From: a virus
Virus record (IMG/VR): IMGVR_UViG_3300034101_001153
Location: 1 to 64,000 of that record
Direction: 5' to 3' (one strand)
Length of the DNA stretch: 64,000 nucleotides
Of this stretch, positions 1 through 64,000 are shown piece by piece. Numbering within the stretch: position 1 is the stretch's first letter; every line of letters begins with the position of its first letter. Under the pieces are notes generated by a model. The model had not been told where the DNA came from and ran no database searches. It saw nothing but the letters and a program-made list of their open reading frames with translations. The position numbers were made by a program, and so were the translations under genes.

Positions 1-2
1 CT

Positions 3-203
3 TGGTCTGGCGATCTTGGCTGGGGTGTTACTGTGAACTACCTTGCAGACAACGAGCATAAGGTTCCTGTGTATGACTTTGCACTCCGCGAGGTAACTCT
101 CTATGACTATGATTGGAAGTCGGGAGTGCTGACTGATATGATTGTCACGTTCTCGCTGAACGAGTTCATCCGTAAGTACGCTAAGACCTTGGTGGAGGTG
201 TGA
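3..203 (+). CDS. hypothetical protein, 5'-truncated by window edge
   Basis: Open frame WSGDLGWGVTVNYLAD...KTLVEV* whose TGA overlaps the GTG of the next gene (GTGA). Confidence 0.7.
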   Translation, partial: WSGDLGWGVTVNYLADNEHKVPVYDFALREVTLYDYDWKSGVLTDMIVTFSLNEFIRKYAKTLVEV

Positions 204-649
204 CAATGATTGACCCTAGCATGACTGACATTCATCCTTACCCGCCAACTATGCAGGAGTTGGAGCAGAGGGTGGGTCAATCGTATACAGAGATTAAACG
301 TCTGACTTCAGAGTTGGAGACTATCACTACCGACCGTGATTTCTGGCAGGCCAAGGCTCATGAGCGGCAGTTGATGATTGACAACCTTGAGGAATACGTC
401 AAGGATCAGTATGACTACATTGATGAGAATATCTCTCAGAGTCTTGTCGATATCTTTGGTTTCAATATCACCAAGGACTACGATGTGACAATTACCGTAA
501 CGTTCTCTGGTGTTGTTACTGCACCGCTTAATTTCGATATGGATGATCTTGAGAACCATCTGAATGCCAGCCTTGACGCATCCTACTACGGAGATGTAGA
601 GGCAGACTTCTCAGAGGATCGCATGGAGATTGACTGGTCTGAGAGTTAG
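200..649 (+). CDS. hypothetical early protein (coiled-coil N-terminus, acidic C-terminus)
   Basis: 149-aa ORF with GGAGG upstream, coupled to the previous gene. Confidence 0.75.
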   Translation: MTMIDPSMTDIHPYPPTMQELEQRVGQSYTEIKRLTSELETITTDRDFWQAKAHERQLMIDNLEEYVKDQYDYIDENISQSLVDIFGFNITKDYDVTITVTFSGVVTAPLNFDMDDLENHLNASLDASYYGDVEADFSEDRMEIDWSES

Positions 650-656
650 TAAGGCC

Positions 657-729
657 GCTCCCATCGTCTAGAGGCCAAGGACGCCGCCCTTTCAAGGCGG
701 TAGCACGGGTTCGAATCCCGTTGGGAGTA
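657..729 (+). tRNA. tRNA-Glu(TTC)
   Basis: Acceptor GCTCCCA/TGGGAGT, anticodon arm CCGCC-CT TTC AA-GGCGG, T-loop GGTTCGAATCC; CCA not encoded. Confidence 0.95.
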
Positions 730-731
730 CT

Positions 732-781
732 GGGAGGGATGACTGAGACTGGACTCCAGTTGTCCCTCTCTTTATTTATTT
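732..781 (+). terminator. intrinsic terminator
   Basis: GGGAGGGATGACTG...CAGTTGTCCCTCTC stem followed by TTTATTTATTT. Confidence 0.7.
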
Positions 782-788
782 AGACACG

Positions 789-817
789 CCCGGCCCGCAA
801 GACTTAGTTTTGTCAAG
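789..817 (-). repeat. motif A copy 1: CTTGACA-N13-CGGGCCGGG
   Basis: Same spacing as the copies at 2130-2158 and 5640-5668. Confidence 0.8.
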
Positions 818-820
818 TGT

Positions 821-850
821 TTACGACGATCATTTTAAAATCACGGAAAT
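821..850 (+). repeat. motif B copy: TTACGA-N13-ATCACGGAAAT
   Basis: Recurs at 2185, 2195, 5697, 5762, 6009 and 6127. Confidence 0.8.
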
Positions 851-889
851 GTTTATCGAAAATTGATATAAATAATCTGCTAGATATTC

Positions 890-918
890 TTGAGACTGTC
901 AGACCTAGGGTGTATAGT
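890..918 (+). promoter_or_regulatory. sigma-A-type early promoter
   Basis: TTGAGA-N17-TATAGT; spacer TGTCAGACC resembles TGTCATACC in the promoter at 2228-2256. Confidence 0.65.
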
Positions 919-952
919 TCTTCTATAAGTTCAATCAACTAAGGAGAATCAC

Positions 953-1948
953 ATGGCACACGCAGTAGAGGTTGGCGCAAACGGCGAGCAGGCTTTCGCT
1001 TCCTTCCGCGAACCAGCATGGCACGGTCTTGGCACCGTATTCTTTGAGGAGAAGTCCACCCAGGAGATGCTGGATGCGGCTTACCTGTCCAACTGGAACG
1101 TTCGCCTGGAGGCCGTTCCTTACCCTTCCACCTACAATGTCATCACACCTTCCTACATGGTCCTTCGTGACAATCCCTTCGACCAGGGTACTGATGTTCT
1201 CGCCACCGTTGGTGAGCGTTACCACGTTCTTCAGAACGAGGATCTTTTCGACTTTGGCGATGCGCTGCTTGACGGTGGTCGCTGGGAGACTGCTGGCTCT
1301 ATTCGTCAGGGTCGCGTTGTGTTCGGTTCGCTTGCGCTTGAGCGTGAGACTGTCCTTGATCCCAACGGCGTTTCGGATGTTGTGAAGTCTTACCTTCTCG
1401 TCCACACCTCGCATGACGGTTCTACCGCTGTGCAGGCTTCCATCACTCCCGTCCGCGTTGTGTGCCAGAACACTCTGAACATGGCTCTTCAGGGTGTGAA
1501 GCAGTCCTTCAAGATTCGTCACACGCAGACTGTGGGCGGTAAAGTTCTGGCTGCACGCGAGGCTCTTGCTCTCGCAAACACCTACCTGGACGAGTTCGAC
1601 AAGGAGGCTCAGGCTCTCATCACCAAGGAGATCACCAAGGCTAAGTTCGATGCCATTCTTGAGGCTGTCTACCCGCGTCCCGACAAGGATGCCAAGGGTG
1701 CCGTCAAGAAGTGGGAGACTAAGGTCGATCTGCTGGAGGAGATTTACTCTTCCGATACCACCAACATGATCGCAGGCACCGCGTGGGGTGCGTTCAATGC
1801 TCTCACGGAGCGTCTGGACTGGTTCCGCAAGGGTCGCGGCGAGCGTGGTGCTGAGAATGTTGCAGCAGCCGCTAGTGGTTTCGATCCTGTCACCAATGCG
1901 GAGAAGGGTCGTATCCTGAGGGCGGTCAAGGAGATCGCTTTCGCGTAA
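953..1948 (+). CDS. DUF932 / LGT_TIGR03299 family phage protein
   Basis: REPAWHGLG, ETAGSIRQGRVVF, SHDGS, TPVRVVCQNTL, TAWGAFNALTE motifs; AAGGAG RBS. Confidence 0.9.
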   Translation: MAHAVEVGANGEQAFASFREPAWHGLGTVFFEEKSTQEMLDAAYLSNWNVRLEAVPYPSTYNVITPSYMVLRDNPFDQGTDVLATVGERYHVLQNEDLFDFGDALLDGGRWETAGSIRQGRVVFGSLALERETVLDPNGVSDVVKSYLLVHTSHDGSTAVQASITPVRVVCQNTLNMALQGVKQSFKIRHTQTVGGKVLAAREALALANTYLDEFDKEAQALITKEITKAKFDAILEAVYPRPDKDAKGAVKKWETKVDLLEEIYSSDTTNMIAGTAWGAFNALTERLDWFRKGRGERGAENVAAAASGFDPVTNAEKGRILRAVKEIAFA

Positions 1949-1952
1949 TCAA

Positions 1953-1980
1953 ACATCCTGGGTATGATGTAAAACTGCCT
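1953..1980 (+). ncRNA. compact H-type pseudoknot candidate
   Basis: ACATC(1953-57)/GATGT(1966-70) and GGGTA(1960-64)/TGCCT(1976-80). Confidence 0.45.
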
Positions 1981-1984
1981 GCAC

Positions 1985-2052
1985 GCCACCCGCGCTGGGC
2001 GCAGACGAGATTCCAACCCTTGTCGTGCAGAGTTCGATTCTTTGGGGTGGTG
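1985..2052 (+). tRNA. atypical tRNA-Trp(CCA)-like gene with minimal D-arm
   Basis: Acceptor GCCACCC/GGGTGGT + G73, D-arm GCGC-TGG-GCGC, extended anticodon stem around TT CCA AC, T-arm CAGAG-TTCGATT-CTTTG. Confidence 0.65.
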
Positions 2053-2056
2053 CTTG

Positions 2057-2129
2057 GCACTTGTAGAGTAGCGGTTATCTCGCCACCCTGTCACGGTGGA
2101 GATCGTGGGTTCGAATCCCATCAGGTGCG
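2057..2129 (+). tRNA. tRNA-Asp(GTC)
   Basis: Acceptor GCACTTG/CAGGTGC, anticodon arm CCACC-CT GTC AC-GGTGG, GGTTCGAATCC. Confidence 0.95.
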
Positions 2130-2158
2130 CTTGACAAATCCAATAAAATCGGGCCGGG
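2130..2158 (+). repeat. motif A copy 2: CTTGACA-N13-CGGGCCGGG
   Basis: Exact 13-nt spacer, as in the other two copies. Confidence 0.8.
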
Positions 2159-2184
2159 CCGCAATTATTTATTCTATTACTCAT

Positions 2185-2224
2185 TTACGATGCATTACGA
2201 CGATTCACTGAAATTCACTGAAAT
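2185..2224 (+). repeat. two interleaved motif B copies offset by 10 bp
   Basis: TTACGA(2185)-N13-TTCACTGAAAT and TTACGA(2195)-N13-TTCACTGAAAT. Confidence 0.8.
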
Positions 2225-2227
2225 TCC

Positions 2228-2256
2228 TTGTCATTGTCATACCCCTATGGTAGCGT
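2228..2256 (+). promoter_or_regulatory. sigma-A-type early promoter
   Basis: TTGTCA-N17-TAGCGT with extended TG, upstream of the small-ORF operon. Confidence 0.55.
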
Positions 2257-2279
2257 AGTAATACACAGAGAGGATGGAT

Positions 2280-2453
2280 ATGCCATATACACAGACTATT
2301 ATTCTACATATTACGCTTCCTGACGACCAGCCGAATCCTAAGTCGTGGGAGTGGGATGCTGAGTTGGACTTGCATCTTGTAGATGCCATTAGTGATAATG
2401 AGTTTGTCCTAGAGGATTGGCTTCTTGTCGATCAGAATGAGAGTGATGAATGA
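2280..2453 (+). CDS. small acidic hypothetical protein (57 aa, not in ORF track)
   Basis: MPYTQTIILHITLPDDQPNPKSWEWD...NESDE*; GAGG RBS; stop overlaps the next start. Confidence 0.7.
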   Translation: MPYTQTIILHITLPDDQPNPKSWEWDAELDLHLVDAISDNEFVLEDWLLVDQNESDE

Positions 2454-2623
2454 TGGACCCTAATATTGTTCTCAACCGCCTCCGCGATATCTTGACCCAA
2501 TGGGAGGAGTGGGGTACGCTAGAGGTAGATGCAGAATCTGCTATGTATGAGATTGTTGATCTCTTTCATGACCTTGACGACTGGCTATCTCAGGGTGGCT
2601 TCCGACCCAACGATTGGAGTTAG
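2453..2623 (+). CDS. small actinophage-type hypothetical protein (56 aa)
   Basis: MDPNIVL...DLDDWLSQGGFRPNDWS*; the MDPN...LD.WLS.GGF.P..W pattern is familiar from actinophage early proteins. Confidence 0.75.
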   Translation: MDPNIVLNRLRDILTQWEEWGTLEVDAESAMYEIVDLFHDLDDWLSQGGFRPNDWS

Positions 2624-2625
2624 TA

Positions 2626-2853
2626 ATGGCAACCATCACATTCTCAGTAGAACTTATCTACGAGGGAACTGGTCACTTTATGGATTTTGAGTATGACTAT
2701 GAGACTTGGGATGATATGACCCAAGAGGAGTTGGAAGCATTGGCTGACGATCTTGCTACTGGTCGTGATCCTGAGTTGTATAACGAGATCATGAATAACA
2801 TTTCTATTGTCCCCCGCCTTATTAGCATTGAGGATACTGATGAATCTGAGTAA
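2626..2853 (+). CDS. very acidic hypothetical protein
   Basis: ATG at 2626 after GGAG; about 21 D/E against 2 R and no K in 75 aa. Confidence 0.75.
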   Translation: MATITFSVELIYEGTGHFMDFEYDYETWDDMTQEELEALADDLATGRDPELYNEIMNNISIVPRLISIEDTDESE

Positions 2854-3142
2854 TGCTGAGCCTGGATGCTACATTGACGGCTCCCACCGCTCCAACTTTG
2901 ATTTCATGTGCATGGTCATCGAAATGGCAGAGTCATATGGGTTTGAGATGGACTTTGATCAGTTTGTCAGGGATGTGGAGGGTATTCGTAATGATTTCTT
3001 CACAGATGATGATATCTATGACATTATGGATTCTATTGACTGGACCTATGATGATGCGCTAGACTATCTCAATACCAATACCCGCGACGGGTTTTACTGG
3101 GAAGTTATAGATCAGAGTCTATATCTTGTGGAGGAAGAGTGA
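2840..3142 (+). CDS. acidic hypothetical protein
   Basis: MNLSNAEPGCYIDGSH...; GAGGA RBS before ATG 2840. Confidence 0.75.
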   Translation: MNLSNAEPGCYIDGSHRSNFDFMCMVIEMAESYGFEMDFDQFVRDVEGIRNDFFTDDDIYDIMDSIDWTYDDALDYLNTNTRDGFYWEVIDQSLYLVEEE

Positions 3143-3285
3143 AGCACACATTCATTGTCACAGTAGAATGCGAGAAATATACTGATTCGCATATTGTAAT
3201 GGCGAACCGTTTGGACTATGATGAGGACTACGGTTTCCCATATACCGTCGAATGGCGAGACACGCCCCTTAGGTTGGAGGACTAA
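3139..3285 (+). CDS. small hypothetical protein (48 aa)
   Basis: GTG start with GGAGG; MKHTFIVTVEC...DYDEDYGFPYTVEW; coupled at both ends. Confidence 0.7.
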   Translation: MKHTFIVTVECEKYTDSHIVMANRLDYDEDYGFPYTVEWRDTPLRLED

Positions 3286-3536
3286 TGCAGTTTCACTATG
3301 TTGTATTCTATGACACAGATACTCAGAAGTGGGGGGTAGAGTTTGATACCGCCGCCTACTTTGCAGATGGTAATATCTATGATGATGATTCTGCTACGCA
3401 GACTGGCTATGGCTGGTTTGCTGCTGGTGATGATACGCCTTTGGAGGCGGCACTTGATGAGTCTCTAGTTAGACTTCTTGGATACATTGTAGATACTTGG
3501 CCTGCTCCTGGGGAGGTGCAAGGTGCCAATGCCTGA
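3285..3536 (+). CDS. acidic hypothetical protein
   Basis: ORF track; TAATG coupling, GGAGG RBS. Confidence 0.75.
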   Translation: MQFHYVVFYDTDTQKWGVEFDTAAYFADGNIYDDDSATQTGYGWFAAGDDTPLEAALDESLVRLLGYIVDTWPAPGEVQGANA

Positions 3537-3720
3537 GCGTATCAACGCTATCAAGACTGTTACTTATGATGTTCCCGCCATTGTTGAGAGCCTAGAGCAG
3601 ATGGGCATGGAGGATATTGACTTTGACGTTGTGATGGAGTATATTCAGGAGTGGGTCTTTGAGGACTTTGGCGGGGACTCTGGAATTATCTTTCAGGATG
3701 AGAATGGGGAGGAACTATAA
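3523..3720 (+). CDS. acidic hypothetical protein
   Basis: ORF track; ends QDENGEEL. Confidence 0.75.
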   Translation: MPMPERINAIKTVTYDVPAIVESLEQMGMEDIDFDVVMEYIQEWVFEDFGGDSGIIFQDENGEEL

Positions 3721-3899
3721 TGCCTAAGTATAGAATTAGTTTTACTACTGAGGATTTGTGGAGGCTGGACGTAGAGGCTAATACCATTGACGAGGCTATG
3801 GAAAACTTCTATAATGGTGACTACACGCACGATATGGCGGTACTTACTGAGGGTGGCTATCTTCAGGAGTCCGTTAGTATCGAACCTATGGAGGGCTAA
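3720..3899 (+). CDS. hypothetical protein, paralogue of 4038-4217
   Basis: MPKYRISFTTEDLW...EGGYLQESVSIEPMEG*. Confidence 0.8.
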   Translation: MPKYRISFTTEDLWRLDVEANTIDEAMENFYNGDYTHDMAVLTEGGYLQESVSIEPMEG

Positions 3900-4045
3900 T
3901 GAAGTACGCAGTAGCATTTGGTAATGCTTTCGATGGTCATAATTTTTATGGCCCGTTCGATTCTAGTGATGAAGCCATTGACTATGGATCTAATCGTGAA
4001 GACGGCGACTGGTTTGTTATTCCATTGGAGGTTCCTCATGCCTAA
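3899..4045 (+). CDS. small hypothetical protein (48 aa)
   Basis: MKYAVAFGNAFDGHNFYGPFDSSDEAIDY...; TAATG coupling. Confidence 0.7.
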   Translation: MKYAVAFGNAFDGHNFYGPFDSSDEAIDYGSNREDGDWFVIPLEVPHA

Positions 4046-4217
4046 GTATAGAATTAGTTATCAGACCGAGGACTGGTGGGACTTGTTCGTAGAGGCATAC
4101 TCTATGGATGAGGTCCTTACCAAGTTTCACAATGGGGAATATGACCACAACAGGGCCACTCTAATAGAGGGCGGCTATCTGCAAGGTTCCGTTAGTGTCG
4201 ATCCTGTGGAGGACTAA
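4038..4217 (+). CDS. hypothetical protein, paralogue of 3720-3899
   Basis: MPKYRISYQTEDWW...EGGYLQGSVSVDPVED*; GGAGG RBS; real start is 4038, not 3918. Confidence 0.8.
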   Translation: MPKYRISYQTEDWWDLFVEAYSMDEVLTKFHNGEYDHNRATLIEGGYLQGSVSVDPVED

Positions 4218-4570
4218 TGACTAGCATCACCATGCACCTTACTGCTAACTTCTACCCGCCGATCCCTGCTGACATTCAGATGCGCGTGCAGGAGATTTTC
4301 GATGAGTTGGAGCGTGACTCAGGCCCATATATCATAGGCTTTGCAGACGTTCCAGAGAATTGGGACTACATGTATGATGATGAGTCTGTATTTGATCGAA
4401 CATATGAGTTGCCCAATGGTGCGGTGGTGACAGGTCGCTCTCTGTGTGATGATCTGCGTCTTTGGGATGCGCTATTCTGGGACTGCTCAGAGCCAGATGA
4501 GTTGTGGGCAGACTACGAGCGGGAGCAGAAAGAATATGCAGGCCAACTATCATTCTGGACGGCGGAGTAA
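4217..4570 (+). CDS. hypothetical protein
   Basis: ORF track; HLTANFYPPIP; coupled. Confidence 0.75.
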   Translation: MTSITMHLTANFYPPIPADIQMRVQEIFDELERDSGPYIIGFADVPENWDYMYDDESVFDRTYELPNGAVVTGRSLCDDLRLWDALFWDCSEPDELWADYEREQKEYAGQLSFWTAE

Positions 4571-4668
4571 TGGACAACTGTGATCGTTGCTATTCCTATG
4601 AGGAAGATGATATCCTTGCCATGAACAAAGGTATCTGCGAGTCGTGTAGAGTGGAGGAGATTGTCTAA
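4570..4668 (+). CDS. tiny CxxC..CxxC protein (32 aa)
   Basis: MDNCDRC...GICESCRVEEIV*; TAATG coupling at both ends. Confidence 0.6.
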   Translation: MDNCDRCYSYEEDDILAMNKGICESCRVEEIV

Positions 4669-4889
4669 TGTCTAATACAATCCATTTCTATGAGATTGAC
4701 GGTGGCCCATCAGGTATCTGGTGGGAGGGTAGGGTAGATGATGATGGTCCCTACATTGGTATGTTCGATAATCAGGTGGACCTAATGCGTATTGCTAGTA
4801 TTCTCAGTCTTGCTAATCATCCTATCCGCTTTCACACACAGGCTGAGTATGAGTTGGATTCTATGCTAGAGGAGATTCTAGGAGGATGA
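4668..4889 (+). CDS. hypothetical protein
   Basis: ORF track; GGAGGAG RBS. Confidence 0.7.
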   Translation: MSNTIHFYEIDGGPSGIWWEGRVDDDGPYIGMFDNQVDLMRIASILSLANHPIRFHTQAEYELDSMLEEILGG

Positions 4890-5050
4890 TAGGTAGATCA
4901 TATAGTATCGGAAGGCGTGTAGAACGTCATACTGGTGGCGGTGGTCGTATGAAACCAACCAACTTCTCTGAAACAGTATTTGGTATCTTTATGCTACTTG
5001 CTATCCTATTTATTCTTGGTTCATGCATTGCTCCGTTTGTAGGTGATTAG
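4886..5050 (+). CDS. small membrane protein (54 aa)
   Basis: MIGRSYSIGRR...FGIFMLLAILFILGSCIAPFVGD*; AGGAGG RBS. Confidence 0.65.
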   Translation: MIGRSYSIGRRVERHTGGGGRMKPTNFSETVFGIFMLLAILFILGSCIAPFVGD

Positions 5051-5398
5051 ATGAATAAAAGAGATTATCTTAGAAGTCTTGGTTTTGAGGTCGGTGAGCG
5101 AGGCAGGCTATCTGCTGAGATGCTAGAGGCTCTTAAAGACTTTTATGAAGATGCTACACAAAATAATAAACCACAGAGGAAGATTCTTCCTGCATCTGTC
5201 AAGATGCGAGATGATAGAACCTACATGGTGGAGTTGCAAGATGGTGGCAGAGTAGAAATGGGATTCTGTTCATCTTGTAAAGAATCTATGCTCTACTGTC
5301 ATTGCGACGGTGGCCCAAAACCACCCTCGTACCTTGACTCTCCCATAATAAACTGGTATCCTGTAACTTCCCATAAGGAGGAACATGCTAGAGGATAA
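5051..5398 (+). CDS. Lsr2-like DNA-binding domain protein with C-terminal Cys cluster
   Basis: RDYLRSLGFEVGERGRLSAEMLEA resembles the Lsr2 AT-hook-like RGR domain; CSSC...CHC. Confidence 0.7.
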   Translation: MNKRDYLRSLGFEVGERGRLSAEMLEALKDFYEDATQNNKPQRKILPASVKMRDDRTYMVELQDGGRVEMGFCSSCKESMLYCHCDGGPKPPSYLDSPIINWYPVTSHKEEHARG

Positions 5399-5603
5399 GA
5401 TAGCACGCAAAATGGCAGACATGTTCTCAGATAGTAGAATCAACGTCTACGTCTTAGCGGCTATGACACGTAGGTATCTATCTCCACATATGAATAGAGT
5501 TCTACAAGAATGGTGGGACTTGCATACAGCAGATGCCAGCACGTATGTCGATAGTGGACAGAGGCAACTGTTTGATGTTGGAGCGTATGACGTTCATCCA
5601 TAG
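5385..5603 (+). CDS. hypothetical protein
   Basis: ORF track; AAGGAGG RBS. Confidence 0.7.
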   Translation: MLEDKIARKMADMFSDSRINVYVLAAMTRRYLSPHMNRVLQEWWDLHTADASTYVDSGQRQLFDVGAYDVHP

Positions 5604-5607
5604 TTGA

Positions 5608-5635
5608 TGTGGGGGCGGTGAAAATCGCCCCCACA
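5608..5635. terminator. GC-rich hairpin ending the early operon
   Basis: TGTGGGGGCGGT-GAAA-ATCGCCCCCACA. Confidence 0.7.
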
Positions 5636-5639
5636 AATA

Positions 5640-5668
5640 CTTGACATGGGCACGTTTGGCGTGCCGGG
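5640..5668 (+). repeat. motif A copy 3: CTTGACA-N13-CGTGCCGGG
   Basis: Exact 13-nt spacer, one substitution. Confidence 0.75.
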
Positions 5669-6268
5669 TTTTCCACAAGTTATCCACAGGTGGGTATTAA
5701 GAACCAAATAAAAAATCTCACTGAAATTCCGGGACAACTTAAAAATATAATTTAATAGACATTACGAACGTGTGAAAAAAATCACTGGAAAAGAAAGGCT
5801 TCAAGGAAATGATTGAGTTCCTCTTAGTGTTTATAGGTATAGCGCTATTGTTGTCAATGATGCAACCACCACCGCCCCGCAAATAGCGGCGGCGGTAGGG
5901 AAAACTCCTATCAATATATCCCCCTATAATATATATACAAATATCCCTAGATTGTCAGAACTTTTCTGACTTTTTCCGGGATATTTTGTTATTTTTCTAG
6001 AAAAAACATTACGAACCCAACAAAAAAAATCACTGAAATTTGGGGGGAATTTCCCTATGTGTGGATATCCTGTGGATATCTCTGGCATATGTTATAAAAA
6101 TGTTATAGAAAATACTTGAAAAAGTATTACGAAGGGGTGTGATATATCACTCCATATCTCAATATAATAACATTTTAATCTCAATATGTATCTATATTTA
6201 TAGACATATGTGTCTATTGACTCATATTGTGGACAACCTGTGGATAACTTTGATACCCTTGTGGATAA
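5669..6268. promoter_or_regulatory. cluster of seven DnaA-box-like 9-mers interleaved with motif B copies
   Basis: TTTTCCACA 5669, TTATCCACA 5680 (+); TGTGGATAT 6060 and 6071, TGTGGACAA 6228, TGTGGATAA 6239 and 6260 (-); motif B at 5697, 5762, 6009, 6127. Confidence 0.8.
5809..5886 (+). CDS. possible 25-aa membrane peptide
   Basis: AAGGA then MIEFLLVFIGIALLLSMMQPPPPRK*. Confidence 0.35.
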   Translation: MIEFLLVFIGIALLLSMMQPPPPRK

Positions 6269-6535
6269 CCTGTCATCCTATTACGTGCAAATGATAGTGT
6301 TCATTGTGTGATCTTTAAGACTACTCTGTGTCAGAGAAATACTCTTCATACTCACACACCATACACTTTCTTCCTATCTCTTCTATTATTCCTTTATAGA
6401 GTATTTCTTCTATAGGGAGAAGGATATGTTCTCCTGTACCACCGCCCGAACAGGGACTGTCGCTTATCATAAATCCTCCTAGGTAAATAGAAACGGCTGC
6501 CGTAGCAGCCGCTCTATATGGTAAAAATTTGTTGC

Positions 6536-6820
6536 TTATCGCTTGGGGAAAAATACTCCAGCCCATACTGCTTTCTTTACTTCTGGATTCTTCCATTCTT
6601 CTGGGATCATGCTCTCAGCGTTTAATGCTCTTGCTCTACGCATAATGTGTTCTTTAACGTCCTGTCTAGCACCACCGCGCCCCCATGATCTAATGGCATT
6701 CATTAAGTCTTCTCTGTTTGCAATTGGATAAGATCCATCTGGCATAGCAGTTCCAGAAGAAGCCATTCTTCTACGTTGCTCTTGGGAAAACTCTCTCTTC
6801 ATCATATCCATTATGTACAC
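6536..6820 (-). CDS. small protein resembling phage head-associated accessory domains (DUF6582-like)
   Basis: AMPDGSYPIANREDLMNAIRSWGRG...KEHIMRRARAL...IPEEW; GAGGAG RBS. Confidence 0.6.
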   Translation of the reverse strand: MYIMDMMKREFSQEQRRRMASSGTAMPDGSYPIANREDLMNAIRSWGRGGARQDVKEHIMRRARALNAESMIPEEWKNPEVKKAVWAGVFFPKR

Positions 6821-6866
6821 CTCCTCATACGTTTAATTCGTATACTTTCTAATAATTATTATACTC

Positions 6867-7055
6867 TTAAACGCCCCTGCGATACTTCCTACGAATCTGA
6901 GGCTTGACTCCAGCCTTAACGCATTGTTGGTAGGCTACTCCGTACTTCTTTTCATTGCTCTCTCCAGCCTTGCCACCGACCGCCTTACGAACTTCACCAA
7001 TGGTTCTGTTTAATTCGCGGATTAGGGCTTCAGCCTCTTCATTGGGTACTGACAT
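6867..7055 (-). CDS. hypothetical protein
   Basis: ORF track; AAGGAAGG RBS. Confidence 0.7.
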   Translation of the reverse strand: MSVPNEEAEALIRELNRTIGEVRKAVGGKAGESNEKKYGVAYQQCVKAGVKPQIRRKYRRGV

Positions 7056-7215
7056 TATTCAAACCTTCCTTCATCGATATATTTCTTATGCTTTTCTTTA
7101 CATGGTTCGCACCATTGCTTTGGTAGGTACTTCCTTTTTGATACTGACCATTTAATTAAACAATCATACTCACTATGCTTTTTTGCTACGCATGTACTCT
7201 TTGCCATAATAAATC

Positions 7216-8253
7216 TCAATTTCTTTTAGAATGTGGTTTGTTCTCAGCAAGTGCGCTATGAGATATTGTAATATACTGTGCCTCTTTATACAAGGAATAA
7301 AGGTTATCAACACCTGAGTAGGATAGACCGCTTCCAATGCCGCCAGCCCATTGTTTGAGTACGGAGGACACTGGTCCATTGTATGGGACCATAGTACTCA
7401 CACCTTCAATAACGGATACTGAGCCTCTACCCTCTTTCTGAGCGGCTTCTGAGGCCATACCACGGAGTTTTTTAAATCTCTCCCCATCGATATTAATAAT
7501 AGATCCTGGCGTTTCTTCTGTGCCAGCCAATGCAGATCCAAGCATGACTACATCTGCTCCTGCGGCAAAAGCCTTTACAGCATCACCAGAAGTTTTAATT
7601 CCACCATCAGCAATAATGGATGGACCGTATCCTCTTTCCACTCTTTCACGAATATCCATAATCGATGCAAGAGTGGGCATACCATGACCACTAACAAGTC
7701 TGGTAGTGCAAAGACCGCCACCACCAATACCAACACGAACAGAGTCTACGCCAGCATCTGCAAGCGACATGTATCCATGATATGTAGATATGTTTCCAGC
7801 CATGATATGAACATCTGGGAAGTGATCCTTTAGTTGCCTGACTGCGTTAATCGCATACTGACCGTGACCATTTGCAGTATCCACTAGGAGTATCCGAACG
7901 CCAGCATCAACTAGTTTCTGAGCATGATCCATAAAACCATTATTAGATGCAATAGCAACGCCAAAAACAATATTGTTTTCTACAAGAGTTTTTGCTTGCC
8001 AAAGTTGCTTATCATATGACATATACCTATGAAGAATTCCTAGGCCACCAGCAGCAGCCATAGACATACACATATCTCTTCCACAGATAGTATCCATGGG
8101 AGCAGCAATAATAGGAAGTGACAGTGGAATTAATACAGAGTCACAGCCGATGGTAGCGGACATATCTACCGCGCTTCTTGACATGATATCTGAGTCTTGT
8201 GGAACCAATAATATATCATCGAAACACAAGATGTTTCTTTTATACTCTTTCAA
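7216..8253 (-). CDS. IMP dehydrogenase / GMP reductase family protein (no CBS domains)
   Basis: FDDILLVP, AAPMDT, VDTANGH, GIGGGGLCTTR catalytic Cys loop, IIADGGI, RGMAS, EGV. Confidence 0.9.
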   Translation of the reverse strand: MKEYKRNILCFDDILLVPQDSDIMSRSAVDMSATIGCDSVLIPLSLPIIAAPMDTICGRDMCMSMAAAGGLGILHRYMSYDKQLWQAKTLVENNIVFGVAIASNNGFMDHAQKLVDAGVRILLVDTANGHGQYAINAVRQLKDHFPDVHIMAGNISTYHGYMSLADAGVDSVRVGIGGGGLCTTRLVSGHGMPTLASIMDIRERVERGYGPSIIADGGIKTSGDAVKAFAAGADVVMLGSALAGTEETPGSIINIDGERFKKLRGMASEAAQKEGRGSVSVIEGVSTMVPYNGPVSSVLKQWAGGIGSGLSYSGVDNLYSLYKEAQYITISHSALAENKPHSKRN

Positions 8254-8326
8254 AGACTAGCCTTTCTGTTTACTATAAATGCAATCTTCTAGGCGGTAGA
8301 TAAAATGGATAGCCTAGTTTTTTATT

Positions 8327-8356
8327 ATTATGCCTCATGACAAGCGTAGTTGTCAA
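8327..8356 (-). promoter_or_regulatory. sigma-A-type promoter overlapping a hairpin
   Basis: TTGACA-N18-CATAAT; TGACAA/TTGTCA inverted repeat. Confidence 0.55.
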
Positions 8357-8600
8357 GTATGTTATTGGGAAAGGAACAATCACCAAAGAGAGGTATAAAA
8401 GAAACCTATATCTCGTCTTCATCAAATTCCAGAGCCAGATCTACTAGTGAGTTACCTATGTAATCAATTAGTTTCTCTACCTGAAAAATTATGTAATCTA
8501 TCATAGAGACAATCATAACATAGTTCACCATCCCATGGTGGACCATCTGAAAAGCATGAGCACTTTTTATTATTATCTTCTACAGTATCAATATTCATAA

Positions 8601-8774
8601 CTAATTTGTTTTTCGTGAAAGGTGATCGTACTTTTCTACCGCCGCGATAGCAGCCTTAGCAAGATCGTACCAAGTTCTTGCCTCTTTCTTGTAATTATTC
8701 ATCAAGACATTGGCAACATACTCTACCTTATCGACAGGATCTTGTAGATAAATCTTAGCCTCTTCGTGAATCAT
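8601..8774 (-). CDS. small hypothetical protein (57 aa)
   Basis: MIHEEAKIYLQD...DLAKAAIAAVEKY..; ATGA overlap with upstream gene. Confidence 0.6.
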   Translation of the reverse strand: MIHEEAKIYLQDPVDKVEYVANVLMNNYKKEARTWYDLAKAAIAAVEKYDHLSRKTN

Positions 8775-8965
8775 AGTTTCCCCTTAAGTTCTTGAATTAG
8801 ACCTGAAATAACAAAGCAGTCCTCATGTCTAAATGAGTTACAGTCATCATTAATAGATCCTTCACATAGTCTACCACGGAGATTTTGAATCAGAGACTGA
8901 TAGACCTGTCTTTCTATGGACGATGCATCTAGTTGCTCACTACATTGCCAGCATTTAATATTCAT
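8771..8965 (-). CDS. Cys-rich hypothetical protein
   Basis: ORF track. Confidence 0.65.
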   Translation of the reverse strand: MNIKCWQCSEQLDASSIERQVYQSLIQNLRGRLCEGSINDDCNSFRHEDCFVISGLIQELKGKL

Positions 8966-9146
8966 ATTTCTTATCCAGGTATTCTTTATAAGAATTGATG
9001 GCTACTTCTGCGTCCATAAGAGCAATCTCTGTCCAGTTCCTTCCGTCCTCTGAGTCTAACCATTCCTGATTGACATGATTCTTAGGAAACCAAGCCTTCA
9101 TTAAGGAACCAGCAACATAATTCACAATACTTTCTGGAATAGCCAT
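8955..9146 (-). CDS. hypothetical protein
   Basis: ORF track; coupled. Confidence 0.7.
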   Translation of the reverse strand: MAIPESIVNYVAGSLMKAWFPKNHVNQEWLDSEDGRNWTEIALMDAEVAINSYKEYLDKKYEY

Positions 9147-9655
9147 TAAATTTCCTTAACCCCACGTAGTTCTTTATTAGACTTCAGGAGAGCAGAGTTA
9201 GCAAGAGTATTAGAGACAATCTCAAGGACACAGGATACATTAATATAAAGATCTTCTGGGTGCCATTTATGATTATTCTTATCTCCATAGGTATCGTTAA
9301 ATGCTACCCGCAAAATATCAAAGAAGTCGTCTGCTGTCATATAATATGCCAGCCAGGGCTGGCTATCAGTTTGCGCTGTCACTTTAATATTATCCTTTTC
9401 ACTAGATGTTTGATTATTTATCTTGAGTGATGGAGTCTTTGTAGATCTAACTAGTGTCAGTTCATTTACAGCAATCCATCCAGAATTATATCCAAGCCAG
9501 AGATTGTCAAACTTGACAAGATATTCTCTTGGAAATCTCTTAAATTCTTTTGCATGAACATCTCTTCCAGGGGCATGATCGACTACCATGCCACGATGAG
9601 TAGTCTTTCTAACAGTATCATAAAAATCTACAATATCGCCAACAACAAATTTCAT
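9146..9655 (-). CDS. hypothetical protein with SH3/Tudor-like N-terminus
   Basis: MKFVVGDIV...GMVV...YLVKF...WI...L pattern. Confidence 0.65.
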   Translation of the reverse strand: MKFVVGDIVDFYDTVRKTTHRGMVVDHAPGRDVHAKEFKRFPREYLVKFDNLWLGYNSGWIAVNELTLVRSTKTPSLKINNQTSSEKDNIKVTAQTDSQPWLAYYMTADDFFDILRVAFNDTYGDKNNHKWHPEDLYINVSCVLEIVSNTLANSALLKSNKELRGVKEI

Positions 9656-10140
9656 AGTTCCTCATTCCACATAAGTTTATGCGTAGGCCAATGATAGGTA
9701 CATTTATCACAGCATACATAATCTTTATAAACTTCATATTCAAGCCTGTATTGTGGATACAACTCTGGGGCTTTTTCATACAGCCGACCGCGATGAGTAG
9801 TAACCACGCTATTAACAGTATACTCGTCATGCATCCATTTTGGAAGAGAATATGGCTGCATGTTTTGCTTCATCATACGATCAATCTCTGCCCAATTCTT
9901 CTGCCAACTGTAGCCACGACTATGCATTTCGTATCGAATAGCAGCAAGATAAATATATAGTGCCGCATGGTGGCCTCTAAACATACGAACGGCAGGGTGG
10001 TTGGTCCACGCCTTAGACTTATTTTCACCAACGAGAATAGTCATAATCTGCCGACCCTCTAACAGTTGTTTGACTAGACGCTTTTGGTCTAGACTGGCGG
10101 CAGAGTCCCAGAAACTACGCTCTGGAAGAAATACCTGCAT
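9652..10140 (-). CDS. pyrimidine dimer DNA glycosylase / MSMEG_6728-like protein
   Basis: MQVFLP...LDQKRLVKQLLEGRQI...HPAVRMFRGH...HRGRLYEKAP..Y. Confidence 0.8.
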   Translation of the reverse strand: MQVFLPERSFWDSAASLDQKRLVKQLLEGRQIMTILVGENKSKAWTNHPAVRMFRGHHAALYIYLAAIRYEMHSRGYSWQKNWAEIDRMMKQNMQPYSLPKWMHDEYTVNSVVTTHRGRLYEKAPELYPQYRLEYEVYKDYVCCDKCTYHWPTHKLMWNEEL

Positions 10141-10352
10141 TACAGATCCTTAAACTTTTGCTCAAAGTAGTCGTCAATTGCGTCCATGTCATCCTCCAAT
10201 ACGGTTACGTCCATGTTATCTAGTGTATAGAACCAGACGGCGGTGTTCAAGTATTCTTTGCGAACTTTTCCTAGGCATTTCTTATTCCCCACCTCGTCTG
10301 AGTAATTAATATAATAATTATCATTGTAGGGAATTAAAGTAATTAAACTCAT
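10140..10352 (-). CDS. hypothetical protein
   Basis: ORF track; coupled. Confidence 0.65.
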   Translation of the reverse strand: MSLITLIPYNDNYYINYSDEVGNKKCLGKVRKEYLNTAVWFYTLDNMDVTVLEDDMDAIDDYFEQKFKDL

Positions 10353-10489
10353 GACTTATCTAATATAGTTTCTCTTAATACTTTTATCTCTTCAATTAGT
10401 GTCATGGTTGCGTAGAAGCCTGCGTAATCCATCATTCCAATAGACGCAAAATGCAGGGCCTTCTCCTCGTTTGTCTGATTAATAATCAT
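10349..10489 (-). CDS. small hypothetical protein (46 aa)
   Basis: MIINQTNEEKALHF...; fills the gap with ATGA overlaps. Confidence 0.55.
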   Translation of the reverse strand: MIINQTNEEKALHFASIGMMDYAGFYATMTLIEEIKVLRETILDKS

Positions 10490-10947
10490 TTATCTTCCCA
10501 TCCAGGAACTACGGTAGTAGGGATACCTTCTTCCATCCAAAGTTTAATAATACTAGGATTGTCATCCCATGCATGAATAATATTGTAAGCCTTACGAATG
10601 GTGTAAAGCATGTCCTTCTTGACTTCGTAATCTTTCCTATTGTCATCATTCCCACGCATCATTAGCATGTCACTAGGAACATTATTCATAGCCAGCCACC
10701 AGGCTGTATGATGCCTCCACATATGCTTACGAGCAGTAACAACTAGCACATCATGCCCCATGACCTTAGCCACCTGAGCGGCATTAACTACATGTTTATG
10801 GGGTGGTACGCTAACAGATGCAGCATGAAATCTATGAAAGTGCTTTACAACTGTACGTTTAGTTTCATCAAACTTGGTAAGATGGTGCCTGATGGACGAC
10901 ACATCTGCAAGCGTGCCGTCCATATCAAATATGACTGCTGTCTTCAC
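10486..10947 (-). CDS. HAD-family phosphatase (T4 PNK 3'-phosphatase-like)
   Basis: IFDMDGTL, VTAR, LMMR...D.RKD..VK, WDD. Confidence 0.85.
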   Translation of the reverse strand: MKTAVIFDMDGTLADVSSIRHHLTKFDETKRTVVKHFHRFHAASVSVPPHKHVVNAAQVAKVMGHDVLVVTARKHMWRHHTAWWLAMNNVPSDMLMMRGNDDNRKDYEVKKDMLYTIRKAYNIIHAWDDNPSIIKLWMEEGIPTTVVPGWEDK

Positions 10948-11135
10948 AGCATCTCCTCATAGTCTGGATGGTCAATTGGTGTTGGAACGGTAATAAGTGT
11001 ACCGCACATAGCACACTCCCCGTCAAGCAAATACTGGCTAATGTTATATTCTTCATCGAACGTGACGCATATCTTTAAAAGCCAACTACCACACGATGGG
11101 CATTCTGGCGTAGGCAAGCCTCGCACATCCAGCAT
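10944..11135 (-). CDS. small Zn-ribbon protein
   Basis: DVRGLPTPECPSCG...CAMCG..ITVPTPID. Confidence 0.75.
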   Translation of the reverse strand: MLDVRGLPTPECPSCGSWLLKICVTFDEEYNISQYLLDGECAMCGTLITVPTPIDHPDYEEML

Positions 11136-11138
11136 TCG

Positions 11139-11273
11139 TCACTTCTTTCTAATAGAAATTGTACGTCCCTTGGTATTGCTAGGAGTGCTTTCTTCATCAT
11201 CCCATAGCCATTCCCAAGGATTGATTTCATTTCCATTGGCCCAATCAAACATAGGAATCCAGGCTTTCATCAT
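11139..11273 (-). CDS. small hypothetical protein (44 aa)
   Basis: GGAGG RBS; MMKAWIPMFDWANG... Confidence 0.55.
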   Translation of the reverse strand: MMKAWIPMFDWANGNEINPWEWLWDDEESTPSNTKGRTISIRKK

Positions 11274-11380
11274 ACCTCCAGATTAACGTGATCTTTTGTT
11301 CTGGACTTGTCTTTTTTGCTTCATTAGACGCTCAACTTCATCGTCTAACTCTTCTTCTTCATCATAATCGTAGTTATAGT

Positions 11381-12391
11381 TCATATCTTTAGCCACTCTG
11401 GATGATCCAGAGTCCATTGTACCGTTCTTTCTAGTGATTGTTCAAGGGAAAGCGGTGCCTTCCATCCTGTATTAGCAATTTTACCACCGTCCAGGGCGTA
11501 ACGCAAGTCATGTCCTGGCCTAGATGAGTGAAAATCTATAAGTTCATAGTTAAGAGTCTTCCCCGCATAAGAGGCTACCATCTGAGCCATCTCTAAATTA
11601 TCCACCTCTCGCTCGCCCACTACGTGTAATTTCTGAGGGGCCATAGACTCGCCATAGGCTGGTGTAGGCTGGTTCAGGGCATGGAGCAGGGCATCTGCCT
11701 GGTTCCTGGCATGTAGGTAGAATCTGCTACCAATCTCTCCTGTTGGAGCAGCATGAATAGTTACAGTTTCTCCAGAAATAACCTTTTTCATAACCATCGG
11801 AATGAACTTTTCAGGGTCCTGCATCTCACCAATGATGTTCATGGTGTTGGTGATAATTAGTGGGACGCCATATGTCCTCCAGTATGAATAAGCAATTGAC
11901 TCTTGAGCCGCCTTTGATGCTGAATAAGGATTGCTTGGGAAATATTGATCCATCCATTCACGATGGGCATGACCAACAGGGGCGGGGCCATAGACTTCAT
12001 CTGTAGATACATGAAGAAACTTCTCAATATCTGAAAAACGTGCCCACTCTAGCATGTTGCAAACCAATGATACATTATTCTCAATAAATGGAACAGGCTC
12101 ATCAATAGAACGATCAACGTGCGATTCACTAGCAACGTTGAGAACATAATCAATCTTACCAATCTCATGTGAGAGGACTGGTGATATTGGAGCGGTGAGG
12201 TCATGCTTAATTATCTTGGTTCTCTTAAAGTCATCGTCATATCCTGATACTGCAATTCGGATACGATCTGTAATACCACGGTGTCTAAAAGATACCAAGC
12301 ACACAACATTCCAGTCGGTATTAGCAAGAATGTGACGCAATACATGGCTGCCAACAAATCCACTGGCTCCTGTTAATAATACGGTCTTCAT
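11381..12391 (-). CDS. rmlB: dTDP-glucose 4,6-dehydratase-like SDR
   Basis: TGASGFVG, ASESHVDRSI, VSTDEVYG, PYSASK, RPGHDLRYALD. Confidence 0.85.
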   Translation of the reverse strand: MKTVLLTGASGFVGSHVLRHILANTDWNVVCLVSFRHRGITDRIRIAVSGYDDDFKRTKIIKHDLTAPISPVLSHEIGKIDYVLNVASESHVDRSIDEPVPFIENNVSLVCNMLEWARFSDIEKFLHVSTDEVYGPAPVGHAHREWMDQYFPSNPYSASKAAQESIAYSYWRTYGVPLIITNTMNIIGEMQDPEKFIPMVMKKVISGETVTIHAAPTGEIGSRFYLHARNQADALLHALNQPTPAYGESMAPQKLHVVGEREVDNLEMAQMVASYAGKTLNYELIDFHSSRPGHDLRYALDGGKIANTGWKAPLSLEQSLERTVQWTLDHPEWLKI

Positions 12392-13011
12392 TATAGTTTG
12401 TGTACTCCAATAACTATGCTGTCGTCGGTGACTCCAGGCTTTGTATCTATTATCTCAAACTCTACATCGTTATTCAAGGATAAATAAATTTCCCATTCTT
12501 CAACAGTCTGCTCCCATGAAGGAGAACGTTTTGATACATCCTCAATCATATATAGACCACCGCTCTTCAAGGATTTCAATAAATATTCAAATGAGAAGGC
12601 GGCGTCTGAAAAGACATGTGATCCATCATCTAGAATAACGTCAAACTTTACATACTCGCTGTCCTGGCGGAAGCGAGATAGATCTATAATTGATGATTGA
12701 TTTGCAACATATGTAGAAATTCTTGGGTTGTCATTAATCATCTTGCCTGCATCAATGTCTAGTCCATAGATTTTTGCATTGCTAAATATATCTGCCCAGG
12801 CATGAAGAGAACTAAATTCTGGTGTCCTGTTTGCAATTCCTATTTCTAAAAAGTTTATGTCGCTGTCGATACTAATATTATATTTGTTAAATAAATAGAT
12901 ATAGGCATTAACGTAAGAGTGGTCTGACTCTTTATCGGAGCCAGCCTGATTAAAACTATTTGCCATTCTTTCATATAAACTATTGTCTAGTATTGAATCT
13001 AGAGTTTTCAT
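12391..13011 (-). CDS. class I SAM-dependent methyltransferase (sugar O-methyltransferase-like)
   Basis: SDK..HSY, FLEIGI, GLDID, DVILDDGSH, GGLYMIEDV. Confidence 0.8.
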   Translation of the reverse strand: MKTLDSILDNSLYERMANSFNQAGSDKESDHSYVNAYIYLFNKYNISIDSDINFLEIGIANRTPEFSSLHAWADIFSNAKIYGLDIDAGKMINDNPRISTYVANQSSIIDLSRFRQDSEYVKFDVILDDGSHVFSDAAFSFEYLLKSLKSGGLYMIEDVSKRSPSWEQTVEEWEIYLSLNNDVEFEIIDTKPGVTDDSIVIGVHKL

Positions 13012-13766
13012 AAATATCCTAACCTAACCTTTTCTTTATAAGTTGAAGCCCATTCCTGAGTGCCATTATAGTAGTCTTCTTCATCTTTAGTCAAGGGTTG
13101 ATCACTCCACCACCCCATATGCTGACAGGTGAATCTTCCACCAACTCTAATAGAAGATGTACTAGGGAGACCATTTCTAGATGACTTTAATTCTTCTATG
13201 TATTTAGACTTCTTATAAAGACAAAATGTTGTGTCTATGGGGGCTAGATAGACTGGATCTTTCTCTTCATACGTTTTAATTTCATTGGTCCAGTATGCTC
13301 CTTCCCAAATACTAACTTGGTGAGCGTTAAAGAACTTTTCTTTAGTCTCTACTATATCAATTGCAAATCCAGCCTTAGATACTCCATAAGTATCTATAAT
13401 TCTTTTCATCTTCTTGATAAAGTTTTTAGGAAGGCCAGTGTTAAATATTAAATCTGGATCAGTAATAATAAAGTACTCTGGAAGAATTGATAGGAATTCT
13501 GGACGCTCTCCAAATATTCTTGGCCCTAGATTTTTGTTGAATCTAACCACCCTCTCAGTCTTAGATATTTCATCTAAATACTTTATCATTTCTGGGTAGG
13601 TGGAATCATTATCACATATGATAAAGTTATTTAATCCGTATGACTTTAACTGGTCTACCATAAATTTAGCATAAGATACTAGATTGAATGTAGGAATAAT
13701 GATTGGTACTTCATCATTAGGAATTGTTTGTAATTGATCATATAGTTTAGCGGCCTCAGATATCAT
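13008..13766 (-). CDS. GT-A fold glycosyltransferase (GT2-like)
   Basis: IIIPTFN, IICDNDSTYP, ITDPD, APIDTTF; likely start MISEAAK at 13766. Confidence 0.75.
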   Translation of the reverse strand: MISEAAKLYDQLQTIPNDEVPIIIPTFNLVSYAKFMVDQLKSYGLNNFIICDNDSTYPEMIKYLDEISKTERVVRFNKNLGPRIFGERPEFLSILPEYFIITDPDLIFNTGLPKNFIKKMKRIIDTYGVSKAGFAIDIVETKEKFFNAHQVSIWEGAYWTNEIKTYEEKDPVYLAPIDTTFCLYKKSKYIEELKSSRNGLPSTSSIRVGGRFTCQHMGWWSDQPLTKDEEDYYNGTQEWASTYKEKVRLGYL

Positions 13767-14371
13767 CTGTTTTCTCCTAAAACTTCTGGAATATGAACAT
13801 ACCCGTAGCGGCCTACCAATTCTTGAAAAATAAATCCGTCTGCTGAGTGATCGTAACGATACCACCATCCTACTGACTCCCATGCTTTACGACTAATAAC
13901 ACACTGTAACATATCAACTTTACCCATAACTGGGGGCACTCCAGAAAAATATTCTACATTAAACTTCTCATGCTTACAAGCAAAAACTAAACAGTCTGCA
14001 TTAGTTTCCCTTAACTTCTTGTCTATTTTAGATAAAGCATCTGGATAAAGAATATTATCAATATTGAAATTAATTATGTATTCTCCATTAGACTCACGCA
14101 TACCAAGATCGCGTGAATGGTGTCCCCATCCATATCCAGCATAGAACTCATCTGTTCCATATATTCCGTAATGCTTATCTGTTTCAAGATATCGGTACTC
14201 ATCAATAACTTCTGAGTATTCGTCACTTGATGTTGTCTTTGGGCCGTCATGAACTATGATCAATTCAAAGTCCTTGAATGTTTGATTTTGCAGTGACTTA
14301 AGGCCCTCAAACATTCTATCTCTTGGGACATACGGTTCGTGATCAGTTGCTACTATTGAAAATCTTGTCAT
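13763..14371 (-). CDS. GT2 glycosyltransferase
   Basis: SLQNQTFKDFELIIVHDGP, GEYIINFNIDN. Confidence 0.8.
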   Translation of the reverse strand: MTRFSIVATDHEPYVPRDRMFEGLKSLQNQTFKDFELIIVHDGPKTTSSDEYSEVIDEYRYLETDKHYGIYGTDEFYAGYGWGHHSRDLGMRESNGEYIINFNIDNILYPDALSKIDKKLRETNADCLVFACKHEKFNVEYFSGVPPVMGKVDMLQCVISRKAWESVGWWYRYDHSADGFIFQELVGRYGYVHIPEVLGENR

Positions 14372-15284
14372 CTATTTTTCTCTTCTCGTTTGCTATCCAT
14401 TCGTGGAGGTTTACTCTGGGCTTCCAACCAAACTTATTGCTAAACTTCTTTGTATCTGCCAAGGTTTCTTTTGCCTCGCCAGCACGACGTTCTAGAAACA
14501 CGTAGTTACTAGATATCATCTTTGCTATCTCCAAGACAGAGACATTATATCCATTTGATACATTATATACCTTGCCATAATCGAAACCATCAAGTTGCTG
14601 CGCCTCCGCTGCCATAATATTGGCTGATACAACATCTAAAACATGTACAAAATCTCTTCTTTGCAGGCCATCGCCAACAATTGTCAATGGCTCTCCCTGC
14701 TCGTATTGCTTTAGGAACACGCCAATAACTGGGGCGTATTGACCGCCAGATGGAGACCTTTCACCATACACATTGAAGTATCTGAAGATAATAGTTTTTA
14801 GTCCATAAAGTTCGGTGTATAGTTTGCAAATCTTTTCTCCTGCTACTTTGGATACCGAATATGGATTAAGGCAGTCGTCTGGCTGAAGTTCCGTATTAGG
14901 AGTTGGATTATTGCCGTATCCAGATGAGGTAGAAGAGTACAAGAATCGTTTGACGCCAGCCTCCCTAGAGCATTGCAAAACTACAGTCGTGCCAACAACA
15001 TTTCTATTCACAGCATTTATTGGATTAATAATAGAAGTCTGTAGTCTAGACTCTGCCGCTAAGTGAAATACATAGTCTACGCCATCAAATAGGGGTCTAA
15101 CAGAATCATAGTCGCAGATGTTAATCTTATGATTACTGGCCCGATCATTCCAATAGAATTTTTCATTTAGTTCTGCGCTTTCATCATCTATAGCCACTAC
15201 TTCATGGCCTAGCCTGATAAGTTCATCCACAAGATTGGAGCCAATAAATCCAGCGGCACCAGTAACAAGACTTTTCTTTTTCAC
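14343..15284 (-). CDS. NAD-dependent nucleotide-sugar epimerase/dehydratase
   Basis: TGAAGFIG, YSVSK, RYFNVYG, GDGLQRRDFVHV. Confidence 0.9.
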   Translation of the reverse strand: MKKKSLVTGAAGFIGSNLVDELIRLGHEVVAIDDESAELNEKFYWNDRASNHKINICDYDSVRPLFDGVDYVFHLAAESRLQTSIINPINAVNRNVVGTTVVLQCSREAGVKRFLYSSTSSGYGNNPTPNTELQPDDCLNPYSVSKVAGEKICKLYTELYGLKTIIFRYFNVYGERSPSGGQYAPVIGVFLKQYEQGEPLTIVGDGLQRRDFVHVLDVVSANIMAAEAQQLDGFDYGKVYNVSNGYNVSVLEIAKMISSNYVFLERRAGEAKETLADTKKFSNKFGWKPRVNLHEWIANEKRKIDDKIFNSSN

Positions 15285-15297
15285 CTTATCTCACAAT

Positions 15298-15921
15298 CTA
15301 TACTTTAAAGAAATCATAGTTCACATCTTGTTGCTCAACATCTGAAAATCCATTAGACTGGAAAGCGAGATGTGGCATAGTAATATAGCAATTGAAATCT
15401 GACTGTAGAATTGCATATGCAACATCTATTTGGTACGGTATATTATGTATTCTATCTATGGCAGTATTAAAAAATGTATCTTTCATTAAGATAGCATGAG
15501 AAGAATACCCACCAGTTATTTTATAAACACCTTCAGCGACTATCTTTCTTTCCCCACTATGAGGATTTGCACATAGATAAATCATGTCCCAGTTATCTGG
15601 GATGTTTTTTGACACTTCATCAAATTTATTATTGAAATCTTCATGGAAAATAATATCATCTTCTGCAATAAAGATCTTTTCATAGCCAGCATTCTTAGCC
15701 TTAGTTAATATCTTTAGATGGGATAGCCTGCACCCATAAGCACCAGGCTTTAATCCATAATATTGTGGGTAATCATTACCATCAATTGCGGAGATTCTCT
15801 GTGCTTTAATATTTATTTTTTCAAATTCTTGCTGTGCAGTTGTCCATCTATCTTTTCTTCTATCTAAATTGATACAATATGCTTTATCAAAATAATCAGA
15901 AAAACTCATACGAGAATCCAA
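15298..15921 (-). CDS. GT25 glycosyltransferase
   Basis: CINLDRRKDRW, AIDG, GCRLSH, EDD. Confidence 0.85.
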   Translation of the reverse strand: MDSRMSFSDYFDKAYCINLDRRKDRWTTAQQEFEKINIKAQRISAIDGNDYPQYYGLKPGAYGCRLSHLKILTKAKNAGYEKIFIAEDDIIFHEDFNNKFDEVSKNIPDNWDMIYLCANPHSGERKIVAEGVYKITGGYSSHAILMKDTFFNTAIDRIHNIPYQIDVAYAILQSDFNCYITMPHLAFQSNGFSDVEQQDVNYDFFKV

Positions 15922-16688
15922 TCTGGTAATATTAGGTCATCTATGTTGTGATCGCTATGTGCTGGGCCAAACCATTCTCTTGGCGCAACAATTTTTTTAT
16001 CTGAATTTTTGTTCAGATACGCAGCCCACCAACTAAATGTACTATTTGCTAGTATAGATGATTTACATCTGGATATCAAATAAAAATCTTCCTGGTAGGT
16101 CCCCGACTGAAAAATAAATCTATCTCCATTAAAAATATCTTGCCGTTTACACCATTCTATATCATCTGAAAATACCATTATCTTTTCATCTGCAAAATAT
16201 TTTAATGCATTTTTATAATATCTAGGGAATATGTTTTTTAAATTATCTTCTATTCCAATGTAGTCGGTCCTTCTGACATGTAAAGAAACATAGTCCAGTG
16301 GGCCGTCTAAAATATCTATCGAACTCTTAAAAGTAAAGTCACTAAGTATTTGATCTTTAATGTGATCAAAATATTTCCATGACTGAAAGTATCCATCTAG
16401 ATCTGTATCATCTTCTACTGAATTAAATAACGACTCATCAAAATTCATAGATTTTTCAATATAAATTTTTGATGGATTAATAATTTCAATATTATTCTTA
16501 ACAATAGATGAAAGTTTAAATAAACTAAAAATATTACTTCGTAACTGATACTTAGATCCAAATTGTTGTGGAGGAGGAATCTTCCACTCAAGTCCGTTCT
16601 TATCTGCTACGCCACGCAAACAAGCATATTGAAACATTTGATTCCCCAAATGTCCATTATTTCCAATTTTTGTATTATAGATTGCCAC
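15906..16688 (-). CDS. GT11 alpha-1,2-fucosyl/colitosyl-transferase
   Basis: GHLGNQMFQYA, GYFQS, HVRRTDY, FSDDIEWC, NSTFSWWAAYL. Confidence 0.9.
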   Translation of the reverse strand: MAIYNTKIGNNGHLGNQMFQYACLRGVADKNGLEWKIPPPQQFGSKYQLRSNIFSLFKLSSIVKNNIEIINPSKIYIEKSMNFDESLFNSVEDDTDLDGYFQSWKYFDHIKDQILSDFTFKSSIDILDGPLDYVSLHVRRTDYIGIEDNLKNIFPRYYKNALKYFADEKIMVFSDDIEWCKRQDIFNGDRFIFQSGTYQEDFYLISRCKSSILANSTFSWWAAYLNKNSDKKIVAPREWFGPAHSDHNIDDLILPDWILV

Positions 16689-17562
16689 GCCTGTTCCTTA
16701 AAAATTCTTTATATCTGTTTAAGATATACCTGTCTTCAAAAAGATGTGTAGTATGTTGATCGGGTCGGCGTAACTTTCCATCTTTTGTGGAGTTGCACTC
16801 CCATTCATTTTTTAATTCAGCCTGATCTGAAAGAAGAAGATTGCCAAGTCTTTGGCATTCCCATCCATGTTTCTTACTATATTCTTGTTGAATAAGCCGC
16901 ACACCATGTTCTGCCTTCCTAATCAAATGATCGTAGGATCGTACTGGAACCTGATAACATTTAAAATTTTCGGAAACCTCATTTGTATTAAAAATAATTT
17001 TATTTAAATCTTTGTATTTGAAATAATGTGCCCCTGGCCCTACATGGGTGTATGGAGATACCTTTAGGATAAATTTACTAGGCCACCGATATTCTACTGT
17101 AGATCGAACACCATTGATGATATCTTTTTCTTCTGTAGTATATTCAACTACTTTCCAAATAATATTTTTATAAACATTATTTAAATTATATGATTTATTT
17201 TGAACAAAGTTTTCTATTTCTACTTCAATGTAATCAGAGTTTATGTTGTTTATATCTACTGCAAGACCGTTGTCAGATTTCCAAATCTCATCTGCATCAA
17301 AGAACACCGCCCATGAAAATCCCATACCAAGAGCCATATCATAGAGTTCATTCATAATCTGCTCCTGATGAAATGGTCCATCATTAGATATTACAGTAAC
17401 TCTTTTATCCCCAGTAGATATTTTATTCAACAACTCTAAAGTTCCATCTGTAGATCCATTGTCACATATTATTATTCCATCTAATCCTTGGTTTAAGTGA
17501 TGCCAAAGACAAAACTCTATTATATCTACTTCATTTCTTACTATAGAAATGCCACAAATCAT
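16675..17562 (-). CDS. GT2-like glycosyltransferase
   Basis: VRNEVDII, DNGSTDGT, FFDADE. Confidence 0.8.
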   Translation of the reverse strand: MICGISIVRNEVDIIEFCLWHHLNQGLDGIIICDNGSTDGTLELLNKISTGDKRVTVISNDGPFHQEQIMNELYDMALGMGFSWAVFFDADEIWKSDNGLAVDINNINSDYIEVEIENFVQNKSYNLNNVYKNIIWKVVEYTTEEKDIINGVRSTVEYRWPSKFILKVSPYTHVGPGAHYFKYKDLNKIIFNTNEVSENFKCYQVPVRSYDHLIRKAEHGVRLIQQEYSKKHGWECQRLGNLLLSDQAELKNEWECNSTKDGKLRRPDQHTTHLFEDRYILNRYKEFLRNRRGNL

Positions 17563-18638
17563 TTATATTCCGTTACTTTTTCTATTATGTATTCTACCTC
17601 AGATTCCGACAGCCACCAGCCGACAGGAATGTTTATCTGATTCTTTGAAAAACTGTCAAGCCCTGGCAGTTCTTTCTCATAGAATTGTTTAGTGATATCG
17701 AACTGGTCATTTCTAAAATGAACATCGCTTGATTCGATACCGTTTGACTTTAGGTACCTAGCAAACTCTTCCTTATCCCGATCTTCATTCATAATCATGG
17801 AGAAGATCCAGTATGAGCAGTTGTCATCGAACGGTAGTACGGACGCAAAAGAAAGATCCTTAAAGGCATCACAATATTTTTTTGCATTTTTTCTGTGAGC
17901 AACAACAGACGCTTTTGCTGAATCTAAATTTGCCAAGCCTATGGCGGCAGCAATGTCGTTCATGTGATATTTGTATCCAGCATACTGAATATTTTGGTTT
18001 ATTCTAAAACTTTCATTCTTAGTTCTGTCTAGACCAAACCATCTCTTTAATCTTGCCTCATGTTGTTTTTCTTCTGGACACAACAGGATACCACCATCTC
18101 CAGTGGTAAGAAACTTTATTGCCTGAAAACTATATATTGTATAGTCCCCACGCTCAACTTTATCTGCGAAAAAAGTGTCCCAACAATGAGCAGCATCTTC
18201 TATAACTGGTACTCCAAATGATTTTAGAACAGCATAGTCTGCTATCTTTCCTGCCCAATTAACTGCAACTATAGCCTTGGTTTTATCTGTGATTAAATCA
18301 CGAACGGATGCTGGATCAATAAGTCCACTCTTTGGGTCAATATCTGCCCATCGAATGATAGCCTTCTTATGTAGCAGACCCACCTGAGTAGCGAAACATG
18401 TTTGTGGAGTAGAGATAACTTCATCTCCTGGTTGGATATCACATAGATCCATAGCAAGACTTAGGGCACTTGTAGCAGAGTTTACAGTGATTGGACGGCA
18501 CTTAGAACCTAGTTCTGCCTGTAGCCTATCCTCAAACTCTTCAACCCGTGGCCCCTGCGTAATGAATCCAGAATTTATTGTTGGAGCAATTCTATCCATT
18601 ACGTCGTCAGACATTTTTACTTTAAAAAGTGATATCAT
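17559..18638 (-). CDS. DegT/DnrJ/EryC1/StrS PLP-dependent sugar aminotransferase
   Basis: NSATSAL, IEDAAH, SFQAIKFLTTGDGG (Schiff-base Lys present). Confidence 0.9.
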   Translation of the reverse strand: MISLFKVKMSDDVMDRIAPTINSGFITQGPRVEEFEDRLQAELGSKCRPITVNSATSALSLAMDLCDIQPGDEVISTPQTCFATQVGLLHKKAIIRWADIDPKSGLIDPASVRDLITDKTKAIVAVNWAGKIADYAVLKSFGVPVIEDAAHCWDTFFADKVERGDYTIYSFQAIKFLTTGDGGILLCPEEKQHEARLKRWFGLDRTKNESFRINQNIQYAGYKYHMNDIAAAIGLANLDSAKASVVAHRKNAKKYCDAFKDLSFASVLPFDDNCSYWIFSMIMNEDRDKEEFARYLKSNGIESSDVHFRNDQFDITKQFYEKELPGLDSFSKNQINIPVGWWLSESEVEYIIEKVTEYK

Positions 18639-19398
18639 TCAAGTCTCCTCTTATCGGGATTATTATATCATCGCCCTCGCCCATCTGTTCAAGATTTCCT
18701 AGGTTGTGATTAAAAATTGCTGAATACTGATCTGATATATCTGTGATTGCATATCCTTCTGTTGTAAAAGTCTCTAGAAACATAAGTTGATTTGTTTCTG
18801 CCATTTCATAAGACGTTGATCCATATAAAAGAAAAATATTGTCCTTATTTTTCAATATATGTTTTGCTGCCGCCCCATTTAAAAGTCCATTTGAAATTGA
18901 AGCATGAATCTTTGGTGCCAAATCTATAGACAATCCTATTCTTTGTGTAAGATTTTGTATGTCTGCATCTGTAGGAGGAGTTGTACGAACGGCGACGTAT
19001 GCAATATTTTCTTTCATTCTATCTAAAAACGCATCAATAAAATTAGTACTCTTTGGTATGTAATCATCCTCTATCAAAAAGTAATAGTCGTGACCGCCAG
19101 CAATCAAGTCCTTTTTGATAATGTCATTCCACGCTCCATAAGAAAAGTCAATATTTTCTCTGAACATTACAGTGATTTTTTTATTTATATTGTATGAATT
19201 AACGATATCTATAATTTTTTCTACATCAGTGCTTTCACTTTTATTAATAACAAAGTAAACAGTATTTATTTTTTTTGGCCTTTTCTTAACAAACTGTAGA
19301 TGTTTTTCTAAGAAATAGTATTGATCGTAGTAAATTCCAGAAACTCTATTGAACCTTCTTTCTTCAAAGAAGAAGCATACGCAATATGCTATTTTCAT
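18622..19398 (-). CDS. putative glycosyltransferase
   Basis: RENIDFSYGAW, YFLIEDDY; lies inside the glycan island. Confidence 0.55.
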   Translation of the reverse strand: MKIAYCVCFFFEERRFNRVSGIYYDQYYFLEKHLQFVKKRPKKINTVYFVINKSESTDVEKIIDIVNSYNINKKITVMFRENIDFSYGAWNDIIKKDLIAGGHDYYFLIEDDYIPKSTNFIDAFLDRMKENIAYVAVRTTPPTDADIQNLTQRIGLSIDLAPKIHASISNGLLNGAAAKHILKNKDNIFLLYGSTSYEMAETNQLMFLETFTTEGYAITDISDQYSAIFNHNLGNLEQMGEGDDIIIPIRGDLNDITF

Positions 19399-20576
19399 TA
19401 TTTTCTTAACTCCATAAAGAAAACAAAATCATTGTTATCCTTTATTTTAAATCCAAGATTTTTATATGTTTTGATTGCTCTATTATTAGTTTTTAGAACC
19501 TCAAGTTTTGGATTTTTATTCATCTCTTTGCTTTTATCTATAAGCATCTGGAATAATTTTTTACCGTGCCCAAGTCCGCGAGCGGACTCAATTAGTCCAC
19601 CAGTTAAAATAGCATCATTCCCATCAATTTTAATTATTGCATATCCTATTGGCTCTATGCCTTCATATAAAATAAAAGGAATAATTGTCTCTGGCTTGTT
19701 TAAAAACCATTCTTCTTGTTCTTTTTGACTAATAGGATTTTGATTATTAGTCATGAATAGGCGGCAGTCATTTCTAATTATTCTCATAACTTCTATTGTA
19801 TTGTTCGTAGTTTCTAATAAGTTTAATTCTGGAGAGTCGAAACCCTTAACATGTTTATCTTTACAATACTTGATTTCTTTTGCCATCATTTTATTGTATG
19901 AAACTAGATCACTGGTCAACTGAGACTGAACGCTATTCTCATCAGTAGAGGTCACCAGGATAATGTCTTCAACAATAACTGGTGGACCAAAATGTTTGTA
20001 GTAATTATAATATAATTCAGTATCCACAAGCATTCTTATTTTTGTATCAAAACCAAGTTCTCTTTCCTTCTTATAGGCGAATACTGATGGAGAGCCTATT
20101 GTATTGTCACCCATTAGTAATTTTTTCCCAGTATGAAAACTTGGAACATGTGGTCTATAAAACTGCAACCTTTGCTCATCGTAATGTATCGTTCCTGCTG
20201 CAAGCCATGAGCGATCTGATTGTGTTAGGCCATAATATATTTTTTCAAGAGCATCATCTTTATAAAAGAAGTCATCCATAAAAATTATCTTAACTATTTC
20301 AGCATCAGTTCCCGCCATAACGTTATTAAAGTTTTGAGCGGCAGAGGAGCGTTCTCTATTCTTCATGTACTTTATATCAAACTTGCTATCAAACTTTTTG
20401 CAGACATTTAAAATTGTATCGTCCCCACTTTGATCAGATACGCAGACAACTATGTCCTTAAAGGTTTGTGACTCAATCGTGCTAAGAAGCCTATTCATTA
20501 AATATTCTGATCTATCATTATATGAATGAGTTGGAATGGCTACGCCAATTTTATTTTCCATAGAACTCTCTTTCAA
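19398..20576 (-). CDS. GT2 glycosyltransferase fused to C-terminal GNAT acetyltransferase
   Basis: N-term QTFKD..VSDQS, FMDD, IGSPS; C-term ARGLGHGKKL, N.RAIKTYKNLGF. Confidence 0.8.
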   Translation of the reverse strand: MKESSMENKIGVAIPTHSYNDRSEYLMNRLLSTIESQTFKDIVVCVSDQSGDDTILNVCKKFDSKFDIKYMKNRERSSAAQNFNNVMAGTDAEIVKIIFMDDFFYKDDALEKIYYGLTQSDRSWLAAGTIHYDEQRLQFYRPHVPSFHTGKKLLMGDNTIGSPSVFAYKKERELGFDTKIRMLVDTELYYNYYKHFGPPVIVEDIILVTSTDENSVQSQLTSDLVSYNKMMAKEIKYCKDKHVKGFDSPELNLLETTNNTIEVMRIIRNDCRLFMTNNQNPISQKEQEEWFLNKPETIIPFILYEGIEPIGYAIIKIDGNDAILTGGLIESARGLGHGKKLFQMLIDKSKEMNKNPKLEVLKTNNRAIKTYKNLGFKIKDNNDFVFFMELRK

Positions 20577-21321
20577 TTATTTTATAGATATTATCAAATA
20601 CGTCAAAATATTTTTGAGACTCAACAAAGTTATTTTCTACAATACCTAAGGATTTATCATAGTCTTCAGGGGTTAGGGCACAGATAATGTTTATTAATTC
20701 TGGCAATGAATTAAATTTTATGATTCCACCAGGGTCAAAGAAGTCCTCTATATTAGGGCATCCATAATAAATTGGTATAGTTTTACTAGCAAAGCAATCT
20801 ATAATCTTTTCAGTAAAATAGTTATTAGAGTTATCATTTTCTATGATAATAGAAAATTTAGAGTTATCTAATATTTCATCTTTTTTTTCTATTCTTGGTG
20901 GAGTCATCTTACATATGATATCGAATTCATTTATAGATGTATGCTCAACAAGGGCATCGAAAACTTCATATCTAAATCTATGGTTAGGAGTCATTAATTT
21001 ACTTGACGTAAGAAAAGAAATAATATTTTCCTTTTCTCTTTCCTTGTATGGATCTACCCACACCGTTCCAAATGGCATAAACCTAAAGTTTGGTAATTTT
21101 GATAGATCATCTCTGTATGACAAAACTAGATCAAATTCTTGTAGCGCTGTCAAATTGATATGTGAGATAGGAACAATTGGTGTAGGTTCGAATATAACTG
21201 CAACATTATATCTAGCCAGTGGATTTTTAATGTGATGATTATAGGTTATGTTAATAATATCTGGATAGTTTCTAGCGGTATACCCAATTCCATCTGCATT
21301 AGTATGCTGAACTTGAAACAT
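20551..21321 (-). CDS. GT10 alpha-1,3-fucosyltransferase-like protein
   Basis: KFSIIIEN...NYFTEKIIDCF..KTIPIYYG. Confidence 0.8.
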   Translation of the reverse strand: MFQVQHTNADGIGYTARNYPDIINITYNHHIKNPLARYNVAVIFEPTPIVPISHINLTALQEFDLVLSYRDDLSKLPNFRFMPFGTVWVDPYKEREKENIISFLTSSKLMTPNHRFRYEVFDALVEHTSINEFDIICKMTPPRIEKKDEILDNSKFSIIIENDNSNNYFTEKIIDCFASKTIPIYYGCPNIEDFFDPGGIIKFNSLPELINIICALTPEDYDKSLGIVENNFVESQKYFDVFDNIYKIIEREFYGK

Positions 21322-22493
21322 TATCCATCAACCAATCTAAGGATAGAAGTTAACACATCAAAATTCTTTTGATTAACAAAATGATTATTGCCGATATAAA
21401 GTCCAGTATTAAGTTTATGAACATTATAATGGTCCTGACCGCTTGCCATTTTTTCAGAAGATAAAAATGGTTGTCTCAGTAGGTCTCCGCTTACAACTGG
21501 CCTGTACTCAATTCCGTTTTCTTGGAAAAGTATTTTTAGACTATCGAAAACTGTTTTATTTTTTGCAATAAATGGAAATGCAAAACTACTATTACCAGTT
21601 GAATACTCAGGAACGTAGAACTGATCACTATAGTTTAGTATTATCTTGTAATACTTTTCAAAATTAATTCTTCTAGTGTCAATCATCTTGTCTAGTCTAT
21701 TGAGTTGAGAGATTCCTAGAACTGCTGGAATCTCATGATTTCTAAAGTTGTACCCATCAGTAATAAAAAGAAATGACTTCTCCATGTAGTCATATTTATC
21801 TGACCAGTAATCAAAGTTTATAGACTCTCTAGCCAGGCCATGACTTCTTTTCATCTTCATGAGATCATACAAGTCGGTATCGTTAGTTGATACCATGCCT
21901 CCCTCAATAGTGGTCATATGGTGCCCAAAATAAAAACTAAATGTGGCACCTAAACTGTTAGATCCCACCTTAGACTGATTATCAAACTTGCATCCATGAG
22001 ATTCACACACATCATCGATAATAAGAGCATCTGGAAATATTTCTTGGTACTTATTATTGTTCGCTGGGAAGCCAAGTAGGTGAGTAACAAATATTAATTT
22101 AATGTCTGGATGAAGTGACTTAATTCTTTTTAAATCATCAGTATCAAAAGAATAATTTTTCAAATTAATGTCTGCAAAGATAGGTTGTAGACCAAGTTGA
22201 ATTATTGGAGCAACATTAGTCATCCATGTACATGCTGGCAGGAGAACCTTATCTCCATTTTTCAATCCATACTTTTCCTTTATGGCTGCTACCAACAAGA
22301 AATTTGCAGTAGACCCAGACGATACGAATAAAGAATGTTTTGATCCCAGCCAATTACTCCACTTGTTTTCAAATTCTCGTACCTTTTCTCCACTAGTAAA
22401 GTTATTAGAAGAAATAATAAACTTAAGAATTCGCATCTTGTCTGACATAGATACAGTATCTTGCATCAGAGGCCAGTTACGTTTGTGACTCAT
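21321..22493 (-). CDS. colD: ColD-like GDP-4-keto-6-deoxymannose 3-dehydratase (DegT family, His in place of Lys)
   Basis: VSSGSTAN, DVCESHG, SFYFGHHMTTIEGG, RSHG, GYNFR; directly downstream of gmd and fcl. Confidence 0.7.
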   Translation of the reverse strand: MSHKRNWPLMQDTVSMSDKMRILKFIISSNNFTSGEKVREFENKWSNWLGSKHSLFVSSGSTANFLLVAAIKEKYGLKNGDKVLLPACTWMTNVAPIIQLGLQPIFADINLKNYSFDTDDLKRIKSLHPDIKLIFVTHLLGFPANNNKYQEIFPDALIIDDVCESHGCKFDNQSKVGSNSLGATFSFYFGHHMTTIEGGMVSTNDTDLYDLMKMKRSHGLARESINFDYWSDKYDYMEKSFLFITDGYNFRNHEIPAVLGISQLNRLDKMIDTRRINFEKYYKIILNYSDQFYVPEYSTGNSSFAFPFIAKNKTVFDSLKILFQENGIEYRPVVSGDLLRQPFLSSEKMASGQDHYNVHKLNTGLYIGNNHFVNQKNFDVLTSILRLVDG

Positions 22494-23403
22494 ACCACTC
22501 CACCGTTCTTTTCAATCCTTCATCTAATGATATCGTAGGTTGCCAGCCTAAATTAAGTATTTTAGAAATATTTAACTTTCTTCTTGGGGCACCATTTGGC
22601 TTAGTGGTATCCCATAATATTTCTCCTTTATACCCTACAGTTTGTACAATTTTATCTGCAATGTCTTTTATAGACCACTCATCACCAGAACCAATATTGA
22701 TATGATCTGGACTATCATATTCATTCATAAGTTTTATACATGCTTCAGCAAGGTCATCGACATACAAAAATTCTCTGGTGGGAGATCCATCACCAAACAG
22801 CGTTACTGCATCGGCATTTGAATTTTTGGCATCAATAAATTTTCTAATCATGCCAGGGATTACATGGCTATTTACTGGATCAAAATTGTCATTTATTCCA
22901 TAAAGATTGGCTGGCATAATTGATATGGAATTGAATCCATATTGCTCGCTATACATTCTTGCCATCTTTAATCCTACTATTTTTGATAGGGCATATGCTT
23001 CATTAGTCGGCTCCAAGGGCCCAGTCATTAGATGTTCTTCTAGAATAGGCTGAGGGCATTCTCTTGGATATACACACACAGATCCCATAAACATAAACTT
23101 TTTAGTATTATTTCTATAAGCAGCATCAATGACATTATTTTGTATTTGCAAGTTATCGTACAGTAACGATCCTTGATTTTGCTGATTAAATACTATACCT
23201 CCTACTTTAGCAGCAGAAAGAAAAACATAGTCTGGTCGGACGGTCTGAAAAAAGTCATCAACGTCTTTTTTATTTCTAAGATCTAAAATAGAACTAGAAA
23301 GATATACCAAATTGGTATATCCAAGAGAATTTAGTTTCCTTAAAAGAGATGACCCTACTAATCCCCTATGTCCAGCAATATAAATTTTAGCGTCATATTC
23401 CAT
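22477..23403 (-). CDS. fcl: GDP-L-fucose synthase / ColC-like epimerase-reductase
   Basis: [49 protein letters not shown]. Confidence 0.92.
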
Positions 23404-24397
23404 TGATGCACATATCTTCCACTAGATCTTGAAACGAACGCTTGGGAATCCAGCCAAGTTTTTGTCTCGCTTTTGTTGAGTCGCCAAGTAGTGACTCTAC
23501 CTCAGACAGCCTATAGTACTTTGGATTGATCTTAATTATCTCTTTGCCACTCACAGTATCTATACCAACTTCATTATCGCCAGTTCCAGTCCACTCTATT
23601 TTCATATTAAAGTATGGAGCGGAGGCATTGATAAAATCTCTGACAGAATATTGTTTCCCTGTAGCAATTACATAATCATCTGGACTATCTTGTTGTAGCA
23701 TTAGCCACATAGCCTCAACGAAATCTTTGGCATGGCCCCAGTCTCTTAAGGCATTAAGGTTTCCTAATTCTATTGCCCGATTCGAACCATTCTTAATATC
23801 ATTTAACCCAAGAACAATTTTCTTTGTTACAAATGTTTCTCCCCGTCGCGGAGACTCATGATTAAATAGAATTCCATTACAGCCATATATGTTATACGCT
23901 TCACGATAGTTAACTGTTATCCAATGAGAGTATAATTTAGCAACACCATATGGTGATCTTGGATAAAAAGGAGTAGTCTCTTTTTGTGGCACTTCCTGCA
24001 CCATTCCAAACATTTCAGATGTGCCAGCCTGATAAAATCTAATATCATTATTAGTTTGTCTTATAGCCTCTAATACTCTTAGAGTTCCAATGGCATCAGC
24101 ATTGGCGGTATACTCTGGTGTCTCAAAAGAAACCTGAACATGTGACTGTGCCCCTAGATTATATACTTCATCTGGACGTATTTCATTAATCAATGAAATG
24201 ATATTGCTTGTATCAGTAAGATCACCGAATCTTAAATGAAATTTTGGATGATCAAAAATGTGGTCTACTCTATTGGTATTAATTAAAGAAGACCTACGCT
24301 TAATTCCATAGACTTCATATCCCTTATCTAATAGAAATTCTGCTAAATAAGATCCATCCTGTCCAGTGATTCCAGTAATTAGTGCTGATCTACTCAA
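23393..24397 (-). CDS. gmd: GDP-mannose 4,6-dehydratase
   Basis: [47 protein letters not shown]. Confidence 0.95.
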
Positions 24398-24588
24398 GAA
24401 ACTTTACCTTCCATTATACAATCAAGACAGTAGTGCTTAGACTTGCCCTTGCCATATTTGGAAAGGAGGTGATACCACTCACTTAATTCTGCAATAAGAT
24501 TTGTGCATTCAAAATTAGAACAGTAGTATTCCTGTGGCTGTTTTTTATCCACAGTACTCTTTATTTTAAAGATCCGTTTCAGATTCAT
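24394..24588 (-). CDS. small Cys-containing hypothetical protein
   Basis: ORF track. Confidence 0.55.
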
Positions 24589-24745
24589 ACTCTATTCCTA
24601 ATTCTCTTACATCAATAAGGTCATCATTATCAAATAATTCTTCTATCGACAGACCATCGTTTTCATATTGTACTAAAGAATATTGATAGAATGCATTAGT
24701 CACTCTACCCCAACATTTCTCTGGAATAATCCAAACTAGGTCCAT
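24566..24745 (-). CDS. small acidic hypothetical protein (59 aa)
   Basis: MDLVWIIPEKCWG...EYESETDL*; AAGGAG RBS. Confidence 0.65.
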   Translation of the reverse strand: MDLVWIIPEKCWGRVTNAFYQYSLVQYENDGLSIEELFDNDDLIDVRELGIEYESETDL

Positions 24746-25044
24746 TATACGCTCCTTGGTGGGTCTCCTTTTGATCCTTCAAAAAAGCACTTATACCCAA
24801 AGTTTTGCACTACTTTTCGCATTTCATGTAAATGCATCATAACACCATATTGTTTCTCATTTGATAAAGACATGACCTGATTCTCGTACACTCTCAAGCC
24901 GACGTAATTTGGATTTTCTACAATATCTATAACAACTCCTGGATACGGAGCCTTCATTTCCTTCAGCATATTAATACATAGTTTATTAATCATTACTGAT
25001 CCTTGACGATATTGATTCCCAAATATCTGTAGATTTATGTGCAT
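24745..25044 (-). CDS. hypothetical protein
   Basis: ORF track; start uncertain (MINKLC likely). Confidence 0.7.
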   Translation of the reverse strand: MHINLQIFGNQYRQGSVMINKLCINMLKEMKAPYPGVVIDIVENPNYVGLRVYENQVMSLSNEKQYGVMMHLHEMRKVVQNFGYKCFFEGSKGDPPRSV

Positions 25045-25258
25045 TTCTTACATTGTCTACTTTACCATCTATGAGGAATATTCCTCCCCATACCCCCCAA
25101 GATTCTGTAGAAACACCATACTCAAAACATTCTTTAATAACTGGGCAGGCTAAACACATTCTATCTATTTCAATTGATACGTCAATATCGTTTTCATAAT
25201 TATCAAAATAATTTTCAGTATCTACTCCAGCGCACAGTGCATCACTTAGCCATAACAT
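24986..25258 (-). CDS. whiB: WhiB-family Fe-S transcription regulator
   Basis: W...ALC, CLACPVIKEC, GVWGG. Confidence 0.9.
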   Translation of the reverse strand: MLWLSDALCAGVDTENYFDNYENDIDVSIEIDRMCLACPVIKECFEYGVSTESWGVWGGIFLIDGKVDNVRNAHKSTDIWESISSRISND

Positions 25259-25472
25259 ATTTAGAAGGAACCTTCCATGTACCAGATTCGGACACTGGCA
25301 CTGTGCGAACTACCAGACCCCATGATCCATTTCTAAATGAACCATTCTTCTTAAAGAATGCATCATCATTCTTTTTCCACTCTACAATAGTCCAACCATT
25401 CCAGTAAAGACTATTATTACTATCAACTACCTTATGTGCTGTATCGTAGTCAATCTCAACTAGGTTACTCAC
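25242..25472 (-). CDS. hypothetical protein
   Basis: ORF track; LYWNGWTIV. Confidence 0.75.
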   Translation of the reverse strand: MSNLVEIDYDTAHKVVDSNNSLYWNGWTIVEWKKNDDAFFKKNGSFRNGSWGLVVRTVPVSESGTWKVPSKYVMAK

Positions 25473-25476
25473 AATA

Positions 25477-25830
25477 TTACCCTTCAGAAGTATAAATAAT
25501 TTTCTTAATACCTGACTTATTAATTTCTTTGTAGCATAGTGGGCATGGCCTACTATTTCTTTGTTGCCCTTTTCTGTTCACTCTTGCTACATAAATAGTA
25601 GCACCCCTTACATCGCCAGCCTTCTTAATGGCATCCATCTCCGCATGAACAGAACAATGTGTCTTGATATGTTCAGATGATACCCTAGTGGGATGGTTTC
25701 TCTTCTTGTTAACTCCAGTAGCAAGGACGCGACCACCCTTTACGATCACCGCTCCATGCTTCATCCTGCAAAAAGATTGCTCTGCAAGATATGATGCTAC
25801 TGACAGATATGCTTGGTCGCGCTTAGATAT
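25477..25830 (-). CDS. dCMP/cytidine deaminase-family protein (start uncertain: ATA 25830 or ATG 25764)
   Basis: HGAVIVKGG, HAEMDA, SRPCPLC; frame is open upstream of ATG 25764 as ISKRDQAYLSVASYLAEQS. Confidence 0.8.
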   Translation of the reverse strand: MSKRDQAYLSVASYLAEQSFCRMKHGAVIVKGGRVLATGVNKKRNHPTRVSSEHIKTHCSVHAEMDAIKKAGDVRGATIYVARVNRKGQQRNSRPCPLCYKEINKSGIKKIIYTSEG

Positions 25831-25863
25831 TGCGACCTGCTCCTTTGATAGCCACTTTGTCTC

Positions 25864-26232
25864 CTATACCTTATAGACTCTAACGTCAATGTCTTTTACC
25901 GTGGCAACAGAAGCCAGTGGATCAGTATTCTCTACTGGTTCCTTTCTGCCACTAAGCAATAGTACCATGTTGAAGTCGTATTCGTCAAACTTTTCTACCG
26001 CATCTCGTCTAGGAATAATAAAATAACGAGCCTTAATTCCCTTTTGTTTTAGGTATCTTTCGGAACGATTAACAAATTCCGCCGCGTACTGATTAACTTT
26101 ATATCCACCAGTTGAATAAAGATTAATTCTATTATCATCTGGATTTAGACATTCATCGATAGCAACTACGACGGCACGCATAAACGTGGGGTAGTCTTGA
26201 AACTTATCAGTCCCATTAATAACAATATTCAT
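25864..26232 (-). CDS. hypothetical protein (possibly degenerate SLOG/YspA-like)
   Basis: MNIVINGTDKFQDY..F N-terminus; GGGAG RBS. Confidence 0.6.
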   Translation of the reverse strand: MNIVINGTDKFQDYPTFMRAVVVAIDECLNPDDNRINLYSTGGYKVNQYAAEFVNRSERYLKQKGIKARYFIIPRRDAVEKFDEYDFNMVLLLSGRKEPVENTDPLASVATVKDIDVRVYKV

Positions 26233-26259
26233 TATTCTCCCTAAAATGTTTGTTTATAT

Positions 26260-26289
26260 ATTATAAACAAGTCAAGGTTCTATTGTCAA
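26260..26289 (-). promoter_or_regulatory. consensus sigma-A promoter
   Basis: TTGACA-N18-TATAAT. Confidence 0.75.
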
Positions 26290-26293
26290 TAAG

Positions 26294-28969
26294 TTATTTA
26301 GATTCTAGGTGCTGAATTCTAGCGCTGAGTTCATCTATTTTATCCAGTGCCTCTTTTAGTGCGCCAACAATATAAAAAGTAAATGGTTGTTCGGTAAGTC
26401 CTTGAGCAATTATGTTTCCATCTTTATCAACTTCATCCTTTTGTCCAGTTACAGCCTCGGGAATAATTTCCTGAACCTCATCTGCAATAAAACCTTTAAA
26501 CTTCCCAATACCCATTTTTTTATCTTTCCATTCAAACTGTACTGGTCTTAAAGATTTTATTGTATTTATGTAATCTACATCTGCATCAATAATATTTTCT
26601 TTAAGTCTATAGTCTGATGCACTTTGAAGTGTAGGTGCTCCAACAGCAGATGAAACCTGAATATAACCAAGTGGAGTTCCAGCCCTTTCAAAAGAAACTG
26701 CTCTCCATGTAACCGTATAATCATTGTTAGATCCAACAATTAGTGCTGGATTTGTCTGGCTCACAACTGATCTTGTTAATTCTGCTGTGGGTCCGCTGGC
26801 GGATATCGCTTTTATTGAAGTTAGAGAAGTGCCGACCGCTGATGCACTTATTAACATTCCGCCCAAAATATGAACAACAGATGCTGGTGCAGTGGTTCCA
26901 ATTCCAACCCTATTGTTCGCGCCATCTACAAAAAATGTTCCATTATCTATATTTACTTGTGATGCAGTTATAGAAAGTAATCCATTGCCAGGAGTTCCGT
27001 TTCCACCAGAAACCTGTATTCTTACATCATAATCTACGCTGGTGGCACCAGAGTTAAAATCAATAAACGGTGTGCTGGCAACATTATCAATCCTACCGAT
27101 ATTCACATTTCCACCAGCGTCGGTTTGCAAAACAACTCCTCCAGTTGCCTGCCTTACTGTTAGAGATCCGAGTGTTCCTACACTCGTTAAACTAGAATTA
27201 ACAATTCCCGCTGGAAGAGTAGTACCAGTTATAAGAGATGCATTAATTGACGATGCTGTGCCAGCGTGAGTAGCAACATTGGCTGAAGCAACATATCCAG
27301 TTACAAGAGAGCCTGCTATTGAAGACGCAGTAGATGCGTTTCCAGACAGATTACCAAAAATTGTTCCGCCGACCGAAGCGTTATTATTGACTAATAACCC
27401 TCCAGCAACATGAAGAGCAGATGCTGGGGTGGTTGTAAGAATGCCTACCTCATTATTAGCAGAGTCTACAAATAGTGTTCCTCCATCAACACTCAGACCT
27501 GCCTCAATAAGTACCCCAGAAGTTCCAGCAACGTGAAGTGCAGATGCTGGTGTAATGGTTTTTATTCCTACCTCGTTATTGGTAGCATCGACAAATAAAG
27601 TACCAGAGTCTATATTGGTATTTCCACTTACGGTTAATGAAGTCAGTGTGCCAAGACCAGTTAAACTAGAACTGACTATTGCTGCTGGCAGAGTTGTACC
27701 AGTAATCAATGAGGAATTGATGCTTGAGGCCGTCCCAGCATGTGACGCTATGGTGGCAGATGCAACAGTTCCAGTTACTAGAGATCCGGCAATGGAAGAT
27801 GCAGTGTTAGCATGGTTGGCGATAACTGCACTAGATGATATGGTGGCAGATGCAGATCTTCCAGATATTGTATTTGTAACTGTAAGATTAGTTAATGTTC
27901 CAACACTAGTTAATGATGATGTAACTACATTTGATGCAAGAGTTGTTCCAGTCAAGAGAGAGGCATTTATGGCAGAAGCAGTATTTGCATGAGATGCATT
28001 TGACACTGTTCCAGTAACTAGTGACCCAGCAATTGACGATGCTGTACCAGCGTGAGTAGCGACAGTAGCAGAAGCAACATATCCTGTAACTAATGAGCCA
28101 GCGATAGAAGACGCTGTGCCAGAATGTGTGGCTACATTTGCGGAGGCTGCGCGGCCATCGATAGTATTAGTTACAGTAAGATTTGTAAGGTTTGCACTGG
28201 ATGAATTAAACCATAGTGACGAAGATGTATTATAAACTAGTATGTTATTATTGGCTGGTGCAGACGCAGACACATTATGAAGTTCATCTAGTTCCAGCCC
28301 GTTTTGAATCTTAATAAATATCTGACCAGCGTGAGCACTCTGTTTTATAGAATATCCAATAAACACCAAATGATGTGGCGCATACAGTTTATTTGTAGTC
28401 ATCTGACCTGGAGTAGTGGATAGCCACAAAGCAGAGCCTTCTGCAAAAGAGGCGGTGTTTACGTTTCTAAGTATGCCAGAGGTACAAACGAATCCTTCCG
28501 ATCCGCTAGGAATATCTTCTGCTACCACACCAAGAGTCTTGCTAGATTCACCCTCTGCACTCGCAGATGCCTTATTTATTGTTGGTCGCTGGCCCTGAGC
28601 ACCAGTAATATAAACTACAGTTCCCTTGGTTAATGTAGAGGCAGTTCCGTTGTAACAAAGTGCAACTTCTTCCTGTCCTATGTTTAGGAATATGTTGCCA
28701 CCGCCAAGACCAAAAGATAGCGTTCCCTCACCCGGAGACCATTGAAGTCGTGCAACAGATGCGGCAGAAGATGGATTAGTGGAAAAATCAATGTGGTCGG
28801 CATCAAGACCATATGATGCTGTCACATTGTGTACGCTATTCCACTGAGAGTTAAAATAAAGTCTCATCACATTGGATGCAGTATTGAAATAAACATTTCC
28901 AATGGATGCCGATGAGGGGTCTGTTGCCGCACTGAACAGTCCTATGGGCGTAAGAAAACTCTTAGACAT
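26294..28969 (-). CDS. fibre protein with internal repeats and C-terminal peptidase S74 intramolecular chaperone
   Basis: VATHAGTASSIAGSLVTG repeats, NNEVGI.T.TP..ALHV repeats, SDYRLKENI...GFIADEV. Confidence 0.85.
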   Translation of the reverse strand: MSKSFLTPIGLFSAATDPSSASIGNVYFNTASNVMRLYFNSQWNSVHNVTASYGLDADHIDFSTNPSSAASVARLQWSPGEGTLSFGLGGGNIFLNIGQEEVALCYNGTASTLTKGTVVYITGAQGQRPTINKASASAEGESSKTLGVVAEDIPSGSEGFVCTSGILRNVNTASFAEGSALWLSTTPGQMTTNKLYAPHHLVFIGYSIKQSAHAGQIFIKIQNGLELDELHNVSASAPANNNILVYNTSSSLWFNSSSANLTNLTVTNTIDGRAASANVATHSGTASSIAGSLVTGYVASATVATHAGTASSIAGSLVTGTVSNASHANTASAINASLLTGTTLASNVVTSSLTSVGTLTNLTVTNTISGRSASATISSSAVIANHANTASSIAGSLVTGTVASATIASHAGTASSINSSLITGTTLPAAIVSSSLTGLGTLTSLTVSGNTNIDSGTLFVDATNNEVGIKTITPASALHVAGTSGVLIEAGLSVDGGTLFVDSANNEVGILTTTPASALHVAGGLLVNNNASVGGTIFGNLSGNASTASSIAGSLVTGYVASANVATHAGTASSINASLITGTTLPAGIVNSSLTSVGTLGSLTVRQATGGVVLQTDAGGNVNIGRIDNVASTPFIDFNSGATSVDYDVRIQVSGGNGTPGNGLLSITASQVNIDNGTFFVDGANNRVGIGTTAPASVVHILGGMLISASAVGTSLTSIKAISASGPTAELTRSVVSQTNPALIVGSNNDYTVTWRAVSFERAGTPLGYIQVSSAVGAPTLQSASDYRLKENIIDADVDYINTIKSLRPVQFEWKDKKMGIGKFKGFIADEVQEIIPEAVTGQKDEVDKDGNIIAQGLTEQPFTFYIVGALKEALDKIDELSARIQHLESK

Positions 28970-28972
28970 GGG

Positions 28973-30262
28973 CTATCCTGTAATAACTACTCTATAGTCA
29001 ACAGAAGGTGAGGCAGCAAAATTAATAGTTACTGCATTAACCCCGCTTCTTAGAACATCTACCTCTACTGTGTCATAGTTACTGGAGTTTTGATAAACTT
29101 CTACAGTAACATCTCTAGTATTTAAATTGTGTGTAAGAGTGTAAGATGTTGCAGCAGATGAACTGATTGTTGCTGCATACTTTCTTGCAATTTGTGCATA
29201 GTTAGTTCCATCATTTGTAAGTGTCCATAGATCACTGGTTTCATTCCATAAAACAGAAACATTTAGTGATGTACCGCGCTCAACTTCAAGTCCTGCATCA
29301 AGTGAGGGGGCCGTGGTGACGTTAGAATTAAGAACAATGATATTGTCTTCAACAATAAGTTGTTGTGTATCAAGTGTTGTTACAGATCCTGACACAGTAA
29401 GGTTGCCAGATACAATAAGGTTGTTATTTACCGTTGTGTTGCCTGTTCCAGCACCAATGCCTATGGTTGTGGCTGCACCACCAATATTCAATGTAGTTGC
29501 ATTGGTATTGAAAAGTGTTGCAGTGCCAGTAGAAGTCGTTGTCAGATCTCCACCATTTACGGCAGCATCCCCTGTAATGGTAATTGCAGCAAATGTTGGT
29601 GAGTCTGATGTGGCTACTGGCTGTCCAATGGATATTACTGGTGTCCATCCCTCGCCAGGAGTTCCTGTAATGCTTACACCAGTAGATGCTGTTACCCCAG
29701 CAACATAATTTCCAGTTGTATCTGTACCAAGAGCAACAGAATTAGTAGCAACTCCAGCAGCAATTGTGGCACTGGAAGAATTACCTAGAAGATTGCCATA
29801 GACATTTCTTACATAAATATCTCCACTAGAATCTCTTGCGACAACTGTTGAAACTGTGCTTGCTGTAGCCGCATTAACAGCGAACTCTGGTGCCCATCCC
29901 TCACCAGGGGTTCCAGTAATTAAAATATAGTTTCCTTGACCAACACTGGCTACATAGTTTCCTGTGGTATCTGTACCAAGGGCCACAGAGTTGGCGGCAA
30001 TGGTTGTAGCAATAGAAATAACGTTATTGACAACGGAGCCGCTTCCAGTTACATCTCCAGTTAGGGCTACAGCATTAGCAGCAGCGCCACCAGTGGAAAG
30101 ATTTTGCCAAGTAGACCCATCGTAAACTCTTAGATATCCGCTACCATCATTAAAATAAATTCTACCTGCTATGCCAGATGGGTCGGCAGAGGCGTTCTGA
30201 ATGACAGCATTCTGCAACTCATTAGTGCTAAGATCAAGATCTACCAGGAATCTTTTGGCCAA
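28973..30262 (-). CDS. virion fibre / decoration protein
   Basis: NSVALGTDTTGNYVA x2, VEDNIIVLN..AGLEVERG, THNLNTRDVTV. Confidence 0.75.
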   Translation of the reverse strand: MAKRFLVDLDLSTNELQNAVIQNASADPSGIAGRIYFNDGSGYLRVYDGSTWQNLSTGGAAANAVALTGDVTGSGSVVNNVISIATTIAANSVALGTDTTGNYVASVGQGNYILITGTPGEGWAPEFAVNAATASTVSTVVARDSSGDIYVRNVYGNLLGNSSSATIAAGVATNSVALGTDTTGNYVAGVTASTGVSITGTPGEGWTPVISIGQPVATSDSPTFAAITITGDAAVNGGDLTTTSTGTATLFNTNATTLNIGGAATTIGIGAGTGNTTVNNNLIVSGNLTVSGSVTTLDTQQLIVEDNIIVLNSNVTTAPSLDAGLEVERGTSLNVSVLWNETSDLWTLTNDGTNYAQIARKYAATISSSAATSYTLTHNLNTRDVTVEVYQNSSNYDTVEVDVLRSGVNAVTINFAASPSVDYRVVITG

Positions 30263-30313
30263 TGGATTCCACTCCCTATAAAGAAATTAAGTGCTATGAA
30301 AATTATAGCATAA

Positions 30314-30790
30314 TTAGTTAGTAAACCTACCGCCCCAGAAGTCTCTCTTCATGACATTATAGTTTACATAACCATCTGGAATTGCTGCAAGACGACACTT
30401 GCCATTTTCTTCTACCTGGAATGCTATGATGTGGCAGACACCATTTCCTTCGAAGTGTGAACAGTTTCCACACTTGACGCCAATTGCTGCCTCTGGATTT
30501 CTCTCAGGTGGGTCATATCCTGCCCAGATCCCACTACCATCTTCATCAAACTTGCCATATTTTTCAGCAATTGCCATCATTGCATCGTGAAATTCTTTTT
30601 CGTCTGGTGTAAGTTGTTCGTAAAGCATTCCGCTATCGTCCTTCTTCATGTTAGATTCGGCGGCGTAGAGGGCACGCTGTTGCTCAATTGCTGCTCTGCG
30701 TGATGAGTGTGTTCCGCGAACAGTCCCATCTGGACCAACAACTGAATATCCAGACTTACCTCTATAGTTTCTTCTAATATCATATGGCAT
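30314..30790 (-). CDS. two-domain small protein with HiPIP-like Cys motif
   Basis: MPYDI...GTH..RRAAIEQQRALYAAE; KCGNCSHF...CHII...GKCR; ends KRDFWGGRFTN. Confidence 0.7.
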   Translation of the reverse strand: MPYDIRRNYRGKSGYSVVGPDGTVRGTHSSRRAAIEQQRALYAAESNMKKDDSGMLYEQLTPDEKEFHDAMMAIAEKYGKFDEDGSGIWAGYDPPERNPEAAIGVKCGNCSHFEGNGVCHIIAFQVEENGKCRLAAIPDGYVNYNVMKRDFWGGRFTN

Positions 30791-30802
30791 GTTTTCCTCC
30801 AG

Positions 30803-31025
30803 TGGAGCAAGCGAGAATCGAACTCGCGTGCCTCTAACTTATTTATAGCCCTAACTTTTATTACTATTTTTATATTGTACTATAAATACAATCTTCTGTT
30901 CCCACGCGATTGCTGCGCGGCACTAACTATGCTGCTAGTGCGAATGCGTTTTGATTGTTGTTATTTATTTATTTTGTTAGTTTTTTGCGGCTAGAAACTT
31001 GCTAGGGTCGAAACCTTTTTGCCCC
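30803..31025 (-). ncRNA. ssrA: tmRNA, unusually short (223 nt)
   Basis: 5' GGGGCAAAAAGGTTTCGAC; 3' GCGAG-TTCGATT-CTCGC-TTGCTCC-A with G3.U70; tag frame NNNQNAFALAA* at 30962-30927. Confidence 0.9.
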
Positions 31026-32185
31026 TCAGTTTTTTTATTAACCTTGATACTTTCTTTTCTTTTTTCTTGAGTTTGCATATGAATAAGTTCAATAGCCTCA
31101 GACCATTTATATTTCATTAGCCAAATATTAAAGTTCTTAGAAACTATTTCATAGTTTTTTATTCTTTCAGCCTCACGAACCTCTGGGTCTCGCAATTCTT
31201 TAATATGCTTTACCCAATCTCTTGGCTTCTTGGCAATTCTACCACAACCAAGATCAGCAAGGTCGGAATATTCTTGTGTATTAGATGCAATAAATGGCAC
31301 GCCAGATAAAGCATACTCAAGTCCTTTAAGATTGCTCTTTGCCTCATTGAATGGATTATTTGTCAGAGGAACTACTCCAATGTCTATTGGCATAAAAAGA
31401 TTGCCATAGTATTCTGGTCTAGATCCTACATATCCAGTCATTCTTTCTGGAGAAAATCCAGCGGCTTCTGCAAACCAATTTGGATTATTTAGAACAATTC
31501 CAGAATGGTGAAATTTCATATCATGTTCTTCAATTACTGTTTTTAGTGCCGCGCCTACTTCTTTAATATCATCTACGCGCCATAACATAATTCCGACCCA
31601 GCCAATAGTTGGATTCCATCCAGAAAAATCTTGTCTAACATAAAAGTTTTGTGGATTTAATGAATTAGGTACACGATGAACTGTTTTATTATATTTAAGT
31701 GATTTCTGCTCAAGAAACTTAGTACTAGTAATGATTCCATCTGCTATTGGATATGTCTCAATGAGAAACTTTCTATTATTATCTGGAGAATTTTTTGGAT
31801 CGGTCGTGTGGAATGCTAAGTTATCTGATGGTAGTTGTTCAAAGTGGTCATCAGTATCAATAATAACTGTTTGTCCGTATGCCTGGGCTTTCTTGATGTA
31901 TTCTTTTGCATCCTTGTGCATAAAAAGTTTAAGAATAATAACATCTAGTTTATCGAAACATTGATCGTATTTCTTAATTACTCCTAGTTCTTGTGCCCTT
32001 AGTTTTTCAGATGGATGGACTATGACGAATCCTTCGCCTTCCTTCCACCCAATTTCTCCTACTACAACTTCATGACCTATTTCTGATAACCCAGATGCAG
32101 GAATCATGCATCTAATATATGTACAACCACCAGGCTGATATTGATGATGGTCGCCCCAGTCGGTAGAACCGAATCCAATTCGCAT
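30977..32185 (-). CDS. GT-B fold glycosyltransferase
   Basis: GGCTYIRC..P, IDTDD, IGWVG, DIGVVPL..NPFNEAKSNLKGLEYALSGVPFIAS. Confidence 0.85.
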   Translation of the reverse strand: MRIGFGSTDWGDHHQYQPGGCTYIRCMIPASGLSEIGHEVVVGEIGWKEGEGFVIVHPSEKLRAQELGVIKKYDQCFDKLDVIILKLFMHKDAKEYIKKAQAYGQTVIIDTDDHFEQLPSDNLAFHTTDPKNSPDNNRKFLIETYPIADGIITSTKFLEQKSLKYNKTVHRVPNSLNPQNFYVRQDFSGWNPTIGWVGIMLWRVDDIKEVGAALKTVIEEHDMKFHHSGIVLNNPNWFAEAAGFSPERMTGYVGSRPEYYGNLFMPIDIGVVPLTNNPFNEAKSNLKGLEYALSGVPFIASNTQEYSDLADLGCGRIAKKPRDWVKHIKELRDPEVREAERIKNYEIVSKNFNIWLMKYKWSEAIELIHMQTQEKRKESIKVNKKTEGQKGFDPSKFLAAKN

Positions 32186-32217
32186 TTGATACCTTTCTTT
32201 TCAGCACATTGTACCAG

Positions 32218-32289
32218 TGTCTCCATCAAGAATCGAACTTGAACTAAGGGATTATGAGGCCCTTGTGATAACCATTTCACTATGGAGAC
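32218..32289 (-). tRNA. tRNA-Met(CAT) (elongator Met or Ile2)
   Basis: Acceptor GTCTCCA/TGGAGAC, loop CT CAT AA, T-arm TCAAG-TTCGATT-CTTGA. Confidence 0.85.
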
Positions 32290-32292
32290 TAT

Positions 32293-32343
32293 GGTGTGGC
32301 GGGAGTGTTGCCGCACATTTGATTGTGTTTCTCCCGCCACACC
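32293..32343. terminator. 13-bp hairpin (terminator or processing site)
   Basis: GGTGTGGCGGGAG/CTCCCGCCACACC. Confidence 0.6.
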
Positions 32344-32354
32344 TAGTATATAAA

Positions 32355-32969
32355 CTATACTTTTTTAGGAGTGCATTTACCAGGGAATAATGACCACCCT
32401 ATATTGAATGGTACAATCACCCATGAATATGTCAATCCAGAGCCCCACAGTGAGTAATACATTCCTGCATTTACATACCATGAGTCTTTCTTAAATGAAT
32501 ATCCATAGCCCCAGTTATGCATTCCATCTTTCAAGAAATGCTTTCTTACAATTTCTGATTGCTTTTTCTTGTCCAGCATATTGTCTCTGGACCACCATGA
32601 TTTTCCAGACCATGCACTTGTCTGAATTTGCCAAGTGCCTAACGCACCTGTAAACCAAGGTGAACTTTCTGTAAGCGACTGATGCTTAGATTCACGCCAG
32701 GTTATCGCCCAGGCTCCTCTTAGCATCCCAGGTCTATTAAAACCTGCGTTAAACAGAATCTTTGCCTGCTTATCATTACACTTATTTGGCAGAATCCAAA
32801 CTTTCTTTTCATCTGCCTTTCTTTCTAATGCATCAGCGGTGGCAAAGTTTCCTGTACCTTCCGCCAAGGGCGCAGACTTAGCATACGCCAGGTTTGGAGA
32901 GAACAATGTCATTGATAGCACTACTATCGCTGACAAGACTCCTGCTCCAAATCGGTTTTTTTTCGTCAT
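32355..32969 (-). CDS. secreted lysozyme-like / lytic transglycosylase-like protein
   Basis: Signal peptide (..NLAYA), AITWRES catalytic-Glu motif, GTWQI; AAGGAGG RBS before MTKKNR. Confidence 0.6.
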   Translation of the reverse strand: MTKKNRFGAGVLSAIVVLSMTLFSPNLAYAKSAPLAEGTGNFATADALERKADEKKVWILPNKCNDKQAKILFNAGFNRPGMLRGAWAITWRESKHQSLTESSPWFTGALGTWQIQTSAWSGKSWWSRDNMLDKKKQSEIVRKHFLKDGMHNWGYGYSFKKDSWYVNAGMYYSLWGSGLTYSWVIVPFNIGWSLFPGKCTPKKV

Positions 32970-33124
32970 ATTGACCTCCTTGGGCGGCAACATTTATTTA
33001 TTCTACACTATTTAATTAGTATTCCAGTTAATAAGTTCAATCATATTGTTATATATATTGATATGTGGCTTTAAAACATACTCTTTATCATTTTTTACTA
33101 GACAGTAAAAAGTAAAGTATGGCA

Positions 33125-33517
33125 TTAGAAAGTTGATGACCCACAAAGATAATTTTTAGCCCCAACAATTAGAGCCGCCCCAAACTGTGCGCCATCATCA
33201 TTATTCATATCATTATTAACAAGGGCCTGCGCTAGAACATAAGTAATTTCATCCTCTGACAAACCTCCAGCGAAACCTTCACAAATAGTTTCTCCAAGGC
33301 TAAAAAGATCAGACTCTTCAGCGACCTGACCATAGATGCCACCATTGTCCCTAACAAAATCAACAAAATTCTGTGAGTTGGTAACAACACCATCATCTGT
33401 ATTAAGTGGTGCTGGAGCCTGCTCTGTAATAGTTACAGTTGGAGTTGGCTCAGACTGCGCGGTACATCCAACTAGCGCCAGCACAGAAATAGTGGCGGCG
33501 ACAATAATCTTCTTCAT
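33125..33517 (-). CDS. lipoprotein, DUF732-like
   Basis: Lipobox LALVGC, PTPTVTIT linker, LGETIC...GAKNYLC. Confidence 0.7.
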   Translation of the reverse strand: MKKIIVAATISVLALVGCTAQSEPTPTVTITEQAPAPLNTDDGVVTNSQNFVDFVRDNGGIYGQVAEESDLFSLGETICEGFAGGLSEDEITYVLAQALVNNDMNNDDGAQFGAALIVGAKNYLCGSSTF

Positions 33518-33542
33518 ATTAATCCTTTTCTATAAATGACTT

Positions 33543-33583
33543 GCCCACGACACTAATATACAGTAATCGTGGGCTGGTGTCAA
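33543..33583 (-). promoter_or_regulatory. promoter with -10 in a hairpin loop
   Basis: TTGACA-N17-TATATT; GCCCACGA/TCGTGGGC stem. Confidence 0.6.
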
Positions 33584-33586
33584 TAA

Positions 33587-33745
33587 TTATGACTGTCTTG
33601 CAAAAATAGCATCTATCTCTGCAACATGGGATGGGCCAAATCGTGCAGCCTCATGTCTTGCTTTTTCCCATTCGCTCTGAAGTTTATAGTTGCTTGTGGC
33701 ATCTGTATTAAAAACTTCTGAGAAAAAATGTGCGAATGCTCTCAT
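33587..33745 (-). CDS. small hypothetical protein (52 aa)
   Basis: MRAFAHFFSEVF...EWEKARHEA..SHVAEIDAIFARQS*; AAGGAGG RBS and own promoter (TTGACT-N17-TAAGAT, 33802-33774). Confidence 0.75.
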   Translation of the reverse strand: MRAFAHFFSEVFNTDATSNYKLQSEWEKARHEAARFGPSHVAEIDAIFARQS

Positions 33746-33812
33746 AATATCCTCCTTGTGGGTTGATATTTTAATCTTATCAGGACTCTAGGAAAGAGTC
33801 AAACTGTATGGA

Positions 33813-34007
33813 CTATTTGTGACCAGTATCACTATCGTAGTCCCATCTAATTATCATCATTGCATATGTAAGACCTTGGCGGAACCAACTAGCCTCTTGG
33901 TTATAATCACTTCCATTTTCCCAAGGAGTAGCAATACATGCTTCTATTTGCTGAGAAAACCTATCTCGCCAATACTTTTCACATTCTTTATCAGAGTGTA
34001 TTTCCAT
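33813..34007 (-). CDS. hypothetical protein
   Basis: ORF track. Confidence 0.65.
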   Translation of the reverse strand: MEIHSDKECEKYWRDRFSQQIEACIATPWENGSDYNQEASWFRQGLTYAMMIIRWDYDSDTGHK

Positions 34008-34029
34008 TTATTTTTATCCTATTTTTAAG

Positions 34030-34110
34030 TGGTAGAGAGAGGAATCGAACCTCCACAGCGTATGCGTTTGATTTACAGTCAAGGGGACTCACCACCTGTC
34101 CAACTCTACC
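34030..34110 (-). tRNA. tRNA-Tyr(GTA)
   Basis: Acceptor GGTAGAG/CTCTACC, loop CT GTA AA, long variable arm. Confidence 0.9.
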
Positions 34111-34198
34111 TTGAATATATTTTTGTCTTTTCCTAGATTAACAGTTGTAGATCCTTGTAAAGATTTAATCACACGTTAAACTAGTATAATGTGCTGCG

Positions 34199-34272
34199 CT
34201 GGCGTGGTAGGAGTCGAACCTACAACCTTTCGGTTAACAGCCGAATGCAACTGCCAATTGTGCTACACGCCA
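34199..34272 (-). tRNA. tRNA-Asn(GTT)
   Basis: TGGCGTG/CACGCCA, TTCGG-CT GTT AA-CCGAA. Confidence 0.95.
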
Positions 34273-34383
34273 TTAAAACAATCTTCGCAAACCCCTCGTC
34301 TTCCAACACGACTGCCAGGCTTTGTTAAAAACTGCTCTAAAGGTTTTTCTTCTTTACAACTATGACATATTTTATTCATTTTG

Positions 34384-34456
34384 TGTGCCTGGAGGGATTC
34401 GAACCCCCAACCTAATGGGTAGAAACCATTTGCGCTATCCGTTGCGCCACAGGCAC
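34384..34456 (-). tRNA. tRNA-Arg(TCT)
   Basis: GTGCCTG/CAGGCAC, AATGG-TT TCT AC-CCATT. Confidence 0.92.
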
Positions 34457-34460
34457 CTAG

Positions 34461-34531
34461 AGCGAGTGACCAGAATCGAACTGGCGATAACTGCTTGGAA
34501 GGCAGATGTGTTACCTCTACACCACACTCGC
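34461..34531 (-). tRNA. tRNA-Gly(TCC)
   Basis: GCGAGTG/CACTCGC, loop CT TCC AA. Confidence 0.92.
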
Positions 34532-34544
34532 GGATATATCTTAG

Positions 34545-34626
34545 TAGGGCAGGTGGGATTTGAACCCACATGGACCAATTACGGCATTATAATCCCTCGC
34601 TTATAAGACGAGACCGATACTGCCCC
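34545..34626 (-). tRNA. D-arm-less tRNA-like gene, anticodon TAT (Ile)
   Basis: GGGGCAG/CTGCCCT+A, 7-nt linker TATCGGT instead of a D-arm, CTCGT-CT TAT AA-GCGAG, ~26-nt variable arm, GTGGG-TTCAAAT-CCCAC. Confidence 0.7.
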
Positions 34627-34637
34627 TCGCTTTTTAA

Positions 34638-34904
34638 TTATGCAGACGATTCTGACTTACTATTAATTGTATCTCTTTCATCCAGAATGTCAAGGGCTTT
34701 TTCGAATAAGGAAGGCTCAAATTTTGAATAGTGATGCCCACAGAAAAAAAGATTTCCAGTATTAAATTTTACAAGAACAAATGCTTGTGCAGGACAATCT
34801 TTTGCATCACATCTATCTGATTTAGTTAAAACTCCATGTTGTGGTTCAGTTTTATCTTCTTGCATTACTGCTGTTTCCACAGCGCCTCCTTTATGAGTAT
34901 ACAA
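34638..34904 (-). CDS. small actinobacterial-type Zn-binding protein (DUF7455-like)
   Basis: LTKSDRCD..CPAQAFV...LFFCGHH; probable GTG start after AAGGAGG. Confidence 0.7.
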   Translation of the reverse strand: MYTHKGGAVETAVMQEDKTEPQHGVLTKSDRCDAKDCPAQAFVLVKFNTGNLFFCGHHYSKFEPSLFEKALDILDERDTINSKSESSA

Positions 34905-34923
34905 TTATTTTATCATTATTTTG

Positions 34924-34994
34924 CTGGAGAATCAGGGGTCGAACCTAAACTAAATGGTCCAAAGCCATTTGTGCTGCCATTACACCATTCTCCA
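34924..34994 (-). tRNA. tRNA-Gln(TTG)
   Basis: TGGAGAA/TTCTCCA, AATGG-CT TTG GA-CCATT. Confidence 0.9.
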
Positions 34995-34997
34995 TAA

Positions 34998-35076
34998 CCC
35001 ATATGCTGACTGGTAACTACACCATCCTAAGGTTTTCTGCACAATGACGTACTGAAAAGGATTGTCAGCATATGGG
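34998..35076. ncRNA. structured element (three-way junction closed by 13 bp)
   Basis: CCCATATGCTGAC/GTCAGCATATGGG enclosing two inner stems. Confidence 0.5.
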
Positions 35077-35079
35077 GGT

Positions 35080-35454
35080 CTATAGATATTTCTGTAAAGA
35101 AAAGGGAGTGGACTCCCATGTTTTATTAGTATTTTTAACTCTATTCACGATTGCTCTAGACCATGAAAATCCTGCATCGCCGCCCCAGGCTTCCCACATA
35201 ATCTTTCCATTAGATGGATATCCTGGCTCACCAGGGCTGAATCCCTTTCCCTTTTTATCTACCTCATGTCTAGAGAAATAAGAGTACATTCTCTTTACTG
35301 TGTCAAGGGATAGTGGCTCTTTATTGGCAAGTTGACGCGCTCTAGTCCAGCCGACTGGAGTTCCTGCTCCTGTAGCCTTACCTTCTTCTCTCCATTTGAT
35401 TGCGCGACGGCCTGCTGCCGCCATCGCATCTGTGGGTGTATATGTATCTGCCAT
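35080..35454 (-). CDS. small protein resembling a phage head-morphogenesis accessory domain
   Basis: GTPVGWTRARQLAN..LSLDTVKRMYSYFSRH...PSNG.I.WEAWGGDAG..W. Confidence 0.7.
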   Translation of the reverse strand: MADTYTPTDAMAAAGRRAIKWREEGKATGAGTPVGWTRARQLANKEPLSLDTVKRMYSYFSRHEVDKKGKGFSPGEPGYPSNGKIMWEAWGGDAGFSWSRAIVNRVKNTNKTWESTPFSLQKYL

Positions 35455-35458
35455 ATTG

Positions 35459-35992
35459 TTATTTTACCACCTTTGAGCAATAATCGTACATAATAATTCC
35501 AGATGCAGTTCCGACATTTAAGGACCTTACTGATCCATACTGTTTAATATAAACAATATCATCAGCCATAGAAAGGGCTTCATCAGATAGGCCCCTGCCC
35601 TCTTCTCCAAAGAGCATTAATGACTTTGCATCCCATGAGTAACTATTTAGTTCTCTTGCTCCATCGACATTATCAATGGCGACAATACGATACCCAATGC
35701 TACGATAATATTCAATGGTATCCACAATGGACTCGTTATAGTCCAAATGCTCATAGTTATGAGTGCCGACCGTGCCTCGCCTATCATATTTTTTAATTCC
35801 ACAGCGAATCACCTTCTTTCCAAGAAATGCATTATTGTTTCTTACAACTGTAGAAAAATTAAAATCACCATTAAGTCTTTCTACTACTACGACAAAATCG
35901 TTTCTTTTAGAATCTAGGTCGGCAATGATTGCCTCGTTCTCCCAGTACTTATAAAAATCTGATACGTTCCTAGTGTCAATCATAGTTTTCAT
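35459..35992 (-). CDS. SpoU/TrmH-family RNA 2'-O-methyltransferase
   Basis: N..TVVRN..AF, FGEEGRGL, I.QYGSVRSLNVGTASGI. Confidence 0.88.
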   Translation of the reverse strand: MKTMIDTRNVSDFYKYWENEAIIADLDSKRNDFVVVVERLNGDFNFSTVVRNNNAFLGKKVIRCGIKKYDRRGTVGTHNYEHLDYNESIVDTIEYYRSIGYRIVAIDNVDGARELNSYSWDAKSLMLFGEEGRGLSDEALSMADDIVYIKQYGSVRSLNVGTASGIIMYDYCSKVVK

Positions 35993-36320
35993 AAATTCCG
36001 CCTGTAGTATATAGTAGGTACATCATTGATTTTTCATCTTCAGTTAACTCTTCAGAAGAATACCATTCTGATGACTTGTCTGTCAAATAATAGACGGCCT
36101 CTCCTTCTTTATTCATTTTCAAATCAATAAAGTTTTTAAACCACAGTGATGACATAAGATCAGATTCAATTATTTTTATGTTTTTAATTAGTTCTTGCTG
36201 TTCTTCATAGAATTTTTGGGTGAATTTATATACTGGCTCACCTAAAGCATTCTCTCCCATGTAAGCAATATAGTTTTTTTCTATCATCCAGTCAATTATG
36301 TGGTCTGGAAAGTCCATCAA
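35976..36320 (-). CDS. hypothetical protein
   Basis: ORF track; coupled. Confidence 0.7.
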   Translation of the reverse strand: MMDFPDHIIDWMIEKNYIAYMGENALGEPVYKFTQKFYEEQQELIKNIKIIESDLMSSLWFKNFIDLKMNKEGEAVYYLTDKSSEWYSSEELTEDEKSMMYLLYTTGGIYENYD

Positions 36321-36817
36321 ACTATCCTTCTAACAAATCCTAGTATGCAGGCATAACAATGATAAACTCTGTGATCGCATTCTGTACTTTTTCTTTTGGC
36401 CCAGCCAGGAAAATCTAAAGGTTGCGGCCCAGAACTACACATGTTACATGTTTGATTTGGCAACAGGTTTCTTCCAGAAAGACATGTATTACACACTCTT
36501 GGCCTATTGCTTTTTTTAATTCTTTTTTGTTTAGAGGAGGATGTTCTTTTTTCTCTTTCTGGGATAGTTCCATCTTTTAGGGGAACCCTATCCCCCTTCC
36601 ATAAATTACATGATTTGTGTGCCAGCCTTAAATTATTAACATTCCAAGATCCACCTTTAGATAAAGGAATCCAGTGATCTATTGTTCTTTTTTCTTTTTT
36701 CCCAAAAGGATTTTTACAAATAAAACAAAGATCGCCATCTCTTTTTATAAGAATATCAATAACTTCTTGCTTCCCCTGCCAAGTTATTTCAATCATTAAA
36801 CCATTCCTATATGCCAA
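36317..36817 (-). CDS. HNH endonuclease adjacent to terminase
   Basis: RDG..CFIC, TIDHWIPLSKGG...NLRLAHKSCN..K. Confidence 0.88.
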   Translation of the reverse strand: MAYRNGLMIEITWQGKQEVIDILIKRDGDLCFICKNPFGKKEKRTIDHWIPLSKGGSWNVNNLRLAHKSCNLWKGDRVPLKDGTIPEREKRTSSSKQKRIKKSNRPRVCNTCLSGRNLLPNQTCNMCSSGPQPLDFPGWAKRKSTECDHRVYHCYACILGFVRRIV

Positions 36818-38580
36818 TCATTATTAGGATCATTCATTGGAGGTACTCTTATTATATTGTTCGGATTGGCAGCAGATGCAGCAGCAAGTCTATTATCTCT
36901 TATTAATTGCTTATATGTATGCACCTCAATTTCAACATCGTCAGATTCTTTTCTTGTTCCTGTAATTGAATTATAGATAGCGCCACATACTGCATCAGAC
37001 AAGTCCTTAGATCCCTTTCTTGGGTGATCTACTTTGTCACGAATAATTCTTAGTTGTAATAGTTCGTCAACTAGAAGAGGTATTCTTGGGCCAACAATTC
37101 TTTCTTCTCCTACCAACATAGCCATATCATCATAGTGCTTCTTAGCAACTGATAATGTTTCTGTTTGCATACCAATCATTCTAAGTTCTGATTGAATATC
37201 ATGCGACTGCCAGCGGTCAAATGTGGTCTTTTTAATATTAAATCCGCGAGACCTAAGATCTACAATAAACTGCTTAACTTCTGAAAAGTCTACTGACTTA
37301 TCTGATGTTGGAGTCCACCATCTTACACAATCAACAACCACCACTGGGCTTACTACATTATGGTCTAAGAAGGACTTAATGTTTACCCATCTATCAACGT
37401 GAGCCAAGGCGACCGCACAGTGATCATGCTTTTGTGCAAGGTCAACATGGACGAAATATTCTTTTTCTTCTACTGGTGTAAAGAAATCATAGAATCTTCC
37501 AAACTCATCCACCCCATTGTACGGCTGATTAAAGCATGTTTCAATCTTATCTCTTGATTTGAAAAATGCATCTATTGAGTCTGGAGGCATACATGCAAAA
37601 CGTGACAAGGCATCTATTGAATTGGTAAAGAATGCTCTCTTAAAGTCATCAATGCTTCTTGTTGGATTTATTTCCCAGGTGGGTCTTTTTAGTGCGAACA
37701 CTCTTGGAAATCTATATGCATTTATGTTGTCTTCTTCCCAGTCAATTTCAAACTTGTTTTCTTCTATTACATCATCAAGTTCGTCATCGATTTTAAATGT
37801 ATGATTTCTTACAATGACTTCTTTGTCAGCAATTACGGAGTCATACCGCTGTTGAATAAAGTCGCCCTTGAATCTTGGGAACGACAAAAGAATTACTTTC
37901 CCATAGTCTGGAAATCGTGAGTCTACTGATGCTCTATACATATCATAGATGGCTTGTGCTGTTTTAGACTGGTCACTGCCACTAGTTGACTCCATGCTGA
38001 AGCCAGAAATCTCATCTAGAATGACACAAATAACATTGTATCCTTCCCATGACTCTCTTTCAGAGTGTCCAGAATGACATGTTATAGATTTATCAAAAGA
38101 TACAGCCTGTTGGGTAACAGTATACTTTCCAACAAACCACGGGGATTCCTCAATTCTTTTTCTGAATCCTTTGAAGAATACATTTTTAGCCTGGTCAGCG
38201 TTAATAGCAATATTAATAATATCAATGGCATCGCCAGGGGGTTTACCATAATATTTCGCTGGATCTTTGAGGCAAAGTAGCAAATAAACAAGGTATGCAA
38301 CAGCAACCGTAGACATATAATCCTTACCGCTTCCTTTTCCAAGTTGCAGGATTACTTCATTGCAGGTTTGCTTATATCTTTTTAAACCTTCTTCTTCACC
38401 ATATATTCTTATTAGAGTTTCTTTTTTATATATCTGAGTCATTGATTTGATACATTGATACTGGTATTCAGAAAGTGGAGGAAGTCTTAAGTATTGTTCA
38501 CTAGTTGCGAACTCTTCAATAGTTACAGGGATCTCATCAAACTCGTCACCATCAAGTGCCTGTAAAAAATCCTCAAACAT
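36796..38580 (-). CDS. terL: terminase large subunit
   Basis: Walker A GKGSGKD, Walker B VILDE, RNase H-like HVDLA...DLSDA, KVDHP. Confidence 0.9.
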   Translation of the reverse strand: MFEDFLQALDGDEFDEIPVTIEEFATSEQYLRLPPLSEYQYQCIKSMTQIYKKETLIRIYGEEEGLKRYKQTCNEVILQLGKGSGKDYMSTVAVAYLVYLLLCLKDPAKYYGKPPGDAIDIINIAINADQAKNVFFKGFRKRIEESPWFVGKYTVTQQAVSFDKSITCHSGHSERESWEGYNVICVILDEISGFSMESTSGSDQSKTAQAIYDMYRASVDSRFPDYGKVILLSFPRFKGDFIQQRYDSVIADKEVIVRNHTFKIDDELDDVIEENKFEIDWEEDNINAYRFPRVFALKRPTWEINPTRSIDDFKRAFFTNSIDALSRFACMPPDSIDAFFKSRDKIETCFNQPYNGVDEFGRFYDFFTPVEEKEYFVHVDLAQKHDHCAVALAHVDRWVNIKSFLDHNVVSPVVVVDCVRWWTPTSDKSVDFSEVKQFIVDLRSRGFNIKKTTFDRWQSHDIQSELRMIGMQTETLSVAKKHYDDMAMLVGEERIVGPRIPLLVDELLQLRIIRDKVDHPRKGSKDLSDAVCGAIYNSITGTRKESDDVEIEVHTYKQLIRDNRLAAASAANPNNIIRVPPMNDPNNDWHIGMV

Positions 38581-39095
38581 CAGTATCCTTCTGCTCTTCC
38601 AGTAACCTGAGACAGCCTTTGGGACACCTCTTTACGACACTTATCACAGTCTGCAATTACTTCTTTTAGAATGCCGACAAGTACTTCTTGTTTCTTTTCA
38701 GTCTCTATAATTTGGTCAGCAATCTCATTATTTTCAATGAGCCCAGCCTTTTGTAGCATATCTATTTGCTTTTGCTGAACGTCTGATATAAGTTTTAGGG
38801 CGGCTGTTTTTTGTGGCAATAGCCCTTGCTGGTCTGCCTGACTAACTACTGACCATGCTTCTTCTATTAGCATAGAATAATGTTGATCGGCACCAGCGAG
38901 TGCTTCTCTTGCTCTATTTTGAATAGTCTGATCACTATGAATGACACTGCGCCATTCATTAAGATACTCTTGAACCTCTGTTCTTTTAAATCCAGTCTGC
39001 TTGGCAATAATACTAGGGTTAGTAGTTCCCTTGAGAAATACCTCAACAACCTTATTAATTCGCTCCCAGCGGTCAGCAAGTTCTAGTTCAGACAA
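38580..39095 (-). CDS. HTH protein, probable terminase small subunit
   Basis: N-terminal HTH-like segment, helical body, directly upstream of terL. Confidence 0.55.
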   Translation of the reverse strand: MSELELADRWERINKVVEVFLKGTTNPSIIAKQTGFKRTEVQEYLNEWRSVIHSDQTIQNRAREALAGADQHYSMLIEEAWSVVSQADQQGLLPQKTAALKLISDVQQKQIDMLQKAGLIENNEIADQIIETEKKQEVLVGILKEVIADCDKCRKEVSQRLSQVTGRAEGY

Positions 39096-39384
39096 CTTCC
39101 TTCTTCTTCCCTGTTCTCTTAGGCTTTACTATACCCTTTAATTCCTCTACATAAAATGATCTAAATGGTCCTACAGGCATCTGAAGGCAGTCAATCCACG
39201 ATACATTTTTCTCATAGTTAATAACAAGACTAATGAACTTAAAGGTTCCTCTTCTGTTCTTGAATCTAATAATGCTTCCAGGAACAATTTCATCTTTACC
39301 GTGCTTTAGTTCTTTGAATACCTTAATGTTATTATTGTACGGGAAAGGGACGCTTTCAGTTTTTCTTTTTTTCCTAGTAGTCAT
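39088..39384 (-). CDS. hypothetical protein
   Basis: RGTFKF...WIDC...FRSFY pattern. Confidence 0.7.
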   Translation of the reverse strand: MTTRKKRKTESVPFPYNNNIKVFKELKHGKDEIVPGSIIRFKNRRGTFKFISLVINYEKNVSWIDCLQMPVGPFRSFYVEELKGIVKPKRTGKKKEVV

Positions 39385-39407
39385 AATTTATCACCTCTAT
39401 TATATCA

Positions 39408-39590
39408 TTATAGAGAATGGCCTCCGTTGCGAGTGGGCGACCAAACTAATCCTGGCCTGTCAATATTTCTAATAAGCCTTATGCCACAATCTGGGCAAAT
39501 GGCATTATCTCTTTGCTCTATATTTAATATAAACTCATACGACTTGTCACATTCTAGACATGTAAATGTATATAAAGGCATTACTTCCAT
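39408..39590 (-). CDS. FmdB-family zinc-ribbon protein
   Basis: MPLYTFTCLEC...CPDCG. Confidence 0.75.
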   Translation of the reverse strand: MEVMPLYTFTCLECDKSYEFILNIEQRDNAICPDCGIRLIRNIDRPGLVWSPTRNGGHSL

Positions 39591-39925
39591 GTCTCCTTTA
39601 TTGCAATACTCAATAGTACCAGATAGCCCATAAGATCGTCAAGATCATTTTCTTTAAAAGTATCGTCACCGTTACTAAATCTAGATAATTTATCGTCAAT
39701 TCGTACCTTGAGTTGCTCAGTGGTGTCTGAGTGAGAAAAAATTCTCACTGGGTTCAACGCTGAGTTTCCATATGATCTATTCTTATCAATTAAAAGGTCT
39801 GAAATTCTATTGCATTCTGACTGAATGGCTGCCTCAACTTTGTTTCTTGGAATAGTGCCAAGGCTTGACCTAACATTATCCATAATTTCTTTGGTATACA
39901 TTGACTGTACATCTTTTTCAATCAC
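39581..39925 (-). CDS. nucleotide-modification-associated domain 1 (DUF1599-like) protein
   Basis: KNRSYGNS, RIDDKLSR, DLMGYLVL. Confidence 0.75.
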   Translation of the reverse strand: MIEKDVQSMYTKEIMDNVRSSLGTIPRNKVEAAIQSECNRISDLLIDKNRSYGNSALNPVRIFSHSDTTEQLKVRIDDKLSRFSNGDDTFKENDLDDLMGYLVLLSIAIKETWK

Positions 39926-40086
39926 TTAGACCAACTCCTTTGATTTCTAATAAGTCCATATTGTACTAAATATCTATAAATAGTTTGATGGCTGGTGTTA
40001 CATTCTTTTGCAATATCCTGTATTGTTTTTTTATCAACTACATAGCGCTTGGTTAGCCAAGATTTACTTTGATATAGTTTAGCCAT
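39922..40086 (-). CDS. small HTH protein (54 aa)
   Basis: KLYQSKSWL..RY..DKKTIQDIAKEC..SHQTIYRYL. Confidence 0.7.
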   Translation of the reverse strand: MAKLYQSKSWLTKRYVVDKKTIQDIAKECNTSHQTIYRYLVQYGLIRNQRSWSK

Positions 40087-40651
40087 TGTTCACCAACTTA
40101 TGGTATGCATAGTAGGCAATTCCCATTGCATCACCAGCATCGTGATCTTCAACGTTTATGTTATATTTATTGTTAAAGTAGTCCATAGTTTTTTGCTTAC
40201 GCATTTCTCTAGCCTTATTACGATACCATGAATCTGACTTGCCTGGAAAGTCTTTTCTCAAATTATCTTTTTCTACTTTAGTAAAGTTTTTATTTCCAAT
40301 AAATGGCTGCCATGCACTTGGAGGAACAGTGACAATCATATCTTTTCTCCAAGCCAACGCGGACACAACGGAGCCAACAATCATTGCCATCTTAATTGCA
40401 ACATCTTGAGATTTAACCATAATTGCAGACTCAATGCATATGTAGTCTACAGATAGCAAATCTTTATTCGCCGCGACCTTTTGATGCGCGTCAATTATTT
40501 TGTCATGAATAGTAGCACCATAAAAGTTTATCTTTCCCCACTTTATTGGCTTTTCGTCAAAGATGCAGAAAGCCAGAGAAGTAGTAGATGAATCTATGCC
40601 TAATATTCTATTTGCTCTTGGCTTTGCTAATTTTGCTATTGATGACACCAA
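40079..40651 (-). CDS. RuvC-like Holliday junction resolvase
   Basis: ILGIDSST, CIE, DAGDAMGIA. Confidence 0.8.
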   Translation of the reverse strand: MVSSIAKLAKPRANRILGIDSSTTSLAFCIFDEKPIKWGKINFYGATIHDKIIDAHQKVAANKDLLSVDYICIESAIMVKSQDVAIKMAMIVGSVVSALAWRKDMIVTVPPSAWQPFIGNKNFTKVEKDNLRKDFPGKSDSWYRNKAREMRKQKTMDYFNNKYNINVEDHDAGDAMGIAYYAYHKLVNNG

Positions 40652-40934
40652 GCATCTCCTTAATCTTTATACTATTATGATCCTTAGTAGAAATTTCACA
40701 GGCACCACATATATTATTAGAATTATATCTGCTTAATTCTTTTGAACAGTTCTGGCATATTCTTATGATTCCAGCGAGCCGTGCTTTATTTTCATAATAT
40801 CTTTGCATAATTCTTTTATTAGTGGCTCCACGACAACAAATGTTGTCGCAGTATTTTTGATTCTTTTTTCTACTTTGAAAATGATTGCCACAAAAACCAC
40901 ATATTTTAAAACTATCGTCAGTCATCCACGCCAA
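40608..40934 (-). CDS. Cys-rich hypothetical protein
   Basis: CxxC...KYC...C; C..C..LSRYN...C..C. Confidence 0.7.
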   Translation of the reverse strand: MAWMTDDSFKICGFCGNHFQSRKKNQKYCDNICCRGATNKRIMQRYYENKARLAGIIRICQNCSKELSRYNSNNICGACEISTKDHNSIKIKEMLGVINSKISKAKSK

Positions 40935-41700
40935 CTTTAAGATTATCTATTTTTAGTGTTCCCTTAGGATCTAAAGAATTACATTTTTCTAAAACTGGAC
41001 ACCCTTTACATTGCCAAGTTGATTTGGTATATCCACGCTTAGGAAGTTCTCTAGACTTCCATGTTTCATATACATTAGTCATCCAGTCAAATACGTACCT
41101 TATATAGTTTTTATTTTTTTCAGACATTACTACTGGAATTGCCAACAACTCATTGTCATTTTTATTTTCGTAAAGAAGGAATCCTTCATCGACTCCTTCT
41201 ACTTCCATATAAATTAAAACCTGTAGCAAGTGGCTATTTGACGGCTGCATTTCTTGTTTTCTAGCAATGAAGTACTGATCTTTAATTGTTTTAATTTCAC
41301 CAACAATTTCTTTTCCATCAACTTCCAGGATTATGTCGGCAAATCCACGAATTGGTGGCTTCAGGGATATTATCTCCCTTTCTTTTTCTTTCAACAGTCC
41401 AGCCTTTTCCATTGCAGCCTGAATTCTAGTATGCGAGTCAGTACCATTATCCATAGATGCAATATTCATAGCAGGAGTATCCTGTGTAAACTCTGTTCCA
41501 TCGAATGCTATGATCCAGTACCTAGCACAAGTTCCATGCCCATAACCAAGAGTGCTGGGAGCAAAAGAGTTTTTCTTTTTATATTCCGTAGTGGGTCGCT
41601 GATCTTGATAGGAACTATAAATTAGTTTAACTAATTTTTTAGGATCGACAGCGGTATCCTTTGGTCTATTTCTTATTGATGATATTAAATTCTTTGCCAT
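40918..41700 (-). CDS. Cas4-like / PD-(D/E)XK exonuclease
   Basis: GT.SH, GFAD, GEIKT, Q..IY, C..CP...C. Confidence 0.8.
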   Translation of the reverse strand: MAKNLISSIRNRPKDTAVDPKKLVKLIYSSYQDQRPTTEYKKKNSFAPSTLGYGHGTCARYWIIAFDGTEFTQDTPAMNIASMDNGTDSHTRIQAAMEKAGLLKEKEREIISLKPPIRGFADIILEVDGKEIVGEIKTIKDQYFIARKQEMQPSNSHLLQVLIYMEVEGVDEGFLLYENKNDNELLAIPVVMSEKNKNYIRYVFDWMTNVYETWKSRELPKRGYTKSTWQCKGCPVLEKCNSLDPKGTLKIDNLKVGVDD

Positions 41701-42035
41701 TAGTATCCTAAATTCATTCTCGCTACGTACTTTAGTGAATCGACAAGTTTGTCAATTGAGTCTTTAAGGGTGTAGTACAGATTCTTTTTAATATTGTTAG
41801 CAGAACCTGATGGACCCTTTGCTAAAGTAGAATAGTATGTTGCAAGTATACCAAACTTTGCTGATAGTGCCTGCAACTTGGCAATTAAAACTACCGCCTG
41901 TGTTGATGGAATGTCTGGCTTACTGAATATCTTTACAACTAATGCAAGCGCCTCGTCAACTTCACTATCACTTAAGAAATCATGAATTTCAGTAAACTCT
42001 GATATTTCATTTATCAGATCAATCGTGTTTTCCAT
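41700..42035 (-). CDS. hypothetical helical protein in recombination operon
   Basis: ORF track; coupled. Confidence 0.7.
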   Translation of the reverse strand: MENTIDLINEISEFTEIHDFLSDSEVDEALALVVKIFSKPDIPSTQAVVLIAKLQALSAKFGILATYYSTLAKGPSGSANNIKKNLYYTLKDSIDKLVDSLKYVARMNLGY

Positions 42036-42312
42036 TTTCCACCAACTCCTCTAATTTAGACCATTCAATTACCGCAAGTCTTGTTTTCCCATCTAAAACT
42101 AATAATAATGCTGGATCTTTACTTCTATCTGTTCTTAATGTATCTGTTACTATTTTTGCCCAGGCATCCTGGCTTATAGAATATGACTTTGAATATTCTT
42201 TAATATCAACAATGAAATTCTCCCAGGTAGCATCTGATTTGGCGTACTGCCCCCTACCTGAATTTTTATGAGCCTTTCCACCGATTCTTTTAATTTCTGA
42301 TCTTTCGCTCAT
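42019..42312 (-). CDS. PD-(D/E)XK nuclease, Holliday-junction-resolvase-like
   Basis: NSGRG..KSD...VDIKE. Confidence 0.65.
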   Translation of the reverse strand: MSERSEIKRIGGKAHKNSGRGQYAKSDATWENFIVDIKEYSKSYSISQDAWAKIVTDTLRTDRSKDPALLLVLDGKTRLAVIEWSKLEELVENGKHD

Positions 42313-42506
42313 ATTGATGCCTTACCAGGATGACCATTTGAACACACCCAAGTTATAAGCCTTTGTCTTTCATTAAACTTTGCTTCATATGAAGTTTCAT
42401 AGCATCCGTTTTCTGGACAGCCATAACTTCCTTCTATATCAATCAATTCACTATCATGATTTTTAGATTCACTATCTGTTGAGATAAAACTTTTTGGATC
42501 TATCAT
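42309..42506 (-). CDS. small hypothetical protein
   Basis: ORF track; C...C...WVC..GH. Confidence 0.65.
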   Translation of the reverse strand: MIDPKSFISTDSESKNHDSELIDIEGSYGCPENGCYETSYEAKFNERQRLITWVCSNGHPGKASI

Positions 42507-43510
42507 ATCTTTTCATACACCAACTTAGTTAATTCATCTTTCATGTCAAGATCTTCTCTTGCTCTCGCAACAACATTGGCACGACCTTGAATTCTATCTC
42601 CAAGAACTGTGTACCATGCTCCACCACGCTCAATAATTCCAAGCATTTCTGCTGTGTCAATTAAATCTGCTGTAGTGTCAACACCTACATGATCGCCCTG
42701 AAAATAGAAGTCATATGATCCAGTAATAAATTGAGGGCCAGTTTTATTATAGTCAATAGTCCAGTTTACTGGTCTTCCAATTTTTTGTTCTATTAGTTTG
42801 TCCCCTACAGATATTTTCCCCTTAATGGACTGGGCCTCCGCCTCGCTTGACCATAGTTTAATGATGGTGCTACTAAAAAACTTAACTGCCATGCCACCCG
42901 TGGGAATATGGCTTGCGTGCATAGTTCCGAATTGATTACGTTGCTGAGAGATAAGAATAAGAAGAGTTTTGTCATTGACATAGTTAAGCATTTTTACTGC
43001 ATGTGTCATATCTTTTGCTTCTGCACCAATTTGTTTTGTATCTTGCAGTTGTTTAAGATCGTCAGAATCTTTTTCAAAATAAATGGCTGGAAGAAGAGCA
43101 GAGATAGAATCTACTACTAGCACATCTACACCAGACTTAATAAGTTGTGTACCAATATCGACCATATCATTTATTGTTTTTGCTGGAGCATAAATAAGTT
43201 TTTCTGAATCTACTCCTAATGTTTCTGCCCATTCTGGAGAATAAGATTGTTCTGCATCAATCCAGGCACATAGTTTTCCATCTTTTTGAGCCTCTGCAAT
43301 AATTTGTAGGCAAAAGGATGATTTTCCAGCACTCTTATTACCCCATATTAAAACTTGACGACCATATGCTAGTCCACCTTTAAGTGCTACGTTCAGCGAT
43401 AGGCTTGGTGTTTTTAATTTTTGTATTTCTACTTCTGATGCTGCGCCCACCAGTTTTCTTATTTTCGGATCTAGTTTTGCTAGTACTTCTTCTATCATTA
43501 TCTCTGTCAT
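42503..43510 (-). CDS. recA: RecA/UvsX-like recombinase
   Basis: GNKSAGKS, WIDAE, VVDSISAL, PTGGMAVKF, GAWY. Confidence 0.92.
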   Translation of the reverse strand: MTEIMIEEVLAKLDPKIRKLVGAASEVEIQKLKTPSLSLNVALKGGLAYGRQVLIWGNKSAGKSSFCLQIIAEAQKDGKLCAWIDAEQSYSPEWAETLGVDSEKLIYAPAKTINDMVDIGTQLIKSGVDVLVVDSISALLPAIYFEKDSDDLKQLQDTKQIGAEAKDMTHAVKMLNYVNDKTLLILISQQRNQFGTMHASHIPTGGMAVKFFSSTIIKLWSSEAEAQSIKGKISVGDKLIEQKIGRPVNWTIDYNKTGPQFITGSYDFYFQGDHVGVDTTADLIDTAEMLGIIERGGAWYTVLGDRIQGRANVVARAREDLDMKDELTKLVYEKI

Positions 43511-43670
43511 AAAAATGATTCTCCAATATCTCTGCTAAATTCTTAATGTCTTGCTCGCGTGATTTTTTAAGTTTTGAAATAATAGACAGCATAAGGTTTT
43601 CATCATACCCACGGATAACCATCATCATTTCGTCATCTGAGCCGTATAAGAAATATCCTTTTGTTGTCAT
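43380..43670 (-). CDS. hypothetical protein (3' end overlaps recA)
   Basis: ORF track. Confidence 0.55.
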   Translation of the reverse strand: MTTKGYFLYGSDDEMMMVIRGYDENLMLSIISKLKKSREQDIKNLAEILENHFYDRDNDRRSTSKTRSENKKTGGRSIRSRNTKIKNTKPIAERST

Positions 43671-43676
43671 AGTATA

Positions 43677-44027
43677 TCATCCACGAACGCCGTGTAGCCG
43701 TGGCCTGCTCTTATTAACCCCAGCCTTTCGTTTTACAGCCTTATGAAGCGAATCATATACTTCGCCTGAGAGCCTTAAACCTTGGTATAAATCAAGGACA
43801 CGAATGATAATATCGGCTAATTCTTCTACTACAGCGTCCTGTCCCTTAGACTTTCTTAACGCTTCAAGAACTTCAGTTGCCTCTGAATGAATCATTGCGA
43901 GTTGTTTGGCGTAGAAAATAAAATGATCTTCCTTGTCCATACGCAGACGGGCATCCCAAAATCCTTTTTCTACTGCTGTCTTGTGCAACTCTGATGCTAA
44001 ACTATCTAAATTCACGAATTTCTCCAC
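43677..44027 (-). CDS. MazG-like nucleotide pyrophosphohydrolase
   Basis: IHSEATEVLEA, EELADIIIRVLD, N..RP..HG. Confidence 0.8.
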   Translation of the reverse strand: MEKFVNLDSLASELHKTAVEKGFWDARLRMDKEDHFIFYAKQLAMIHSEATEVLEALRKSKGQDAVVEELADIIIRVLDLYQGLRLSGEVYDSLHKAVKRKAGVNKSRPRLHGVRG

Positions 44028-47000
44028 TCAATACTATTAATTGCCATAGTCCCGTCATCTAATTCTTTCATGACTACTTTGGCTGACCGCCCAGGTTTCA
44101 TAGACATACGGGCTTGTGTATATATTTTAGGGAATGCAACAGCAGAAATCAAGGTTTTATCCTCTTCAGATAAAACAACATTAGCCATATTATCTCCCTT
44201 TTTAGTTTTCCTGCTGGAAAAAGAAACTACAAAGTATTCTCCATCTACAAGAGGTAGATTTGTAGCAGTAATGTATCTAGAAAATCCAGTATCTGACTTC
44301 TTTAATTCTTCTGGCAATACATATTCTGCAATTCTATTATTACTTACTAAGAATAGATACATTTTGCCAGATTCTATTTGAGTATCCTCATCATGGAATA
44401 TTCCTGCTGTTCCTGTTTTATCAACTACCTCTACTCTTGACCAGCCCTGACCACGCTTAATTGACTTAACCATTGCAAGAATAATAAATGAGCCGCGCTC
44501 AGAGTAGTCGTCTAGACTTTTAATGTACGCATCCAAATACCTTGGAATATCTGCGTTAAACTCTGGAACATTGAGGTACTCATAAAGATATTCCTTCTCT
44601 TGACCAGTCCTTGGGTTGTCATCAAAAGCGAGGGCCCCAATACGATTAAGAACTGCTACCGCCCTACTATTAATTCCTGATCCCTTAGCAGATGCAATTT
44701 CTACAAATTCATCATACGATGAATACGGTCTATTGTCGATAATCTTATTGGCAATATTTTCTGATACATATTTAATATTTCCTAGACCGAATCTAATTGA
44801 GTTTCCAGTTATAGCAAAGTCAATTTCTGACTCATTAACATGTGGTAGCAATATCCTAATTCCAATTCTCTTTGCTTCAATTAGATACTCCGTTCGTGTA
44901 TCCTTGTCTGATTCATTCTTAAGCAAAGAGTACATAAACTCTAGTGGATAGTAATGCTTTAACCACGCCGTCCAATAACTAAGCATCGAATAGGCAACAG
45001 CATGACTCTTATTAAACGAGTATCCAGCGTGGGCCTCAAAGTCGTGCCATAGTTTCTCAGCGGCTTCCCTGCTGATATGCTGTGAAGCACCATCAATAAA
45101 CTTATCCTTGAACTGGTCGAATTCTTTTGCATCCTTTTTCTTTCCAATAATTTTTCTAACCTTGTCTGCTTCTGCCATGGTCATTCCACCCAGATGCACA
45201 CAGGCTTGCATAACTTGCTCTTGGTAAAGAATACACCCATATGTATCCTTAGTAAATTCTTCCATGATTGGGTGTATATACTTAATTACCTGACGGCCCT
45301 TTTTACGTTTAATGTAGGCTGCGCCAATTGTATTCATAGCACCAGGACGAACAAGAGCATTAGAGGCAGCAAGTTCATCAAAATTACTAATACCCATCTT
45401 AAGAATTAGATTCGTATACGGAGCGGCTTCTGCTTGGAATATTCCCTTGGTATGCCCAGCAGAGATATCTGCAAATACTTCTGGATCATTCAAGGCAATA
45501 GAGTTTAGGTCTATATCCTTATCGGACCTTGACTTAATAATATCTAAGGCGTCCTTGATTACTGTTAGAGTCTTAAGTCCAAGGGCATCAATTTTAATAA
45601 GACCAATCTCCGCTGCCTGATCCATGTCAACTGCTACGACAGGAATTCTTCCATCGCTCTGAGTATCTTTCCTAGTTTCGATTGGTGCTATCTGACTCAA
45701 TGGAATTTTTGATGTAACAATGCCTGCTGCATGTACCCCTGTCCCACGAATCCTTCCACGCAACTTATCTGCATACTCTGCAACATCTGGATACTTATTT
45801 CTAAAAGACCTAGTTGTCTCAGAACTAATAAATTCTTCCCAGGTCTCAATATTTTTAAGAGCAGCATTAACATCAGTTAGTGGAACATTGAATGCGCGAG
45901 CAACATCTCTGACGACACCCTTATCCTTAAAGGTCAAGAAGGTGGCGATAGATGCCACATTTTTATATTCATCAATAAGGTACTGCTTGACTTCTGAGCG
46001 ACGACGATCTTCATAGTCTACGTCAATATCTGGGAAGTCATTTCTTTCTGGATTAATGAATCGAAAGAACAACAAGCCATGCTCAATTGGATCTACCTCT
46101 GTAATACCCAATACATAACATACTAAACTACCAGCGGCAGAACCTCTTCCTGGGCCAACCAATATTCCATTTTCTTTAGCCCACCTAATCATATTTCCTA
46201 CAATAATAAAGTATGAAGAAAAGTTCTTTGACTTAATAATAGAAAGTTCTTCGTTTAGTCTCTCTCTGTACTCCAGATTATTAAATAATCCACGGCTCTT
46301 AAGTCCAGCAATAGCCATATTTTCAAGTTGCTCGTCGGGGCTTGAATGGTTTATGGGAAGTAGGTCTAAGTTTTCCTTACGCTTATAGTCTGACACCTTA
46401 TCAGAAATCTCAACGCTGTTCTCGTACAAGTCGTCACGATAAATTCCCTGCGCTTCCATTCTTGTCTTAACGTCAGCAAAGTCCATGAGCCAGATATCTA
46501 AATCTTTAAATGACATTTGACGATCCCCATACAGATAGTTTAGTCTTTCAATAACATCACTAATCTTCTTGCTGCCGTCAAACGTGGAGTCTTTTTGAAT
46601 CTTTGGGTGAGTCCCAAGGATAAGCATGATTTCCTCTGCTATACGATCCTTTGGTGATGCGTAATGACAATCTAAGGTAACAGTTGATTTAATACTTAAA
46701 GAGTCTGCTAGTTCTAGCAATGCCTTGTTTAATTCTGCTGGATTGTGTGGCTGCAATTCCATATAAAAGTCATCACCGAATGTATCCTTGAACCATAGGG
46801 CATGTTGCTTTGCAATACCAAGATTTCCATTCTCAATGGCCTTAGCAATAATTCCATTCATGCAACCAGACAGCACAACAAGATCATTGTTATATTTTTC
46901 TAGAAGTTCAAAGTCCATTCGTGGCTTCAAGAAGAAGCCTTCTTCCCAGGCTAGTTCAGACAGCCTTCCAAGATTAGAAAGACCATTATCATTCTTTGCA

Positions 47001-47281
47001 AGAATAATTAGGTGATTGTAAATTTGATCGTCAGGAGTCCTGTCCTTCTTGGATCTCTTATCCAATCTATCTGGAGTAAAGTATGCCTCAAGTCCAAGTA
47101 TAGGCTTGATCCCCGTTTCTTCTCCAGCCTTTAAAAGTTCCATGTGTGCGCTCAGAGAGCCGTGATCTGTAATAGAAAGAGCGCTCATGCCAATTTCTTG
47201 GGCTCTTTTCATAAGTTCTAATGGAGAAGAAAATCCATCTAGAAGTGAATAGTAAGAATGTGAATGATGATTATGAAACAT
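44012..47281 (-). CDS. dnaE: DNA polymerase III alpha subunit
   Basis: PHP HSHSYYSLLDG, GPGRGSAAGS, PDIDVD, HAAG, KIDALGL, YSFNKSH. Confidence 0.96.
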   Translation of the reverse strand: MFHNHHSHSYYSLLDGFSSPLELMKRAQEIGMSALSITDHGSLSAHMELLKAGEETGIKPILGLEAYFTPDRLDKRSKKDRTPDDQIYNHLIILAKNDNGLSNLGRLSELAWEEGFFLKPRMDFELLEKYNNDLVVLSGCMNGIIAKAIENGNLGIAKQHALWFKDTFGDDFYMELQPHNPAELNKALLELADSLSIKSTVTLDCHYASPKDRIAEEIMLILGTHPKIQKDSTFDGSKKISDVIERLNYLYGDRQMSFKDLDIWLMDFADVKTRMEAQGIYRDDLYENSVEISDKVSDYKRKENLDLLPINHSSPDEQLENMAIAGLKSRGLFNNLEYRERLNEELSIIKSKNFSSYFIIVGNMIRWAKENGILVGPGRGSAAGSLVCYVLGITEVDPIEHGLLFFRFINPERNDFPDIDVDYEDRRRSEVKQYLIDEYKNVASIATFLTFKDKGVVRDVARAFNVPLTDVNAALKNIETWEEFISSETTRSFRNKYPDVAEYADKLRGRIRGTGVHAAGIVTSKIPLSQIAPIETRKDTQSDGRIPVVAVDMDQAAEIGLIKIDALGLKTLTVIKDALDIIKSRSDKDIDLNSIALNDPEVFADISAGHTKGIFQAEAAPYTNLILKMGISNFDELAASNALVRPGAMNTIGAAYIKRKKGRQVIKYIHPIMEEFTKDTYGCILYQEQVMQACVHLGGMTMAEADKVRKIIGKKKDAKEFDQFKDKFIDGASQHISREAAEKLWHDFEAHAGYSFNKSHAVAYSMLSYWTAWLKHYYPLEFMYSLLKNESDKDTRTEYLIEAKRIGIRILLPHVNESEIDFAITGNSIRFGLGNIKYVSENIANKIIDNRPYSSYDEFVEIASAKGSGINSRAVAVLNRIGALAFDDNPRTGQEKEYLYEYLNVPEFNADIPRYLDAYIKSLDDYSERGSFIILAMVKSIKRGQGWSRVEVVDKTGTAGIFHDEDTQIESGKMYLFLVSNNRIAEYVLPEELKKSDTGFSRYITATNLPLVDGEYFVVSFSSRKTKKGDNMANVVLSEEDKTLISAVAFPKIYTQARMSMKPGRSAKVVMKELDDGTMAINSIEWRNS

Positions 47282-47297
47282 ACCTCTCCAAATAGTA

Positions 47298-47339
47298 GTG
47301 GGCGGTAAGAGTATATCCTACCGCCCACCCCCCAGTCAA
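47298..47339 (-). promoter_or_regulatory. dnaE promoter with -10 inside a hairpin loop
   Basis: TTGACT-N18-TATACT; GTGGGCGGTA/TACCGCCCAC stem. Confidence 0.6.
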
Positions 47340-47343
47340 TGAA

Positions 47344-48000
47344 TTACCACTCAACTGCTGCTGATGTAGACGTATCAACATCTACACCCATGTAGAACGC
47401 TTCTTGATCTGGATATGAGATATTACGAATTGCAACCTTGTCAAGTTCGTACACCTCAATGCCTGACCAATCAAACTTCTCAGAGTCGGTGGCGAGAGGA
47501 ATAAGAGCGTACATTGTCTGAGTTCCTGTTCCCGTCCTCTTAAGTCTCCAAGTAAGGTTGGAGATTGAGTTTGTATCTGCTGCATACTCTACGAGCATAT
47601 TGGTCGTAGGAGACTTGGAACTAACTCCTTGTGACCATACTGATGTGTAATGGTCGCCAGTTCCATCATCTACTAGAACATTGCAGTAAAATCGTAGGCG
47701 AGACTTCCATCCAGCCTTTGGATCTTTACGATGCATTTCGCACCCAAAACAACGACCCTCATCGTCTAGTGTACAAACCGCTTTACGTCGATAATCCTTT
47801 GGATTAGTATGCTCTGCAACAACAATTGCTAGACCACGCTTTTCATCATAGTTTGGTGAGTCTGGATCGATTTCATTAATAAATCTAATCTTAACGCTCT
47901 GACCGTCTTCTACCTTAAGCCAGCGAGCGCGTGGTGCGTCATCCATAATTGGGCGCTCCATCTTCTTTTTAATTCCTGCCAGTCCTGTAATAACACCCAT
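47344..48000 (-). CDS. single-stranded DNA-binding protein (gp32-like)
   Basis: WLK..DGQS.KIRF, H...C...C..C Zn site, LKRTG.G..T.Y, acidic tail. Confidence 0.75.
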   Translation of the reverse strand: MGVITGLAGIKKKMERPIMDDAPRARWLKVEDGQSVKIRFINEIDPDSPNYDEKRGLAIVVAEHTNPKDYRRKAVCTLDDEGRCFGCEMHRKDPKAGWKSRLRFYCNVLVDDGTGDHYTSVWSQGVSSKSPTTNMLVEYAADTNSISNLTWRLKRTGTGTQTMYALIPLATDSEKFDWSGIEVYELDKVAIRNISYPDQEAFYMGVDVDTSTSAAVEW

Positions 48001-48047
48001 AATATTTCCTCCTAATATTTGACCCTATACATGAGCCGATATAGTTA

Positions 48048-49001
48048 TTATACCTCAATAGTTTTACTGCCGCAAGCCTTTTCCCACATTTGCATAATTT
48101 CATTGTCTTCCAGATCACCTATATCCTTTACGCTTCCTACGTCCATAATAACTATATCTTTAGATGATAAAGAAGAGTTAGCCTTCTCCACCATTCTTTT
48201 CCCAGCGTCATCTTTATCTGGACAAAGGATAATTCTATTTGCATATTTATTCAATAGTGCCAGTTGATTTTTTGTAATTCCAGCACCAAGAGTAGCAACA
48301 GATGGTATGCCCAACTGCCACATTCTTATACTATCAAAACTTGATTCCAGCACTACTATGTTTTTTAGTTTTGATCTATTAAGATTAAATAGCACATGTT
48401 TTTTTGGAAGACTTGTTGAGTTTTTGAAAACCTTACCTTCTACTGATCTACCAACGAATCCAACGTACATTCCATATTGATCTTGTACAGGAACAGTAAC
48501 CATATCCTGTTTAATAGAATACCCAAGTTTCATCTCAATAACGGCATCCATATATATGCTTCTAGATTTAAAATAGTCCAGGGCACGTTGATCCTTTAAA
48601 AGAGATTTGTGCAGTCTATTGATTACTTCTACATCAAACTCTTTAAGTTCATCGTCTGGAGGAGAATTTAATTTGTTCTCAACTATATCTAATATATTAA
48701 CTGTAGCAGATGCCGACTGAATTACTCTTGATGCCTCAAAGAAGTTTCTATTGGTTGTTTTCATTACTAGGTCGGTGATGTTTCCATTCTCACCGCATGA
48801 GAAGCAAATATAAAGACCACTAGATTTATCAATTTCACAGGCTGGTGTATTTACATTATAGTGAAATGGACAGAACAATAGATAATGAGTGTCAATCTCT
48901 CCACCGACCCTAATATTACAGGTGGATAGAATGCTTCTTATTTGTTCTTCTGAGTAGAATTCTTTGGTATTAGTTTGTTTAGCGAAACCCCGTGATAGCA
49001 T
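48048..49001 (-). CDS. DNA primase (CHC2 Zn finger + Toprim)
   Basis: CPFH...CFSC, VLESSFD, ATLG, DKDDAG. Confidence 0.88.
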   Translation of the reverse strand: MLSRGFAKQTNTKEFYSEEQIRSILSTCNIRVGGEIDTHYLLFCPFHYNVNTPACEIDKSSGLYICFSCGENGNITDLVMKTTNRNFFEASRVIQSASATVNILDIVENKLNSPPDDELKEFDVEVINRLHKSLLKDQRALDYFKSRSIYMDAVIEMKLGYSIKQDMVTVPVQDQYGMYVGFVGRSVEGKVFKNSTSLPKKHVLFNLNRSKLKNIVVLESSFDSIRMWQLGIPSVATLGAGITKNQLALLNKYANRIILCPDKDDAGKRMVEKANSSLSSKDIVIMDVGSVKDIGDLEDNEIMQMWEKACGSKTIEV

Positions 49002-49249
49002 TTTGCCTTAGCCCTTCCTACAAATACTCCGTGCATTGATAGCAGAAATTGATATCCACCATCATCATCATATTCTAGACTAAAAGCAGGCTCTATGTCA
49101 AAGTGTGGAACATATCCTTTTGAGTTCATTATGCTAACTAAGCCATGTTCAAATCGGGAACGAATCGACGGGATGTTAGCATCACTATCTATCTTTCCAT
49201 CTATTTGGAACATTACTATTTTTTTATGACCTACAAAGTTGTTATCCAC
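48938..49249 (-). CDS. hypothetical protein
   Basis: ORF track. Confidence 0.7.
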   Translation of the reverse strand: MDNNFVGHKKIVMFQIDGKIDSDANIPSIRSRFEHGLVSIMNSKGYVPHFDIEPAFSLEYDDDGGYQFLLSMHGVFVGRAKAKCYHGVSLNKLIPKNSTQKNK

Positions 49250-49266
49250 AAAACAATTATATCAAG

Positions 49267-50487
49267 TTAAGACAAATCGTTATACTCTTTAAACCTGCCA
49301 GAGTCAAAGTCTGCTACTAGAATAAAGTCTCCTAGATAGCCATTTCTATTCTTTCTAAATGCCGCCTCAATAGCGTCACTGTTTTGCTTTCTACCCAACG
49401 CTAAAACAAAGTCCGCATCGTATGCAATTTGTTTTGACCATGCAACCTGTCCCAACTGTGGTACTGATTCTAGGTCTGATGCATCATCTGGTGTAGCAGA
49501 TGCAATAGCAATTACTGGAAGTTCATGTTGAATCGCAAGCATTTTAAGTTCTCTTGAAAGATTCTTAATCTTTACAGTTTCATTGCTAGTGGTTCCAGAG
49601 TTATCACTCATCAACTGTAGATAGTCAATAAATACAATGTCTGGCTTGTACTGTTCTATCTTAGATGCAATAAGATTAGGTGTCGTTTCTGATCCAATCT
49701 CATTAGAAATGATTTTAAATGGCGGCTTATTCTTTAGTTCGCTATCGGCCCACTGCCTAAAATCATCTTCATTAAGTCTTCCTGCGCTCATAGCGCGGTG
49801 AGAAAATTTACCATTGCCAAGGATTGTAAAAATTCTATTGCGTACTTCATGCTCAGTCATTTCTAGGCTAATGACCATTGGAGTTCTTCCAACTTTCCAC
49901 GCCTGTACTGCAAAGTACAAAGATAGCCAAGACTTACCAATTGCTGGGTATGCCAGAAGCACACCTAGTTGACCCTTTGATATCCCCATTGGAAGACATG
50001 CATCAAACGCCGCAATGTTGGTTTTAATACCTACACAACCAGTCTCAGCAGACTCTCGTAGTTTTTCAAAATAAGATATGGCATCATCTACATCTGTAAC
50101 ATCGATATCTCTTGATCTTGCCGTAACTCTAGAAATTGTGGAAATGTCTGATGTTAATTCTTTTAGCGCCTTAGCGGTTTCATTATTCTGTACAAGATTA
50201 GCCGCCTTACGCACAGTATTTCTCATTGTTTCATCTAGATATGCTGACCTTAACTTGTCAATATGATAAATTGTTGGTCCAGCATCTACTGGGTCAAAGT
50301 CTCTAAACCTAGTAGCAACTAGTTCTGAATCTGGAATCTGCTTTGTTTGTGAATAGTAATCCTTAATGAATCCCCATATATCTTCACAGTACTGAATAAG
50401 TTGGTCGGCACCACTATCATACATTGTATGAATATCTTTATTCTTACACAAGGCAGAGATTACCTCTACCTCATCACTGTATGCCAT
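49267..50487 (-). CDS. dnaB: DnaB-like replicative helicase
   Basis: AYPAIGKS, SLEM, IDYLQLM, SRELK, DAD, KNRNG. Confidence 0.92.
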   Translation of the reverse strand: MAYSDEVEVISALCKNKDIHTMYDSGADQLIQYCEDIWGFIKDYYSQTKQIPDSELVATRFRDFDPVDAGPTIYHIDKLRSAYLDETMRNTVRKAANLVQNNETAKALKELTSDISTISRVTARSRDIDVTDVDDAISYFEKLRESAETGCVGIKTNIAAFDACLPMGISKGQLGVLLAYPAIGKSWLSLYFAVQAWKVGRTPMVISLEMTEHEVRNRIFTILGNGKFSHRAMSAGRLNEDDFRQWADSELKNKPPFKIISNEIGSETTPNLIASKIEQYKPDIVFIDYLQLMSDNSGTTSNETVKIKNLSRELKMLAIQHELPVIAIASATPDDASDLESVPQLGQVAWSKQIAYDADFVLALGRKQNSDAIEAAFRKNRNGYLGDFILVADFDSGRFKEYNDLS

Positions 50488-50806
50488 TCAAATACTCCCT
50501 AACTAGTTCCTGTGTCTTGATTCTTCTAGACATACGATTCTCTTCATCACGCTTCTTGTCGTCCATCATAGCCTTAATATGGTCGAAATTGAAGAAAAAA
50601 TATGATAATGGATGCCCGTCTTTACTAGACCTAAAGTAATAATTTAGGCATTCACAAACACAGTCATATCCATAGTCTTCAATGAGTGAGGAGAAAGCCC
50701 ATTTTTCCTTATACTTATTAATGTCTATCTTGTTGCCATACTTATCGGCATAGAGTTTTTGATAAAGATCGATTATAGAGTACTCAAGTTTAAATGATTT
50801 AGCCAT
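50474..50806 (-). CDS. hypothetical protein (replication operon)
   Basis: ORF track. Confidence 0.7.
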   Translation of the reverse strand: MAKSFKLEYSIIDLYQKLYADKYGNKIDINKYKEKWAFSSLIEDYGYDCVCECLNYYFRSSKDGHPLSYFFFNFDHIKAMMDDKKRDEENRMSRRIKTQELVREYLNGIQ

Positions 50807-51014
50807 TTAACTCTTCCTCCACCGCCCTTACTTTTTCTACCAGTTTCTTCTCAACATACGCATACACTCTTTCAAATGCATCGTCTACAGTTTCTTTGTC
50901 ACGAACGTAGTCTTCTATACCAACATCAATGTGTATACTCTCGTAATTACCAAGGTTCTTTACGAATTTTAATCCCGTCCGTACTCTCGTATAATTCTGT
51001 TCCATTTTCTTCAT
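50799..51014 (-). CDS. hypothetical protein
   Basis: NLGNYESI.IDVG motif. Confidence 0.75.
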   Translation of the reverse strand: MKKMEQNYTRVRTGLKFVKNLGNYESIHIDVGIEDYVRDKETVDDAFERVYAYVEKKLVEKVRAVEEELNG

Positions 51015-51303
51015 CTTCTCCCAACTCTACTAGGTCTGCAACGCCAAAACCAAATGGTCTTTTCTCTTCCTCAGTCTCTGAGATACCAAGAAGTGTTTTG
51101 GCTATATCGTACCATGCGTTTGCAGTCCGAATCAAGCCATCTATATCTTTCATGTCTTTTGCAATCTCTGCACTATCCATAAGACATATGGCTGCTGCTA
51201 ATAATGCTGAGTCTCCACTTAGACTATCATCATTAATGAATTCAATTAGTTTCTCATGCGGTGTTTTTGGTCTCTTAGCCATTAGAACTCTATTGTCCTC
51301 CAA
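50947..51303 (-). CDS. hypothetical protein
   Basis: ORF track. Confidence 0.65.
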   Translation of the reverse strand: MEDNRVLMAKRPKTPHEKLIEFINDDSLSGDSALLAAAICLMDSAEIAKDMKDIDGLIRTANAWYDIAKTLLGISETEEEKRPFGFGVADLVELGEDEENGTELYESTDGIKIRKEPW

Positions 51304-51815
51304 ACTGGTATAAATTCTCCATCGTCATTCTGAACATAAAGAACTTCTCTCCTGCCTAGCCTAGCATCTACTTCTTCTTTTGTCACGCTATTTCTTTTAG
51401 GAGTTATTGCTCCGTCATTTCTAGGTCTACCAAAATGAACATTGGCAAAAAATTCTTGCAAGTTCAGAATGTCCTCATCCATGAAATACCAATTGCCAAG
51501 TTCTCCAGCCTGCTGAGGTCTTGGTAATTCTCCAGAATTAACATATGCCCTAATTCTATCTGGATGCCTATTAATAATTTTGGCGGCTTCTCCGATTGAG
51601 TATGCTCTTTTTATATATTGTTTTATTGCTTTATATGGATATCTAACTATTTTGTCTTGCTTATAGTTAAAAGTAGTTATTACATCACCTGGGACGTTAA
51701 TATGTATTTTGTGATGGAGTTCCCCATTAATAAATACTTTTCTACTATGCTTTTTATTTTTTAAAACCCCATACTGCTTTGATGAAGAAATATTTGTTCC
51801 TTTTTGTGAATCCAT
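51282..51815 (-). CDS. HTH DNA-binding protein (MerR/excisionase-like)
   Basis: YSIGEAAKIINRHPDRIRAYVNSG.LP.P. Confidence 0.7.
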   Translation of the reverse strand: MDSQKGTNISSSKQYGVLKNKKHSRKVFINGELHHKIHINVPGDVITTFNYKQDKIVRYPYKAIKQYIKRAYSIGEAAKIINRHPDRIRAYVNSGELPRPQQAGELGNWYFMDEDILNLQEFFANVHFGRPRNDGAITPKRNSVTKEEVDARLGRREVLYVQNDDGEFIPVWRTIEF

Positions 51816-51997
51816 TTAGCAAACTCTCCACGATTATTTGGATGCCTTAGTGACCATCTATTCCCACAGCATAAACAATATAATTCAACATGGATGCTGC
51901 TACCGAAAGATCGATCAATCATCACTCTGCCCTGACACTTTTTACATATCATTTTAGTTAGTAAATGTCTTTCCATCCACAACACAGGTATAGTCAT
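51761..51997 (-). CDS. small Zn-ribbon protein
   Basis: CKKCQGRV.IDR...CLCCG.R; probable start MICKKC. Confidence 0.7.
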   Translation of the reverse strand: MTIPVLWMERHLLTKMICKKCQGRVMIDRSFGSSIHVELYCLCCGNRWSLRHPNNRGEFAKWIHKKEQIFLHQSSMGF

Positions 51998-52709
51998 GAA
52001 TTTGAATTAATTGAATATGTGGGTAGTCATTAACCACATGCGCGACAGCAAAACCCGCCTGCCAATTCTTTTGAATACTATAGTCCATAGAATCTTCATC
52101 ACAAAGATGACCGATCTCAAAACCTCTTAGTTCTTGTCCAGTAAGATTATATGTTTGGAAATATGCGCCCATACGATGAGAGTGACCGCGTACCAGAGAA
52201 ACGCCCCAATTATTAACATCATTACGAACCGATTCTCCTGCATGTTTCGAAATCGACTCTCCATGGTGTGCATACATATCTCCAAATCGTTTTACTGGGG
52301 GCTCATTCCAATTGTGCCACTCAAATCCAGCATTGGAGTATTCATACAAAGTATCTGCTGTAACTAATTCTAAGAATTGTGGTGCCTTCTTAGCAAGGTA
52401 TTCGCCGTGGCGAGTCCAGCCATGATTCCCATCATGAAAATGGCAATCAGCATTGGGTACGATCTTTCTGATATCTTTGAGAAATTGCCTTGTCTCACGA
52501 ACGCCTCCATCTTCTAGTGAAATTGACATTTCAAGTGGCTTGTCTGCTGCCCACCTACTTGTTGAATCGGCATCGTCAATATCGCCAAGTAGGTCTACTG
52601 CGTCTGGCTTGAACCATTTCATTACCTTAAGAAATAATTCTACTTTTCTTGGATCATGCCTAGGAAAGTGAACATCACTTACCATCAGCCATTTTAGATC
52701 ATTTGTCAT
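51954..52709 (-). CDS. calcineurin-like metallophosphoesterase
   Basis: SDVH, LGDIDD, GNH, HHG, GHSHR. Confidence 0.88.
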   Translation of the reverse strand: MTNDLKWLMVSDVHFPRHDPRKVELFLKVMKWFKPDAVDLLGDIDDADSTSRWAADKPLEMSISLEDGGVRETRQFLKDIRKIVPNADCHFHDGNHGWTRHGEYLAKKAPQFLELVTADTLYEYSNAGFEWHNWNEPPVKRFGDMYAHHGESISKHAGESVRNDVNNWGVSLVRGHSHRMGAYFQTYNLTGQELRGFEIGHLCDEDSMDYSIQKNWQAGFAVAHVVNDYPHIQLIQIHDYTCVVDGKTFTN

Positions 52710-52729
52710 TATTACTCCATTATGTCAAC

Positions 52730-53203
52730 TTACTTATTTTTTGATTTGCACTTTTTAGAACAAAACTCCCATGCCGACTGAATATACAGAGGCACAGTGA
52801 AGATGTTACCACATCCGTAACATTTTTTGTCAACCTTTATTGGCTGACAAGAAACACTACATCTTGATCTATTTTTTATTACAGTTGGCGATCCATAAAA
52901 AACTTTATGACATTTTTTACATTGCTTAGATATCCAATGTGGAAAAAGACGGTATTGTGATACCGTCTTCATCCCATGTGCTTTATCATGTTGCTGTCTG
53001 CTACAAACAAACAAATTTTTTATTCTGTTATCATTCTTTATTTCATTTATGTGATGAACAGTTTCCCAGTCATGAAGATTTCTATTTAGATTTTTTTCTA
53101 CTACTATAATATGCTCATAGTATTTGCCGTTGATAGATTTAGGATGGTTGCTGGCAACCATAACATATCTGGTTCTATCTTGTTGTTCCCTTTCCAATGG
53201 CAA
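52730..53203 (-). CDS. HNH homing-type endonuclease
   Basis: YEHIIV, VHHINEIKNDNRIKNL, C-terminal Cys repeats. Confidence 0.8.
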   Translation of the reverse strand: MPLEREQQDRTRYVMVASNHPKSINGKYYEHIIVVEKNLNRNLHDWETVHHINEIKNDNRIKNLFVCSRQQHDKAHGMKTVSQYRLFPHWISKQCKKCHKVFYGSPTVIKNRSRCSVSCQPIKVDKKCYGCGNIFTVPLYIQSAWEFCSKKCKSKNK

Positions 53204-53630
53204 TATAATTCACCTGTAATTGAGTATTTTTTGCATCAGTTTTAATAACATCAACTCTGCATTCAAAGTTACCCTTGGTCACTGAGCCTATTGATATTGT
53301 TGCATATGGAGTTCCAGAAAGATTATTTCTTCTCCCTCTAGTGTCTGCTACTGTTGCAACAATATGTGGAACGTCGCCAAAGTTGGCACCATCAAATTTC
53401 ACATTGAATTTATTTTCTTGTTTTTCACCAACATCAAAAATTTCTGTACCACACAGTATGATGACTTCACTAAGTTTTTGAAGACCTTTTCCAAATACTT
53501 GAATCTTTTGATTTTTTTTATTATCATTAACACTTATACGAGACTCTAAACTAGTTATTCTGTCATAGAGTGATTTTAAAAAATCATAGGTCAGCGGTTC
53601 GCCATCAGTTATGGTTACAATATTACTCAT
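53175..53630 (-). CDS. small tail protein (H-type-lectin-like C-terminus)
   Basis: F...F.D.P.IVATV...VNYIAIG. Confidence 0.6.
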   Translation of the reverse strand: MSNIVTITDGEPLTYDFLKSLYDRITSLESRISVNDNKKNQKIQVFGKGLQKLSEVIILCGTEIFDVGEKQENKFNVKFDGANFGDVPHIVATVADTRGRRNNLSGTPYATISIGSVTKGNFECRVDVIKTDAKNTQLQVNYIAIGKGTTR

Positions 53631-53790
53631 CTTCTTGGTTGGCCTCTAATTCAATGATTCTTTGATCTCTAGCCTGAATCTGCTCGGTGGCCTGTGCCTT
53701 TAGCACCGCCAACTTTGTCTCATAGTCGCTGGTCATTTGACCAATACGCTGCTGAAGTTCCTGTACGACTAGTTCTAGTGTGTTAGACAT
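53623..53790 (-). CDS. small coiled-coil protein (55 aa)
   Basis: MSNTLELVVQELQQRIGQ..YE..LA.LKA; AAGGA RBS. Confidence 0.7.
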   Translation of the reverse strand: MSNTLELVVQELQQRIGQMTSDYETKLAVLKAQATEQIQARDQRIIELEANQEDE

Positions 53791-56700
53791 TATTGTTCCT
53801 TTCTATGATTGACTCCAATTGTAGCACTCTTTGTTTAAGAATGTCAATATCTTTCAGTGCCTCTTTAAATGCTCCTACTAAATAGTAAACAAATGGTTGC
53901 TGTGTCAAATCTTGTGGTATTATTTCACCATTTTCATCTACATCGTCTTTAATCCCGCCGACAGCCTCTGGTATATATTTTTGCACCTCATGAGCAATAA
54001 AGCCATATGTTTTTCCAGTATTTTCTATATTTTTCCACTCAAATGTTACTGGTCTAAGACTATTGATAATATTAGAAAAGTCTCTTGTATCATCTTCTAT
54101 GTTTTTCTTTAATCTATAATCTGATGCAGATACTAGAGTCGGCGCTCCAGCCGCTGACGCTACTCTGATAAATCCTAAATCTACGCCATTTCTTTGGAAT
54201 TCTATGGCATTCCAGTTAGTTGTATAATTATTTGTAGAATTTATTCTCAAACCTCTTTCTGCTGCACCACCAACATTTCTATTTGTTGAAAGCAGTCCCC
54301 CTGTTATGGTGGTATTCCCCCCAGTGGATAGTGTAGAACTAATGCTTGCTGTACCAACAACAGTAAGTGTATTTGTTGGAGATAGAGTTCCTATGCCTAT
54401 TCTAGTATTAGTTTGATCTAGTACAAAGTTAGAGTCCAAGCCCATAACTGTGCCTCTTAAAGTTATACTTCCAGTTGTACCAGCAGTAAGGCGTAATTGC
54501 CTAAATGTGTCTGCGCCTGTTGCTATACCAACATTCATCCAAGAAGAAGATGGGACGTATTCCACCCTAGCCTGATTTGTTGATGAGTTGTTTCTTCTAA
54601 ATGAAAGTTTAGATAGGTCGGCATCGCTGGTTCCGACAGGACTGGAAGATAGTATAAGATCTCCACCAGAATTAATATTTATAGTTCCAGTAGGGGTTAT
54701 ATTCATTAGTGATTTTGTTGGATCAACATTTCCTACCCAAAGCCTATATGATGGATTTGTTCCAGATATTCCTAATATTCCAGAAGCAGAATTTGATTCC
54801 CCCCCTGAAGTCGTTTCTGATCCTAATTGTCCAACTATAATTTTACCGTCCGCATTTATTTCTAAAGCATCGGTAAAAAGCATACCATCATTAAACTTAA
54901 ATCCTGCAATTTCAGAATAGTTATTTGATAGAGAAACATCTACGCTGTCCCACCATACTGTTGTCGATGCGGAGGTAGTTGTAGTTCTTAAATGAATACT
55001 ATTATATAGATCAATAGATGATCTTGGAGTAAACCTACCACTGACTTTTGTCCAGGTATTTGCAGTAAGTTCTGTTGCTCCTAAAATACTAGTAATTACA
55101 GTAGATCCAGATTGAAAATAATCTGGATATGTAATTGCTGAAGAACTCAGAATCCAAATATCTATAAAGTCGTTTGATGAAATAGATAAATTAGATGCTG
55201 ATCTTACCCATGCAGAAATAATATACTCCTGTCCTGGAACTAAAGAAATGTTTTGATCAATGGCGGTGGAGTATCCTGGAGATTGACTAGTTTTTATTGA
55301 GTACCCGCCAGAATAATATATTGATGAGTCTATTGTCGCACTATTTGGCACTCCAAAATATCCCCAAAATGTTCTCCATGGACTTGTTGACCCAGTATCA
55401 AATCCTCCATTAGTGATGGTACTCGCTGAATCTCCTGTCGTTAACTTAAATAATTTTGAATCAGATACTGAGTATCCAACTAGGTCTGTGCTATCAAATT
55501 CTATTCTCTGATTAGATATGCTACTTTGTGCTAAAATTTTTCCACTTCCAAAAACTCCAAGGGTTCCTGTGAATGATCCACTTTGTGCATTTATATTACC
55601 AATTATTGATGCACTGTTGGCAACTAAATTTCCAAATTGATTAACACTAAATACTGTTGGATTGCCAAGCCTAAACCCGCCAGAAGACGACACGATAACG
55701 CTGGCCGTTGACATTTGATTATTTGCTAAGGTGAATCCCGCTATAGATCCTACAGAGGCAGTAATATGCTGAGCAGATATAGATCCTGTGAATTGTCCAG
55801 AATTTGCTGTAATATTTCCCGTTATAGATGCAGATGTGGCCCTTAGATTTCCAAATTGATCGACGGAGAATATTGTCGGATTTCCTAGTCTGAAGCCACC
55901 AGAAGAAGAAACAACAACTGATGCTGTAGACATCTGATTATTTGATAAAGTGAATCCAGCAATGCTTCCAACAGATGCAGTTATGTGTTGTGCTCTTACA
56001 GAGCCAGTAAAATTACCAGATCTAGCATTTATATTTCCATCTATATATAGGTCAGTGCCGTCAAAGGCTAGAGATCCTGTTGCACCTTTTAGTTTAAATC
56101 TAGCATTCTCATCTACATAGAAACCATTTCCAGTTGAATATGATGTAGCCACCCCATTTTGTACATTGTAAATGGCAGCGGAGGCACCAACAGATCTAAA
56201 TCCTCTAATTACTATACCGTCTGTTACGCTTCCACTTGAGTCTACGTTTCCATAAATCATATTCGCATTAGATGCACTCTGGCTAACTATTCCTGTTGGT
56301 ATAATCCTAAATGTTCCAAGTCTTGGTGATCCAGATACTGGAAGTGCGAATGCCTCAAGCCCATTGGAATGGAATCCAAATAAACCGCTTGCATTGAGAA
56401 CTGTTCTTTGTCCAGAGTCAACACTGCTACCAGCAAAAATTGCTCCACTGGAACTTACTGAAACGGCACCAACAAATCTACCAGCAGAGGCAGTTATATC
56501 TCCACTAAATGATCCAGAAGTTGCATTTATTCTTCCAGAAATTGAAGCAGTATTAGCCACAAGATTACCAAATTGATCAACTGAAAACACGGCTGGGTTT
56601 CCTAGTCTAAACCCACCAGAAGAAGACACAACAACGCTTGAAGTAGACATTTGATTATTAGCCAGAGTAAAGCCTGCGATAGTACCAGTAGATGCAGTTA

Positions 56701-58183
56701 TGTGCTGTGCAACTACAGAACCTGTAAATAGTCCACTTTGGGCTGTTATGTTTCCTGTTATTGAAGCACTAGTTGCTACAAGCCCACCTGTTGATGTTAC
56801 TCTAAATGGTGCATTAGTAGGTGTAGCACTGCCAGCCCAAAGTCTAAAGTTTGCATCTGAAGATGAGAGTTCTACTACATTTTGACCAGTACCAAGAATA
56901 ATATCTCCTGTACTTACAATGCTTGCATTCGTACCAGAAAGAATACTAGCAGAAAGCCCCCAGCCAGCAATAGTTCCTGTTGATGCAGTTATATGTTGAG
57001 CAACAACAGAGCCTGTAAATCTACCAGATGTTGCAGTAATATCACCTGTAATAGAAGCAGATGTAGCACGCATATTGCCAAATTGATCTACGGAAAAAAT
57101 TGTTGGATTGCCAAGTCTGAATCCTCCAGAAGAAGACACAATTACAGAAGCAGTAGATAGTTGATTTCTTGAAAGATTAAATCCACCTACATTTCCAACT
57201 GATGCAGTAATATTCGTAGCATTTATACTGCCAGTTACTGTTAGTGTGCTACCGCTCCATACCACATTATTAGCAGAGCCACCGACCCCAAACTGCCCAT
57301 CAGAATACCAATAGTTGTTGGCATCAATATAGATACCGTCGTTAGTACCATTTACGTCATTTGAAATTCTAAGAAGAGTTGGACTTGCTCCAACCTGTAA
57401 AGAGTTTACTGTAACTGGTGCAAGAATATTTACAGAGGCACCAATAGTTACCGCCGACCCATTGTAGACTATTCCACTAGATCCCCCAACATCTAATGTG
57501 GTGGCAGTAAGAGCGCCTGAAATAGATGCTCCTGTAGCACTTAATTCCCCTGCATAATTAACTCTAAATGGTGCTGTGGCACGACCAGTAAATGGAGATC
57601 CAGAGAATATTGCTATGTCTGATCCAGTAAATGCTGATGGAGCGTAGAATCCAACACTAGCATTACTTAAAAGATTTGCTCCAATTTCCCATCCAGATTC
57701 ACTATCCCCTATGTATCCAGATGTAGCCTCAATTCTTCCACGCACTGCGACATTGGTAAAAATTGCATTACCTTCTTGGCTGATATACCAACCAGCAGAC
57801 CCAAGTGTTTTATCAGAAAAGTCTTCTTTTATAACTACTACTTGAGTAGCAGAAGATGCATAAGTAACACTTTTAGTTTCTTCTGAATCTACATAATATA
57901 ATGTTGTTTCTCCAGTATATGATCCTAATTCAAGTAGGGGGTCTTGTTTCGATACACTAAGAATTGGATAAAAAACATACTCTGACCCAGAAGATATTCC
58001 TAGTAGTTGTCCAGCAATTACATCAGAAACAGAAACGCTTGCGGGACCACCAGAAATCCACCCATCAAAATTATTGGAGGCTATTGCCTTTGTCATAAAT
58101 CTTACTATGCCAGAGTCATCCTCATATCCCATGATAGGAGTATTGTTAACAAACTCATCTGGTGTTCCGTAAGATTCTGCCAT
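53783..58183 (-). CDS. long tail fibre with ~65-aa repeats, CBM4/9-like domain and peptidase S74 chaperone
   Basis: AQHITAS.G.IAGFTL.NNQMST.SV.VSSSGGFRLGNP..FSVDQFGN repeats; ITNGGFD..W..L.PGQEYIISAWVR; SDYRLKKNI; AGGAG RBS before MAESYG. Confidence 0.85.
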   Translation of the reverse strand: MAESYGTPDEFVNNTPIMGYEDDSGIVRFMTKAIASNNFDGWISGGPASVSVSDVIAGQLLGISSGSEYVFYPILSVSKQDPLLELGSYTGETTLYYVDSEETKSVTYASSATQVVVIKEDFSDKTLGSAGWYISQEGNAIFTNVAVRGRIEATSGYIGDSESGWEIGANLLSNASVGFYAPSAFTGSDIAIFSGSPFTGRATAPFRVNYAGELSATGASISGALTATTLDVGGSSGIVYNGSAVTIGASVNILAPVTVNSLQVGASPTLLRISNDVNGTNDGIYIDANNYWYSDGQFGVGGSANNVVWSGSTLTVTGSINATNITASVGNVGGFNLSRNQLSTASVIVSSSGGFRLGNPTIFSVDQFGNMRATSASITGDITATSGRFTGSVVAQHITASTGTIAGWGLSASILSGTNASIVSTGDIILGTGQNVVELSSSDANFRLWAGSATPTNAPFRVTSTGGLVATSASITGNITAQSGLFTGSVVAQHITASTGTIAGFTLANNQMSTSSVVVSSSGGFRLGNPAVFSVDQFGNLVANTASISGRINATSGSFSGDITASAGRFVGAVSVSSSGAIFAGSSVDSGQRTVLNASGLFGFHSNGLEAFALPVSGSPRLGTFRIIPTGIVSQSASNANMIYGNVDSSGSVTDGIVIRGFRSVGASAAIYNVQNGVATSYSTGNGFYVDENARFKLKGATGSLAFDGTDLYIDGNINARSGNFTGSVRAQHITASVGSIAGFTLSNNQMSTASVVVSSSGGFRLGNPTIFSVDQFGNLRATSASITGNITANSGQFTGSISAQHITASVGSIAGFTLANNQMSTASVIVSSSGGFRLGNPTVFSVNQFGNLVANSASIIGNINAQSGSFTGTLGVFGSGKILAQSSISNQRIEFDSTDLVGYSVSDSKLFKLTTGDSASTITNGGFDTGSTSPWRTFWGYFGVPNSATIDSSIYYSGGYSIKTSQSPGYSTAIDQNISLVPGQEYIISAWVRSASNLSISSNDFIDIWILSSSAITYPDYFQSGSTVITSILGATELTANTWTKVSGRFTPRSSIDLYNSIHLRTTTTSASTTVWWDSVDVSLSNNYSEIAGFKFNDGMLFTDALEINADGKIIVGQLGSETTSGGESNSASGILGISGTNPSYRLWVGNVDPTKSLMNITPTGTININSGGDLILSSSPVGTSDADLSKLSFRRNNSSTNQARVEYVPSSSWMNVGIATGADTFRQLRLTAGTTGSITLRGTVMGLDSNFVLDQTNTRIGIGTLSPTNTLTVVGTASISSTLSTGGNTTITGGLLSTNRNVGGAAERGLRINSTNNYTTNWNAIEFQRNGVDLGFIRVASAAGAPTLVSASDYRLKKNIEDDTRDFSNIINSLRPVTFEWKNIENTGKTYGFIAHEVQKYIPEAVGGIKDDVDENGEIIPQDLTQQPFVYYLVGAFKEALKDIDILKQRVLQLESIIERNNNV

Positions 58184-58194
58184 TATATCTCCTA

Positions 58195-59067
58195 TTATAC
58201 TGGCCTTGAAGCCTTTTTCCAAATTGGATTATTGCTGTCATCTAATTGAAGCCAGGTCCCACTCCAAGTATTATCTTTATTTTTTATATATCTAGCAATA
58301 GCAACATAAAACTCAATATTATTACCATTTGCATTGTCAAAAAAACTTGCATACGCCTGCTTATTCCCAAATGCATCAATCACTGCTGAATAGGATGGTG
58401 GATTTGATCCAATTGCAGTTTTATCATTCATAAGTTTTTTTTCTGTTCCTGTAGTGATTGGGTCAGAACTTTGAGAATATGCAAATATAGCAATATCTTT
58501 TGCATATTCATTATAAAGAAATGTATTAATATAATTATTTTCTAAAGAAATTCTATATCTTTTGCCCGTCGCTATTTTAATAATTTCTTTAATAGAATTA
58601 ACTGATGGATTTAAAGAGCCAGACCCCACACCCACCCTTGATTTTTCAACCTCTATCGAAACATATGGGAGTTTTTGATCTTTAGATGTTATTCTATAGT
58701 TTCGATTATTTAGCGAAGCAAGTGGGCCGCTTGATGCAGTAACATTCATTAGATCATTAACTCTGATTGAAGTAGGAGAAGAATTTAGTTTAATCGTAAC
58801 CTTATTAGTAGTACGATTTCCTTTTATTGCTTCAGATTTATAACTTGAAATTCTATATTCAGTGCCCTGGTAGGATTCTACTGATTGTACTTGAAATTCC
58901 GACGTAACATTAACAAAATCTATTCTTCTTGGATACTTTGGTATGCTTACTGTTATTAAGTCAGATAACTGTTCATCGAACATTTCTGAGGCCAGGTTAA
59001 ATTGCCAAATTTCTCCAGAATTAATCTTTTTAACATCGTTTCCACTTAAAGATATTTTTGTAGACAT
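58195..59067 (-). CDS. putative tail/baseplate protein
   Basis: Position in the tail module. Confidence 0.55.
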   Translation of the reverse strand: MSTKISLSGNDVKKINSGEIWQFNLASEMFDEQLSDLITVSIPKYPRRIDFVNVTSEFQVQSVESYQGTEYRISSYKSEAIKGNRTTNKVTIKLNSSPTSIRVNDLMNVTASSGPLASLNNRNYRITSKDQKLPYVSIEVEKSRVGVGSGSLNPSVNSIKEIIKIATGKRYRISLENNYINTFLYNEYAKDIAIFAYSQSSDPITTGTEKKLMNDKTAIGSNPPSYSAVIDAFGNKQAYASFFDNANGNNIEFYVAIARYIKNKDNTWSGTWLQLDDSNNPIWKKASRPV

Positions 59068-60048
59068 TTATATTCCCCCGCTGAAATTAATCAACAGGGA
59101 GTATTGAATGGCTACTGGAATAGATGCTGGTTTTTGTATTGGTGTGGCTAGAACAGCCCTTGATATCATTCCAAATGTTGTATCTGTTAAATATGTCCCA
59201 ACATCTGAACGAATTGCATCGATAGCAATCGTTGATGCCGTTCCATTCCAGAATCTTACAGATGTAATGTTCTCCCATGATGGTGATCCAGTAATGCTTG
59301 CAGAACCCTTTTGTGCTGTTAATATCCTATATCCTGAAGCAGATGGAATGTCGAAAGATAAAGTATAGTGATTTGATGAATCTGTCATAAATCTTGTATA
59401 GAAAAGTCCAGAAGCGGTGTCATGTGATTTAAAAAATGCAAACTTAAAAAGATCTTGTGATGAGTATGATGATAGAAAAGATAAGGAATTGTCGTCTGTA
59501 ATTTTTTCTATATAGTTAGATGTGCCGTCGCCGTTTCCTGGCATTGAAAGAACCGATGTTCCAATTCTAGCACTAGCAGAAACAGTTAATGAAGCAGTTG
59601 ACGCACTACCATTCTTTATAAATAAATCTATTTGATCAAAGTCAAATAGCGTAGATCCATCAACAGTAATTGTTGAATCAACATTGGTGGATGGATATAC
59701 TGCTACTTCTCGTATTTCATATTGATATGGGTCTACTATTTCTCCATAAAAAACAATAGCGTCATTACTATTGATGGCATCAAATGTGTTACCGACCGCT
59801 TTTGTTCTTCCTATTTCAAACCCCAATGTGTTATTGGTTATTAGAGTTGATGCTGAATTAAGAGTATTTGGAGTAGAATCGATTCCAAACGCTATTGAAT
59901 CTACAAAGTTGGGTATAATTCCCATCAATGATTTAATTACGATGGCTCGGCCTGCGGAAGTAAGAGCATTTTTCTGCTCTCCTATCAATTCCCCATTGGC
60001 ATAAAATCTATAAATTCCATCAATAGATTTTATATCATCTTCATGCAT
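59068..60048 (-). CDS. putative tail/baseplate protein
   Basis: KNALTSAGR..I, LGFEI.R, IREVAVY, ISRAVL..PI.K pattern typical of fibre-attachment proteins. Confidence 0.65.
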   Translation of the reverse strand: MHEDDIKSIDGIYRFYANGELIGEQKNALTSAGRAIVIKSLMGIIPNFVDSIAFGIDSTPNTLNSASTLITNNTLGFEIGRTKAVGNTFDAINSNDAIVFYGEIVDPYQYEIREVAVYPSTNVDSTITVDGSTLFDFDQIDLFIKNGSASTASLTVSASARIGTSVLSMPGNGDGTSNYIEKITDDNSLSFLSSYSSQDLFKFAFFKSHDTASGLFYTRFMTDSSNHYTLSFDIPSASGYRILTAQKGSASITGSPSWENITSVRFWNGTASTIAIDAIRSDVGTYLTDTTFGMISRAVLATPIQKPASIPVAIQYSLLINFSGGI

Positions 60049-60062
60049 GACGCTCCTTATCG

Positions 60063-60512
60063 CTATGTCTTTTGTTTAGGAGATGCTGTATGAATTTTCA
60101 AATCATCAGCACCCAGACCATCGTAATCTAAAGAAAGTGTTATTTCGGCATCTCCTCTACTATTATATATGAAATTGAACATTTTTAGATATTCTGGATA
60201 ATCAGAATTTGGGAGACCAGCAAAATTATACCCTACTGCCAGCCGTGATCTAATTTCATTTACTATGTCGGTAAACTGGTTTCTTATAAAATTAGACTGT
60301 CTTGGAATATCAATTTCATCTTCTGGAATGAAATTTATAGTGTCATAGTTAACATCTAAAACGAGTATGCCTTTCATGCTGTCGATAAGTTCTTTAGTCA
60401 GCCTTTCTGTTTCTTCTTTTACCAATTTTTTAATGTTTGGCATACCTATTGGGTCATTAGATTTATCTGGCTGATCTTCATCTGTATTATTTCGTCCTGG
60501 ATTTCTTGGCAT
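60063..60512 (-). CDS. hypothetical protein (tail module)
   Basis: ORF track; coupled. Confidence 0.65.
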   Translation of the reverse strand: MPRNPGRNNTDEDQPDKSNDPIGMPNIKKLVKEETERLTKELIDSMKGILVLDVNYDTINFIPEDEIDIPRQSNFIRNQFTDIVNEIRSRLAVGYNFAGLPNSDYPEYLKMFNFIYNSRGDAEITLSLDYDGLGADDLKIHTASPKQKT

Positions 60513-63500
60513 TATGACTCACCTACCTGTATAAGAGTTACTTTCATAGATGGGCCTTCTTCAGAAACTGATCTATTTATTTCAGATACAATAAATACAG
60601 AATTACTAAATATTGAATTGTCCATATTATATCCTCTATCGGAGGAAAAGACTCTAACCTTGTCCCCTAATTCGATAAGTGGATTAGGAAACATCTCTAG
60701 TGATATCTTGAATCTTTGATTACTGCAATTCTTTAAAATCCATTTCATAAGTTTATCTGCTTGATCAATACTTTGGATATAAGTACTATCTATATTAAAT
60801 CCTTTAATACCATATACAGATTTATTGAATTCTATGTCTGTTGATTTTGTTCCGTCCTCATCTATTTTTTTGTATATGCTATCTACTGTTATGTTGCCCG
60901 TGCTTAATTCTTCTAATTGAGGCCCCAAAATCCATAAAGGAAGATCATCTTCATCTACAATTCTAATTGCAGTATTAGACGTATTGACAACAACAACTTC
61001 TGCTCCAAAGGGAGTATATCTTTGTTTTTTAATCATATACTGTGGATTAACTCTTGATATATCTATTAGTTTAGAAAAGAGTACTGGCGAATTATATCTT
61101 GGCTCATACTTTTTAACCTGTCTAACAATTTTACCAAAATCATTGTAATATAGCCTAAATCTATTTTTAAATAAGTAATGCGTACTCTGAGGAATACTTC
61201 CTCTCTGCACTAATTCATCAAACTCTACATTGGCTTTGAATATGCTTTCATTTGCGCCAGCCTTATTTGTTTTTGCTGCGGCATAAATATTTTCATATAT
61301 GGCCTCAGAATCATTTCTAACAAACATGAATACATTTTTCTTGTCTTTAAAGTATCTAGTAGGGACCTTATCTTGAATCTTTTTCTTTGGGCTTATGTCT
61401 CGTCCACCATAGTATATTTTAAATTCTACGCCTTTATTGGCATATTCCATTCTTATTTCTAGATCAAACACTGGGTCTCCAGGATTATTTTCTCCAGCGA
61501 CTACTTGAGCATCAAGATTCGAAACTGTGTATGATTTTACTTGTGCAGTTGCTAATAAATTAGGTTTGATCTTTCCATCTTTAGCCTCTAATTTATAAAA
61601 TCTTAAATTATTTTTAAATGCTTCCTTAGCAGCAAAATCTTTACCGGACCCTAAAGTTTCTACTTCAAGGAAGTACCCTGAGTTTATAATTGTTTTTCCG
61701 CCCTGCCTTTTCATGTCAAGGCCGATTCCTACTCCAGCAATAGAAGAATTTGTTGTCATCTGAGTCTGGTTTCCTTTAGTATTTTTTCTGGCGGAGTATA
61801 GTCTCATTGTCGTTCCAACAATATTTGGAGTAAATTCTAGATCTATCTTTTGACCGTAGACAAACCTTTCTCCAAGAGTATAGACATAGGGGTCAAACTC
61901 CGATCCAGGAACAAGGTCATCTACTTTATCATCAATTTTATTTTGTGCAGATAATACTTGATTGTCTGATCCAGCATTTAATGCTTTTCGATCCTCTAGA
62001 GGAGATCTATTTCCTATAAGTCTTAAATATCCAAGATACGTTTTATAGTTTTCTTTTGGAAGTTTGAGGGCTCTTTTTATCTTTTGTATACCAGATATTT
62101 TGGAAAAGTCATACAGCACAGTTATTTTAGGAAATCTTCCTGGGGCTTCTACGTTTGGTTTTCCACCAATTATTATACTAAATCTATCATTTTTTTCTAG
62201 TCCAGTGGAATTTTCATTAAATGCTTTATGTGCTGCAACCTTAGTCCCAAATTGTGCCCTTCCATCTCCATCAACTATATAAGAATAGGTTCCGTCATCA
62301 TTACTATTATCTATTCTAAATCTTACATAATTTACCAATGCTATTGGAACTATAGACCCTCTTAATTCAGATTTATTAATAAAATTATTTAAATCTTCTC
62401 TACTAAAAAATACTTTTGGAACCGTAGAGCCATTGACAGAATATGCTATTCCATTATATTCAATGATTTCACTATCTACCATTACATATCCAGACATTGT
62501 AGGAAATGTATATATTTCATTTCTATCAAGATACATGAGTAGTGATTGCTGTTTGGCTGAATTTGTTGTTGCTTCCTGGACCATTATCTTGATGGCCTCA
62601 TGCTGATCTATGGCATCAATTGGTGATGTGTATAAATTTTTAACTCTTGTACTAGAAATATCTTTTAGAAGATTGGCTGCTCCTAGAACAGATTCATTAT
62701 CAGATCCTGGTGACCAGACTTTACTAAATGTATAGTTGTATCCAGTTCCAACTAAAGAGTTGGCTGGCATATCATCTAATATATTTTTAGGAATAGCATC
62801 CTCTAATATAGATGTTCCTGGAGACTTTCTAATTCCATAGGAATGATATGTTATTGTTCCCTCAGTCACTGGATCAATTTTTTCTTCCTGTGCTGTTATA
62901 ACATTTGGCTTGTATCCATTAATATATGAATATTCTGTATTTGATGTAGTATATTTGTCATCATATATCGCCCAGAAGTCTGTTCCTCCGCTTGTCGTAC
63001 TGGTAGATTCATTAATTCTTTCAGTATTACAAACTCTTTCTTTGGTAAGAACATTGAGGTTACCAACAGCATCGATGAACATCGCTGATTGAGTCGCCAC
63101 TGCTATATTTTCTAAAACCTCAGCAACGGTTTGCTCTCTATTACAAAAAAAGTTTTTTATTAAAGTATCCTCGTCGGTGGCATCAGAATTGGATTGTTTA
63201 AATTCATATCCAGTAATTCCAAGATTATCTAAAAGCATAAGAATAAGTACGGAAAAGGGTATTCCCTTTGATGTAATTGTAGCCAAATCGACCGCATTTG
63301 TTTCTTGAAATATCCTCATCCTATCTGATAATGAAACATTTGCTGTGTAGTCTTCACCAATGTCCCAAGAATCTGAATACATTACTTTTAGGGGAACATT
63401 AGAAGATGACACTGTTTGATAGAATCTGAACTCAACATCGGGGGTTAAAAGATGCTGGGCTGCCGCGCTTCCAGATAAAAGGAATGTTTGACTTTCATTT

Positions 63501-64000
63501 GAAAGCATGACATTGCCATTTGAAGAAACAATTTTTCCTACTGGGAGGCCAAACTCGCCTTCTGCAATTGATGAATTAAATGAAAAACTTTCTGTATATG
63601 CAGAAACATCTGCTTCCAATCTTGGCGACATTTCAATAAGTTCTAATGATGATCTAAACTTTCTAGAGACATTAGATATGGTTGCAATAACTGGAGACAT
63701 TTCAATAACTCTTAACCTTATTCCTTTTATTAGTTTTGTTTGAGTTGATGGAGAGGATATCTCGCTAAGATTAGTTATTCTATTTACAGTTTTTGTCCAA
63801 AAAGCAGTATTGTTGTAATAAATTTCTAATTTGCCATTTACCCAGTCTGTTGCTGATGTGCCATTATAAACTTGCTGCCAGGAACTTCCAACTAATATAT
63901 CAACATAGAAGTTTTCTGGAACAGAAACATGATTTTGAACAGATATCAATATTTTATTACATGGAAATGAGTTCTCGTACACAACAAATGGATTGGCGTT
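60512..64000 (-). CDS. large minor tail / baseplate-hub protein, 5'-truncated by window
   Basis: Frame open to the window end; VLENIAVATQ..MFID..G.L; C-terminal FPNPLIELGDKV. Confidence 0.75.
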   Translation of the reverse strand, partial: NANPFVVYENSFPCNKILISVQNHVSVPENFYVDILVGSSWQQVYNGTSATDWVNGKLEIYYNNTAFWTKTVNRITNLSEISSPSTQTKLIKGIRLRVIEMSPVIATISNVSRKFRSSLELIEMSPRLEADVSAYTESFSFNSSIAEGEFGLPVGKIVSSNGNVMLSNESQTFLLSGSAAAQHLLTPDVEFRFYQTVSSSNVPLKVMYSDSWDIGEDYTANVSLSDRMRIFQETNAVDLATITSKGIPFSVLILMLLDNLGITGYEFKQSNSDATDEDTLIKNFFCNREQTVAEVLENIAVATQSAMFIDAVGNLNVLTKERVCNTERINESTSTTSGGTDFWAIYDDKYTTSNTEYSYINGYKPNVITAQEEKIDPVTEGTITYHSYGIRKSPGTSILEDAIPKNILDDMPANSLVGTGYNYTFSKVWSPGSDNESVLGAANLLKDISSTRVKNLYTSPIDAIDQHEAIKIMVQEATTNSAKQQSLLMYLDRNEIYTFPTMSGYVMVDSEIIEYNGIAYSVNGSTVPKVFFSREDLNNFINKSELRGSIVPIALVNYVRFRIDNSNDDGTYSYIVDGDGRAQFGTKVAAHKAFNENSTGLEKNDRFSIIIGGKPNVEAPGRFPKITVLYDFSKISGIQKIKRALKLPKENYKTYLGYLRLIGNRSPLEDRKALNAGSDNQVLSAQNKIDDKVDDLVPGSEFDPYVYTLGERFVYGQKIDLEFTPNIVGTTMRLYSARKNTKGNQTQMTTNSSIAGVGIGLDMKRQGGKTIINSGYFLEVETLGSGKDFAAKEAFKNNLRFYKLEAKDGKIKPNLLATAQVKSYTVSNLDAQVVAGENNPGDPVFDLEIRMEYANKGVEFKIYYGGRDISPKKKIQDKVPTRYFKDKKNVFMFVRNDSEAIYENIYAAAKTNKAGANESIFKANVEFDELVQRGSIPQSTHYLFKNRFRLYYNDFGKIVRQVKKYEPRYNSPVLFSKLIDISRVNPQYMIKKQRYTPFGAEVVVVNTSNTAIRIVDEDDLPLWILGPQLEELSTGNITVDSIYKKIDEDGTKSTDIEFNKSVYGIKGFNIDSTYIQSIDQADKLMKWILKNCSNQRFKISLEMFPNPLIELGDKVRVFSSDRGYNMDNSIFSNSVFIVSEINRSVSEEGPSMKVTLIQVGES

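Follow-up and report, generated by a model that had tools for sequence, protein, structure and literature searches.

Two bipartite motifs form one module at the starts of early transcription units in a lake actinophage genome

The DNA studied here comes from a lake phage of Actinobacteria with a genome of 96,176 bp (IMG/VR record IMGVR_UViG_3300034101_001153); the window is the stretch of 64,000 nucleotides at positions 1 to 64,000 of that record. Because the contig assembled as a circle, its ends overlapping by 69 bp, the + strand arm at issue continues upstream across the contig ends. This 9.8-kb arm runs from 92.8 kb past those ends and on to 6.3 kb; it carries all copies of two bipartite motifs, A and B, among the following features.

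657-730, + strand: tRNA-Glu (ARAGORN), the end of the unit upstream of cassette c4
About 732-781, + strand: long hairpin with a T-run (read from the sequence), directly preceding cassette c4
789-817, - strand: A in its right-arm form (pattern match), with GC core CCCGGCCCG, N13, and TGTCAAG
821-850, + strand: B (pattern match), TTACGA-N13-A-tract-TCACGGAAAT, with conserved islands in the orthologue alignment
890-918, + strand: early promoter of the DUF932 gene, with TTGAGA, spacer box TGTCAGACC, and TATAGT
2057-2130, + strand: tRNA-Asp (ARAGORN), the end of the upstream unit, whose last base (2130) is the first base of the following A element
2130-2158, + strand: A in its left-arm form (pattern match), CTTGACA-N13-CGGGCCGGG(CCG), not folding alone
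2185-2224, + strand: doubled B, two TTACGA boxes and two TCACTGAAAT boxes with a 10-bp period
2228-2256, + strand: early promoter, with TTGTCA, degenerate box TGTCATACCC, and TGgTAGCGT
5611-5633, + strand: GC hairpin GGGGGCG...CGCCCCC (read from the sequence), terminating the last + strand gene
5640-5668, + strand: A in its left-arm form (pattern match)
5669-5688, + strand: two DnaA-box-like 9-mers, TTTTCCACA and TTATCCACA, between A and the first terminal B
5697-5727, + strand: B variant TTAAGA-N14-CTCACTGAAAT, with TATAAT 18 nt further on
5762-5791, + strand: B copy with a CRP-like palindrome, TGTGA-N6-TCACT, formed with part of its spacer, 16 nt ahead of a small hydrophobic ORF
6009-6039, + strand: B copy in the noncoding terminal region, without a promoter-like -10 downstream
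6060-6079, - strand: two DnaA-box-like 9-mers, TGTGGATAT twice (read from the sequence)
6127-6156, + strand: degenerate B, TTACGA-N14-TCACTCCATA
6228-6268, - strand: three DnaA boxes, TGTGGACAA and then TGTGGATAA twice (read from the sequence), at the end of the + arm and adjoining the 3' ends of the - strand genes
92,795-92,960, 94,027-94,149, and 95,031-95,209: three A+B cassettes outside the window, in the arm upstream of the contig ends

In the 96,176 bp, exact A (CTTGACA-N13-CGKGCCGGG) has just three sites, 817-789 (-), 2130-2158 (+), and 5640-5668 (+). Exact B was found at 821, 2185, 2195, and 6009, and variants of it at 5697, 5762, and 6127; all these sites are where the first-pass annotation had placed them. 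The 10-bp interleaving that it saw between the copies at 2185 and 2195 is real but is better read as paired TTACGA boxes followed by paired TCACTGAAAT boxes 10 bp apart. Relaxed patterns (TTGACA-N12/13-YGKGCCGGG for A and TTAMGR-N13-15-TCACnGRAAW for B) gave 6 copies of A, compared with 0 in 60 genome and 400 arm simulations, and 10 copies of B, all on the + strand, where 0.23 per simulated genome was expected. A chance origin of A and B is thus excluded. The whole genome was scanned and both motifs were absent between 6.4 and 92.7 kb, which bears out the earlier impression that the - strand 58 kb lacks them. The statement that they mark every intergenic gap holds within the window but not for the whole arm, where the gaps at 90.1 to 92.7 kb and 95.4 to 95.8 kb have promoters without A or B. 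All six GCCGGG hexamers of the genome sit in A elements. CCGG occurs at 11 sites, compared with ∼72 expected, and 6 of the 11 lie within A cores, so the core has been retained in spite of a purge of CCGG across the genome.

Uncultured lake phages of one family keep both motifs, with the same spacings and confinement. Among relatives, five whole contigs (84 to 108 kb) had them within stretches of 3 to 11 kb, while reversed control patterns gave 0 matches, and the half-site spacings of both were maintained across clades. In the orthologous region upstream of DUF932, the A core, TGTCAAG, TTTACGA, and TCAC.G.AA were conserved and the spacers differed; the A element at 789-817 thus shows a conserved core and arm and a variable spacer in the orthologous regions of five relatives. 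We found no published description of the A or B motif sequences in the literature, and B was not enriched in 401 actinobacterial genomes.

What had been annotated as A is one half of a longer element, a palindrome of 49 bp with the layout TTGACA-N13-[11-bp GC-rich quasi-palindromic core]-N13-TGTCAA, of which the left arm, the right arm, or both may be present. Across clades, TTGACA lay 15 to 16 nt upstream of GCCGGG in 36 of 59 sites and never at another distance. The -35-like hexamer TTGACA is perfect in all six copies of A in this genome; a sigma-A promoter was nonetheless rejected for A, as a GC core (CCGGGC and similar) occupies the -10 position in every copy and the promoter scan reports none. 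The two-armed copies form stable hairpins (-21 to -30 kcal/mol); all seven that were found fold well (z of -2.5 to -5.6), as do those of this genome (z of -5.7 and -3.9), which are placed where no other terminator precedes. Their tails are only weakly T-rich, and one core (copy c2) was flagged as terminator-like by the scan. Since full A is a palindromic hairpin, A may also act at the RNA level.

We consider it rather unlikely that A acts in RNA only, whether by termination, by RNase III-type processing, or as a hairpin that stabilizes 3' ends between early units, with the one-armed copies as functionless decaying remnants. The folding of the two-armed copies and the terminator-like core would fit, as would several one-armed cores that pair with the adjacent spacer, often via GAAA or TTCG loops. 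At 5640, N13 and the core form a GGCACG/CGTGCC hairpin followed by TTTT, with a weak fold (-14.3 kcal/mol, z of -1.6). However, the one-armed copies at 789, 2130, and 95,069 gave no fold, and one-armed copies hold TTGACA at exactly N12/13 although they are unable to form the long stem. Their spacers also diverge between orthologues, a separate terminator or tRNA already precedes most A copies, and core and B are a fixed distance apart. Because the one-armed copies are unable to form the hairpin, readings of A at the RNA and at the DNA level are at odds, which also weighs against the module reading favored below.

Motif B is directional, tTTACGA-N9-AAAA-n-TCACnGAAAT, and always co-directional with the genes, in this genome and in relatives. 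Across clades, the distance from TTACGA to the second box (box 2) was 13 to 15 nt in 72 of 114 nonidentical cassettes, and the A-tract immediately upstream of TCAC was conserved. Two known identities were rejected for B. As a sigma-A promoter it fails because the consensus TCACnGAAAT has no register with both A(-11) and T(-7); a separate TAnnnT at promoter distance was seen only for the copies at 821 and 5697. Thus, neither motif fits a sigma-A promoter. As a canonical CRP/GlxR site (TGTGA-N6-TCACA), the left half was exact in only 4 of 77 sites and matched at no more than 2 of 5 positions in 58 of the 77, whereas the right half, TCAC(T/G/A), was nearly invariant.

The first-pass annotation had treated A and B as two independent systems. 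Instead, they are the two halves of one ∼95-bp module located at the starts of early transcription units. The order is a terminator, tRNA, or ORF end, then A, ∼26 bp, B, and a promoter, and the center of the A core lay 18 to 32 bp from the first box of B in 58 of 85 B sites. Promoters after B carry TGTCAGACCC at -28 to -19 and then an extended -10, often without a -35. TGTCAG-N10-TAnnnT occurs at 11 sites, all on the + strand, from 91.5 kb to 2.3 kb across the contig ends. In most of these promoters the -10 lies 6 nt before the ATG, implying leaderless mRNAs. Relatives share ∼90 nt of the DUF932 promoter and leader almost base for base. In sequence and position, the promoters after B agree with the published motif of host PafBC-type promoters, tGTCgg(N10)tA(N3)T, whose box lies at -23 to -28 (PMC8635444).

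B lies upstream of such promoters at phased distances in 7 of the 11 copies here and in most copies in relatives. Distances between the box 2 end and the -10 hexamer cluster at 16, 26 to 29, 38 to 41, and 50 to 52 nt, and from B to the promoter spacer box they are 0, 10 to 13, 22 to 24, and 32 to 35 nt. A period of 11.5 bp fits the -10 distances best (Rayleigh R of 0.66), from counts that are nonindependent because orthologous cassettes are included; some of the spacing steps are extra box-2-like repeats themselves. The proposal that A and B are protein-binding sites rather than promoters holds insofar as neither fits a sigma-A promoter, but it must accommodate the tie of B to promoters and the hairpin that full A forms.

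Could B itself be an unusual promoter, with TTACGA as -35, a spacer of 17 ± 1 nt, and CnGAAA(T) as -10, which the host polymerase would recognize once a phage or host factor had redirected it? The 13 to 15 nt to TCAC correspond to 16 to 18 nt to CTGAAA, a promoter-like geometry whose 16- to 17-nt form is shared by B-like sites of cultured Streptomyces BE phages (see below), and B is strictly co-directional with genes. We nevertheless consider this improbable: the A(-11) and T(-7) that mark a sigma-A -10 are missing from the second box, the phage encodes no Sigma70_r2 domain, B would overlap the PafBC-type promoter by ∼30 nt where it abuts it, and an A-tract is atypical of a promoter spacer.

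The reading that we tentatively favor, at a little under even chances, is that of a protein-docking module in two parts, in which A is the unit boundary and B the phased upstream site. A sequence-specific factor or parts of RNA polymerase would dock at B, which would serve the promoter as an upstream activating element working from one helix face; in copies adjoining the promoter, box 2 takes the place expected for the -35 region. A would mark the unit boundary. In its two-armed form, its stable hairpin could end or process the upstream transcript, and in all forms the core and arms, two helical turns apart, resemble the site of a symmetric protein that may work together with B. In a few relatives, box 2 lies inside the spacer of TTGACA-N17-TAGGTT, so a protein bound there should repress rather than activate. 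No candidate protein that reads A or B was found. Since the phage genome lacks a sigma factor, a Sigma70_r2 domain, and a CRP-type or WYL-domain protein, a host factor or one of its many unassigned small early proteins would be expected in this role.

The earlier idea that the motifs belong to a terminal-repeat or early region gained support from synteny with cultured phages. In Samisti12, ThyX and HNH genes lie just outside the terminal repeat, and DUF932, Lsr2-like, and small genes lie inside it, transcribed toward the end and followed by a noncoding tail with B-like sites; the neighborhood layout is the same in this genome. This synteny with BE-type (Stanwilliamsviridae) phages makes the A/B domain the predicted terminal repeat, and the + strand arm from 92.8 kb to 6.3 kb is probably such a repeat, as far as gene order tells. 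The BE phages Samisti12, Jay2Jay, and Bmoc have B-like arrays 200 to 730 bp from their mapped physical ends, with four to six sites each, all oriented toward the physical end. B-like sites were absent from the six Samisti12 early-gene gaps that hold the palindrome.

These end arrays bear on whether the main role of B is that of an iteron-like array at a genome end or origin (for starting replication, recognition by terminase, protection of the end, or entry of DNA), with its promoter copies secondary, for example in autoregulation or titration. At the arm end (5.7 to 6.3 kb, 33 to 34% GC), four direct B repeats fall within 460 bp, and seven DnaA-box-like 9-mers lie among them together with AT-rich tracts, an iteron-type layout. 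B is paired with DnaA boxes also in clades L009, L021, L024, L065, L070, and L092, and the order A, DnaA-like boxes, B is kept in L065, L070, and L092. No clear gene or promoter follows these four copies (5697-6156) or the BE-phage end arrays, so a function in replication, packaging, or at the end fits those better. For B as a whole, we regard this as unlikely, if worth serious consideration: it is countered by the phased placement directly upstream of promoters, neither an initiator nor a small-terminase gene is linked to B, the arm yielded no identified initiator gene, and the resemblance to BE-phage sites rests on short motifs. There is a similarly small but real chance that A and B are sites of terminal-repeat architecture, at which an injected, host, or early protein would organize the first-entering DNA; the B arrays at the physical ends, together with the DnaA boxes, would control how the ends are recognized, how the repeat is duplicated, or how DNA enters in stages, and the same protein at unit starts would couple these to early transcription. 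If so, lake actinophages and Streptomyces BE phages would have in common a conserved, undescribed system of end and early control.

The cassettes might also be portable linkers like the PeSL cassettes of T4-type phages, with repeats that serve recombination shuffling small early genes and boxes that are ordinary promoter parts. They do bracket small gene units in a variable region, contigs of other lake samples join across several gene-sized arm segments, and A elements have the left arm, the right arm, or both, a pattern that looks like the joining of modules at the core. But the boxes are conserved and not the whole cassette, and recent mobility would have preserved the spacers too; moreover, the contig joints lie inside coding stretches and not at A elements. 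We therefore hold the linker idea to be highly improbable.

Phage regulatory cassettes of this general kind are known, and the module adds a new version to them. Its likeness to PafBC "sigma adaptation" promoters concerns the promoter downstream of B and not A or B, and no upstream elements were described for those promoters (PMC8635444). Like class I/II CRP-type sites and the p4 sites of phage phi29, B is a directional or dyad site upstream at whole-helical-turn distances; it matches the class II CRP position where it abuts the promoter, and a few copies hold the full TGTGA-N6-TCAC palindrome. Unlike CRP-type sites, it also carries a TTACGA box two turns further upstream and has GAAAT as its tail. 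Stoperators (cluster A mycobacteriophages, L5 gp71) and phiC31 CIRs likewise place many copies of a protein site, putative in the case of A and B, in short actinophage gaps, and the L5 stoperator site ends in TGTCAAG, as the A arm does. However, these are genome-wide repressor operators of temperate phages, whereas A and B are confined to one ∼10-kb arm, upstream of promoters, in a lytic-type layout. Phage T5 has pre-early genes in a long terminal repeat, with repeats and DnaA boxes near the boundary (the injection-stop region). The likeness extends to these features; the T5 repeats are unrelated in sequence to A and B, most copies of which lie at promoters instead. No observation in the lake phage points to two-step DNA transfer or bears on the staged DNA entry that the first-pass annotation had suggested. 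In T4-type phages, PeSL cassettes are repeated hairpin-plus-promoter units that divide a block of small early genes, and the host-takeover module of SPO1 lies in a long terminal repeat. The A+B module is like these in its hairpin and promoter units among small early genes, in other hosts and with other sequences; the lake phage adds to them two upstream elements of fixed geometry and a promoter that is not plainly of the housekeeping-sigma type.

The 96,176-bp contig (38.9% GC) carries a 69-bp overlap between its ends, so the assembly is circular and window position 1 is arbitrary. Minus-strand genes fill 6.3 to 90.0 kb, and a plus-strand early region, hereafter the arm, extends from 90.1 kb over the contig junction to 5.6 kb. 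The arm encodes tRNAs, ThyX, an HNH endonuclease, WhiB, DUF7178, DUF932 and Lsr2-like products, and about 30 tiny unassigned ORFs; Pfam and PHROGs searches with 32 plus-strand arm ORFs and 10 selected proteins found only the ThyX, HNH, WhiB, Lsr2-like, DUF932 and DUF7178 families. The phage DNA is present in many lake-water metagenomes. When the region was compared with 50,697 phage records, a near-identity search gave no match, and a distant-mode search matched solely the DUF932 gene, in phages of the cultured Streptomyces cluster BE (Stanwilliamsviridae). No other cultured relatives are detectable from DNA similarity, and the BE phages are so via this gene alone.

The first-pass annotation had described two bipartite motifs in the gaps of the early region, here called A (a TTGACA arm and a GC core) and B (TTACGA, or box 1, and TCACnGAAAT, or box 2). 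On re-scan, all of its motif coordinates were correct and the copies are real, but they make up only half of the set, as another three cassettes precede position 1 of the window. Relaxed patterns (TTGACA-N12/13-YGKGCCGGG for A and TTA[CA]G[AG]-N13-15-[TCA]CAC-N-[GA][GA]AA[AT] for B) matched six A and ten B copies in the genome, the latter on the plus strand without exception, within the interval that begins at 92,849 and wraps around the contig junction to 6,039. In simulated sequences, the counts were 0 A and 0.23 B per genome; a chance origin of A and B is excluded. The elements are arranged in seven cassettes (c1 to c7) that share one order: the end of the previous unit (a terminator hairpin, a tRNA or an ORF end), A, about 26 bp, B and a promoter. 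We tentatively favor, at a little under an even chance, an upstream module in which A is a boundary and B a phased docking site.

A is one half of a 49-bp dyad, TTGACA-N13-(11-bp GC core)-N13-TGTCAA. The copies in this genome are as follows.

789, minus strand: A element with right arm only, no fold.
2130/2131, plus strand: A element with left arm only, no fold.
5640/5641, plus strand: A element with left arm only, weak fold (z -1.6).
92,795 (pattern match 92,817), minus strand: A element with both arms.
94,027 (pattern match 94,050), minus strand: A element with both arms.
95,069, minus strand: A element with right arm only, no fold.

The distance from arm to core center is about 21.5 bp, which places both arms and the core on the same helix face. 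Each GCCGGG hexamer in the genome is part of an A element. CCGG is found at 11 sites versus about 72 expected, and 6 of the 11 are A cores; such retention of a word that is purged genome-wide argues that the core sequence is actively kept. The two-armed copies at 92,795 and 94,027 form long hairpins, with folding energies of -25.7 and -24.2 kcal/mol and z values of -5.7 and -3.9, and are placed at ORF ends without another terminator, one A core was flagged as terminator-like, and five further two-armed copies in relatives have z values of -2.5 to -5.6. That A acts solely as an RNA hairpin nevertheless seems doubtful to us; the one-armed copies still retain arm, spacing and core, they are preceded by a separate terminator or tRNA, and their N13 differs between orthologues. 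In our reading, A is a boundary element recognized at the DNA level by a putative, probably symmetric protein, and its full, two-armed form may also work as an RNA hairpin. Two of the five CCGG sites outside A cores belong to TTCCGGGA, at 5727-5734 and 5974-5981 in the non-coding end region, one copy lying directly 3' of box 2 of the B at 5697; these sites may be degenerate A cores.

Scanning IMG/VR with the A and B patterns gave mostly single chance matches and also about 30 loci from one lake-phage contig family (35-110 kb), in which several motif copies occur along with the TGTCAGAC promoter and DnaA boxes. The fixed half-site spacing claimed for both motifs is conserved in these relatives: TTACGA lies 13, 14 or 15 nt from box 2 in 72 of 114 non-identical cassettes, and TTGACA lies exactly 15-16 nt upstream in 36 of the 59 GCCGGG sites of clade-1 loci, where it is found at no other distance within 45 nt. 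The GC core changes with clade (GGCC(C/G)GGCC-type in the clade of this phage, GGGGCGACCCC or its complement in a second, and, in a third, GCCCGGGC accompanied by a hairpin), and the arms and N13 spacing are constant. Of 85 B sites, 58 are preceded by a core at 18-32 bp from box 1, regardless of the presence of the right arm. Regional confinement, another expectation of the first-pass annotation, also held: when five complete contigs (84-108 kb) were scanned, both motifs fell within stretches of 3-11 kb, and reversed control patterns had no match on the same contigs. The region upstream of DUF932 in six genomes contains a footprint, in which the core, TGTCAAG, TTTACGA and TCAC.G.AA are kept, the intervening spacers are not, and promoter and leader are nearly invariant. 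The DUF932 promoter and 5' leader (window 860-953, about 90 nt) are almost identical in six phages with diverged flanks (the orthologues compared are from the uncultured lake-phage loci L070, L092, L097, L113 and L122), which suggests that the leader is constrained.

The B family has the consensus tTTACGA-N9-AAAA-n-TCACnGAAAT, in which TTA(C/A)GA and box 2 may each occur a second time, at a period of 10-12 bp. The 10-bp step between the copies at 2185 and 2195 stands, and their apparent interleaving is explained by these optional boxes. The promoter downstream of B consists of TGTCAGACCC, 3 bases and TGnTAnnnT, with a TTGAnn -35 present or absent; at six promoter copies, an ATG is found six bases past the -10, which implies leaderless mRNA. 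This layout matches that of promoters of the host DNA-damage activator PafBC, whose motif is tGTCgg(N10)tA(N3)T with the box at -23 to -28 (PMC8635444). The spacing between the box 2 end and the -10 hexamer falls into clusters of 16, 26-29, 38-41 and 50-52 nt, and that between box 2 and the spacer box takes values of 0, 10-13, 22-24 and 32-35 nt. A Rayleigh test on the box 2-to--10 distances gave a peak period of 11.5 bp (R = 0.66), for which the p-value is nominal only because the counts include orthologues and tandem box-2 copies. The 11.5-bp phasing is the signature of an element obliged to face the polymerase. A hydrophobic ORF of 25 codons (starting MIEFLLVFIG; window 5808-5885, plus strand) lies directly after the B at 5762, and an equally placed small ORF of similar type (starting MELLLCIIIG or MEILLCIIIG) is found in the lake-phage loci L065 and L070, with a leaderless PafBC-type promoter ahead.

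At distance 0, box 2 spans -38 to -29, with its CTGAAA at the place of the -35 hexamer and the A-tract at that of the proximal UP element. That B is itself a promoter of unusual specificity strikes us as improbable. No register of box 2 yields both A(-11) and T(-7), so B is not a sigma-A promoter; taken as the -35 of its own promoter, it has a well-spaced -10 at just 2 of 11 copies, and this is not kept in orthologues. Nor is B a canonical CRP/GlxR site, since just 4 of 77 sites have the left half-site TGTGA. Tested as a regulon motif of hosts, it was not above background in 401 Actinomycetota genomes (4 matches versus 3 for the control), a set that possibly does not include the true host.

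The BE phage Samisti12 has a direct terminal repeat (DTR) of 10,666 bp, as shown by sites at 191 and 644 whose second copies are at 123,235 and 123,688. Transcription of the DTR genes is directed to the left physical end. The repeat includes the Lsr2-like gene and DUF932, with ThyX and HNH immediately beyond it. Six early-gene gaps of the DTR (record positions 1-8171) contain a GC palindrome, GTCGGGCCCGGAC or its variant GTCCGGGGCGGAC (for example, TGTCGGGCCCGGACA); in four of the six, it directly follows a terminator hairpin and precedes a promoter carrying the ATCGAAAGGGAG leader. In BE phages, this palindrome corresponds to the A core. The last ∼700 bp before the Samisti12 end are non-coding and hold four B-like sites (TTACGA-N15/16-C(A/C/G)GG(G/A)(A/T)T), all directed to the end, and sites of this kind number six in Jay2Jay and four in Bmoc. 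The GGACAT word, common to the lake relatives and Samisti12, was not enriched in the arm of this genome. Samisti12 and this genome have a common layout: ThyX-HNH, small genes, DUF932, more small genes, the Lsr2-like gene and a non-coding stretch, which here covers 5.6-6.3 kb and contains four B copies and seven DnaA-like boxes. This synteny predicts a terminal repeat of 9.7 kb, coextensive with the A/B domain (from 92.8 to 6.3 kb), and a physical end just beyond 6.3 kb. The terminal B arrays speak for B being chiefly an end or origin array, a reading that, set beside the phased B copies ahead of promoters, we judge unlikely.

Contigs from four lake runs aligned to the arm as strain variants and with gene-sized joints, which imply that small early genes are gained and lost between co-occurring strains. 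Within positions 3500-5400 of the window, contigs from other lake samples bridge gene-sized segments, for example from 3871 to 4214 and from 4192 to 5052, the second with 18 replacing letters. That the cassettes are portable recombination linkers seems very improbable to us.

No sigma factor (including a Sigma70_r2 domain), CRP-type HTH or WYL domain was found in the phage, and no candidate reader of A or B emerged from Pfam and PHROGs among the arm ORFs and selected proteins. The sole HTH-like match in the phage, a 54-aa protein encoded at 39922-40086 (minus strand) and weakly like sigma region 4 (E 0.003), is a possible DNA-binding candidate; the adjoining 190-aa ORF is putatively RuvC-like. 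Host assignment via WhiB was uninformative, the best match being a related phage contig in a Phycisphaerales metagenome-assembled genome. That 7-kb contig (JBIKTI010000524.1), from a lake time series, encodes a WhiB 75% identical to that of the phage and is most likely a misbinned fragment of a related phage. The 96-kb genome has no AGCT site versus about 260 expected, and GTAC is low in the early arm (9 versus 24); the absence of AGCT and the depletion of CCGG and GTAC look like restriction-site avoidance.

To our knowledge, genes without a known function make up nearly all of the early (host-takeover) region in large actinophages, and we know of no account of how these regions are switched on and off. 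The result here is a precise, conserved cis-map, composed of a boundary palindrome, a phased upstream site and a leaderless PafBC-type promoter, that is common to abundant uncultured lake phages. Parts of the map (B-like arrays and a GC palindrome mostly after terminators) also occur in the cultured BE phages, which makes them bench-testable in Streptomyces. If the host DNA-damage activator is used and B is a second input, the map would show a phage wiring its first genes into host signaling. Moreover, the position of the B array predicts physical genome ends in metagenomic relatives. Repeated regulatory cassettes are known from phage early regions, namely, PeSL in T4-type phages, the host-takeover module of SPO1, the stoperators of L5 and the CIRs of phiC31. 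The intergenic repeats of halovirus HF2 are another such case (PMC8707807). Our literature search returned no paper with the A or B motif strings in a relevant context. Next to these systems, the fixed-geometry pair of A and B upstream of PafBC-type promoters appears to be undescribed, and the same applies to the arrays that echo B at the physical termini of cultured BE phages.
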